The notes under the pieces were generated by a model. It saw only the letters and a list, made by a program, of their open reading frames with translations, did no database searches and was not told where the DNA came from. Position numbers and translations under genes: made by a program. A stretch of DNA of 64,000 bases from Octopus sinensis. Taxonomy: Eukaryota. How positions within the stretch are numbered: position 1 is the first letter of the stretch; each line of letters begins with the position of its first letter. Location of the stretch: the NCBI RefSeq assembly GCF_006345805.1, contig NC_043001.1, positions 68,324,001 to 68,388,000 on the forward strand. The letters run 5' to 3'. Shown here piece after piece: positions 1-64,000 of this stretch.

Positions 1-625
1 GTATATACATATGCATATGTGGGCACAGAACGTCACGAAACATAAATAACAAACAATACGAAGTACGGGGATATGGAATAAGGGCTTTTTTGCAAGCAAT
101 GAAAGAAACAAATGGAAAACAAGACAAACAACACACGGAATGACCCTTCATCAGTTGTCGGCTGTTTTTCTCGTCCGTATTTCGAGCAATTCACGACCAG
201 ATACGCCTTCGATAAAACAGTTGCTCTCGTATAGCAAATTAAATAAAATTTACGATCTTGCCGAGGGTCAGGATGGTGATAAAAGCAGGACAGTGGAAAC
301 AAACAGGAAGGGCTGCTAAGCCTAAACGAGGTTGTGGTGGTGAATGCGAAGAAACAAGCCTGGACAGGAGACAGAACAATTCGTCTTCCCTGTCGAGCTG
401 AAACAGGAAGAGAGAAAAAAACACAAGTTAGGAGAGTAGCCGGTGGTCACGTGGATGCCACGTGAGCAAAGGAGGAAGAGTGAGGGAAAGAGAGTGACAC
501 AGAGAGAACTGTGAATGGCAGAGTAAAAGATTTGGGGACAGGATAAGAGAGAAAAAGAGAGACAGGGAGAAGGGGAGGCAAAAGAAAGGAAGAGATAAAA
601 CGAAAGAGTTAAGAACGCTACACAT
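1..625 (-). mobile_element. Interspersed repeat fragment, probable PLE-derived 3' module with a degenerate hammerhead-like motif
   Basis: The reverse complement of 1-200 resembles 50705-50905 (gctcgaaa...gacaa...tgatgaagggtc...gtgacgt.ctgt.cc). The minus strand shows GAGCAA...TTGCTC-GAAA, but the CUGANGA core is decayed. Confidence 0.45.
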
Positions 626-679
626 CTTTTTCCAAGTAAGTTTTATCTATATATACTGAATAAATATACTGAATATATA

Positions 680-723
<44 letters not shown>

Positions 724-724
724 A

Positions 725-765
<41 letters not shown>

Positions 766-775
<10 letters not shown>

Positions 776-1382
776 AAATCCGTTGTGTGTGTGTGTGTGT
801 CTTCTAGGATCTTCCATCCGATTGCGCTCAAATTTGATATGTAGATACAATGGTATCAGGGCGTGTATAAGTCTTGAAAAAATTACAAAAATCGATTCCA
901 GGTGAGAATGCGATCGATAAAGCCGTGGGAACATGCATTTGTACGCGCAAGTACATCAGCTGTTGCGATCGATACTACGCGTACGCGAGAAAAGTGCATC
1001 GTTTTTGTTCTGCTTTTCTTCCGTCAACCTGTACATAACTGCACCTTCCTTTTCTCTTCTTTTTGTACTGCTTAAAGGCACGTTTCTTTCCTGCCAAACT
1101 TACTGTTTAAACCATGTTTGTGTTCTCTCAGTCAACAGTCTTATCATTACTGGTACTTCAAACTCTTTGGTTGCATATTTGTGTGAATAAAATCGTTTTC
1201 TTTGGAATAGAAAAAAAGTATATCTTTATTTCTTCTTTTGCTGGTGTCTCAAATTTAGGTTAAATCAGTGTTTCTCAAAGGGGAGGCCTATGGGACGGTC
1301 GGACAAGTTGTTTTGAGAAAATTTGGTTTAAATGTTTGACAACTCAGCACCGTCCATTGGACGGGGGGGGGCGTTCTGCTCG
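766..1382 (+). mobile_element. Non-autonomous Helitron-like element, copy 1
   Basis: Starts in (TA)n with tatataaaatc and has an internal (TG)n. A subterminal hairpin ccgtcc-att-ggacgg precedes the end CTCG|T, a CTRR variant. A second copy lies at 41299-41732. Confidence 0.65.
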
Positions 1383-1405
1383 TATATATATATATTATAT
1401 ATATA

Positions 1406-1494
<89 letters not shown>

Positions 1495-1625
1495 TAAACA
1501 GTAAAAATAATTACAGACATGGACAAGAACATGAACACCACAGAGACGACACAAGAACCACAGGACGGGACATTCGAAGCCCTCAGTCATCAGTCAAGAA
1601 CCAGATCATCTAGCAATTTCGGCTG

Positions 1626-1658
<33 letters not shown>

Positions 1659-1918
1659 GTATATATATATATAATATATATATATAATATATATATATAT
1701 GTATATATATATATGTATATATATATGTGTGTGTGCAAACATATGTATGTATGCATATGTGCTTGTGTGTTTCTATCATCAAGAACACGAACAGCGACAG
1801 CAACAGTATGAAGAAGATAAATTGAAGGAAATGTCCTTGGCCTTAGGTCTACGAGGATTAACTTCAAACTAAACAACTATAACAATACAGCTAGCAACAA
1901 CAACATGACCATTACAAC

Positions 1919-2226
1919 CAGTGGCAGACTGGGTCTGAAAATATTGGTTGCCAAGAGACTAATGGGGCCCAGCCGCAACTACAAGGGGGCCTACCTGCAA
2001 CTACAATGCTATCATTTAATTTTTGTTTTGTTAAAATTATTCTTTTCAACTGTCTACAAACACAGCCAGGCTGAAATAAATCATTCTTCCAGAAGTGAAT
2101 AAAAAATTCCCAAACTTGAGGAGATGGGCCCTTTAGATACTAATATGGACCCCCATATATGGACTGTAATGGCACAGAGGCCCACTTGCCATTGGGCAAG
2201 CTGGCAACCTGACCAGTCGACCATTG
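1919..2226. mobile_element. hAT-like MITE
   Basis: Imperfect TIRs cagtggcagactgg / ccagtcgaccattg, internal gggccc motifs, and flanking 8-mers attacaac / actacatc (6/8 match, TSD-like). Confidence 0.5.
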
Positions 2227-2479
2227 ACTACATCAACAATACCCAACCACCATCACTAACATCTAAACCAATGCATCCTACATCATCAACGCTATCAACC
2301 CATTAACTTTTGAATTCAATTGGCTACAATAGTCACCATGTGCGCCAACACATATGTGCGTGAATATGTGTGTTTGTCTTTGTGTGTATGTGTCTGTCAG
2401 TTTGTGATGCGTTTGTGCGTGTGTGTGTATGTATGAGTGTCAGCTCTCACAAAGCAAATCTTTTTGGGACCATTTTTTA

Positions 2480-4270
2480 AACTTCATATTTGTTGTGGAT
2501 AAGTAATCGCCTCAACTGATGGATTTTCCTTCAATTTAAGATGTCTAGAAGGAGCGATCAAGTAAACTGAAGGCAGTAATGCGGAAAGGAACCTTAAAGG
2601 GATTACACTGGGTATTAAAATTGATGTTTTTAAAAGACTTGATGCGGAGGTAAAGCTAAGTTTGCAAACATATTGCATTTTGCAACGTCTATAGCGGGAA
2701 CAATATATAACAAAAGAGAGACATTTATGTCATGTGCTCAAGAAGCTACTCCGTTAACTGACCAGGCCTTATTTTTCCATAGATCTAATGTAATGTTGAA
2801 AATGGAACGACACTTGAGTGTATAGATCGAGGGATGTGGTGATAAGATGGCAATAAAAAAATAAATAAAAGGAAAAAATTATACAAAAATAATTGCAGGA
2901 CAAAGATGGTGAAACTTCTAATGAAAATCCTTTTTTTGGCTGGTTTGAAAGGTCTAAGGTCGGCATGAAATTGCACAAAATAAAAAATGACTGGTGAAAA
3001 TGCGAGTGCTGATATAGAGGTTGCTACTAATTATCCCGAGCAGCTGCATATACAATGTTGATGAAACTGCACTTTACTGGAAGCGCATGCCTGCTAGAAT
3101 TTGCACTTCTCGAGAAGAAAAACCAACACCGGGATTTAAAGCTTCCAAAAATTGTCTGGAACTTCTTTTGGGAGGGAATACCACTTATGATGTGAAATTA
3201 AAGCTTCCTACACGTGTATCACTCAGAGAATCTAAAGGCTTTCGAGGGTTAAACAAAGTTTAATCTACCTTTAATTGGGAGTTCAAATAAGAAAGCATGA
3301 ACGACTAAGACCTTTTTCAAAGAGTGATTTACGAACGTCTTGCGGAAGATAGGTACGGTGCCAGACATATTTCCAACAAAGCTTTGTTTCTTGTAGACAA
3401 TTCATCGAACCTTCTTATAATGTGAGAGTAAAATATATTCTCAAGAATACAATTTTTCTCTAACGAATAGATGAAGATGTGATAGCTGACTTCAAGGTAT
3501 ATTATATGAGAACTTTGAAACCGCTTAGGACACTTCAACAAAAAATTTAATACATAGATACTGTGGATAATATAGTTGAATCATGGGATGATATGTAACT
3601 TTCAACTTTGAATATTAGAATTCTCCTCAAGGAGAAAGTCTACATCAAATTTGAAAAGATATGGTGACACTTTCAAAGGATGTAAGATTTAAAAAAATCA
3701 TAGAGAATGATGTGAGTTGGTAGTGTCCTAGAGAAAAAGTTTATCTAACAAGGAGCTGATGTTGTTTGAAAAAGAAACTGAAAATAGAGACGAGACAACA
3801 AAAGTTCATACTACACCACTAAAATTCATTACAAAAATTATTGCTAAAGGGTTGACGTTTATAGAGAAAGGTCGGCAAGTTTTGCTGATAATGACCCTAA
3901 TCGTGAACGTAACAGAAAATTTAGAAGAGTTTACAATGAGCTCAGTCTTTGTACTGCGTCATAAACAACAAACAACTTTGAATAAATTCACTCTTCAAGC
4001 TGATGTTCGTGATGATAAACTGTAATCCCCTAAGTTATTCCTCTTGAAATGCTTTTGCTTCATGTATCTATATACTACCGTGTATGTTTAGAAATAGTCA
4101 TTTTTATGTATAAAGATGATTATGTTGCTTGTTCGAAAAAGTCCGTAGTAACGCAATTTTACTTGATAACATGAAAGTCAATAGGAAAATTAATTTTGCA
4201 TTCCGGAATGTCGCGTTACGCTCAGACTTTCAGGAACGCATTTCTTTAGTAAAGCTAGGAAATTCCTGTA
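2480..4270 (+). mobile_element. Degraded pogo/Tigger DNA transposon
   Basis: ORF 3021-3263 contains IYNVDETALYWKRMP and GFKASKNCLELLLGGN (Tigger/DDE_1 motifs). There are many stops, and a TIR-like end cctg|ta near 4270. Confidence 0.8.
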
Positions 4271-5105
4271 TTTAACAGCAATTTTGTATTATATACCCTA
4301 AGGGAGATAACTAACTTAAAAGTTATTTCCCTTGAAATTACTAAATCATCTCTGGGAATTAATTTCTGCAATTTGCATTTTAGATAATGTAACTGAAAAA
4401 TAGAACATTCCAAAATAAGATTTTAATAAAAGGTTGTCTGCAACTTGGTGTGCAGAGGGATTTAACCTCTTCGTATGTTTAATAAGAATATTACCTTGTG
4501 GGGGAAAAAGGAATCAAAAGCACACCCTATATACGGATCACTTATATCCCATTGAGAGTGCACCATTTATGTATTCATAATATAACCTTTTATTGAGAGT
4601 GCACCATTTATGTATTCATAATATAACCTTTTATCTTTAATCTTTTACTTTTATCATTCAGGGGACTACGGCTATGCTGGAGCACCGCGTTCAACGAATC
4701 GATTCTGGTACTTATTTTTTAGAACTTGATATTTATTCGGTCGGTCTGTTGCTAAACAGATAAGTGTCGAGGACATAAACGAACAAATACTGGTTGAAAA
4801 CCAATGGTGGAGGGGACACACACACACACACAATCTTTCATGTTATTTTATTCCTCTCTCTTCGGTCCGTTTTTCATGCTTGCCCTTTCAGAAACGAACT
4901 GTTCCTCTTGTTTTTATCCATGTATATAAGCGCTTCAGCAAAAAGAGATCGCTGAAGGCTGAAAAAATGATACATGGGTTGATTCGTTCGACTCAACACT
5001 TTAAGGGTGTGCCACAGCATGACCTCAGTCATGTATGGTTATATATATAAATTGATATGTCTGATATGTGTATGTATAAATATAAATATGCATATAAATA
5101 CATAT

Positions 5106-5174
<69 letters not shown>

Positions 5175-5205
5175 CATATATGTATGTGTGCGTGTGTGTG
5201 GATAA

Positions 5206-5250
<45 letters not shown>

Positions 5251-5487
5251 TATGTATATATAGATATATACATATATATACACAAATATACATATATATA
5301 TAATTATACATACATACATATATATATATATGTGGTGTGTGTGTGTGTGTGTAAGATACATATATATATATAGATATGTATATAGATACATACATATATA
5401 CACATATATGCATATACATATATATATATATATACACATATTACATATTACACATATATACATACTCACACACGCACACACCACATA

Positions 5488-5518
<31 letters not shown>

Positions 5519-5519
5519 T

Positions 5520-5744
5520 TTTCTTTACCACCCACAATGGGCTAAACACAGAGAGGACAAACAGGACAGACAAACGGATTAAGTCGATTACATCGACCCT
5601 AGTGCGTAACTGGTACTACTTATTTATCGACACCGAAAGGATGAAAGGCCACAGTTGATCCCGGCGGATATTTGAACCCAGAACGTAACGGCGGACGAAA
5701 TACGGCTACGCATTTCGCCGGAGTGCTAACGTCTCTGCCAAGCT

Positions 5745-5748
<4 letters not shown>
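5520..5748 (-). mobile_element. SINE family A fragment
   Basis: Shares the core tcgaccccgaaaggatgaaaggcaaagtcgacctcggcggaatttgaactcagaacgt with at least 6 other copies in the window. Confidence 0.8.
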
Positions 5749-5789
<41 letters not shown>

Positions 5790-5941
5790 ATATATATATA
5801 TAATATATATATATATGTAATATATATATATATATTATATATATAATATATATAGTTATATATATATATTAATATATATATATATATATGTATATATATT
5901 ATAATATATATATATATATATATATTATATAAATATATATA

Positions 5942-5985
<44 letters not shown>

Positions 5986-6034
5986 ATATATATATATATA
6001 TAATATATATATTTATGTATATATATATATAAAA

Positions 6035-6367
6035 AAATAAAGACCCCCTTCGGTCATGAATACCATGGGATTGCACCTAGAAAGTTGCCCTCCTAGAAAC
6101 AAGTCTGGGCAAGGTTGTTTATGGAAGGCCAGCAGTCACCCATGCATACCGGCCTCCCCTCTCCACGCCACCAGTGTTATCCAAGGGAAAGACAAGGTCG
6201 ATACAGCTTGGCACCAGTGACGTCGCAAAACTCATTTCTACAGCTGAGTGAACTGGAGCAACGTGAAATAAAGTGCTTTGCTCAAGAACACAACACGCAG
6301 CCCGGTCCGGGATTCGAGCTCACAACCTCACGATCGTAAGCTCGATGCTCTAACCACTGAGCATGCG

Positions 6368-6369
<2 letters not shown>
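6035..6369 (-). mobile_element. tRNA-derived SINE family C, full-length-like
   Basis: The minus strand begins ggcgcatgctcagtggttagagc (A box) and continues to gagctcgaatcccgg (B box). It is embedded in (TA)n. Confidence 0.8.
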
Positions 6370-6429
<60 letters not shown>

Positions 6430-6499
6430 AGTTATATATATAATATATATATATATGTATATATGTATATATAAATGTATATATATATATATATATATG

Positions 6500-6542
<43 letters not shown>

Positions 6543-6580
6543 ATATATATAGTATATAATATTAGATATATAATATATAT

Positions 6581-6653
<73 letters not shown>

Positions 6654-6658
6654 ATATA

Positions 6659-6696
<38 letters not shown>

Positions 6697-6727
6697 ATAT
6701 AGATACATATATATATATACCTATATA

Positions 6728-6779
<52 letters not shown>

Positions 6780-7315
6780 CATATATATACATATAATATA
6801 TATATATTCTATATATATATATAATATATATATATATACATATATATATATACATATATATATTACATATATATATCCATACATATTGAAGCTCTCCTTT
6901 CTGGTTCACATCCACAGACTAGTTTAATATACTCCACACACACACCCCACATAGCCCCTACGCACACACACATACACACACGCACATGCACACACATACA
7001 CACACACATAACACACACACACACAGCATATACATACACGCACACACGTACATACGCATGCGCACACATACTTGAAACTGCCAGTCAAACACCTTTCTAC
7101 TGATCATTCCTCTACGCATATGCGAAGAGATACACAACTACACAAAAAGACAGTCACAGCTGCTACCGTGCTATTGTATTCTTCCTACAACATTTTAAGC
7201 GACACAAATTTCACTCACACATACACATATAAACAGCCAAAACGACACACTCGCCATACACACAACACTTAGAACACAAATGCGCACACACACGTGCTAT
7301 TACACACACACGTGC

Positions 7316-7353
<38 letters not shown>

Positions 7354-7379
7354 ACACAGACTTGCGCGCATGCACACAT

Positions 7380-7650
7380 ACCTCCTTCCCTGACACTCCC
7401 CTGTCTTAGAAAGAATGTTTTATTCACCCATTCCCTTCCGGTCATTTCAAAATGTAACCGCATGTGAATCGTTGGCGATTTTTTTCCTCCGTCTTCCTTT
7501 CTATTGGACTTTCCTCTGTTACCAAAGAAGAGCGTTGCTCGAAACGTTAAACAATTTTCTTTCCTTCCCTCAGCGTCTGCTAATACTTTACATGAACCAT
7601 GTCCTCGCATTGTTGTGTTTTTTGTTTCGATTTACTATCATTATTAATAA
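7380..7650 (+). mobile_element. PLE 3'-end module with degenerate minimal hammerhead
   Basis: gaagagcgttgctcgaaacgtt near 7527-7548. The downstream tract resembles 11220-11350 and 37350-37480. Confidence 0.5.
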
Positions 7651-8141
7651 TACATATATATATTATTAATGATAATAATATGACACTCGCATGGAACACA
7701 TGCATGCACCCCACACACCTACATGTATACATATATATGCATTCATACACATGTACACATATACATATCCGCACACACGCACACACAAGTATATATACCC
7801 ATACGCGCACAATTATGTTCATATACATGTCTCTATACGCACACGCAAAATATGCAGGGTTGAAGGTAATGTACAGAAAAAATATATAAAAATATATATA
7901 AAAATATGTAAAAATATAAAAAAATATATGTAAGAAATGAAAAGCGTGTACGTGGACACAATATAAAAAGCAGGTTCTACCTGTGATCTGTGTACGTGCG
8001 CGTGTGTGCACGTATGTACATGCGCGCACACGCGGATTCTATGAGCGTGGGTTTACCTTCTTTGAGTATTTTTACTATCACTTTCTATTCGGGTAACTTC
8101 CTTTTATTTAACGGTCATTTTCATAGCATTTTTATTTGTCT

Positions 8142-8204
8142 TAATAACTGAAGAGATGCCGGAGCAGAATTCCGCCCCGACATCCGAAACTCTGAGTTTT
8201 ATTA
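8142..8204 (+). ncRNA. Type I hammerhead ribozyme
   Basis: TAATAA-CTGAAGA-GATGCCGG...CCGACATC-C-GAAA-CTC-T-GAG-TT^TTATTA. Stems I, II and III all pair, with a GUU cleavage triplet. Confidence 0.8.
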
Positions 8205-8362
8205 TGGCAACCGACTCTAATTGTCACATATTATATATATATATATATATATATAATATGTGACAAAACGAGGACATTTGAAATAGTAACCGCGAGTTTA
8301 CAAGTCTGACTTTGTGCGGACGTCCTAGTATGCAGTCCTGCAAATTCTATTCATCTGGACGG

Positions 8363-8434
8363 TCGCACCGATGATCTACGGACATTTACGTAAGTAAAAT
8401 TACGTAATATATTAATAGTGAAACATGTATGTGA
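8363..8434 (+). ncRNA. Type I hammerhead ribozyme, CCGAUGA core variant with long stem II
   Basis: TCGCA-CCGATGA-TCTA...TTACGTAA...TTACGTAA...TAG-T-GAAA-CATG-TA^TGTGA. Stem III is palindromic (ACATGT). Confidence 0.7.
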
Positions 8435-8689
8435 ATAATCCATATTTTTATTGCTTTTTCTTTTGTCTTCCTCGATTACGTTTTGGTCGTTTTGCTAAAT
8501 TTTTCTTGAGAACATTTCTTAGTGGTAAGACCATAGCGGATCTATTTCTAGCATAAGGGTGTCCACATAATGGTTTCCCTCTAATATGTATATAATACAA
8601 TTTCACTGAGCCTTCAGTTTTTTATATGCTAGACCACTGATGTGAAATCGATGTTAATTTAATTAATATCTAATTTCTCACACTCATTA

Positions 8690-8844
8690 TATATTACGGA
8701 GATGTACTTGCATAGCCAGTGACTTGATCGGAGATCGTGTGCTAGAACGAAAACAATTGCAGCGTGGAAGGTGTTTATAAGCCATTTAAGAAACACACAA
8801 AAACCGTTAGGTTCACTTCAACATTTAAACACCTTCCACGCTGC

Positions 8845-8849
<5 letters not shown>
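8690..8849. repeat. Short repeat fragment with a 23-bp inverted repeat
   Basis: aattgcagcgtggaaggtgttta (about 8755) is inverted at taaacaccttccacgctgcaatt (about 8826). The fragment ends in (TA)n. Confidence 0.6.
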
Positions 8850-8907
<58 letters not shown>

Positions 8908-9144
8908 TAAGGGTAGAAATTGATATTTATCAATTAAGACCAGTGGTCTAGCCATATAAAAAAGAATCCGAAGATTAAAATATTTATATATACCAATTAA
9001 GGACTGAACAAAAAGAGTGGACAGTCAACATGCTAGATATGACGTCAAATCGCCATTCACCACAAAAGATTATGTTCTCAGATCAAACTCAACACAAACC
9101 CCTAGCAATAAACAAGTGAAAAATATACGAAATAAAATAATTAC

Positions 9145-9210
9145 CCATGTACTAAATTAGTTTCAGCCTGTTATTTTCCGCAAGGAAAACTGCAGCCATC
9201 ATCAGCATGG
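9145..9210 (-). ncRNA. Type I hammerhead ribozyme
   Basis: Reverse complement: CCATG-CTGATGA-TGGCTG...TTTTCC-TTGC-GGAAAA...CAGGCT-GAAA-CTAATTTAG-TA^CATGG. Confidence 0.85.
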
Positions 9211-9797
9211 TCCGTTATAAATGTAATTTGCTGGACTAGATGAACACGATACCGAAATATCGCGTGTATGGAGTTCAGCCTATTACATTTGAATATATCT
9301 TTCAAATGCCTTTACTTTGGCGCGTTGGAGCCCGAGAAAACTAGCCTGCAGCTAATAATTAGCAGCAGTTAATTTATCGGTTAGAGAACATGTTTATTGC
9401 TATGGTTTTGTGTTGAGTTTGATCTGAGAACATAATCTTTTGTGGTGAATGGCGATTTGACGTCTATATCTAGCATGTTGACTGTCCACTTTTCGTGTTC
9501 AGTCCTTAATTGGTATATATAAATATTTTAATCTTCGGATTCTTTTTTAATATGCTAGACCACTGGTCTTAATTGATAAATATCAATTTCTACCCTTAAT
9601 TAATTTTATTAAATAAATATGTTCTCTAACCGATAAATTAACTGCTGCTAATTATTAGCTGCAGGCTAGTTTTCTCGGGCTCAACGCGCCAAGTAAAGGC
9701 ATTTGAAAGATATATTCAAAGTAATAGGCTGAACTCCATGCACGCGATATTTCGGATCGTGTTTGCATCTAGTCCAGCAAATTACATTTATAACGGA

Positions 9798-9862
9798 CCA
9801 TGCTGATGATGGCTGCAGTTTTCCTTGCGGAAAATAACAGCTGAAACTAATTTAGTACATGG
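9798..9862 (+). ncRNA. Type I hammerhead ribozyme
   Basis: CCATG-CTGATGA-TGGCTGCAGTTTTCCTTGCGGAAAATAACAGCT-GAAA-CTAATTTAG-TA^CATGG, with a GUA triplet. Confidence 0.88.
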
Positions 9863-10299
9863 GTAATTATTTTATTTCGTATATTTTTCACTTGTTTATT
9901 GCTATGGTTTTGTGTTGAGTTGATCTGAGAACATAATCTTTTGTGGTGAATGGCGATTTGACGTCTATATCTAGCAGTGTTGACTGTCCCTTTTCGTGTT
10001 CAGTCCTTAATTGGTATATATAATATTTTAATCTTCGGATTCTTTTTTAATATGCTAGACCACTGGTCTTAATTGATAAATATCATTTCTACCCTTAATT
10101 AATTTATATAAATAAATATGTTCTCTAACCGATAAATTAACTGCTGCTAATTATTAGCTGCAGGCTAGTTTTCTCGGGCTCAACGCGCCAAAGTAAAGGC
10201 ATTTGAAAGATATATTCAAATGTAATAGGCTGAACTCCATGCACGCGATATTTCGGTATCGTGTTTGCATCTAGTCCAGCAAATTACATTTATAACGGA

Positions 10300-10364
10300 C
10301 CATGCTGATGATGGCTGCAGTTTTCCTTGCGGAAAATAACAGCTGAAACTAATTTAGTACATGG
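10300..10364 (+). ncRNA. Type I hammerhead ribozyme, tandem copy
   Basis: Same sequence as 9798-9862, about 502 bp downstream. Confidence 0.88.
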
Positions 10365-11221
10365 GTAATTATTTTATTTCGTATATTTTTCACTTGTTTA
10401 TTGCTATGGTTTTGTGTTGAGTTTGATCTGAGAACATAATCTTGTGGTGAAATTGGCGATTTGACGTCTATATCTAGCATGTTGACTGTCCACGTTTCGT
10501 GTTCAGTCCTTAATTGGTAATATATATATATATACTGGTTCTCCACGCCTGTCCGCCGGGACCACTCTTCCATCTTTCCCTCAGCTGCAGTTTTTTTCTT
10601 TCCCTTAATACCCCCCCCCTTTTTGTACACACACGCACACACATGCACACACCCACTCACACACACACTTTTGCATACGCACACGCACACACCCACTCAC
10701 ACACACATTTGCATATACATATACATTACACTTACACACACGTCAAATTTACTTGCCATACATACAACTACGCACACTGGACACACACACACTACCACTC
10801 AACACACACACTGGCACGTTACATACGCCCCCACCCCTTCCCCCTTCCCTTCTTCCCTTCTTCCCTCCTTCCTCCTTTTTTACCACTGACCACTCACTTG
10901 AGACTTGCTATGTCAACTACTGTTCGCCCTACCAAACACACTTACATACAGACGCACGCACTAACATATACATATATTTTTTGTTTTTTTATCTCGCCTC
11001 ACACACACATACACACACGCACACGCACACACTCACACATACATACACATCATTTTTTGTTACCAACCTTCCTGTCTCCACTCTTTTGGCTTTAAAAACC
11101 TACTTTGCCCTTGTTTTCCAAAACTTCCGGTCTTTCACATGTGTACCTCGTAAACACCAGTCGCGTTTTTTTCCCCTCTTTCGCCCAACTCGGATCTTTC
11201 TTCTTTCTCTTCCTTCTCTAT

Positions 11222-11256
11222 GTTTCCGACGAAGAGCTCCGCTCGAAACGTCATAC
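11222..11256 (+). ncRNA. Minimal hammerhead (CCGACGA variant) in a PLE 3' module spanning about 11060-11352
   Basis: GTTT-CCGACGA-AGAGC-TCC-GCTC-GAAA-CG-TC^ATAC. Stem I has one mismatch and stem III is reduced to ACGT. Confidence 0.6.
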
Positions 11257-11355
11257 CCTCCTTCTTCCATTTTCCTGAGCGCCTAATAATAATAATACTG
11301 TAATTGTTCCACGTGTTGTTGTTTTTTTCTGTTTTCCCGTTTGGATTAACCTATA

Positions 11356-11396
<41 letters not shown>

Positions 11397-11472
11397 ACAA
11401 TTCTTAACAATAAATTATTTTTGAACTGCATGTCGGGTAAGAAAAGTATTTCGGAATAAATTTAACAATTGA

Positions 11473-11528
11473 GTTCTGCTGAGGATCATAAGACGTAAGT
11501 TAAATGTGAAATCATGGTGATACAGAAC
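11473..11528 (+). ncRNA. Type I hammerhead ribozyme
   Basis: GTTCTG-CTGAGGA-TCAT...ATGT-GAAA-TCATGGTGA-TA^CAGAAC, with a 6-bp stem I and an AUA triplet. Confidence 0.8.
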
Positions 11529-11950
11529 TAAATTCATTTTTTAAATGTCTTGCTTTGAAGAGCTGCATTTAGGTATGATTAGTGTAATTTTGGTAGTAAT
11601 GACTTTGTCCCTCTTAGTGTGAGGCATTTATGTGTAATAATGCCCTCTATACAATATAGATATAATTAATTTGTTCAAAAGAAAAAAATTATTTTCGAAT
11701 TCTTTTCTTTTATGAGGTTTTCACGCTAACTACCTGATAATTTCTTTTTAAGATTCCTTATTAAGAGGTTATCCTCAATTGTTAAATTTATTCCGAAATA
11801 CTTTTCTTACCCGACATGCAGTTCGAAAAAGCCCGCCATTTACCGGATATATGATTTATAAACATTCCATGTGCTTGGCCGGAGTGAATAGATGTCTGTT
11901 CGTCTTCGCTAGGTAAGGTTGGTGGTTTATTTATGATGTGTTCAGAATCA

Positions 11951-12006
11951 GTTCTGCTGAGGATCATAAGACGTAAGTTAAATGTGAAATCACGGTGATA
12001 CAGAAC
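11951..12006 (+). ncRNA. Type I hammerhead ribozyme, tandem copy
   Basis: GTTCTG-CTGAGGA-TCAT...ATGT-GAAA-TCACGGTGA-TA^CAGAAC. Confidence 0.82.
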
Positions 12007-12454
12007 TAAATTCATTTTTTAAATGTCTTGCTTTTGAAGCTGCATTAGGTATGATTAGTGTATTTTTGGTAGTAATGACTTTGTCCCTCTTAGTGTGAGG
12101 CATTTATGTGTAATAATGCCCTCTATACAATATATATATATATATATATACATACATATGTCTGTAAGTATCTATGTAAGTATCTATGTTTGTATGTATG
12201 CACGCTTATTTGTGTACGTTTGTGTGTGTGATTGTCTCATTGCCTTGACATAGGGCAATAGTTTCAAGCAAGTGACAATTTCAGGCAAGAAGTGTTCTTT
12301 GTTTTCATGCACCATTTTCTCTCATTAATAGAACTGTCAGCATTTCTGATGACATACATATGCAGTTATATATATATATGTGTGTTTGTGTGTGTGTGTG
12401 TGTGTGTGTATGGTATGTATGTATGTATGTGTGTATGTGTGTGTGTGTATATAT

Positions 12455-12652
12455 TACTTGTTTCACTCACTAGACTGCGGCCATGCTCGAACATCGCCTT
12501 GAGTTTTCGGTCGAATGAATCGACTCCACTACTTATATTTTTAACTGTTGTTCTTATTCTATCATTAAGTTACGGCGACCAAACACACCAACGCTGGATG
12601 TGAAGCGATGATGGTGGGGTCAAATATAAAGACACACACACATACACAGACA

Positions 12653-12701
<49 letters not shown>

Positions 12702-12846
12702 GCGCGGTGGGCTTCTTTCAGTTGCCGTCTACCAAATCCACTCACAAGGCTTTGGTCAACCCGAGGCTATAGTGGAGCACACTTTCGCAAAGTGCCATAC
12801 AGAATCATGTGGTCGGAAAGCAAGCTTCGTATCACATAGCCACGCC
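12455..12846 (-). mobile_element. tRNA-derived SINE family B
   Basis: The minus strand reads ggcgtggctatgtgatacgaagcttgctttccgaccacatg...ccaaagccttgtgagtggatttggtagacgg, homologous to 20950, 23398, 35225 and 50060. Confidence 0.8.
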
Positions 12847-13051
12847 ATATATATATTTGTATTTTTTCAATGCGTACAAATAACACGGAAAAATAAATAA
12901 ATAGTACCATGGTAGCAAAAAGTCACATAAGTGCCAAGGATATTATAGTTTACTTATAAAGGTAGAAATCCAGGGTTAAGTGTAATGTTTTTGTATAATA
13001 TGGATAAATTAAGAAATAGAATTAAACGCAGGTGTTATTCACTTCTTTATA

Positions 13052-13139
13052 CTTCCGACATATGTTTCGAAGAAAACATTGATATTATTCCGGATGGAAT
13101 AAAATAATGTAAAATAATGCAATCATCTCATCAGGGAAA
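13052..13139 (-). ncRNA. Type I hammerhead ribozyme with long stem II
   Basis: Reverse complement: TTTCC-CTGATGA-GATGATTGCA...TTTTCTTC-GAAA-CATATG-TC^GGAAG, with a GUC triplet and palindromic ACATATGT. Confidence 0.75.
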
Positions 13140-13360
13140 GAGAGAGAAACAAAAAGCCATTTTAACCGAATGTGATTACCACGTATATGATAAAGGGGAA
13201 CGCTGGCATGTTATTTAAAAAAAAAAAAACTGTAAATAGATTAAACGACAAAGGCAATTTAGCGAAAGAGGTGGAGGAAAAGAAAGAAATTAACAGGAAA
13301 TTAAGAGTTAAGGAAATAAAGCCTTAAATGGATTATTGATGAGTTTTGTTTCTCTTTTTT

Positions 13361-13448
13361 TTTCGCTGACGAGATGATCGCATTGTTTTACATCATTTTA
13401 TTCCCTCAGGAATAATATCAATATTTTCTAGTAAACATATGTCGGAAG
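13361..13448 (+). ncRNA. Degenerate inverted copy of the 13052-13139 hammerhead
   Basis: CTGACGAGATGATCGCA...GTAAACATATGTC^GGAAG. The GAAA box is mutated. Confidence 0.5.
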
Positions 13449-13610
13449 TATAAAGATTTGAATAACACCTGCGTTTAACACCATTTCTTAATATATATAT
13501 GTATATATATTTTCAATTAATCAATTTAGGGTAGCAAAAAATTCAGTAAAAATTTATCGCTACCAGCGGCCTAGTGGAAAAGAGAAAATAGTCAAAGACT
13601 AAATGTATAT

Positions 13611-13990
13611 AAATATAACAATTTAGGAATGGCCTAAACAGGCCATTCGTCCACCAGAAAGAGCAGCCAGAACTCCAACCGCCAAGTAGTGCAATTCGGA
13701 AATAAGGTGAAAATTTAAAAACGTTTACCCTAATTCATCTTTTATACGATGCATCGTTTCAGTGTCTTTAATGATAGACCAGCTTAATTAAATTAAATTA
13801 AGCTATAGCTTAATTTAATTAATTAAGCTGGTCTATCATTAAAGACACTGAAACGATGCATCGTATAAAAGATGAATTAGGGTACTTTTTAAATTTCACC
13901 TTATTTCGATGAACTTGGCGGTTGGAAGTTCTGGCTGCTCTTTCTGGTGGACGAATGGCCTGTTTAGGCCATTCCTAAATTGTTATATAT
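13611..13990. repeat. About 380-bp near-perfect palindrome (fold-back) with the 3' half of a hammerhead on each arm
   Basis: The centre is agctatagct (13801-13810). Each arm carries GAAA-CGATGCATCG-TA. The left arm extends to about 13510 with a family 3'-end motif. Confidence 0.85.
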
Positions 13991-14070
13991 GTATATATAT
14001 ATATATTATATATATATAATATATAGATATATATATATATAATATATATATATATATATAATAATATATA

Positions 14071-14132
<62 letters not shown>

Positions 14133-14135
<3 letters not shown>

Positions 14136-14660
14136 ATAGAATAATTCTATATAAGTTATTATTCATATTCATAATTTTGTTTAGAGTGGTGATGGGGTTT
14201 TTAATAGTATATTGCCGAGTAGAGAATGCTAATGTATGTGTGGCTGAATGTATGTATCTGCTGAATTTGTTACTCCTCTGTGTTCGAGTGGCGGTGGGAG
14301 TGGTGTTGTGTGTGAGTGATTGTGTGTGTGTGTGTGGGTGTGCATTGTTTATGTGTAGAAAAGTTGTTTTCTTTTGAGTGTTTATGTATGTGTGAATGTG
14401 TGTGTGTGTGTGTTTGTTTGCGTATTTGTGTATGTTTGTTGTATGCATGTGGTATTTGGAATATGTGTGTGTGTGTGTTTGTTTTAAGTATTTATGTATG
14501 GTGTTGTATATATGTGGTATATGGTATTAGGTAGTTTATTGCTAAGAATGAAATGTTTCTGTTGTTGTGGTTGAGTATTTGCGGATGCTGGATGTGTGGT
14601 TGTCATGCAGACTGAGTGTGTTTATAAATGAGGGTTGTTTGTGTGTGTGGGAGTACGAAT
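14133..14660 (+). repeat. About 520-bp TG-rich direct repeat, copy 1 (the empty site for the LINE)
   Basis: Matches 15653-16034 joined to 18951-19100. Confidence 0.85.
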
Positions 14661-14926
14661 GCATGTGCATGGGTATGTGTGCATGTGTGCGCGTGTACAA
14701 GTGCATGTGTAGATGCGAGTTGCATGAGTGCTATGTAAATGCGTGTGCTTGTATATGCACTTGTATACATGCATGTTTGAATGTGTGTGAGATTGCACCA
14801 GTTTGCGTGTACACACTCATATATACATATGATAAATATTTATTTATTTATTTTTGTGAATGTGCGTATTTTTATATATATGTGTATTTGATGATATGTG
14901 TGAGTGTATATATATATATATATATA

Positions 14927-14988
<62 letters not shown>

Positions 14989-16034
14989 GGATGTATATGT
15001 ATTTATTTAGTTATCTGTATGGGTGTGGGTGTGAATATATTGGTGTATTTATCGAGTATTGTACGTATGTATATGTATGTGTGAGTGGGTATAGGCATAT
15101 GTTTGTGGGTGTGTGTAAATATGTGTGTGTATTTGTGTGTGAATGTATTTATGAGGGGACTGCTATATAGGTTTATTAATGTGTATTTGGTAAGAGAGGT
15201 TTTATCATTATATTTGTATGTATGGTTTTCGTTTATCATGATTGTTTTATTAATGAATTTTTTAGTAAATTCAGTCTATTTCCGTTGATTTACATATTAT
15301 TCCATTCTATTCCATTCATAATATTTAAATAACGTTCGTTCATCACGTGCAAAGGTTTTATTAAAAATATATTCTATTTCTATGATAACGTATTTTTGTA
15401 AACGCTATAACAGTTAGACATTAAAATTCACTTCATAACTTAAAATAGAATAGAAGGTATTATTTTAGATCTCCTATCTTAATTTTAATTGTATATGTAT
15501 AAGTTTTTGTATAATATATTCTCCTTATGTTAAACTTGTTGTTTATGTATTGATCTATTTATCGTACGTTTCTTTGTTATTAGTTATTAAATAATTTAGA
15601 CATACTTTGATAAATAGATAGATTCGTTTTTAAATGGTTTAGATTACGTTTAATAATAGAATAATTCTATATAAGTTATTATTCTTATTCATAATTTTGT
15701 TTTAAAATGGTGATGGAGTTTTTAATAGTATATTGCCGAGTAGAGAATGTTAATGTATGTGTGTGGCTGAATGTATGTATCTGCTGAATTTGTTACTCCT
15801 CTGTGTTGGTGTGGCGGTGGGAGTGGTGTTGTGTGTGAGTGATTGTGTGTGTGTATGTGTGGGTGTGCATTGTTTATGTGTAGAAAAGTTGTTTTCTTTT
15901 GAGTGTTTATGTATGTGTGAATGTGTGTGTGTGTGTTTTTTTGTTTGCGTATTTATGTATGTTTGTTGTATGCATGTGGTATTTGGAATATGTGTTTGTG
16001 TGTTTGTTTTAAGTATTTATGTATGGTGTTGTAT

Positions 16035-18950
16035 GTTAGTTAGTTAGTTAGTTGATTTGGCTCAAAAGCAAATAGCAAGGCCATATAGGGGGACATGGAG
16101 TTAAGTACAGGGTGGTGTTCATGTAAAGAGTTCAGGCCACTTGAGGTCCAGGGAGGCTTTGAACAAAGCGGTCGTCGGCATCTTCACCATCTCGTCTGGC
16201 AGCTTGTTCCACGGATCCGCAATCCGGACGGAGAAAGCTCCTCTCCTTCGATTGAGATGAAATCGTCGCAGGTAGAGCTTTTCGGAATGACCCCGCAGCC
16301 GACGCTCCGGAGCAGGAGTGAAGAACAGCTCTTTCGAGAGGTTACACTTCCCTCTTATGATGTTGTGGGCGAGAATGAGATCACCACGGCGGCGGCGTTT
16401 TTCAAGAGAATAAAGGTCGAGCGTCCTCAGCCTTTCTTCGTAGGACAAATTTTTGAGACCATGAACCATGCGGGTAGCCAGCCTCTGGACTCTTTCGAGA
16501 TGCTGTATGTCTTTGAGGAGATAAGGAGAAGAGGCTTGAATCCCATACTCCAATATGGGTCTCACCAGCGTGACATAGAGTGGTAGGAATATGGCTGCTG
16601 TGAGCATTCCGAATGACCGTCGAATCAAAAACAGAATTCCGCGCGCTTTGTTGGCAGCATGGACGCACTGGGCCGAAGGCGAAAAGGAGGAATCCACCAA
16701 GATACCCAGGTCCTTTACCTGATCGGTCCTCTCCAGCAGCAGACGACCCGGCTCGAAATCAAGTTGAGTTGCAGGAGTAGAGCCGACAGGCAGATAACAG
16801 CACTTTGACACGTTCAGACACAGGTCCCAATCGTTAGACCACTTCCAAATTTGGTGGAGGCATCGACGAAGATCCTCTATACTACCGCGAGGAGCGACCA
16901 GTTTGATATCGTCGGCAAATAGAAGGGTGTGTTGCGTGAGGTCGTCGGGCAAGTCATTTATGAAGACTAAGAACAACAAGGGCCCAAGCACTGAACCTTG
17001 AGGCACGCCACTGCTCGCACTGGAGACGTCGGACCGCGCGAACCATTAACTTGAACTTGGAAGGAGCGATCTGAGAGGAAGGCACCAACCCATCGTACAA
17101 TATCCGGATGGAAACTATATGCTTGAAGCTTGACAAGTAGTAGGCGGTGGTTTACCGAGTCAAAAGCTTTGGCAAAGTCCAATAAAACGATGTCAACAGC
17201 ATCACTATCATCGAGGATGCGCGTCACCAATTCTTCCATTACTAGTAAGTGGGTCAAGCATGATCTCTTCGGTACGAAGCCGTGTTGGGAATCAGTGATC
17301 GAGGCTGTGTTTAGGAGGTGGAGCATCATACTTTTCTTAAGGATGGTTTCGAACATCTTGCTGATTATTGATGTAAGGGAAACCGGTCGGTAGTTAAGCG
17401 GGTCTTCGCGGCTCCCTTTCTTGAAAATTGGGCAGATTATCGCTGTTCTCCAGTCTGCAGGTATAACACCCGTCGCCAATGACATATTGAATAGTCGTGT
17501 GTAAGGGCTCGCAGATGACCGGAGCCAACGCTTTGATAACCCGTGGGTGTATGCCGTCAGGGCCGTGACCCTTGTTGACATCGAGGCCTTGACTAACACG
17601 TTTGACTTCGTCCCGCGTGATTACCAATCGAAGCATTGGAGGTACCGATCTATCAAATGGAGGGGGTTCACGACGATCATCTTGTTTGAAAATAGTTGAA
17701 AAAGCCTCGGCAAATAATTGACTCTGTTGATAAGGGTCCTCAATCGATACGCCTGTTGAGTCTACCAACGTTGCAATCTGGTTGTTCAAGCGGGAATTCC
17801 GCTGGACATGGGCAAAGAAGGTATTTGGATTGCTACTGGCATTTGCCGCGATTTTGTATTCATAACTGAAGCGTTCTTTCTTTTCAATTTTCACGGCTCG
17901 GTCTCGTTGAGTTTTGTACACCTCAAAAGCTGCAGTCGAATCCAGATTTTTGAATTCAGCCCAAGCAATATCTCTGAGTCGACGTTCCCGTTTAACCTTC
18001 TTCATCACCCAGGGCTTGTGTTTCTTCCTCTTGGGAAGCCCAACGGGAACTGCCTGGTCAGTCAAACAGATTACATATGCTTTGAGGGATGACCATAGTT
18101 CGTCAACTGAGGACAACGTCATCAGGGATCGCCAGTCCAGAAGCGTGGAAGCCTCGGTTAGAATTTCAAGATTAATTGCAGAGAAGACTCTACGTGGCAG
18201 CGAAGTAATCGTGGGCGTAGAAAAAGTTGTGTGCATGACGAACTTCAGGACCGCATGATCACTCTTGGCAAGAGGGGCGCACACAGATACGTCTGACACT
18301 GATCTTGGATAGCGGGAGAATATCAGATCTAGCATAGATGGCTGCTGCCCAGACCGATGCCTTGTCGGATATTCAACATGTTGCGATAGAAAACGATCTT
18401 CAGCCACGTCAAGAAGGGCCTGGCCGAACCGGGAAGATGTTGTACAAATTGATGCGGGCCAATCGATCGTGGGAGCGTTGAAGTCGCCTAGTACCAAGCA
18501 GTCATGCGAAGCTGAAACGAATCTTATCGCTTCGAGTAGATGAGCATCGTCCTGGGGTCGGCAAGAGGCGGCCTGTAGACAGCCAACACGGGCAGGCAAA
18601 ACTCAGATAGGCTCAGCTTGCAATAGACGGCATCGAATTTTGTTGTAGGTTGAGCATTTGTGTGGGTAGAATACCGCAGGACGGTTTGTGCTCAGACTTA
18701 ACATACACAGCAACACCTCCACCTCGCCTTTTTCCTCTGTCACATCTGAAAAGGACGTAGCCCTGCAGGTGGATTTCTGAGTCCTTTACTGCTGGAGTCA
18801 GCCAAGTCTCGGTGATAGCTATCACATCAGGGGAGTCACGTATGGCCAGTGTAAATAGTTCACTGAACTTTGGGAATAAGGAGCACGAGTTGGTGTAGAC
18901 GATGCTGAGCTGTGAAGTCTGAGGGGCGGGAGTTGGGGAACAAGCAGAAT
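16035..18950 (-). mobile_element. CR1/L2-group LINE, 5'-truncated, with (TAAC)n 3' tail
   Basis: Near-complete APE-RT ORF2, a gttagttagttag tail at 16035-16054, and higher GC than the flanks. It is inserted at gttgtat|atatgtgg. Confidence 0.92.
16119..18940 (-). pseudogene. LINE ORF2 (APE endonuclease plus reverse transcriptase), about 3 frameshifts
   Basis: APE motifs: IVYTNSCSL, DVIAITETWL, RRGGGVAVYV, VLGDFN, SDH. RT motifs: GPDGIHPRVIK, NYRPVSLTS, QHGF, LDFAKAFDSVNH, PQGSVLGPLLF, FADD. CR1-type C-terminus: RRRRGDLI. Confidence 0.9.
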
Positions 18951-19507
18951 ATATGTGGTATACGGTATTCGGTAGTTTATTACTAAGAATGAAATGTTTC
19001 TGTTGTTGTGGTTGAGTATTTGCGGATGCTGGATGTGTGGTTGTCATGCAGAGTGAGTGTGTTTATGAATGAGGGTTGCATGTGAGTGTGTGGGAGTACG
19101 AATAAGTAATGTGTTTAAGTATACGGCTACTTTATTAATTTATCATTACCTAGATGTTTATGTGTATGTATAGAGATATATTTACGGGTGTGTGAGTTAG
19201 TGTATGTATTTAGATATGTTTATATATATACTTAGATATATGTGTATGAGCATGTGTGTTTATACATTTTAGTTTATTTTTGTATTTTGAAATTAGATTA
19301 TTCATCTTTAAATATGAGAACTTAAATACTAGGTTTCTTTATATTCAATTGTTTATAGAGGTTAATTTAGTTCTTGATTATATATAGATTATATATAGAT
19401 TATATATATATATATAATATATTTTCATTGATAAATTTATATTATTTATAGTTTTAGTCATTTTAAATTTATATCTTAAAAATATTGATTATTTTTAGAT
19501 CTGAAAT

Positions 19508-19553
19508 CCACCTGATGAATGTCCTGAGAAGAGACATGAAACAATTGTAGTGG
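19508..19553 (+). ncRNA. Type I hammerhead ribozyme, textbook minimal form
   Basis: CCAC-CTGATGA-ATGTC-CTGAGAAGA-GACAT-GAAA-CAATTG-TA^GTGG. It lies about 100 bp before the (TA)n. Confidence 0.9.
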
Positions 19554-19652
19554 TGAATATAATTTTATTTAATTTATATTAAAATATTTTATGTATTGGA
19601 TTAAGTCTTTCTGTGTTGATTTGCAAAATAGTGGTTTTGTCTCTAATTAATA

Positions 19653-19765
<113 letters not shown>

Positions 19766-19773
19766 ACACACAC

Positions 19774-19831
<58 letters not shown>

Positions 19832-19904
19832 GTATCTGTGTGTGTGTGTGTGTGTGGTGTGTGACGATTAGGTAAGGGGTGCCGAATTTTACAATTCTGT
19901 AAAT

Positions 19905-20305
19905 AGTCCTTTCTGCTAAAGGCACAAGCTCTGAAACTTTAGAGGACGGGGAACCACTCGTTTAAATCGACCCCATTGTTTTATTGGTACTTAATTTATC
20001 AACCTCGAAAGGATGAAAGGCAAAGTTGACCTCGGCGCAATTTGAACTCAGAACGTAGCGGTAGACGAAATACCTATTTCTTTACTACCCACACGGGGCT
20101 AAACACAGAGAGCACAAACAAGGACAGACAAACGTATCAAGTCCTTTATATCGACCACAGTGCGTAACTGGTACTTATTTAATCTACCCCGAAATGATGA
20201 AAGGCAAAGTTGACCTTGGCGGAATTTGAACTCAGAACGTAGCAGCAGACGAAATACCGCTGAGTATTTCGCCCGGCATGCTAACCTTTCTGCCAGCTCG
20301 CCGCC
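19905..20305 (-). mobile_element. SINE family A, internally duplicated (dimeric) form
   Basis: Two tandem cores are separated by ...ctttactacccac...acagag...aaacaaggacagacaaac. The same layout occurs at 26005-26400. Confidence 0.85.
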
Positions 20306-20949
20306 TTCAAGTTTGTAAATGATAATAATGAAATTTTTTCAAAAGCTTAAAGGTTTCAAGCGATCACCGTTATATTGACTAAAGAAAATATCCTAGCATG
20401 TATGTATTTATGTATGTATGTATGTACACACATGCGCGCGCACACACACACACACACATACGCACACCCACCCACACACGCACACACGTGCCCCCTCCCT
20501 AAACACATGTTTGGTACATATGCAAATCACTCATTTTAAGTAACATTGCTTCTGTCTTGAACTATAAAATAAGAATTTAATGAGAACAAAAAGATTCAAT
20601 ACTTTAAAGAGTTACTTCCCATAGAACTTAAATACCATGAGTAGCTTCCCTTATATTAAGCTATTGCTTATTGAATGATTTCCTTTTCTGGATCCAATGG
20701 AGTAGAGCTTTCTATGCGAAACCTTTTCTTTCTTACTGAAATGTTGTACCGTTTGCTTGAGTGAGGGCTATCTAGGTCTGCTTAGAGATTCCAGATCTCA
20801 TTCAGCCCCACTCGTATTGTAACTTAGAATTTCTCCGTCATTGTCACCATCGTTTACACGGCAACGACAACGGCGATGACCACACCCATGGCTTTACTCG
20901 CAGCTAGCAACACCAGCAGCAGCAGCATAATATCTCCAGCTAATGTATA

Positions 20950-21170
20950 GGCGCAGGCATGGCTGCGTGGTAAGAAGCTTGTTTCTCAACCGCATGGTTC
21001 CGGGTTCAGTTCCACAGCGTGGCAACTTGGGCAAGTGTCTCTATTATAGCCTCGGGCCGACCAAAGCCTTGTGAGTGGATTTGTATGTTTGTGTCTGTGT
21101 TCATCCCTTCACCATCTTTTAACAACCAATGTTGGTGTGTTTACGTCCCCGTAACTTAGCGGTTATAAGC
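20950..21170 (+). mobile_element. tRNA-derived SINE family B
   Basis: ggcgcaggcatggctgcgtggtaagaagcttg...ggttccgggttcagttcc (A/B-box-like). Confidence 0.8.
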
Positions 21171-21218
21171 ATTAAATATATATATATACAGATTATAATC
21201 TGTATATATATATATATA

Positions 21219-21540
21219 TTATTATTATTATTATTATTATTAGTTCGCCCTTCGTTGTCGACGATGATCAAGGACATCATATGGGAGAAGAAAACGGGGC
21301 ATGATTTGTCCGGCTATGGCCAATCAGTTCGATGCATGCTCGTAAGGGTCGCAGGTCAGGCACTGGTAGTCTGTTCGGAATAAAGACAAGAAGTTGGCCC
21401 TGGACTTGCGTAGTTAACATTTTCTTACCTGGTGATTTTTAACAGCTTTCTCAGGCGGCTCATTTGGAAGCAGTTTAGCTTCTTGGCGTGGGGTTCATAA
21501 ACCGTCCAAGTCTCGTAGTCATACAATAGCGAATGCAGTA
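21219..21540 (-). mobile_element. RTE LINE 3' fragment with (TAA)n tail
   Basis: The minus strand translates SLLYDYETWTVYEPHAKKLNCFQMSRLRKLLKI, an RTE C-terminal motif. Confidence 0.7.
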
Positions 21541-21544
21541 CAAC

Positions 21545-22109
21545 TGATCCACATTACAAGTTCAAGTTTTTACCTGTAATTATCGGGGCACTGGAATATG
21601 TAAAACTACCTAAATACCAATTAGACCTTTCAAAACCAGAAAGGAGAAAGCTCGTTTGAAGACTACAGATTCAAACCATCATTGGAGCTGTAAAAATCTG
21701 TAAAACTTTTCAGAAGTTTATCATTGAAGTATATATGAGCATGTCTAGATATGCAACTATAAGCATGAGAATACATACATAAAACAAAACGTAGGAATCT
21801 GCACGCATACATACATACATACATACATACATACATACATACATACATACATACATACATACATACATACATGCATACATACATACATGCAAACATACCT
21901 ACATACGTACATACATACACACACACACATACATATATACATACATAAATACATACATACATACATGCATACATACATACATGCATACATACATACATAC
22001 TAAGAAAAATACCCTGTTGATGTTGAAATTCCAATGAAGGAGCCTTGGATCTAAGTTAGAAACCAGCTCTTTCTCTGTTGGCAAGGATTTTTGAAATAAA
22101 ACTGAGTAA

Positions 22110-22110
<1 letters not shown>
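21545..22110 (+). mobile_element. 3' end of an RLE-type (R4-like) LINE with internal (CATA)n
   Basis: Encodes HYKFKFLPVIIGALEYV. The 3'UTR is homologous to 40605-41100 and ends at (CA)n. Confidence 0.7.
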
Positions 22111-22169
<59 letters not shown>

Positions 22170-22419
22170 ACACACACATACACATTCATACATACATGCA
22201 AGCATACATATATACATGTATGTATGTATGTAGTATGTATGTATGTATGTATGTATGTATGTATGTATGCATGCATGTATGTATGTATGTATGTATGTGT
22301 TTATATATATATATATATATTATATAATATATATATATGTATATATATATAATTATTTTTTTCCGTAATGAGATAAAAAAATAAGGCTGTGTAGATTTTA
22401 GAACATTTATAAATAGAAG

Positions 22420-22467
22420 GTCTTACAACTGTTTCTAGGATATTTATTATATTCCTTCATCGGAGAC
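22420..22467 (-). ncRNA. Type I hammerhead ribozyme, CCGAUGA variant
   Basis: Reverse complement: GTCT-CCGATGA-AGGAATAT-AATAA-ATATCCT-A-GAAA-CAGTTG-TA^AGAC. Confidence 0.75.
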
Positions 22468-22573
22468 AGTGTGAGAAGATGGTTAAGCAATAGATATTTA
22501 GATAAGATACGAAATAGAGAGTGCGGTGGAGGAATGAAAATAGATGTGAGATATGCAGGGATATTGTATTTGT

Positions 22574-23319
22574 AGATTTTTTGACTGCTGTTTCTAAACT
22601 TCCGTATGTGGTGAAGCAAATCGTTGCTGAACCCTATTTATAAAGTATTACTTAAGCTTACCATGAAATTGTCTTTTTCATGCTGAATTCTACTTGGTGA
22701 AATTACTGATTACTTCTTAATTAATTAATTTTACCCTTTGTTATTATTGATAATGGAATTCTTCTCCCAGATAACAAACTACAGTTTCTTTCTGTAGCAT
22801 CTTACTTGGCGACACGCTAATGGGCAGGGGAAGGTGATTAACTCTCATTCGTATTTTGAATTCGGCGGCACTAGCACGGAATATGATCTATCTGATACAG
22901 TTAGGGGAAGAGATATTTTCAAGTGCCTTCGAATTTAATATTTAGTAATTAATATTGGAGGAATCCCACGCTGAAGAGCCGATAATGATCGGGTAAAGTA
23001 TAATTATTTATTATTTATGCTTTATACCGATCTAATTCCGAAACGCGCGTACGTGGGTAACCTAATATAGAATGATTATCGTTATTTTTCCCTTTTGCCT
23101 GCGTGGATTGTTTTCAAGTACTTTGGTTTTTCTGGGAGCCCCTTTTTAAAGTAGAAGGAATAGCTAAGATTTTTTGACTGCTATTTCTAAACTTCGGTAT
23201 GTGGTGAAGCAAATCGTTGCTGAACCCTATTTAAGCTTACCATGAAATGGTCTTTTTCATGCCGAATTCTACTTGGTGAAATTACTGATTACTTCTTAAT
23301 TAATTAATTTACCCTTTGT

Positions 23320-23325
<6 letters not shown>
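22574..23325 (+). mobile_element. About 593-bp hammerhead-bearing unit with partial tandem copy
   Basis: 22574-22745 repeats at 23167-23325. The unit contains the hammerhead at 22965-23057 and ends at (TA)n. Confidence 0.82.
22965..23057 (+). ncRNA. Type I hammerhead ribozyme with about 60-nt stem II
   Basis: CCCACG-CTGAAGA-G...GATCGG.TAAAGTATAA...TTATGCTTTA..CCGATC...C-GAAA-CGCGCG-TA^CGTGGG. Confidence 0.85.
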
Positions 23326-23366
<41 letters not shown>

Positions 23367-23397
23367 TAGATAGACAGATAGAAAGAGATATATATAG

Positions 23398-23790
23398 GGT
23401 AGGTGTGGCTCTGTAGTTCAAAGCTTGCTTCCCAACCACAGGGTTTAGGGTTCAGCCCAACAGCGTGGCATCACTTCTGCTATAGCGTTGGGCAGACCAA
23501 AGCCTTGTGAGTGGAATTGATTGACGGAAACTGACTGGCTGTCGTGTATATATATTATAATATATATATATGCATATGTGTGTGTGTGTGTGCTTTGGTA
23601 TCTTTGTTTGTCCTCACCCACAGGTTCACAACCGCTGGTGGTGCGCAATCTAGCTATTTGTCAAACCAGACCGATAGAGTATCACGCTTTTAGAAAATAA
23701 GTATGGGGTCAATACAGTCAACATTTGAAGGCGATGCCCCAGCATGTCCGCAGTCTAGCGACTAAAACAGATGAAAAATAAAAAAGATAA
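23398..23790 (+). mobile_element. SINE family B
   Basis: Homologous head (gcttgcttcccaaccac...gggttcagccc) and tail (gccccagcatg.ccgcagtc). Confidence 0.75.
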
Positions 23791-23801
23791 AAGATACATA
23801 C

Positions 23802-23861
<60 letters not shown>

Positions 23862-24859
23862 TATTATATATATATGGTTGTGTAGAAGGACGTCTTAGAG
23901 ACATCAATATCTGGTTAATAAAAAGAATGGTTGTGAAAATTTTGTGTCTTTGACCTCCATCTTCACAAAACTGAATGGAAGCTGTATCACATATATTTTT
24001 TAATGTACTTATTGGTATTAACTAAATTACCACTAACCACCACTCACCACCGAATATGTTTTGGTATTATTCTACCGTATATTTGATAATCGTTTCAGGT
24101 GTTATTGTCACCCCGAGCAGACAAACGTACCCTCTCAGTTTCTCCAATCTTAGCCAATCAGAATATGAATGCAAAGGAAGGCAGCTGGAGGGAAGGGAGA
24201 GCGCTACACTAGTAGTCAGTTGCTACTTATTATAGTTGAGATTTAAGCAATGTGAAATGTATTTCTTTGTTCACATCGCATCGTCCAGGAATTGAACTCA
24301 CGACCATGTCATCAACACCCTTACAAACTAGGCCAGTTGGCATCATGTCTGTCTTAACCCATTCAAAGAGACCATAATGACTGCCATAATGAGATAGTTG
24401 GTGTAGTATTACGACAAAGTACATGCAAAATGTTGAGGTAATTTGAAATTGTTAGATGGAACTGTCAGTACTAGGAACGTCATGGTACGAGAGAAAAATC
24501 AAGATCACCTAAATGTCCAAGGTGTTGTGGCAAGTTATTTTACAGAAGAGTAATGTGTTAGAATTGTTTGTAGTCGTTGGATGAAAGATTAGTTAAGTTT
24601 AGTATACTCAAAATTTCGTTGAACATCTATACCATCTATGAACATTGTTCTTGTTTCCGTTCATACTGAAATCAAGACCGATAGAATAACCTTATGACCC
24701 AAAATAATTAAGCCCTCACCCTCTCGTCCTTTCTCCCTTACTGCGTTTCCAACACGATATTATACAATTTGTTCTCTCATTTTCGAAGACACTGGGTGTA
24801 ATTTGATGAAGAATTAGATGCTTAATTTAGCAGACCGATCGGCCTCGATGGGTTCTTAC

Positions 24860-26005
24860 TCATAACTGCTGGCAATTGACCGATATTTGCCGGTAGTACT
24901 AGGAATATTCGCAGATGGTTGCAAGAGTATTTATTTGTAGTGCTAAAATTTATTGCAAGAGCTATGAAGAATATTTGCAGATCGCGCAAGAATACATGCT
25001 AGTAAGGCAAATATTTACAGATGGTGCCGAAAAAAAGTTTTAACATGATGGTACGAAATATTTTCAGATGGCGACACTAGAAGGAAAACTTTATGGAACA
25101 AACACAAGACTTCCGAGTATAGCACTCACCATCAAATGACAGTCTTTTATAATAAACAGGTTGCTTATGGTTATCTTCCAATAATTATCTTCACCATAAT
25201 GGAAAGAAGACCGAGAATCTGTGGACACTGCTTTCGTAGGAAGGAGGAAGTCGTGAGTCAAATGCTGATATGGGAACCAACACACGGAAAGCGACTCAGG
25301 ACGTTTATCGAACATTTGGTTAAAAAACACTGGTTTGCTGAAGGGGGACCTACCAAGATTAATGCGGGAGAGTTAATTCTGGAGACAAATGGCTGATAGT
25401 GTTCATCTTCGGAAGATGCAGTCAGTATATTTGCAGGTGTTGATCTTTTATATTTGCCGAAGGAGCTGATAAGATTTGTAGATGGTTATTTACTATTAGT
25501 GCCAGAATATTTTTACAGATTGCTCCAAGAATATTTGCATGACGCGATAATGAAATTTGTTGATGGCCGTTGGAATATTTACAAGTATTGCCAAAAAATT
25601 TCAAGTGGTGCCATGAAATCTTGCAACATACGACAAAAGCACTTTCGGATGATGGCAAGCACAGTTGTAGTTGATGCTAAATACATCTACAGAAGGTACC
25701 AATAATACTTATAGATTGTCATAAGAATGTTTGCTGGTGTTGACCAAGAAATTTTTGCAGATGGTGCTAAGAATGTTTCCAGATAGTGCTAAGAATATTT
25801 ACACATGAGCCAACAATATTTGCAGGTTTTGGCTACAATATTTGTAGATGTCCACAAGAATATTTCAGTCGGAAATTAAAACATTTACAGGTGATACGAA
25901 AAATACTTGCAGATAGTTCAAAGAATATTTTCAGGTTGTGTCGTAAATATTTGGAGAATATTTATATCTGATGGCAAAATATTTTACCGGTGGTGATACG
26001 AATCT
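24860..26005 (+). repeat. Degenerate 22-bp minisatellite (consensus about aagaatatttgcagatggtgct), interrupted by an RTE-like fragment at about 25085-25420
   Basis: Recurrent aagaatattt.cagatggtg units. The insert encodes GHCFRRKEEVVSQMLIWEPTHGKR. Confidence 0.65.
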
Positions 26006-26400
26006 TTTCTTCTCTAGGCACAGGGCCCGAAATTCTTGGAGAGGGAGCCAGTCGATTACATCGACGCTAGTACGCAACTGGTACTTAATTTATCGACCCC
26101 GAAAGGATGAAAGGCAAAGTCGACCTCGGCGGAATTTAAACTCAGAACGTAAAGACAGACGAAATACCCATTTCTTTACTACCCACAAGGGGCTATACAC
26201 AGAGAGGACAAACAAGGACAGACAAATTGGATTAAGTCGATTATATCAACCCCAGTGCGTAACTGGTACTTATTTAATCGACCTCGAAGGGATGAAAGGC
26301 AAAGTCGACCTCGACGGAATTTAAACTTAGAACGTAAAAACAGACGAAATACCGCTAAGCATTTCGCCCAGTGTGCTGACGTTTCTGCCAGCTCGCCGCC
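26005..26400 (-). mobile_element. SINE family A, dimeric form
   Basis: Two tandem cores, with the 5' end ggcggcgagctggcagaaacgtcagcac on the minus strand. Confidence 0.85.
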
Positions 26401-27051
26401 TTCCGGTGGTGATAAGAATAAAACTGTGAAGCATGCAAGTGCTGTTGATAGTGTAGATAGCCTCGATAGTGGTACTGATAAAACTGATATTGTTTTAAAA
26501 CATTGATAATGCATATGGTATTTCATTGTGTTGAATGTGTAGGCAATTTAAATATTTTAGACAATGTTGATACTATAGATAATGGTGATAACAGAGTTTA
26601 TTGAGTATATGATGCTGATAGAGTAGATAATGTTGGTGGTGATAGTCTTGATGGTGATTATGATGTTGATAGTGTGGAAAATGATCATAAAATATATAAT
26701 GCCGATATTGTCGATCATGTAGATGGCAATGGGAGTACTGACTGCATTCCGATATGTCTGCTGTGTAGCTTGGTGTTCCCCAGCAGTTTCTATTGTTACT
26801 TTTTCCATTCCGTGAAATTAGATCTTTAAACACCGTCCCTCTTCTTGTTAGGCTGTTAATTCTCTCCTGGTACGTTCCTATGAAATCAAATTTGGTCAAG
26901 AATTTTCAGTGAATAATGGCAATCTTTTTGTTTTTGCTTTTGTTAACCCCTGAGCGAATCCTAACTGAGAGAATCTTGTAATTCTAGCTGAGACTATCTT
27001 GTCTTCTAGACATATGTATCTAGAATAACGTTATCTAATTTTGAAGTCGCC

Positions 27052-27132
<81 letters not shown>

Positions 27133-27139
27133 AAGAAGA

Positions 27140-27759
27140 GTCGACATACACTTTGGCCAGAGGCTGGACTGTGTCTCATACTGATTGAAAACTAGTCAAG
27201 TTTTTCTTCCCAGGATGTTGTCCACGATAGCTGTGTGCGTAGTAACAACACCAACACAGACGTGGGCTTCATTATGGCCTTGTTGAGTAACAGCAGCTGC
27301 AGGTGGGGTGGGAGAGCTAAGATAGCTTTTGGCTATGCTAAGGATGTACTTTCCCTAGAAGATATGTTCGGTGATAGAGAAGCCTAAAATTTGGAGTGAA
27401 TGTGAGGGCTATTCTTGTGTGCAGTCTCGTCTGGATATGACAGAAAGTAGATCAATGATGTATAGAAGGTAGAGTATAGAGGACAGAAGCGAAAACTGGT
27501 GAACATCATTGTTTAGTTGAGAAAAGGGTGATCAGATAGGAAGCTACTGACCCAAAAGATGAGAGATAAGTAGAGGCTGTAGGCGGGAATGTTTTGATAC
27601 AATATTAGCATGCCATATACCGCCAATGGCAACTAAATTGCTTTCATTTCACTACTATCAAATGAGAGAGCAAAAGAGGGAGAGAAGAAAGAGAGAGAGA
27701 GCAAAAGAAAGAGAGAGACAGAAAGAGAGAGCGAGCTAAAGAGAGAGTGAAAGGGAGTA

Positions 27760-27807
<48 letters not shown>

Positions 27808-29260
27808 AAAAGAGAAATTCGAGAACTTACTTGTTAACTGCTGTCTCCATTTCCCAAGAGATGTTAGCGAAAAGAACAATAGGATGATAGCGGGGTCAGA
27901 GAGGTTGCCTTTCTTTGGAATGGGACACAGCGAGGAGTGCATCCGAATATCAAGGTATATCTCTTTTGAAAGTGAGATATTAAAGTGGTTATTGAGTATA
28001 AGTACAAGCTATATGTTGCATTATTCGGGTGTAATGGGAGGGTTTACAGTGTTGAGTCTAGTGACTTATTTGTTTAAAGCCACTAAAGGTATTTTTGCAC
28101 TAGTGGAATGGAATAGATTTGGAAGAGAATGGTCAAGAGTGGTGTTTGATGTAAAAAGGAGAGCAAAAGAGGAAAATTTATGCATGGGGAAAGGTCCTGA
28201 TTACCAAACCATCAAGAGAGGTGGGGAACTGAAAATTTGGTGGTGATTCTTTTGGTAAGAGACTAAGAAAGATTCATTATACTTTGGGAAGCTGTAAAGT
28301 TTGAGAGCCGTGGATGCACGAAGGCTTCCTTGACTCAACGCATAATGGTGAATGTCACCCAGTTAGGGAGGAGGGTGAGAATCATTAGATGTTGCTCGAA
28401 TATCTGTAGTGGAGTAAACCACTTAGGGAATTATGATATTGAGATTTTGTTTGTGTGGGATGTCATGAGACATGTCTAAAAGGTTTCATTCACCCTCACC
28501 GTAGGTGTTTCTGCTGGGTCAGGAGTGAAAAACGCGTTCTGTCAGGGATAAGTAATATAAAACTAGCGGAACTCCGACCACTTAGTTGACTTGTAGTGTG
28601 GGGTGAAGGGATATTGTATAATATCGGGTTTGCGTTGGACTGTCGCAACGGGGCAGTTATCTGATGACACGATAGGTGCAGAATCGGATACGGCTTGGTA
28701 GATGATGGATTTCAACGTGAGAGAGAAATGAAGGGTATTTGGGATAACGGTCTGGAATGCGAACAGAAGAAGAAACAAGTTGATGTACAGAGATGGGAAT
28801 TACAAATGATTCGGCTGCTACACTGACAACATCGGTATGGTAGAAGTGTAAGAGATATGAAGAATTATATGTGTCAAAGTTACCGAGGAATCGAGGAAGA
28901 TCACACGGCAGGGGACAAAGATAAGATATGTGTTCTCAATACAGGAGGAGGTGTTAAAGTGTCACTGCTAGTCTCGAGTAGTCTCGGCTAGAAATGTATT
29001 TGGAGAATGATGGACTTTGAGCCAAAATAATTAGATATAATTTTTGAAATCTAACTGAGAGCGGTGAGTGATGGGACAAAAAAGTGTGTATGCACAGACA
29101 TTTTTAAGAGTGAATTTTGAATAAAGCGTATAACCTGAACAAACAGCAAAGGTGGATTGTAGATAGGGGCTGAGAAATCTAGATCTCAGAGAGAAGCCGG
29201 TGCTAAACCAAAACTAGTGGATATCTTCCCTCGAAGTACAAGTCCTTCAACTACTGGAGG
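27140..29260 (-). mobile_element. Old, heavily degraded APE-type LINE remnant
   Basis: PIPKKGNLSDP (RT N-terminal motif) near 27900. The rest is decayed LINE-like sequence interrupted by (GA)n. Confidence 0.5.
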
Positions 29261-29477
29261 ATATAAGATTTATACATTTTAATGAAACAGCCATCAACTT
29301 TACATTTCTACTGCTCCTACAACCGTGAAATACCATCCCACCTTTTCTATATCAAGGACTACATTGTTAAACATATCCACCTTTATCTTTTTCTAAAAAA
29401 GTTAGGTGTGATTCAAGAGAGAATTGGATGCTATTTCTAACAGCTCGAGCGACCACATAGATGGTCCGTTGTTGGGA

Positions 29478-29686
29478 ATGATAAATAACCTGTGATGTAT
29501 CAAGTCACATTTACTAGCAAAGAACACAGCAGAGTACCGGAGGTGTAATACGAACCAAAACATTTGTTTGCTAATCCATCACTGTTAGTCATTCAAACAG
29601 CAGCTGCTCCAGGTATTAGGATTAAGTTTTAGTTAATCAATACCTAGATGGTCTTCTACAATATCTTGTATTAAAAACACGAAATA
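29478..29686 (+). repeat. About 210-bp direct repeat, copy 1
   Basis: Closely similar to 30818-31027. Confidence 0.85.
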
Positions 29687-30295
29687 AATCGTTAAAAGAC
29701 AACTTCAGGATTTTATTAAGATCTTTTGAAATGAAATAGCATTGCAAAGAATGTTAAATTGACGACACATTTCAAATATAAAGAACAGACGATATGTCCA
29801 TTTGGTTGAATGCCTTATAGTAGTTTATTTGAGTTTATTTCAATTATATTACCTGTGATCAGAACGAAATTTAATGTAAATATTGTAGTTAATCTTGTAG
29901 AAGTTCTCTATCAGCTGTTCTTGATATCTACATTTATTAAATGTCTCTCTACATTATTGAAAACTTGAGGTGTTCTTTCTTGAATTCTAATTATTTTCTT
30001 TTATTATTATTTAAATTAAGTGGTAAAGATTCCGAAGTAAGAATCTCATTTATGGCCGCCTTTTTACAACAGCTGCTGACATTTTTTCCATGTTTTTAAT
30101 GTTTGTCATACATAATAGAAATTAGAAATTAACATGAAAGATCCCTCGAGTATAATAAAATTCATAAGAATGAATAGCTTTGTGTCTAGATATGTATGTG
30201 TGTATGTCTATGTATGTGTGCTTCTATGTGTATGTATACAGTTGCATACGCACCTACCTACCTACCTACATACCTACCTACCTACCTACATACAT

Positions 30296-30326
<31 letters not shown>

Positions 30327-30330
30327 TACA

Positions 30331-30364
<34 letters not shown>

Positions 30365-30817
30365 CATACATACATACATACATACACACACATATACGTA
30401 CATACATACATACATTTATATATGCGTGTATGTATATATATATGCATCTATACGTTTATGTATGTATATATGTGTATTTGATAGAGACTGAAGATATGGT
30501 TGCTTTATTCAAAACCTATATAAATATGTTCTTGTATCCCTGATATATTGACTCCTTTACCGAAATGCTTTACACGCAGACACACACAACATATTCAGAC
30601 AAACTCACATACGCATACACATAAATCTTTCAGTTCTCTATTATTTTTGAGCAATCATGGTTAAAATCACATTAAACCACTCACTCACGCCGTTGCCTCC
30701 TCCTGGGTCGTAGGCCACCGACTATCTCTTACCACTGATCCTTAACCTGAACCTTCCTCTCCAGTTTCCCCAGCACGAGTTACGTTGCTAGGAGTCCCTT
30801 GACCTTCCTCTCTTCTT

Positions 30818-31027
30818 TATGATAAATAACTTGTGATGTATCAATTCACAGTTACCAGCCAAGAACACAGAAGTGTACCGGAGGTGTAATACGAACCAAA
30901 ACATTTGTTTGCTAATCCATCACTGTTAGTCATTCAAACAGCAGCTGCTCCATGTATTAGGATTAACTTTTAGTCAATCAATAAATAGATGGTCTTCTAC
31001 ACTATCTTGTATTACAAAACACGAAAT
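30818..31027 (+). repeat. About 210-bp direct repeat, copy 2
   Basis: Closely similar to 29478-29686. It is preceded by a short RTE-like 3' fragment (30683-30805, minus strand). Confidence 0.85.
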
Positions 31028-31150
31028 CAATACCTAGGGGTTTGATCTTAGACACTACAGGTGAAGATGAACTGGGGTTTTCTGAGGTTGTTTTCAATAC
31101 AGCGCCTTTCTTCGATTCATGTCAGTTACTCTATTCAGGAGACGTGCACA

Positions 31151-31242
<92 letters not shown>

Positions 31243-31366
31243 ACTGTCTGTCAAAATCTCTCTCTCTCTATCTATATGTCTATCTACCGATAGACATGTA
31301 GATAGATATGTTGTAATACAACTAAATTAAAACCCTCATTACATTTATGTAGATTAGAACAATATA

Positions 31367-32993
31367 CACTGGCGAAAATAAATCTAAGACCGATCATAAA
31401 AGTTCTATTTCTTGCAAAATATTTTGTTACTAACACCATAAAAATTATTTTTATCTTTTACACCTTATGCAGAATTTATTTCTCTGATGCAGACAATAAC
31501 TATTTTTATACAGCTTGAAGAATACTAATGCTAAATTAATATAAACGTTTCAAATTTACCGACAAAATCAGTTTAAAACCATGTAATATGTATGCAAATT
31601 TTTTTGCCAAAATGGGTGGTCACACAACGAGCCTAACTGCACTATAAAGTGTTGTAATTTAAAGTTATTATACAATTGATTAATAATGGGAAAACAACGT
31701 AGCCTCAGTCCAGTCACGAAAGCAAAAATCGTATCACTCCACCAGCAAAAAGTTTCCTTTTCGAACATCAGCAAGCAACTAAAGTGCAGTAAAACGGCTT
31801 GCTTGCAAGCGTGGAAGTATACTCGGAGACTGGTCAATATAAAGATCGGCAAAGTACTGGCGCCCCAAGAAAAATGACGGCGCAGTTGGACCGTCGAATC
31901 CACCGACTTTCGGAAGGCAACTGAATGCTGACAGCTGTTGACATTTGTAAACAATTGTCCAACGAGAATGGTGTTATTTTTACACCACAAACTGTCCGCA
32001 ACCGTTTGTGAGAATTTGAACTACATGGAGGAATCGCTTGGTAAAAGCCAATAATATCCGAAAGAAATCAACACGAACGCCTTAATTTCGCAAAAAGTCA
32101 TGCTCAATGGACTGCAGAAGATTGGTGCTGGGTCCTTTGGAGTGACGAATCACGCTTCTGTATATTTGGATCAGATGGTAAAACATACGTCAGACGTCGC
32201 CCAACCGAGGAATTCCATCTGAAATGCGTGAAAAAGATGGTGCAAGCGTGGGTGGGGGTCTGATGGTGTGGGCGGCATTTAGTAGTTTTGGTGTTGATCC
32301 TCTAGTTAAAGTCGATGGAAAGCTAAATAGTGTAGGTTATATGAATCTACTAAAGGATAATGTTGTGTCATATTTGACTCATCAAATGCCTCCGGGGGCT
32401 ATTTATCTGCAGGACAATAGTCCTGTGCGCAAAGCCAAAACGGTTAAGGAATCTTTTGATCACCATAATATTGACGTAATCGAATGGCCTCCCCAGAGCC
32501 CGGACCTGAACCCGATCGAGAATCTGTGGGATTATGTTTCCAAAAAAGTCCATGCCAAAAAACCATCTAATCTAAAACAATTATTTGACTATATCAATGA
32601 AATATGGCAAAACATTCCCATAGAATTTTGTAATCACTTAGCGAATTCAAAGCCGAGGCGTTGTTAAGCCGTTATTAAGAATAAAGGCTACGGCACAAAG
32701 TATTAATATTATTTCGTTCTTGTTGCTCATTTTTGCTACAGTCTTAAGCTTTAAATAAAATTATAATGATACGGTCTTAAACTAATTTTGCCGGTAAATA
32801 TGAAACGTTTATATTAATTTAGCATTAGTATTCTTCAAGTTGTATAAAAATAGTTATTGTCTGCATCATTCGAAAGAGAAATAAATTCTGCATAAGGTGT
32901 AAAAGATGAAAATAATTTTTATGGTGTTAGTAACAAAATATTTTGTAAGAAATAGGACTTTTATCATCGGTCTTAAATTTATTTTCGCCAGTG
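31367..32993 (+). mobile_element. Full-length Tc1 (DD34E) transposon with about 215-bp IR/DR-type TIRs and TA TSD
   Basis: TA|cactggcgaaaataaat ... atttattttcgccagtg|TA. The long TIRs are at 31367-31583 and about 32770-32993. Confidence 0.93.
31686..32706 (+). pseudogene. Tc1 transposase, frameshifted
   Basis: HTH N-terminus MGKQRSLS..., WSDES, GGGLMVW, and QDN-x-WPPQSPDLNPIENLW with 34 aa between the second D and E. Confidence 0.9.
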
Positions 32994-33679
32994 TATATTC
33001 CAATCTTTATTTTACCAAATCCATATCCGAGTTTTGCATTGCTGCTTAGATGAGGCGAGAATATGATGTGGAATCTTGTACTGAATTAATCCTGTGTATA
33101 TACAATATAATATAATATAATATAATATAATATAATATAATATAATATAATATAATATAATATAATATAACATAAGGAATATAAAGGCAAAAATGGACGA
33201 ATCAATCAGCCAACAAGTAGCACTTGAATGATATCAGTAAAGTGGAAATATGTGGGCGCTGATTAAAGCAGGAAGTAGCAAACCAGCTTAAAAATATATG
33301 AAAAATAAGCTGTGTAAGCAACAACGTGTGAGTGTTGATGAGTAGTGTTGTTTTTTGGTTGACATTTGCTGAATTCACACAATGGAACATGAGTTTTGTT
33401 ATCATTGATGAGCATGTTGAATAGGAAATGCATTAATGATAATGCGGATTAATAAAGCACAGATGTCACCAACGAGAACACGTTTTATTATCATTTGTAG
33501 AAAAGGTAAGATCGGAGTGTATAAAGTGTAGGTGGAGATGCAAGATGAAGAGTGGGAGCAGTAAAAGAGCTTTTGAGAAGGTTGAACCAAAAGTAACGTA
33601 AAAGTGGGCAGGACGTTCTTTTGAACTGACATACGTCGTTCATACTGATAGATTAGGTGATACTTTATCCGAAGATACT

Positions 33680-34330
33680 ACACAATATAACCTCGTCGCA
33701 ATGATGCATTTGTGCTATTGTTGAATCGAAATCACGAATCCGTTTCGATAAAATTCATGTATTCACTGTTATACCCACTTCTTCAAAAACAATTTCACTT
33801 CTTTGTCATCAAATCATTGTCCCCCGAACAAGTGGATGCCAGCGGGTATCAAATCTAGGCTCTAAGGTAGTTGGGGACAACATATAAAGCTAATTTGCTG
33901 ATTGCCTGATGTGTTGTCAACGATATGTGTGGTCAGATATTGTCATGGCAAATGTAAATCCTTTTCAGATTATTTTCCCCCATTTTCTTCCTAATGGCTT
34001 CCCTAAACTGTCCCTCGATGTTCACAGTACAACTATAATTCAGAAAATCAAGGGGAATGACACCTTTGTCATCCCCAAAAACAGTCATCATGACTTTTTG
34101 TGCCAATCGTTCGCTCGTGAAATTCTTAGGCCACGTACTGAACCTCTATTTCTGGATCATAAATATACTCTCACGTTGTATTCCAAGTCACCACATTGAA
34201 AACAGATATGTTTCAATTCGTTTCAAAAACTTCTATTTAATCAGGATAGACTTGCATCTTCCTCTCCATCAAATAAGGTGTCAAGTACCGAGATACCGAC
34301 TTTTGTAATTAGTGTTGTAATTATCATGAA
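33680..34330 (-). mobile_element. Degraded mariner-like transposase remnant
   Basis: The minus strand near 33880-33820 resembles PHPPYSPDLAPSDFHLFG, followed by an FYRNG-like C-terminal motif. Confidence 0.55.
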
Positions 34331-35224
34331 GCTTTGCAATGTGTGCAGATAATATAGAGGCTTGAAAAAAAAAAGCTTTCAGCAAAACAGGTGAGAAATT
34401 AGACTAAATATGTAGCACGATAGCAATAGATAAAAGCAAAGAGAAAATATAAAGGATTACTTTACAGAGATCATTTAATGATCCTATAATAATGCAAGGA
34501 AGATGTCCCTTTTCAAATAGAAGAATGAAAAATAACCAAAGATTTCGGAGAAATGTGTGTACCAGCTTGCTAGAGTACATAAGTTGTGGTCTGTTAAGTT
34601 TGGTAGTATCAGCGTAGTAGGTAGTGTAGTGTACGAAAAGCAGGAGCTGTATTGTTATGAGTATTTCGTTTATTTACAATATTTTTGTATGAGTGAAATT
34701 GTTGGTTAAATAGTATTATTAATACAAGTCATTGAAGATTTACACAATTCGATATCGCGTTTTTATCCTTCTTTGTTAAGAAATGTCACAATATGTATGA
34801 TAGTAACTTAGAGAAAATACAACAAATTGATAGAGATATGACCTCATAAAAAGTAAACTAATTTATCCGAATGTATTTCGAAGAGGTTTTTATACAAACA
34901 TCCTAAGATCTTATTTTCTCAAAATTTTGTTCCTGAGTTCGTTTTCAGGTGTGACCACAGACATTATCTCTGGACCCTCGACCGTGTAGAACACCAGCAA
35001 CTCGAAGATTTTGGCCGCTCCAAAGTATAGAACGCCACTCCCTTTGGCCAGTGCAAGTTATCCTTGATCAACGTTTCTGGCATTAAGGTTGCTTTGTGTG
35101 AGGCATGAAATGTCTCTTGTGCTGGAATCTCCTGTCGAAAACGACCTATGAGTATTAAGGTTTTGCTGAAAGGCATGCACGAACAATTTCATTATAGCGA
35201 TCAAATGTATGAGGTGTACATAAA

Positions 35225-35629
35225 CTCACTCCCCCACCCCATCAGATCAACATTGCCTGTACAAGTGCACAAGCATGACGTATGTCAGATGCCGAAATGA
35301 TCGCAGGGCGACGTGGAATGGGGTATTTTGCTAAAAAAAAACGCACCTTCCGACCCACGAATCGAACCTAAGTACCAATCCACGCGCCTTCAAACACACA
35401 CACAGACTTATGTATATATATATATACACACACACTCACATACACACACACACACACACACACATACATATACATGCGATGGGCTTCTTTTAGCTTGTGT
35501 CAAGTCCACTCACAATCTTTGGTTGGCCCAGGGTCATGGTGGAAGACACTTGACCAAGATTCCACACTGTGGAACTGAACCTGAAACCATGTGTTTGGGA
35601 TTCGAACTTCTTATTACACAGTCATATCT

Positions 35630-35630
<1 letters not shown>
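35225..35630 (-). mobile_element. SINE family B/C fragments
   Basis: gggcttcttttag...ccactcacaa...ggaactgaacc.gaaaccatgtg is homologous to 12700-12846. Confidence 0.65.
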
Positions 35631-35675
<45 letters not shown>

Positions 35676-36959
35676 CAATTTTTCTAAAGTTCAATAAAAT
35701 AAATAATAATGATGAATACACGCGTACTTGTGCATGATTAACAAAATAAATCTCCATATACTAGAACAATATTTTTTAACTACTTTACCCACTTATCAGT
35801 TAATTCAATATTTGTGTGTATTCGACCTATCGACAAATAGAGAAATATCGGATGACGTTCCTCATAAATTGAATTGACGATTCAATGACATAATTAATTT
35901 TACTGCCAAATTCTCAAAAAGTACTAATACGTAAAGAAACAATAGATCCACATTTCTTTCCCAATGTGAAAACAAACATAGCAAAATCGAGACAAAGCAA
36001 AATCGAGACAAAGCAAAAAAGAAAAAAAATTCTACCTTTAGTTGACACACACTTTTCGTTAAGATATTTAATCGGAACACAGTAAATGTCAGTTAGGGCT
36101 GCAGAAGCAACTGTGAAACAATCTTATTTAAACGACTGAATAATCTTAATGAAGATAATAGTTGTATGTGAATATGCCAAAAATGTATGTGAGTGAGTGC
36201 GTGTGAGTGTGTGTGCGAATGTGTGTGAGTGTGTGTGTCTGACTGTGTGTGTGTGTATGTGTATGTATGTAAGTAGGTCAATGTGTGTGTATGTGAATGC
36301 GTGTGTGTGTATGTGCGTGTGTGTGTTTGGCTGCTTGAGACTCCTGAAACTGTATTGTGACGAGAAGTAGTAATCCGTTCTGAAGAAGACTAAATAAATA
36401 ATGCACCATACAGAAACGAGTGAAGGAAATTTCGCTTAATCTTTTCGAAACAGACAAAAGAGAAATATAATAACATTTGAAGGTTTATATGGAGTTTATT
36501 GAATAAGGAATTAATAATTCAAACATGCTTTGATATAAACTGAATAGGCACAAGCGATACATAAAAAAATTTCAACGTATATATTAGAGAGAAGTTTTCA
36601 CTAAAAGAAAATTAAAACCTGAAACCACAAATAAAACTTAAATAATAGACCTGAAATGTTCACGAAATGCAGAAGTATTAAGAAATTCCTTCTAGTAAAT
36701 TTCAGTAAGAAACAATAGAATCCCATTTATGCATCTCTTGAAAATTTATGGGTTTTTCTCTTACATATTTCCTTACTGACATTTCTCAATGCGAATGTCC
36801 AAACCGAAATTAACAATACACTGACAGAACATTACAATACACTGATGGAAACTAACAATATAATTTACGGAACACTCGAACATTTGCTCGAATCGTATCA
36901 AACTGTTCTATGAAGGTTGAATTGTTAAGTCATAGAAGGTATCAATCTTCATTTACAAT

Positions 36960-37150
36960 ATTGGTTTCAAATTTTGGCGCAAGGTGAGTCGATTACATCG
37001 ACCCCAGTACTCGGCCGGTACTTATTTTATCACCCCGAAAAGATGAAAGGTAAAGTCAACCTCGGTGGAATTTGAACTCAGAACGTAAAGACATATGAAA
37101 TACCGCTAAACAGTTTGTCCGGCGTGCTAATGATTCTGCCAGCTCACCGC
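36960..37150 (-). mobile_element. SINE family A, monomer
   Basis: Contains the family core sequence. Confidence 0.8.
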
Positions 37151-37352
37151 TTTGATCTTTACAATATTAAAAGGAGATATATATTTTCATTTTCAAAAAC
37201 GTATTCAATGTACTGGGTAGTTACACACACACACACACATACACACACACACACACACAGACACAGACACACACACACACACACCACACACACACGCACG
37301 TGCGCGCACACACATACACACACACACACACACACATACATGGTATATACAC

Positions 37353-37478
37353 AATCCTTTCTGACGAAGAGCATAGGTTGGAAATGTCAACGATTTTTCT
37401 ATTCTTTCCGAGCGCTTAACTAATACACTTGTTTGTTGTTCTTTCACCTGTTTTCGTCTTTTGTTTTCTGTAAATGCG

Positions 37479-37482
<4 letters not shown>
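37353..37482 (+). mobile_element. PLE 3' module with degenerate hammerhead
   Basis: CTTT-CTGACGA-AGAGC-ATAG-GTTG-GAAA-TG-TC^AACG. The tail cacctg...tcttttgttttctgt is shared with 43340-43375. Confidence 0.55.
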
Positions 37483-37523
<41 letters not shown>

Positions 37524-37663
37524 AATAAAAATTTGTCGTTGAAAATGTACCTGAATTTGAAATACTTGTAATTGCTTTTAAAATATTTATTTACATACAA
37601 TCACAAATTGTAAAATTCAGATGCATTTTCAATAACACATTTTTCTATATACTTTGTTATATA

Positions 37664-37741
<78 letters not shown>

Positions 37742-37786
37742 AATGAAAGAATGGAGTCGAACGAAGATGTTAACAAAATTCCTTTA

Positions 37787-37867
37787 CTCTCGACATATGT
37801 TTCGAAGACAACATTTTTTCATTCCAAAGGAATAAAGGGTGCATTATGCAATCTTCTCATCGAGAAA
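37787..37867 (-). ncRNA. Hammerhead with mutated core, same family as 13052-13139
   Basis: Reverse complement: TTTC-TCGATGA-GAAGATTGCA...TGTCTTC-GAAA-CATATG-TC^GAGAG. Confidence 0.55.
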
Positions 37868-38039
37868 GAAAGGGAGCCTCTCTCGACAACAAGACAAACA
37901 AAAATTTCGATGACTGCCTACATGGTAAAGAAAGCGATAATGAGTGTTTTTTTTTAAAAACCGTTAGAAGAATTGACGTCAAAGATAGATAGTAGGAAGA
38001 GAAGGGAGGCCATCTTTACAACACAGGTTACGAACACTT

Positions 38040-39060
38040 CGGGATGCAGGTAAACACATCAAAGACAAAAACCCTGATCCAACCTGAACCAGGCCAGAAC
38101 AGTCCACCCACGAACGTGGCATTATCGACGGCATACCGCATCTAACGGACTAAATGGTAGAGGTCCCAGTCTCTGTGCGAAGACGTGTGAAATTGAAGAG
38201 TCTACCATCCAAGCGATAGCGCATGTTGATGGAAGGTGAGTCTAGTGGGAATTTCGTTGAACAAGGTGGCCATGTACAAAGAGAAACAGGTTGGCGCCAG
38301 GACTCATCATAGCTTAAGATTCCTAGTGATGGAAACGGGTCTGTGAGGGCAGTTTGATGGCATACCCTATCCACAATGCCGTCGTGAATGGAACGGACCA
38401 GGGCAATGAAGTTCTTCGGACATCCAAACCGAGCAGGGACTGCTTACATTGCAGGCTGCTGTTGTTCTTGACATTTCTCCTGAAGTTGGCGGGCATAAAA
38501 GCTCATGTCGATTGTGCCACGAGAGAGTCAAAAGCCACATTGGGACTCAGGGAGGACGTCTTCGCGAGGATGATGAGACGATTGAGTAGGATACAGGCGT
38601 AGATTTTGCTTGTAATACCTAGGAGTGAGATGCCCCGATAGTTGTTGCAATACTTTCAGTCTCCCTTCTTGTAGATGGTGATGATAGTTGCGTCACGGAA
38701 GTCGTTCACAGATATTGAGGATAATGAGCATCAGATGATTACTCATCTCAGGACCTCGGTGTGTGAAAAACTCAAACGGGATGCTATTTGGTCCTGGAGT
38801 TTTTCCCCGGCTTCATGCGCCCGAATACCTTGTTGAACTCATGAGGCGAGGGTGGCAGTGACATCCAATGGCGGATGAGAAGCTGTGGGGTGCTTTGGAG
38901 GAGATCGTCAGGAGTGCTTGAGTGGTTGTTAAGTAGGGTCTCGAAATGGGATTTCCAACGATCGATTTTTGTCCGGATAGTCAGCACATAATTGAAAAAT
39001 ACACGTTGGCTGAGTCTATCCAAGGCGGAGTGGGTCGCCCTGATCCGGCCCTTCACGTCC
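38040..39060 (-). mobile_element. RTE-clade LINE RT fragments
   Basis: The minus strand gives DFRDATIITIYKKGD*KYCNNYRGISLLGITSKI, RWKSHFETLLN and RYRLDGRLFN. Confidence 0.8.
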
Positions 39061-39702
39061 ATATATGCACATACTCATTCATGCACTCACGCACGCATAC
39101 ACATATACGACGGAGTTGTATCTACATATAAATCTATATGTATGTAGACGCAGAATGGAGGTAAAGTGATGCAGAAACGTTACCCTCCTTATTTTCATTA
39201 CCGTCATATCTAGCATCATCATCATAATCACCAACATCCTCCCAACCCCCATCACCACTGCCGCCACCGACAGCCCCACCCCCACCCCCACCACTACCAC
39301 CACCACCACCTCCTCTCTCCATTCTCTTCGCTCTCCTTCTTCCTCTCCCACTCTCCCCTCACCCTCTTTCCTCTCCCCTTCATCTCCTACTCCTCTTGCT
39401 CCCCTCTCCCTTGCTCCCCTCTCCCTTCCTCCCTTTCCTCCCCTCCACTTCATCCCTTCCCATCTCCTTCCAATCCCCTCTCCCCTTCCTCACTCCATCC
39501 CTCCTCTCCCACCTTCTCCTCTTCCCTCCTACTCTTCTCCCCTCCTCTTCTCTCCTCCTCTTCCCTCTCCCGCTCTCATCTTTCTCCCCGTCTTTATCAT
39601 TATCATCAGGTGATACATAGCCATAAGCATTGCGAGAAACTTGTTTAACAGAAAAAATTATGTTCATATTTTGGCAAAGATTTATAAATTGTTTTGTTGT
39701 TG

Positions 39703-39778
<76 letters not shown>

Positions 39779-40604
39779 ATAACTATTCCATTAATATGTG
39801 TATCATAATGCGAATTATCTTTGCTTATGATTATTTCGACTTCGTACATTCGCTGTTAAATAGATTCGACTTCATCATAAATCCATTTTTATGAAATATG
39901 TTTTTTTTATATACTTTGGAATGAAGAGTATTATAATGAAATTACTTATTCGGAGTTAAAGATCTAAATTTTTTTTACATTTTCTAATTTTCATATTAAG
40001 AACTCGGTTTAATAATTATAGTATCATCGTAATTTACATATTCTTTTCGTTTTAAGATTCCACAGAATATACAACAAATAGTGATTCTAATATTTTTGAG
40101 CAACAATGCCAGTCCCATACTTTTAAGGTTTATTATGACATTCCGTAACCCTTTTGAGCGTACGCATTTTTCAATTGTAGTTTATTTATTGAAGGTCCTA
40201 ACGAGCAAACCATTAAAAAAGTATACGTTATTCAATTGACATTGTAATTTTTATATCGAGAATAATCAAGCGAAATACCATCATCATTGTCATTTAACTC
40301 ATTGAACTGAAACCAGTTTCATAAATTCCAGTGCACGAAACTCGACATTTGAGTCACTCTGTATTGCTAATAAATAGAAACGTATATATACTCTCAATTG
40401 CTAATAAATAGAAACGTATATATACTCTCAATTGCTAATAAATAGAAACGTATATATACTCTTGTTTTGAGTTATATTTACCTATTTACATTACGTATAT
40501 GTATGTATGCATTTATATATGTATGTATGTATGTATGTATGTAGTATGTATGTATGTATGTAGTATGTATGCATGTATGTATGTAGATAGGTACGTATCT
40601 ATGT

Positions 40605-41285
40605 ATGTCATTATTCAGTTTTATTTCAAGATTTCTTGCCAATAGAGAAAGAACCGGTTTCTAACCTAGATCTAAGGCTCCTTCATTGGAACTTCAACTA
40701 CATCAACAAGATATTTTTGTATGTATTTATGTTTGTATATGTGCAGATTTGCACGTTTTGCTTTATGTATGTATTCTTATGCATAGAATTGTATATCTAG
40801 ATATGCTCATATATACTTAAATGATAAATTTCTGGGAAGTTTTAAAGATTTTTACAGTTCCAGTAATGGATTGGATCTGTAGTCTTTCTCCTTTCTGGTT
40901 TTGAGAAGTCTAATTTCTCAAGATTAGTGTTTAGGCATTGTTACATATCCCAGTGCCCCGATAATAATAGGTATAAACCCGAACTTGTAATCTGGATAGA
41001 GTAACTGCAAATTTCTCAATAATTCAGCATAGGTATTTTCTTCTTCACTGATCTTTTAGTCTTATGTTAACAACCGCGGGACAGCTGGTTTCTACAGCTG
41101 TGGGTTCTTAATTCTTTTTCTTCAAGGTTATCCTACCGACAGATACAACAACATGTCTCATCGGTAGATAATACCATGACGACAGTTTCGGACAATTGCT
41201 TATGATGCGGGTGTTATCATCGGTGTTAACTCCACAAGTCTGCGTCGGTTGTCAAACAGAGATATACACATGCCTGTTTCTGTCA
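40605..41285 (-). mobile_element. R4-like RLE LINE 3' fragment inserted in (CATA)n
   Basis: The minus strand gives a CCHC-knuckle remnant (RIISNCPKLSSWYYLPMRH) and ELLRNLQLLYPDYKFGFIPIIIGALGYV. It is homologous to 21545-22110. Confidence 0.75.
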
Positions 41286-41298
41286 CTATATATGTATA

Positions 41299-41732
41299 CG
41301 AGTAAAACGCCCCCGTCCAATGGACGGTGCTGAGTTGTCAAACATTTAAACCAAATTTTCCCAAAACAACTTGTCCGACCGTTCCATAGGCCTCTCCTTT
41401 GAGAAACACTGATTTAAGCCACCGGCAAAAGTAGAAATAAAGATAGATTTTTTGTTTTCCAAAGAAAAACGATTTTATTCACACAAATATGCAACCGAAG
41501 AGTTTAAAGTACCAGTAAGTACATCGCAACAGCTGATGTACTTGCGCGTACAAATGCACGTTCCCACGGCTTTATCGATTGCATTCTCACCTGGAATCGA
41601 TTTTTGTAATTTTTTCAAGACTTATACACGCCCTGATACCGTCGATATCTACATATCAAATTTGAGCGCAATCGGATGGAGGATGCCCGAGATCTTAGAA
41701 GACACACAGACAGATAGAACAGATTTTATATA
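41299..41732 (-). mobile_element. Non-autonomous Helitron-like element, copy 2, with about 180-bp internal deletion
   Basis: Reverse complement of 766-1382 lacking about 970-1147. It has the same hairpin and CTCG|T end. Confidence 0.65.
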
Positions 41733-41739
41733 ATAGCTA

Positions 41740-43375
41740 TATCCTACACTTGTCTTTTGTTTTCTGTGGGGTAACCACGTGTGCGGATAATATATATATT
41801 ATACGCGCACGTGGTTACCCCAGTGTGATCCTGCCTGACTGAACTTCCTACTCTCTTGGGATTCCATCTTAACTACTTCCCGAACTTTCAGTACCTCTTC
41901 TCATCCACATAACCAGCAATCCATCCGGATTACCAATGGAACTTTGGACTCTTTCGAACTCTATCTCTACGGGTCTTACTGGCTATTTTTGTTGATGTAA
42001 ATCTCTCTAATCTACCACGACTTTCGAACTTTCTGAACGTTCTGAACTTTTAAACTCCGTACGTGAATAACTTTGCCATTTCCTCATCATTTTAACTTTT
42101 TCTCTTTCTCTTTCTCTCACTTTTTTCGCCTTTTTCCAGCAAACCTAATTATAAATCCTTCCTCCTCCACCTTCAGCATCGCCTAAAAAAGCCACCATAC
42201 CACGCTTCCTTTCCGCTGCTTTCAAACTTCTATTAATGTTTTTCTACTGATTGAAAAAAGAACACGCTTCTGAAGTCACGTTTCATTTCTCAGTCGCTGC
42301 CCCCACCACCTCCTTACCCACAAAGATTTCCGCCTCCATTTCCAACCTATTTTTCATTCTGCCTCTTCCACCTTACCCATACTCTGCACCACTTTCTGCC
42401 GACTTATGCGTGCCATCATTCGTTTCAATCTCTCCAAAATACACACCCTCGACTGCCTTCTCCCTCTCGCTTATTCCACCTTTTTTCTTGCTGCTCACCA
42501 TTCATTGCACATTCCACCTTACGCTTTATCGTTCATCTAAACTACCTTTTCCACGACTTTCTCGCTCGCACTAAACGATATAAACTCCACTCACTCTTTC
42601 AACCCGTACCACCCGATGCCACAACATCCACCCTTCCCTATCTCTCCTCGATCCACTCCTCCATCATCCTCACTCCCACCCTTTCATTACTCCAGCTCAC
42701 CCACACGTCACTTCCTCCTCTCTCTACTTCCAGCATCCCACTGCCTCCCCTCCCCATCTAGCCCCCTTAAACCCCACTTCAGTCTGTTGTTACCATTACT
42801 CCTGATCTCCCTCTCTCTGAAGTGGAGCGCTCTCTTCTCAGTAAGGGTATATGCTTCATCTCTCTCACTCCATCCAGTAACGAGTTTCAGACTTGAGCTA
42901 ATATCCAATACTTTGTGCGCCGCGTCAGACTACGTACACTATTCCACAACACTCCACCTGCATCTGATTAAGAAGACTGCTTCATCGACCTGGGCCGCCA
43001 ACCATCCCACTGGACGCCAGTTCCTGGCCAGTTCCAAGCAGTTGATCAATTTGCAAGCATCTGTCAACGTTTTGTGGACCGACTTTACTTTCGTAGGTGT
43101 CCCCGACATTTCAGCATCTTCCGGCCGGACCATCGGCCCTTCCATGTCTCCAATACTACAAAGATATCGTCATTAAACTGGTCGACAAGGATGGAGCTTT
43201 AGTAATGTGACGCGCAGACCTTTACAAGGTTGAAACTCTCCATCAAGTTCAAGGCACCTCTCATTGCCCTCTGCTCTCCAACCACACACCTAACTACCAA
43301 TAGACTGTGTTCTTCACTATTCATTACCTCATTTCCGACACCTGTCTACATCTTTTGTTTTCTGTTGATTTAAAC

Positions 43376-43378
<3 letters not shown>
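41740..43378 (+). mobile_element. Internally deleted Penelope-like element with 5' palindrome
   Basis: Remnant motifs SEVERSLLSKGICF, HWTPVPGQFQAVDQF and DIVIKLVDKDGALVM*RADLY (compare IKPADKGGAVVVW). A palindrome lies at 41768-41821, and the 3'-tail motif is repeated upstream. Confidence 0.72.
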
Positions 43379-43437
<59 letters not shown>

Positions 43438-43522
43438 AGGTTGAAAAGGAACACACGAGTTGCTATGTATAAGGAACATAAGACAAGAGAGAAAATGCTA
43501 AAATAATTTCATCATGAAAACC

Positions 43523-43566
43523 ATTTCACTACCGGTTTCACTCTTTGCGACTTTTTCAAATGAGAT
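43523..43566 (-). ncRNA. Degenerate hammerhead
   Basis: Reverse complement: ATCTCAT-TTGAAAA-AGTC-GCAAA-GAGT-GAAA-CCGG-TA^GTGAAAT. The core is mutated. Confidence 0.4.
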
Positions 43567-43836
43567 TAAAGTATGAAAAACAATTAAATTGTGGAAAAAT
43601 GAAATTAAATAATCTTTTAAAATATTTCCATTGTTTTCAAATACAAAGGATATTTTCCTTTTTTCTGTCTGTTTCTCTCCCTTCTTTTTACTCTTGTGAA
43701 GGCTTGGTAGCAGGTAGTAGGTAGTAGCAGTTCTAAAAGAATATTTGATATGACTTCTTGGTTTTGATTGTTTCAGCAGAAGTAGTAGACGAGGAAGAAG
43801 GCGGCGAAGAAGAAGAAGAAGAAGAAGAAGAAGAAG

Positions 43837-43867
<31 letters not shown>

Positions 43868-44444
43868 GACCTAAAAGTGACCTGTTGTGGTTGTAATAGC
43901 AGTGATTGGAATTGTTCTCAATAAATTCATGGGTAGTGACTGGGCTGAATACATCGTTTTTAATATTTGCGTTTGTATTATTCTAAGGCACTTGTAGTAG
44001 TGTCATTTGTGGTGGACGCATTCATTGCTAATGCGCTAACTACAAGTTGCATCGTCGCTGAGGTGAAAAATTCAGAAGCTGGGTTGTTCGTTAGTGCCGA
44101 AAATGTCGATGTGTTCGCTGAATGCTATTTTTCTGAATTCCCGAATTTTGATCTGAGATCTATGTAGAGCCATCTTTTGACGTAGACTATTTTTGGTTTG
44201 GCCTATGTATTGCTTTCAACACCCTGAGCAAAGGTATCGAGAGCAATAATTTCCAATATTTAACTAACATAAATTTATAAATTTTATATATTTTATGTCG
44301 ACACTGAAGAGATGTATTCATTTTCAGGGACGTTGACCTTTCTGACTTTTGCATTCCGTCCTGTTTGTTCTTGGTAGAAGTTTTGATGGGGATTCCCCAC
44401 CAATATACCTTGTGGTGAAATGAATGTATGGTGGTATTCCATCA

Positions 44445-44523
<79 letters not shown>

Positions 44524-44685
44524 AAAAGCTCTACCTTGTAATTTGTTCTATCTGTGTGCAGCCCTGTGTGGCTAATAAAGAAACATATCTATCTATCTAT
44601 CTATCTGTCTGTCTGTCTATCTATTTATCCATCTGTCTATCCATCCATCCATCCATCCATCCATCCATCCATCCATCCATCCATC

Positions 44686-44793
<108 letters not shown>

Positions 44794-44859
44794 GCCTGCC
44801 TGTCTGCCTGTCTGTTTGTCTGTCTGACTGTTTATCTATCTTTTTATCTATGTATCTAT

Positions 44860-44899
<40 letters not shown>

Positions 44900-44962
44900 G
44901 TAAATATGTATATATGTATCAATCTATTCCCTTTCAGTCTCTTTCCCTCACACACACGCACG

Positions 44963-44994
<32 letters not shown>

Positions 44995-45412
44995 TACAGG
45001 CGCGCGCACACACAAGAGAGTGGTAAATGAGAGAAAGAACAGGCAAAGTCTACGAAAAGCAAGGAACTGGTTCATTGAATTAATGAACGAACATCTTTCT
45101 TCTTTTAAAGTGGAAATGGCTCGTATTGATTAGCAGATGGCTGGCATTGATGCTATATTAGATATAGTCTACTAACGTCCTTACTGCTTCTTTTGTTATT
45201 TAAAGGAGTAGTAAAGACACTGCAGGCAGAAGGTGAGCTCGCAAATTAAATATTGTAAAGTATGCAGTCAGGTATTTTGCAGTTTTTTACAGTTGGAGAT
45301 GGTGGTATCATCATCCTCATTATTGTAGTTGGCGTCGTCGTCGTCGTCGTCGTCCATGTAATGGATGTTGATAGAGGTGGCTTTAAATAAACCTACCATT
45401 ACCTGTAGCATC

Positions 45413-45453
45413 GCCGCCGCCGCCGCCACCGCCGCCGCCGCCGCCACCGCCGC

Positions 45454-45484
<31 letters not shown>

Positions 45485-45627
45485 ACCGCCGCCGCCGCCG
45501 CCACCGCCGCCGCCGCCGCCACCGCCGCCGCCGCCGCCACCGCCACCGCCGCTGCCACCGCCGCCGCCACCGCCGCCGCCACCGCCACCACCACCACCAC
45601 CACCACCACCACCACCACCACCATCAC
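45413..45627. repeat. (GCC/ACC)n trinucleotide array
   Basis: Direct reading of the sequence. Confidence 0.95.
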
Positions 45628-46439
45628 CAGTATGCATGGGTGACTGCTGGACTTCCATAATAACCTTCCCCAGAAATGTGCCTCAGAAGAGAACTGTCTA
45701 TGTGCAATCCCATGACCAAATAGATTCTTTATCATCGTCATCACTACTAGCACCATTACCGTGGCTACCATGGCCACCACACCCATTATTACCACCATTA
45801 TCACTACTATTACCGCCAACCCTCCCACCACCATTACCATCATTACCCTCACCACTACCATCACAACTATTACCACCACCTCCACCACAATGCTACCACC
45901 ATTATCATCACTTTATCCAGTCAATGAGACTGAGCTTCTCTGCAGTTGCACAAATTGTGAGAAATAGAAAACAAATGCCATCAAAACTACCCTAACATAT
46001 TTTTTTAAAAAATGCAAGGCAGAACACCTTACCGAAAAGAGAGAATGATTATTGGTGGAACAAGTTTAAAGAAATCGACGTGACTCTACTCCAAACAAAT
46101 AATAAATAAGATAAAAATAAAAAGTAAAAATGTAAAGTAAAATAAAATATAATAAAAGGACAACCGTCACCCAAACATAGTGAGAACCCGAAACTGGTAT
46201 ATTTAGATTTACATGAAATGAAACGTAGAATTGATTTTGGTAGAATTTGACTTGACTATGCTTACAAAAGCAAAATAAATTGTCTGAAGTTGGTAACTGA
46301 ATACCTTTATCATTTCTAGAATAGACTGAACGATGTAGTCATGTGACATTTCTGTTTTACTCAATAGAAATATGGACCTTAACGAAGTAAAATGTCTTCT
46401 CCAGATAATTGGTAGGCCATAATTTTTGTCATGAAGATC

Positions 46440-47225
46440 ATTATTGAAATTAGCTTCTGTACCTTCTTGGCAGTATGGCTGGGAGCACTATCCTGGGTCC
46501 ACACATAGGCGCCCTCTGGGTAGTTGGCCTTAGGCCTTGGCAAAACATTGTACCTCAGCATCTTGAAGTAGGCGTTAGCGCCCACCTCTTCTCCGGGTTT
46601 GTAGAAGTAGATCAGCATATTTATTCTGTCGGAGACCACAACACCGAAGGGTATGACCTGGACTGGACGTTTTGTTCTGAGGGTGTCCCGGACATCAGCC
46701 ATTGGTTCCGCCATTGGTTCCTTTTGCACCTCTCCAGTCTCCTGGCCTTCATAGGTTCTGTCAGCAGGTGTTTCGGTGTCCTGGTGTAGTACATAAAGCC
46801 TACTTCATGTTCAGAAGGCAGTTTCCACATGGATGTGGTTGGGTCCGTTGAAAGTTTGGACTTGAGGGTGTTGATGAAACCTTGATTCTGCTCCTTGTTT
46901 GTCCCATCGCTGCCAAACTTCCTCTGAATGCCGTTGACTATGTTCATTCTCTTGATATAAATTGTGCGTAAAGATGCTCCGATTATGCTTGAAATCCTCT
47001 TCGGATCGACTTGTGCACGGACCAAATCACATATTCTTTGGCGTTTGTCTTCCTGCGCAATTAAATTCTCTAATATTCTTGCAAAAAGAAAAAGAGTTTG
47101 TTGTTAGTTGACAATGTATCTTTATTCTGCAAATGTATTCTTTGTTAGGTTTCATATAATTTGGTATAGTAGTTGCTGAGGAAAATTAGTGTAACTTTTA
47201 ATGCAAGTTTTACTTCCTCACCCTG
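46440..47225 (-). mobile_element. Truncated Tc1/mariner (maT/DD37D-like) transposon
   Basis: The left end reads TA|cagggtgaggaagtaaaact on the minus strand. It has an HTH-like ORF (46621-47025) and YVWTQDSAPSHTAKKVQ. Confidence 0.72.
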
Positions 47226-47407
47226 TATCTAATTTGTTTTTCCGCATAATTGCTTCTATACCCACTCAACTTGATCTCTCTTATAGCCTTTCTTTATCTT
47301 GTGGAATGATCTCCTGTAAAGACATTAGAGTCTAAGCTTGAATATTTTGAGTACTAATAAGTGTATTCTATACAGAGATTCTCTGGATCTCATCTGTGAA
47401 CTATGTC

Positions 47408-47450
<43 letters not shown>

Positions 47451-47459
47451 TGTGTGTGT

Positions 47460-47660
47460 GTGTGTGTGTTTGTCCCTCACCACTGATTGTCAAGCGATGT
47501 TGGTGTGTTTACGTCCCCGTAAGTTAGCAGTTCGGCAAAAGATATCGATAGAATATATACCAAGTTAAAAAAAAAAGTATTGGGGTTGAATCATTCATTT
47601 GACTAAAAATTCTTCAAGGCGTTGCCCCAGCATAGCCGCAGTCAAATGACTGAAACAAGT
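47460..47660 (+). mobile_element. SINE family B, 3' half
   Basis: tgttggtgtgtttacgtccccgtaa.ttagc...gccccagcat.gccgcagtc. Confidence 0.7.
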
Positions 47661-48302
47661 TGCAGAAGTATTGGTGAAAAATGCTGAAATGAAGATTTGG
47701 TGCACAAAGAGCTGACATATTGTATTGTGTGCACTCCTATTCACAATAACTAATACTAGAGTTTTACTCTTATCCTAAATAATGAGGAATGAGCAGCTTG
47801 GATGGAACAGATTAAACTGAATATATTTCATTTGAGTGATGAACCACCAAAAATAAAATTGATTCGGAAGAGATTTTGATCGCAAACCGTGAGGCAACGA
47901 ACTAGATACAATAAATTATTAAAGTCAGTATTTTACTTTCCTTGCTCAGTTTACTTTCATTTTCACTTTACGTGAGAAGTCTTGTTCTATTATAACTCTT
48001 TGCTTATTACATTACGGACGTTAGCATTAACTTAAATATGAAGTTGGAGGATGTAATATGAAAGACTAACTAAATGAATATATAAATAAAGAAAAACAGA
48101 TGGTTCTGGATACATGAAAACAAACCTGTACATATTTTAAATATATCACAAAGATATAAAACAAAAATATCTACGAGAAGATAAACGGTTTATTTTAAGA
48201 ATTAATTTAAGAAACAATTAGTTTAAATACTTTCGCTCATTATGTCAAGTATCATTAAATATATATATATATGTGTGTGTATGTGTGTGTGTGTGTGTTT
48301 GC

Positions 48303-48347
<45 letters not shown>

Positions 48348-48914
48348 AATATACATACCTAAATGCACACCAATATATATATTCACAAATATGTGTGTAT
48401 GTATGTATGCTTGTATCGAGGTTGATGAGGAAACTACCAACAATTACCTCTCAGCTGAAGTAGAATTATGTTGATTTATAAAATACAAAGTGATTCAGTT
48501 TAGAAAGAGTTACAGATGATTTGTTAATAAATTGGAAGCAAATTCTTATGTATTCGTCTTCCAGAAGTTCTGATTGTTGCTAAATGTTTATTTAGGAAAG
48601 AATTAAAATTGAACGTTGTCCAAGTGAAAACCTTAAAAAAAAAAGAAAAGAAAATAGAAATTTGTAAATGAAGATCGGTGTTGACTTAATGCAGACAAAA
48701 TGTATGCTATTCGAAATTAAAGTGAAATTAAACAATATTCTTTTGTTTTAATAATACATTCCTTTAAAAATTCTCTCGGAATTAGCAATATTTGATAGAA
48801 TTTGTTTCTAAGAAAGAGACCAAAAAATGCAGTTAAAAAGAATCCAACCCTCTCACAAGCTTCTTTTTTGCTTCTTTTCAATAATTCCACGATCTGAGGC
48901 GGATCCTCTTTAGT

Positions 48915-49088
48915 ACACCGACCAAAATGCCTAGTGGAATTTTGTTAGTCTTTACATTCTGAGTTAAAATTCCGGCGATGTCAACTTTTCCTTTCATCCT
49001 TTCGGGATCGATAGCGTATGGAATCGATGTAATCGACATAACCCCTCCCGCGACATTGCTGGCTTTGTGACAAAATTTTAAACCAATG
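48915..49088 (+). mobile_element. SINE family A, degraded
   Basis: ttctgagttaaaattccggcgatgtcaacttttcctttcatcctttcggg. Confidence 0.65.
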
Positions 49089-49509
49089 TTTCCACGACCT
49101 CTATAACCATATACTCATACACTCATGCATCCACACATCCATATGTCAATAGTTGCTACTGTTGCTTCTGCTACATTCACCATGATTGTGCCAGCAAATA
49201 TGGATACCATTAGTGATGAAAATGCTTGTTAGACTGTAAGACTGACGTATTAAAAAGACGTGGAAATATGTGAATAGAATCGGTAGAGGAACAAATTCAA
49301 TGGTTTGTGGTATTTTACTAGACATCTTGTGTTCTGACTGTAAATATCACCAAAATTATCTTTGCATTTCGTCGTTCTGGTTAGATAAAATAAATAGCAG
49401 TTAAACACCGAGTCAATTAAATCGACCACGCCCCTTCCTGCCTGCCAAATTAGTTAATATAAAAGAGTGTTAGGGCTGGAATCGAGATATTAAGTTACTG
49501 TCCATTAGG

Positions 49510-49985
49510 ATGGTAACTTAATCTCTCGATGGCCTCAGTGAGCAGTTCAGCCTCCTGGCTCCGGATAGGGGCTGTTCTTCTCTGTGGTGGCCAATGCACC
49601 TCCATCAAGATTGAATAGATGAGTTTGTATTTTTCGAGTCAGCATAACCCTGATCTCTTCTATTTTCTTTTCCCACCCTACATCTTTCATAAAGCGCAGC
49701 TGCTTCTGAACTTTTTCTCTGAGGTTTTGGAACTTGACCCGTTTTGAGTCAGACTGCTTGCTAGCCACTTCCTGTGTGCAGCATACTTTTTTCAAAAAGT
49801 AAACTTTGAATTTCAGAATCATTGTCACCAAAGCAGTCCTAGTGATGTCTTTTGAGGGAATCTATTGTCACTTTGTAGGCGGTGCCAGCTTCATTTCTTA
49901 ATTTGGCCCAGTTTTCTTCTGACTCTCCACTGATGAAAGCAACTTGCTCTAGACGCCTTAAAAGTTCATCCTGAAGGTAGAGTTT
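49510..49985 (-). mobile_element. RTE-like LINE fragment
   Basis: ORF 49547-49831 contains KVQKQLRFMKDVGWEKK, and upstream ENWAKLRN resembles the RTE linker region. Confidence 0.55.
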
Positions 49986-50155
49986 TTAGGTTACTATCTT
50001 TTAAAAATAAATATATATAATTTTTTAATAAATATGTATAAAAAATATATATATAATATTACTTCCCAACCACATGGTTCCAGGTTCAGCGCCACGGCGT
50101 GGCACATTGTCTTCTATTATATCCTTTGCTAGACGGAAACTGACAGAAGCCCGTC

Positions 50156-50233
<78 letters not shown>

Positions 50234-50906
50234 AAGTGGAAATGGATGCGTCGCGTTCAATTAAATAATAAATAATAAATAATATATAATAGACAAGGAT
50301 GAGGGAAGGTGTTTTCTTCCTCTATACTTCTCTAATTCCATTTTTCTCCCCTCTTTCCTTCATCGTTTTCTATCTGTCTGTCTCTCTTCCGCTTTCTCTC
50401 TTTTTTCTCTCTCTCATTGCTCACACGTGACCATCGTCCACCTTCCTTTTCCTCACGTAACCATCTTTCATTTCCTGCACGGACGAGTTTCTCTCTCTCT
50501 CTTCTAGCTTTTCTCTTTTTAAAAAAATATTTCTCATAGCGTTCAAAGTTTTCCTCTCGTTCTGGTATAATGACCCTCCATGTTTGCTTTTGTTCGGTTT
50601 CCTTGTATGTCTCCACTGTCATTTTTTTGTTCTCAACTTTGACCCTCCATAAATTCTAAATTTTATATATATAATATTGAAGACTTATATATAATATTGA
50701 AGACTTCATATTGTCGTTGAATGCTCGAAATGAGGAGTAGATAGACAGTCGACAATATTGATGAAGGGTCCTTTCTCTGTGTTGACTTGTCCTGCTTTCC
50801 ACTTTCTTCGCGTTGTTTACGTATATCATTCGTTTTCCTCGTTTGTTTACGTATTTCATGTCATTTGTACCGTTGGTGACGTCCTGTACCCATATATGCT
50901 TGTATA

Positions 50907-50944
<38 letters not shown>

Positions 50945-50945
50945 T

Positions 50946-50976
<31 letters not shown>

Positions 50977-51056
50977 TATATATATATATATATAATATAT
51001 ATATATAATATATATATATATATATCTATATATATATATATACCTATATCTATCTC

Positions 51057-51162
<106 letters not shown>

Positions 51163-51177
51163 GTATCTATCTATCTA

Positions 51178-51305
<128 letters not shown>

Positions 51306-51314
51306 GTAGTAGTA

Positions 51315-51369
<55 letters not shown>

Positions 51370-51602
51370 TAATAATAATAGGGAATATGATTCGAAGCTT
51401 ACAGGGAAAATTCAGTTTTGCAATACTAAATCAAATTTCACAATATATAATATATGTATACAAATTAGAGAAAAACCACCATGTAGCAATTCAACAATTG
51501 ATATACTTCAATCATACCATACAGAAAAAAATTAAAGATACGATAAAATATTTACCTAGAACTAAATAAAGTAGAAATAATAAATAGTATATAATTAGTA
51601 AA

Positions 51603-51687
51603 TAGACTACACGTGTTTCGTGGGAATATTTTCAAAATGATAACAGTAAAATCAATTCAATTTAAATATAGTCACTCATCAGGCCCA
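51603..51687 (-). ncRNA. Type I hammerhead ribozyme with long stem II
   Basis: Reverse complement: TGGGC-CTGATGA-GTG...CAC-GAAA-CACGTG-TA^GTCTA, with palindromic ACACGTGT. The module 51380-51730 lies between (TAA)n and (TA)n. Confidence 0.8.
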
Positions 51688-51722
51688 AGATAAAAACAAT
51701 AAACTAATTAATAAATGTTATT

Positions 51723-51755
<33 letters not shown>

Positions 51756-51849
51756 CCTATTATCTTATAAGAAAATATAAGTATATTTTTTTTAACTCTT
51801 GAACGATAATCTTAACGATAATCTTGAAATCTACAAAGCATATTAGGGC

Positions 51850-52648
51850 TCTTGAATGAATTTCAATTTTCAAATAATGCCATAAATTTTCAATGGGGTT
51901 CATGTCAGGTGACTGACTTGGCCATTCTAATAATTTTATATTGTTATCTACAATCCATTTTTTTGGTAGACTTCACCATGTGCTTAGGATTGTTATCCTG
52001 TTCTAAAACCCACCCTTCACAAAGCTGGAGCTTATCTACAGAGTCCCATAAATCATTGTTCAAAATATTTTGGTACATCTCTGCATTCATTCTACTATCT
52101 ATCTCATGTAAATTGCCAGTACCATTTGCAAAGAAACACCCCCACACCATGATGTTGCCACCTCCAAACTTTACGGTAGGAATTGTGATTTTCAGCAAAT
52201 AGGGTGTACCATCTTTCCTCCGAACATGCCTACGCGAATTTCGTCGAAACAATTCAATTTTCGACTCGTCTGTCCATAGAACATTTTCCCAGAATGTATC
52301 AGATTTATCTTTACGTTCATAAACAAATTTTAAACAGGCATCTCTATGCCTTTTAGTCAACAGCAGAGTTTTTCTAGGAGAGCATGATTTCATTTCATTC
52401 CTATGAAGTTCATTGCTGATTGTTCATAGTGTAACACTAGTCCCTGAAGCTAACAAATCTTTTTTCACCCCAAAATATTTATACTTGTATATAACTTCAT
52501 TAGTTACTATAATTTATTAGTTTCTTTTGCATATTCTTAGTTTATGCCTGTGTATGCATATATAGAATTGGTATATCCTATTTATGTTCATCAGAAATTA
52601 AATAAATAAAGAATTTTGACATGTACTAATATTTATTTCCCCCCACTG
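51850..52648 (-). mobile_element. Truncated Tc1 transposon
   Basis: TIR TA|cagtggggggaaataaatatt on the minus strand. ORF 51944-52393 contains WTDESKIELF, PTVKFGGGNIMVWGCF and QDNNPKH. Confidence 0.88.
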
Positions 52649-52650
52649 TA

Positions 52651-53230
52651 TATCAACACAGCCTCCTGCCACCCATCTATCATGTTCAGAAGCTTGGTGA
52701 AAGGTGTCAGCAAGAGGAACTCGAATCTGTCATCTTGCCAAGAAATTTTCAAGCAGTGTCCTCCACCTACTAAACGAGGCTTTGGCTCCTTGTGGGTTTA
52801 AGGACCGCATCATCTACATGCCGGGCCCTAACACCCTCAGAAGGAAGTGCCACCGAAATATCGTTTGGTTTGCTCCCACTTTCTCCCTCAATGTAAAAAG
52901 GCATTTCCCTTAGGCTAGTAGACAAGCACTTTACACAATCACATAGGTACTGACGTCTGCTCAACAGACAACCTAAGAGACTCTTTTAGCTGCGCCCCCA
53001 AATTTAGAGCATTTTAGTTGATATCCATAGGGCACGAGCAGAGGTGGGATGCTCATGCAGGAACTACAACAGCTGCCCAGTGGGAGGCCAGTGCAAACCC
53101 AAAGGAATCGTATACGATGTTGAGGTGGTATCTGACCCTAATAGCAGCAGCAACTTTTCCAGCAGTTACGCCAGTAGCTTAAATAGCAGAAACACCATCG
53201 TTAATGATAAAGCTAATAATAAAAACTAGT
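52651..53230 (+). pseudogene. Penelope-like element (Naiad-like) RT thumb, linker and GIY-YIG start remnant
   Basis: YINTASCHPSIMFRSL...SNLSSCQEIF, RNIVWFAPTFSLNV, and CSCRNYNSCPVGGQC-KPKGIVY (CxC-x5-CP-x4-C followed by a GIY-like motif). Confidence 0.75.
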
Positions 53231-54368
53231 CACGTACTGTTTTCTAATCTATTATCTCCTCTCCCTCTTTCTTTACGAAATCTCTTGGTGTTCTTTTATT
53301 TATTTATGGCTTACTCTTAACATGGTCCTCTAACATCTGATCCTGTTTCCTCCTGATTAACCTGCTTACCTCCCTTCCCTCGTTCCATTATTCTTCACTG
53401 TAAAATATTTTTTCTTCTCTTTCTCACTTACCCCATTACAGAGTTATCTTACACCACAATTTTTCATTTCATCGCTCCGTGAGGAAGACCCCAAATTCTC
53501 GCTTCCATAGTCTACATTTTAAATCTTTTCTTAAAACTGAACCAAGACCTTTCCAGTGTCCAAAATTTGAGCGTATGCTCAGTATTGCCCTCCATTTTAG
53601 GAAGGTTGTGTGTGGGTTGATGGAAGCTGAATGACGGCATAAAGTCTTCCATTCTGGTTGTCAGTGTTGTCAAGGGACTTCTAATTCGATCCTTTTGCAT
53701 TCTCATTCTCAATGCTTTTATCTACAAGAATACGTAAAGAGACGCAAGATTTCGATTGAAATTCATTTTGTCTGAAATTGTTCACCTGAAAACTGACCTT
53801 CTAACCACTTCAATCTAACAATAAACAATTTAACTGCAAGCCTTAATATCTCGACAAAATCTGTCAATGATAAAAGAACGCAAGAGAACACTACAGTAGA
53901 CAGTCAAGTGGAATGAAGAGATGTCACCAAAATGGACCTTATAGTTTGATGATGCGGTAAACTTAAGACAAATATTTCAAGTATATCTATTTCTCTCTCT
54001 TCGTCTCTTTCTCTCTTGCCAGCTGGATAGCTTAGCTTATTGCCTGTAAACATATATAAAGACAGCAGAATACGTATGTATACAAGCATATATGCATACA
54101 TATATGAATATATGTGCGTATATATGCATGCCGCATACATACATACACCCTTGTGTATGAAGGTATGCATGAATGTTGTGCAATTTGTAGAATGGGAAAT
54201 GTGTGTGTGTAGATTATATATAGTTCCTTATACAAAAACGCACACAAAAGCATACACACACCTCCACACACGCGCACACAACACATGTAAGCTTACATGT
54301 ATAGGCATGGATAACTTGAGCAGAGACGAGACAGAGAATATACATACATACATACATACATACATACA

Positions 54369-54400
<32 letters not shown>

Positions 54401-54699
54401 CATGTGTGCCTGTGTGTGAATATGTGCAAGTGTGTGTGCGTATGCATGGATGTTAGTATGTGTATGCGTGTGTGTATGAGTGTGTATGCGTGTATACGTG
54501 TTTTTATATTCGGAAATTTTGCAGTATGATAATGAAAGAGGAATGTATACGATGTTGCGTTTGCATTTAAAGTGAAGCGTGTGTGCGTACATATACAGAT
54601 ATAGGTATGTTCATATACATACATACATACATACATACATACATACATACTTACATACATACTTACATACATACATACATACATATATATATATATATA

Positions 54700-54781
<82 letters not shown>

Positions 54782-55169
54782 ATATGAATCTTAGTCAGGA
54801 TGATCGACATGACCTGTTACACGGCGTCCGAGACTGGCGGGGGAAGGAATAAACGATATTCAGCCACGAAAGTGGCTCAAAAGCTTGCGACAGATATAAC
54901 TCCTGCATTTGAACCAAGAAACAAAGCTCGACTGTGGGAAATGGAAAACGGGTAAGATACTGCCAATTATTCTTCGGAAATAGGAATCGTTATCACGCCG
55001 GACAAAATACTTAGGGGCAGTTCATCCTTCTTTACGCTCTTAATTAAATTTTCTCCGATATCGACTTTGCCTTTCATACTTTCAAGGTCGATAATATAAG
55101 TACCAGTCAAGTATGAGGGCGAGTTAGTCGACTACAAAATTTCAGGCCTTGTGATTATAGGAGAAAGGA

Positions 55170-55199
55170 TCATTATTATTATTATTCTTATTCTTATTA

Positions 55200-55235
<36 letters not shown>

Positions 55236-55319
55236 TATTATTATTATTATTATATTATATCATTATTATTAATTATTATTATTATCATATTATTATTATT
55301 ATTATTATTATTATCATTA

Positions 55320-55392
<73 letters not shown>

Positions 55393-55447
55393 CATTATTA
55401 TTATTATTTATTATTATTATCATTATTATTATTATTTATTATTATTA

Positions 55448-55478
<31 letters not shown>

Positions 55479-55504
55479 CATTATTATTATTATTATTATT
55501 ATTA

Positions 55505-55543
<39 letters not shown>

Positions 55544-55550
55544 ATCATTA

Positions 55551-55581
<31 letters not shown>

Positions 55582-55660
55582 ATTATCATATATTATTATT
55601 ATTATTATTATTATCATTATTATTATTATTAATTATTATTATTATTATTATCATTATTAC

Positions 55661-55695
<35 letters not shown>

Positions 55696-55735
55696 ATTAT
55701 TATTATTATCATTATTATTATTATTATTATTATTA

Positions 55736-55769
<34 letters not shown>

Positions 55770-55825
55770 CATTATTATTATTATTATTATTATTATCATT
55801 ATTATTATTATTATTATTATTATCA

Positions 55826-55893
<68 letters not shown>

Positions 55894-55945
55894 CATTAAT
55901 TATTATTATTATTCTTATTATCATTATTATTAATTATTATTATTA

Positions 55946-56018
<73 letters not shown>

Positions 56019-56156
56019 TTATTATCATTATTATTATTCTTATTCTTATTATTATTATCATTATTATTATTATTATTATTATTCTTATTATTATTATTAA
56101 TTATTATTATTATTATTATCATTATTATATTATTATTATTATTATTATTATTATTA

Positions 56157-56196
<40 letters not shown>

Positions 56197-56245
56197 CATT
56201 ATTCTTATTATCATTATTTTATTATTATTATTATTATTATTATTA

Positions 56246-56297
<52 letters not shown>

Positions 56298-56359
56298 CTT
56301 ATCATTATTATTATTCTTATTCTTATTATCATTATTATATTATTATTATTATTTTATTA

Positions 56360-56409
<50 letters not shown>

Positions 56410-56434
56410 CATTATTATTATTCTTATTCTTATA

Positions 56435-56468
<34 letters not shown>

Positions 56469-56473
56469 CATTA

Positions 56474-56507
<34 letters not shown>

Positions 56508-56550
56508 TATTATTATTATTATATTATTATTATTATCATTATATTATTAT
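55170..56550. repeat. About 1.4-kb (ATT)n microsatellite array
   Basis: Direct reading of the sequence. Confidence 0.97.
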
Positions 56551-57445
56551 AGCTTCAAACGCTGGAAATGTACTACAGTGTGAGCTGTTGACTACCAGTG
56601 AACTAAGGTAACACCTCTTATTTTTCGAGCACTTTCCGGAGTATTCGAGCGGTTCGAAGCAGTTTGTTTTCTGCAAGTGTTCCATCCTTATTGCAGCCCC
56701 TATTTGTTCCATCCTTATTGCAGCCCCTATTTGTTCCATCCTTATTGCAGCCCCTATTTGTTCCACGTACTTCTCGAGATTTTTGCTCACTGTTCCCAGG
56801 GCTCCGACAATTATTAGTACTACTGCTACCTTTTTCTTCGACCACAACTGCTTACCTTCCCAAGCTAACCTGTCCTATCTCTCGACTCTTCTTTCTTCCT
56901 TAGCGCATACCTTGTTGTCAGCTGGGCATGCTATGTCTATGATCCAGGACTGTTTGTTTTCTTTCTCAATTAAAACTTCCAGCTTCCTATTCTATATCTC
57001 GTGGTCACACTGGATCATAAAATGTCATAGGATATTTGCATTTCTATTTTTGACAATGCCTTCAGGTTTGTGGTCGTACCAATTTTTTTGCTCTGACAAG
57101 TCCATATTTGTTGCTGAGTGTTCAATGGACAATCCTGCCTATATTGTCGTTCCTTCTGAGCTAGCGGCGTACATTGGCTGGTAATATGGCATACGGTTTC
57201 ACGATTTTGTCCACAGATTCTGCACTTATCACTTTCTCCTGTGTTGTCTATTCGGTATTTTATCTAGTTTGTTCTTAGTGCTTGCTCTTGGGCAGCACAG
57301 ACTAGAGGCTCCGTTTGCGGTTTTAAATCACTTTTAGTTATCCACAGCCATCTTCTTTCTCTCTTATCTTCAACATAGCTATGAAATTGACCATGCATTC
57401 TTTTCTTTACCCACCTTTTTTCTGTTTCATTCGATTTCAATTTCT
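56551..57445 (-). mobile_element. R4/Dong-like RLE LINE 3' fragment ending in (TAA)n
   Basis: Encodes KRMHGQF, LKPQTEPLVCAAQEQALRTN, a CCHC remnant, IIDIACP and IIVGALG. It contains an internal 27-bp triplication (IGAAIRMEQ). Confidence 0.82.
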
Positions 57446-57446
57446 T

Positions 57447-57524
<78 letters not shown>

Positions 57525-57594
57525 CACCACACCACCACCACCACCACCACCACCATCCTCCTCCCCCTCCTCCTCCTCATTATTATTATTATTC

Positions 57595-58862
57595 AGTAGT
57601 TTTATTCTTATCACGCGCTTTCACTGCACTCCCGAGCGCAGCTCTGTGTGCCTTGGGTATGTGCTGTGGTTTGTTGTGATGCTCTTATTGCTACTGTATT
57701 GAAAGTGTTTTACGTAGGAGGTGTGTGGTGCTTAGTAGTCCTATTTTCTATATGTTATATATACTTGTTAGTCCTGGTGTTTTTGTTATGTATTTATCTG
57801 AATATTTTTTATCACACGTAACGCGCAAACTATAATAGGATTTGTTTCTGTTTTGAGACTCTACTTTCGAGTTACCTTTATTTCCAGGTCTTTGTATTTT
57901 GATTGTTTCTCCATTTCTTTTAAAGAAACGTTGTCGTATGTTTGCATTAATATATCGATTAGAAAGCATTTTTCTTGATGATCTCAGACAACTATAACCG
58001 GCCTATTGGCCTTAATTTCTCTATGTGTGTGTATTGGCATATCCCATAGTATGATTGCTTTCTAATCTTCTGTGAACTTTTCTGGCGTGTGCCTAGACTA
58101 TCTTTTTTTCTGTTGTTATTCCGTTGGCATAGCTTCCAGTGTATATAAAACCCAACTCTGTCGTGTCTGTGAATATATTCCTTCTTAGCCAGGACTAGGC
58201 AGCCAGAGACATTATGGTTTATTGCTTCTTGTCCATCTCCACATATTGTGCAGTTACTTGTTACGTTTGTTTTCATTATATGTTTTTGGTAATTTCTGAT
58301 GGGGAGGCTTTGGTCTTGTGCTGTAATTAAAAATCCTTCAGTCTTTGCTTTGGGTCCTGAGCTTCTCAACCATTGTTGGGATTTTGCTTTGTGTGTTTCT
58401 TTTTGTTTAGTTTAACCCAGTATTTGCCATGAAGGGGCTTTTCTTGCCATCGTTTTATCATGGTTCGTTGCTGTTCCAGCTTTAGTTTGAATTTCAGTTA
58501 TTTTACAACTTTTGCTGTTTCTTCTTTTCCTTCATAGTTGTTAGACATTATGACTTCTTTTTGTATTTGTCAGCTTCCTTAAAAACAGAAAACAGATTTT
58601 TTGTTTTGTTCGTGTTTTGTGGCTATTTGTATTAGTTTCCCTTGCTTCTAGAGAGGGTATTTTTGTAGTCCTATGGTGGTTATTTTGTAATAGTTTTCTA
58701 GCTCTATAAGGCCTCTACCACCTTCCATACGTTGTATATATAACCTTTCTATGTCAGATTTTGGGTGGTGCATCCTAGATCCTGTCATTATTTTCATGTC
58801 TATTCTGATTAGTTCATTTAGTGTCCAGTTAAGGATATTGTAGCTGTAACTCATAACTGGGT
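57595..58862 (-). mobile_element. Second R4/Dong-like LINE fragment, different subfamily
   Basis: Encodes MHHPKSDIERLYIQRMEGGRGL, KTEGFLITAQDQSL and CTICG...HNVSGC...YIHRHDRV. Confidence 0.82.
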
Positions 58863-58899
58863 CAGCTAGAGTGGTGATAACAGCTAGAGTGGTGATAAT

Positions 58900-60990
58900 A
58901 GAAACAACCTTTATATTTGACTCTCGTAGCTGTCACATCTTGGCGATCTCAATTCTCTGGTCTCCATGTTTGTTAACCTTTCCTCTTTCTTTCATGATAA
59001 TATGTTGATCTGGCACTGACACATCGATTATTAGAGACTCATGTTTGTCCCTCCGAAAGGCTACTATATCTGGCTTTCGGTGCTCTAACATCTTTTCTGT
59101 CAGGGAACCAATGTCCCAGAGGATCTTTGCCTTCCTGTTTTTACCCATTACCTTTCCCGGTGTATGTTGGTGCCAAGCATCGGTATTCTAAATCTGATCC
59201 TGGCAGCAATGATTAGGCTTTCAGTCTTCTTTTTAAGGTCACCCTGGCTGAGCCACCTCCATGATGCTTCCTGGTCTTTTCACGGTGGAACTGACCATGT
59301 AATTCCATGCGGAGTAGTTTCTTCAGTTATGTTGACTTTTCGTGCTCGAAATTCATTAGCACTCTCAAATTCATTGTTAGTAAACCCTTCTGCATTAACA
59401 GCATACTGTAGCGGGTCTTGTTCTCTGTTTACTAAATACTCTGCAATGTTTCTTCACTGTCTATGGACGCCCATAAGCTAATCAGGCCACCTTCACCTTT
59501 ACACCTCTCCATGTGGAGCCTGTGTACGTTCGCCTTTTGAGGGGAGAGGACCATGGATTGTCATCATTTTTTGGGTAGAGCGATCGAGTTGGTCAATCTC
59601 CGCTCGCGTCAATTTCATAATGGGTACACTACAGTGGACTACAACAACAACCCATATATTGATAGCAGTCATGAAGTTCTTTACGTTGCGATATGACTTC
59701 AAAAAAATTTGAGGCGCTTCAACTATGCAGTGGTGACCTTGTCTTAGGATCTCTAGGTACCTGTACCCATCATCATCCTGATCTTCCATTCGCTCTCCGT
59801 CTGGCAGTTATATGCCTCTACAGTCTGCTTTTTCCCCTTCTTCAAAGTGAGAACCGTACACTTTGAGATCACGAATTCCATCCCTATATCCCTGCTGCAT
59901 ATCTGTACACTCTCAAAGAGGCTCTGTTTTTGCGAACAGTTTTATATCATACATGAAAAGAAAGTGGTTGAGACGTGCTTCATTCATTCTCAACTCATAG
60001 TGCGTGTAGAACTACAGGGAACTGGATCAAGGCTATATCAAATAAATAAAGTGAACAAGAATCTCCTTGGAAGGTGCCTCTTTTAATTATTACCTCAGCT
60101 AATCGCTGGTTGTTACAGAAAAGACATAATTTCCAAGTACGCATGCTGTTCTTGATCAGTGCACACACGTTCTCAGCTATTCTACACATGTCGAGTGTTT
60201 CTAGAATCCACGAATGCTACAACATGTCATAAGTCTTTCTAAGGTCTGTCCAGCCCATGCACAAGTTGTTTTGGTACCGTTGTTTACAATTCTCCCTCAC
60301 GACCTTGTCTCTCAGAATGTGGTCCTTGGTGCCATTGGATATTTTTCGGCATCCCTTTTGTTGTACTGGAAGTAGATTCCACAAGGAATGCATATAATTT
60401 CCCTGCCAGGATGCCTGTTAACACTTTCCATAAGCGATTAAGACAATCGAATCGATGGGTCGGTAATCGCCAACCTCATTGCCCTTTGACCGATTTTTCA
60501 TCAACAATGTTGTATTTTCTCGTACAATCCATTTCAGAACTGCACCGCTCTGTAGGCAATTGTCTAATTGCAACCCAATTCGTTTGTGCGTTGATCCAAA
60601 CCACATGATCAAGTAGCCTTGGATTCCTTCTCGACCTGCCGCACTTCAATTTGACAGTTTTGATACCTGTGTAATTACATCTTCTGTTGTTATGCGTATA
60701 TGATCCTGCCTTGAAGACTTCGGGTGATGGAATGCGCATCTCACGTAATGAACCTACTTGGCACTGTAGTTGTAGGAAAACTTGTGCCCCCACATTATTC
60801 CAAAATTGATGCATTTCCTCTGCTTCAGGAGGTATATTATTTTCGGTGTCTCTACCTAAGCTCTTAAAAAGCTGCCTCTGGTTGTTTGTGAATAACTTGT
60901 TTGCTGGAATTGTGATATACGATCAGTATAGCGTTGCACCTTCAATGTTATTATTTTGCAGTTGTCTTATTATTAAACCAAGTTTAAGTC
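58900..60990 (-). mobile_element. Third R4-like LINE fragment (RT plus RLE), degraded
   Basis: Encodes GDYRPI, IKRGTFQGD, YRYLEIL and KILWD...HRKPDIV...LIIDVSVP. Confidence 0.78.
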
Positions 60991-61039
60991 TTTTCGGTCA
61001 TTTTGTTTTACATCTTTACTTTTTATAATACATTTTTAA

Positions 61040-61713
61040 AAATCATCATCAATAACCATTCCTCTTCTTCCACTTCTTCCACTTCCTCCTCCTCTTCTTC
61101 TTATTCCTCCTCCTCCCCTCCTTTTACTCCTCCTTCTCCTCCTCCTCTTCTTCTTTTTCCTCCTCCTCCTCTCCTCTTACTCCTCCTTCTCCTCCTCCTT
61201 TCCTTCCTCTTCTTCCTCCTCCTCCTCCTCATCCCCTCCTCTTACTCCCTCTCCTCTTACTCCCCCTCCTCTTCTTTTCCGTCTTCCTCGCCCTTCTTCC
61301 TCCTCCTCCTCTCCTTCCCCTTCTTCCTCCCCCACCTCGTCCGCCTCTTCCTCGTCCTCGTCCTCCTCGTCGTCGTCTTCCTCGTCCTCGTGCTCGTCGT
61401 CCTCATCCTCGTCGTCGTCTTCCTCGTCCTCGTCGTCCTCATCGTCCTCATCGCCCTCGTCGTCCTCATCATCCTCGTCCTCGTCCTCGTCCTCGTCGTC
61501 CTCGTCGTCCTCATCGTCCTCGTCGTCCTCTTCGCCCTTCTTGTCCTCGTCGTCGTTTTCCTCGTCCTCGACGTCTTCGACGTCCTCCTCGTCATCGTCC
61601 TCCTCCTCGTCGTCATTGTTCTCCTCGTCGTCGTCATCGTCCTCCTCCTCTTCGTCCTGCTCCGCCTCGTCGTTCTGCTCCTCGTCCTGCTCCTCCTCGT
61701 CGTCATCGTCGTC
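61040..61713. repeat. (TCC/TCG/TTC)n cryptic trinucleotide array
   Basis: Direct reading. It yields stop-free low-complexity ORFs in several frames. Confidence 0.9.
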
Positions 61714-62697
61714 AACTATGAAAACTGCTGCCAAGTGAACGGAAAGCAAGCTTAAACTCCTGCAGATTCCAACATCATTATGCTAGCCCTATCCCTGATA
61801 TCATATTATCCTCTTATTGTGGTCTTCTGTACTAAAAGCGAATAAACCAAACTTACCCCTAAAAAAATACACCCCCCCCCCACGAAACTTAGTTTTGCTT
61901 TCTTTTTCAATATATCAATCTAAACATCTTCATTTTTCTCTCTCTGCCATTCTCTCTTACACTTTTCTCTTTCCTCGTATTTATTCTCTCTTCTCTTCCC
62001 ACTCTCTCCACACACACAAAAGTACCCACACATATATTAATAGTCGTTTGTTTTCAGAACGTATGTCCTTAATTGAATGGCTCACGAAGGTGTCTTGAAA
62101 CTAAGAGGCTCTCACACACACCTACACCAGAGAATTACGATCATGATTGAAAACTACGTGTTCGCATATATATTGGTATTTATCATGGTTGCATTGCATT
62201 AACTATTGTCTCCTATTACGTAAAATGGCAGTTACTATGAAAAATAATTCTATCCACCATAATGTATTGGTAAAAAAAACAAACAAACAGAAACAAACTA
62301 TTTTTATGTTGCTTCCTTTAAAATAGGTATCTTATATGTTTGAAATAATTTCCTTTCCTGGGTATAATTCTTCTGTCAGATCGAAGGAAAGAGAAAATAA
62401 ATCTGCAAACTGCCTGGTTTTGCATCTTGCTTTTTTATATGTCTTTTGTATTCGTTTCTTTATTCTTTAGCATAAAAACTAATTTTTATAAGCCACAAAT
62501 TTTACTATATCAGAGAAACCGTTGTTTTAATACCCTTGTTATAAAATAAATGTTTTGATGCTATGGGACTGTACTTATTTTTAGAAGGTCAAGGTTTACA
62601 GTTGAATAATTACTTCAAAGGTAGAATAAAGCAATGAATACAACTAAAATTATGATCTCATACCTAGACTAGAACAGAACAAAACTTCTTTAGATTA

Positions 62698-62860
62698 TTG
62701 GTTTAAAATTTTGGCACGAAGCCAGCAAGTTCCAAGGGTGGGGCTAGGTCGATTATATCAACAACAGCGTTCAACTATTATTTGCTTTATCGATCCCAAA
62801 AGGATGAAAAGCTAAGTCGACCTCGGCGGAATTTGAACTCAGAACGTAAAGACGGACAAA
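62698..62860 (-). mobile_element. SINE family A fragment
   Basis: Contains the family core sequence. Confidence 0.75.
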
Positions 62861-62874
62861 ATTAATCTTTTGAG

Positions 62875-63115
62875 TAGTGTTTCCTAACCTTTTCCCAGTG
62901 GTTCCCAACCATTTTATTTAAATGAGTTTTCTTACGGACTTCTTTTAATATGCTCGTTCTTATGAATACACACACACACGCACACGCACACACACACGCA
63001 CACACACACACGCACACACTCACAAACACACATATATATATATACGTATATGAAATTTTGTATTTCACCTTTGCGGCCAACCAGGGATCCGCAGACCCCA
63101 GGCTGGGAAGCACTG
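62875..63115. mobile_element. hAT (Charlie-like) MITE with duplicated left TIR
   Basis: Left TIRs tagtgtttcctaacc and cagtggttcccaacc, right TIR ggctgggaagcactg. The 8-bp TSD-like flanks are cttttgag / ctttagag. Confidence 0.6.
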
Positions 63116-64000
63116 CTTTAGAGTATTGAAAGAAAAGATACAGAAAGTGCTAAGATTTTATCAGACTTGACGAAAGAAGACAATGTTTGTTGGAAAAAAT
63201 CCTGAAGGTAAGACTGAGTATTAAACAATCAAATATTAGTTAAAGAAAAGGAAAGAAACAATAATAATTTCAAAGAGATAATATAAATAAGCTAAAATAA
63301 GCTGTAAATTTAAATGCGATATCCAACACCGAATTAAGAAGTTAATTAAGGAGAATCAAACCAAAATTTATTAAAATGTTAAATATTAAGGAATTTAAAA
63401 AATACCATTCTGATGCTACAAATAGTTTTGTTTCAATGGAAACAAATAACAATATTTTGTGAACGAAGCTATTGTTTAATTCCTTGGTTGATCTGAACAA
63501 TGACACACTAGTCTTAACCATTTCCAATTTTTATTTGGAATTTTAATTCCAGGACTCCCATTTACATCCAATGGGAGACAGTAGGCAATGGAGCCTGTTA
63601 TATATAAGATAGTACAGTGTGGTCTTGTGTCGTGGACCAAGATATATACCTGCATCCGATGGTGAGACTCCAGTCCGGAATTTCAAGAATTTTGAAGAAT
63701 ATTGAAATTACCCTTAGTTACTCCTACTTCTAAGTTCTTTCTGCCCCATAGCGGTAATACCTATCGAAGTGACAGAGTATGGGTGACATAGCAATAGAGA
63801 ATGGAGACTGTCGCTAAGTCTTAGATGACTCGGAAGAGCACTGGCCTCTGGACCTCTCACCTACTAACCCACTAACCCACCGGTAGTTGGACATGCCCTG
63901 ATGTTACGTGAAGTAACCTTTTCCTCTACATAAAGGTTAAATAGGCCCAGTGTCTAAAGAGAACATGAGAACAAGAGTATACTGTAAATGTACTGCCAGA

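Follow-up and report, generated by a model that had tools for sequence, protein, structure and literature searches.

A tandem and inverted hammerhead ribozyme repeat in Octopus sinensis: a probable retrozyme insertion into a TA repeat, likely copied by a PLE enzyme from both DNA ends

Results

Organization of the Locus

The window, i.e., the entire 64,000-nt stretch of Octopus sinensis DNA analyzed here, is microsatellite-rich eukaryotic DNA. The repeat on which this work is focused, designated A, consists of a (TA)26 run, an inverted arm (approximately 0.98 unit), a direct arm (2.25 units), and (TA)7, in this order. Positions within its 502-nt unit are given below as phases, counted from the ribozyme cut site. 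The (TA)26 run (8848..8899) is likely the left half of the target site, and a 15-nt TA run (10520..10534) is likely its right half. The inverted arm (8899..9391, minus strand) extends from phase 261 through the cut site to phase ~248-250 within the (TA)n run, and contains the octamer CCTTAATT of site 2 (8905..8912, minus strand) about 4-5 nt before its outer end. The direct arm (9391..10519, plus strand) comprises tandem units from phase ~36 to phase ~159, with the same octamer at site 1 (10508..10515, plus strand) located 2-4 nt before its outer end. The two arms meet head to head at 9388..9395 in an 8-nt microhomology that has one mismatch to the own continuation of each arm; only 0.9% of random phase pairs equal the quality of this match. 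An LTR-internal-LTR layout is not visible at the locus. The preliminary description of this DNA, made from the sequence, had reported a tandem array together with a full inverted unit. The tandem is real and the direct arm is now corrected to 2.25 units (9391-10519), whereas the inverted arm, running from 9391 to 8899, is some 10-12 nt short of a unit.

The unit copies are 94-97% identical, and most of the differences between them are single-base indels. Over 472 columns, units 1 and 2 show 10 indel columns but not a single substitution. The single-base indels look like long-read error. Between the inverted arm and the units of the direct arm there are approximately seven clusters of difference, some of them substitutions, which may mean that another template molecule was used, or simply that base calling was worse there.

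Hammerhead Motif and Predicted Fold

Three near-identical type I hammerheads, two on the plus strand 502 nt apart and one on the minus strand, had been described previously, and the descriptor scan recovered all of them. The minus-strand motif (9145..9210) lies in the inverted arm, with C3 at 9205, a predicted cut after 9150, and one extra G in helix II. The two plus-strand motifs (9798..9862 and 10300..10364; C3 at 9803 and 10305, respectively) are identical to each other, and their predicted cuts after GUA fall at 9857 and 10359, as anticipated. The cut-to-cut monomer (9858..10359, plus strand) is 502 nt long, with 34% GC and no ORF. The core CUGAUGA-U / GAAA / UA is present in all three unit copies spanning the motif. 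With the strict scan, seven hammerhead motifs were found in the window, versus a single one in 30 locally shuffled windows taken together. Rfam yielded no hammerhead match at the gathering threshold over the whole window, and none among the 94 matches obtained at E<=10 for positions 7000-20500, all of which scored under their own gathering scores and mostly represented miRNA models. Because of this, the hammerhead assignment rests on the descriptor scan combined with folding.

Helix I of the A hammerhead has 5 bp, an extra U follows A9, and helix II (5+7 bp) is closed by a G.U pair. Helix III is near-palindromic, being symmetric around one central U. In folding predictions the active fold lies 0-0.7 kcal/mol above the MFE in six of six contexts, circle included, and the predicted pair probabilities for helix III are low (0.12-0.26). 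Among the nine helix III sequences in the window, five are perfect palindromes, three have one central mismatch, and one has three mismatches. The two indel variants of the A helix III that occur in short-read contigs are perfectly palindromic; the fact that palindromes are kept in indel variants suggests selection for dimer folding.

According to passages of PMC4209133, the hammerheads of Penelope-like elements (PLEs) that act as dimers have a short helix I and a long helix II, carry an additional nucleotide following A9, and possess a helix III that is palindromic. The A hammerhead agrees with this type in all four features. It differs in the G10.1-C11.1 closing pair, which is described in passages of the same source as highly conserved in PLE hammerheads and is replaced in A by G.U; in addition, helix III of A (4 bp plus loop) is longer than that of the minimal PLE hammerheads. 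The G.U closure of helix II may lower the activity of the A ribozyme, and the open-access literature provided nothing usable on the effect of G.U at 10.1-11.1. For predicted retrozymes of Xenopus, eight of nine are reported to show no cleavage in vitro in portions of a recent survey (Li, Clavereau and Pollet, bioRxiv 10.64898/2026.07.22.740005).

An AUG is located at A9 of the A ribozyme core, at the start of helix II (9809-9844), and its frame closes within about a dozen codons. This codon is absent from the related family Z and from the neighboring family B (see below). The ORF of the anole PLE PAc starts at the corresponding place of its hammerhead (PMC11167929).

Coding Capacity, Predicted Circle, and Read-Through Transcripts

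The A unit read round as a circle has no ORF, the longest stop-free stretches being 36 codons in sense and 52 in antisense orientation, in agreement with the preliminary description, which had seen no credible ORF. Rolling-circle translation of A was considered and is ruled out by stops in all frames. We also considered A as an autonomous PLE and rejected this candidate, since the element contains no RT plus GIY-YIG ORF. No PLE ORF was detected among the 22 scanned of the 64 long ORFs in the window, and within these 22, RT matches are confined to an APE-type LINE (16.1-19.1 kb).

The circular MFE of the A monomer is -134.4 kcal/mol (z -6.1), with none of 40 shuffles as low; the linear fold has a z of -6.4, with none of 100 shuffles as low. 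The predicted circle is well folded and still leaves the ribozyme accessible. For a top-strand read-through transcript entering from the left flank, a fold with 529 long-range pairs is predicted, in which the inverted arm pairs with the first direct unit, in line with the earlier expectation that the inverted copy would give long dsRNA. In the same predicted fold the 9803 ribozyme is completely buried; therefore, read-through from the left would be expected to give dsRNA and no monomer. The release of a monomer by read-through, as originally envisaged, would instead need a transcription start inside the direct arm. A simple pattern revealed no Pol III A and B boxes in A, and no promoter was identified for the element.

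Outer Ends and Related Families

The octamer CCTTAATT occurs exactly twice per A unit, at phases 148 and 236. The outer ends of the two arms (phases ~159 and ~248) are approximately 90 nt apart, and each of them lies just after CCTWAATT and at one of the unit's two longest TA runs. The phases near a TA run of 6 nt or more make up 4.6% of the unit, which corresponds to 0.2% for both ends.

A diverged relative of A, family D (13510..13984), is represented by a symmetric head-to-head insertion with 67% identity to A over 131 columns (E 1e-8). In the alignment, the right arms of D and A terminate at one and the same column, and the left end of D is close to that of A. The one-end extension is ~90 nt in A and 107 in D. 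CCTWAATT precedes all four outer ends of A and D by ~2-13 nt, with a background chance of ~7e-4 per end, for a motif that was found post hoc on these two related insertions only. The exact octamer is absent from families B and Z, which have a looser version only. The preliminary description had interpreted the ends as circular permutation, a term that suggests arbitrary phases; as worded, this is not supported, since both outer ends lie at two fixed sites common to A and D. Such fixed two-site ends are a Penelope-type signature, which the preliminary description did not name.

In D, a palindromic junction near 13800 truncates the hammerhead, and helix III is a 12-nt palindrome. Family Z (8260..8690, plus strand) is present as a solo copy with 63% identity to A over 241 columns (E 3e-11), which ends near the homologue of site 2. 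The Z hammerhead at 8368 has the core CCGAUGA, and its helix I differs from that of A in sequence, yet is paired at five of five positions.

Family B (11395-12135) is a second hammerhead repeat with a 478-nt period and motifs at 11479 and 11957. Its layout is like that of A, with a short inverted arm plus ~1.4 direct units between TA runs; it has no blastn similarity to A, and the base of its helix II is a U.U. We considered whether the near-unit length of the inverted arm of A is a sign that the enzyme stops after one turn, and set this idea aside, because the single case was noted post hoc and B and D have far shorter arms.

Occurrence in Independent Sequencing Runs

Parts of the stretch are contained in 20 of 24 runs, which come from nine studies and none of which is on record as RNA. 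Four runs, X1, X6 (a DNA run), X13, and X17 (the latter two guessed to be RNA), were compared as contigs over a stretch that excluded family B. In X1 and X6, the summed contig depth of A is ~1e5 per phase versus 30-123 for single listed contigs, a figure that does not represent copy number; a summed depth this far above that of single contigs points to an abundant, dispersed multicopy family. Phases 60-250 are covered 3.6 times (X1) and 2.3 times (X6) as deeply as phases 260-502. Such an excess is as expected of 5'-truncated copies starting near site 2, and related subfamilies may contribute to it. Family Z is abundant in X1 and X6 as well.

At least six antisense-to-sense joints of family A at other phases are present among the matches listed (five of 15, plus one). 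Four of these six joints are near-palindromic at phases 59-67 and two are asymmetric like that of locus A; their shorter sides, where given, span only 22-28 letters. The head-to-head joints come from contigs of runs belonging to three studies. The own junction of locus A was not among the 32 pieces listed of ~31,000. Variants such as those at 9568 and 9578 are common in the contigs aligned to A, and a common upstream extension of the unit was not observed in the 24 listed of 873 loose-end rows.

Relative to X6, the depth of A in X13 and X17 is 2.5-6.8e-4, compared with 7.6-18e-4 for Z and ~5e-3 for the repeat at 8690-8845, in contigs that carry no strand, ends, or level. At position 10353, the unpaired center of helix III, G accounts for 66.5 of 66.5 in X13 and 15.1 of 18.8 in X17 among the matches listed, the two runs coming from two studies and their RNA status being a guess; among the matches listed for X1 and X6, G at this position is rare (0/2814 and 78/1236, respectively). 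This is a weak hint that the G-bearing contigs represent one transcribed locus. One contig of X13 bridges the A cut site; in contigs, the sequence at a tandem junction is indistinguishable from that of a ligated circle. Pattern scans found no loci in metagenome contigs and none in viral contigs.

Comparison with Known Retrozymes and PLEs

Animals are already known to harbor elements of this type. The metazoan non-LTR retrozymes share with A a tandem of non-coding units, each of which contains one type I hammerhead, a GC content below 50%, a highly paired predicted circle with a free ribozyme, and many dispersed copies; A has no fewer than two successive units whose hammerheads are complete (9803 and 10305). 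All of the sequence features tested for the non-LTR retrozyme class are present in A, which very likely belongs to it, as had been proposed earlier. Its unit of 502 nt is above the range of 150-450 bp given for metazoan retrozymes in portions of the 2020 work (Cervera and de la Pena, 2020; PMC7229834) and falls inside the 51-972 bp given in those of the 2026 survey (bioRxiv 10.64898/2026.07.22.740005). Head-to-head arms or fixed end sites like those of A are not described for retrozymes in the available portions of these two sources, and in the open-access literature exclusive of supplements, neither cephalopod retrozymes nor fixed end sites of retrozymes were the subject of any paper found. 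The word "ribozyme" has no occurrences in the main text of PMC13282606. Circles have been shown for the coral, mussel, and axolotl retrozymes; the circle of A is a predicted one.

PLEs were proposed as the mobilizer of retrozymes in part of PMC7229834, and the PLE-retrozyme link was argued by phylogeny in part of the 2026 survey (bioRxiv 10.64898/2026.07.22.740005); in the same portions, both sources call the mobilization of retrozymes, and the circle as its template, open. PLE insertions are described in excerpts of PMC8557442 and PMC3846280 as comprising a partial tandem, an adjoining inverted 5'-truncated copy, a one-end extension, and (TA)n targets. Like the EN+ PLE insertions, A has an inverted 5'-truncated copy and a partial tandem, a one-end extension, and TA runs on both sides, the targets of PLEs being AT-rich or (TA)n, as well as a microhomology junction, such junctions being palindromic or microhomologous, and two putative internal start sites. 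It differs from them in having no RT or GIY-YIG ORF, and its end sites are ~90 nt apart, not 30-40 nt as given for PLE tail extensions in excerpted text. Another relevant case is that of MRC1 and other Chlamys elements, green-algal non-autonomous PLE dependants with multicopy head-to-tail insertions, which share 3' sequence with identified autonomous partners (excerpts of PMC8557442). The A element is likewise probably a non-autonomous PLE dependant, and its insertion contains head-to-tail units. Taken on its own, mobilization of A by a PLE is quite likely, slightly less so than the class assignment.

Proposed Mechanism and Alternatives

We consider it moderately probable that A is a retrozyme insertion in a TA repeat, for which a PLE enzyme likely copied a circular monomer from both DNA ends. 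A multimeric A transcript would self-cleave at GUA, probably aided by dimer folding via the palindromic helix III, and the cleaved monomer would be ligated into a circle. A PLE RT/GIY-YIG protein would nick both strands of the (TA)n target, and reverse transcription would start inside the RNA at two fixed sites, after CCTWAATT, where the unit has its two longest TA runs. Each cDNA would then circle the template for a variable length (~1 and 2.25 turns in A), and the two cDNA 3' ends would join by the 8-nt microhomology, followed by fill-in. The two sites of A are read here as start sites because PAc was found to have two internal start sites and to extend both target strands in vitro (PMC11167929). 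The PAc start site is non-homologous to the target (PMC11167929), whereas the ends of A have TA microhomology to it.

The form of the template deserves separate attention. More-than-unit arms had been attributed in the preliminary description to reverse transcription of a circle. Both A arms cross the cut site, as a circle would allow, but an uncleaved multimer crosses it as well, so that either could have been the template. The same element and the same PLE enzyme could thus have used a linear multimer that was transcribed from a source array and left uncleaved, with circles, if made at all, as a by-product. Indeed, PAc inserts from unprocessed RNA, uncleaved RNA being its main substrate; cleavage is dispensable for its insertion, which proceeds normally with mutants of the ribozyme (PMC11167929). 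Owing to its G.U closing pair, the A ribozyme may be slow, a young source array would likewise give near-identical units, and the slight differences between the inverted and direct arms of A fit with this scenario too. The Xenopus candidates mentioned above, eight of nine of which did not cleave, also speak against a circle. A circular template is nevertheless favored by the zero substitutions between units 1 and 2, found despite the common variants in the contigs, together with the circles known for other retrozymes, namely those of coral, mussel, and axolotl (part of PMC7229834); the strong folding of the whole unit as a predicted circle with an accessible ribozyme also speaks against the linear multimer. 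We therefore regard the template of A as probably circular rather than linear, and the linear account in its complete form as unlikely, although it deserves to be kept in mind. The ~7 difference clusters do argue against one circle for both arms, and are better explained by two templates or lower base quality.

The other alternatives are much less plausible. A solo PLE pseudo-LTR or a monomer might have inserted once and become tandem later, on the spot, by unequal crossover in a minisatellite-like manner, a scenario discussed in part of the 2026 survey (bioRxiv 10.64898/2026.07.22.740005); recent duplication would also yield identical units. This is improbable, since an exact template of the full period is needed for a local duplication, almost a complete unit that spans the cut site is already present in the inverted arm, and family B has the same inverted-plus-more-than-unit layout. 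Even less credit is given to A as the 3' remnant of an autonomous PLE that had a terminal repeat of 502-nt ribozyme units and lost its ORF by 5' truncation. PLE insertions are mostly 5'-truncated and bear hammerheads in their pLTRs, according to excerpted text, and the AUG of A at the start of helix II resembles that of the PAc ORF; on the other side, the tandem junction passes from unit to unit with no coding sequence between, the frame of this AUG is soon closed, no sense frame exceeds 36 codons, and the listed loose ends share no upstream extension. The least probable alternative, to which hardly any weight is assigned, is that the inverted arm was created by a fold-back during assembly or library construction, the tandem dimer being the only real part. 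The assembly is indel-rich at the locus, and the listed contigs do not bridge its own junction. However, the two arms share neither their start phase (261 versus 36) nor their end phase, the flanks are not mirror images, both ends coincide with sites used by family D, and head-to-head joints of the same family are found in the runs of three studies; together with the abundance of the family, the differing arm phases, the unrelated flanks, and the joints found elsewhere make such an artefact unlikely.

The preferred reading, copying of a circular retrozyme monomer by a PLE enzyme, can be extended to a broader and more speculative proposal. Families 63-67% identical may keep a two-site cis-signal, CCTWAATT plus a TA run, present twice ~90-107 nt apart, from which a dimeric PLE protein would start from both target ends on ribozyme-made circles, possibly with a different RNA for each arm. 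We rate this as possible but doubtful. If true, rolling-circle retrotransposition would have left a record that can be read in the genome, and the two-site signal would define the sequence needed by a PLE enzyme to mobilize any RNA in trans. Since the class of A is known, a single locus changes little, and its value is that of a test case; the part worth following is the two-site signal common to families. Related families in the window that end at the same two sites behind the same octamer provide a concrete cis-element and a handle on the partner PLE. The tandem-plus-inverted insertions of PLEs would be explained if PLE enzymes do copy circles that ribozymes have made, using a short portable signal.

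Other Repeats in the Window

At least eight hammerhead types are present in the 64-kb window. Family C (13004-13496) has two outward-facing arms that are 86% alike; the left arm contains an intact hammerhead core at 13134 (minus strand), and the core of the right arm is decayed. Other solo type I hammerheads, different in sequence, are found at 19512 (plus strand), 51682 (minus strand), and 8148 (plus strand), those at 19512 and 51682 being situated in AT-rich elements next to TA runs. Two degenerate motifs (7509-7552 and 11213-11256), 75% alike, resemble minimal PLE hammerheads.

The LINE that accounts for the RT matches (16119-19062, minus strand) is a frameshifted APE-endonuclease/RT element (Pfam RVT_1, Exo_endo_phos), and fragments of Tc1-type transposases (DDE_3, HTH_Tnp_Tc3_2) are located at 32182-32667 (plus strand) and 51944-52423 (minus strand). 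A short element at 8690-8845 has terminal inverted similarity (8755-8777 versus 8826-8848); it is the deepest part of the compared stretch in all four runs, reaching 1.3-2.6 million in X1 and X6.
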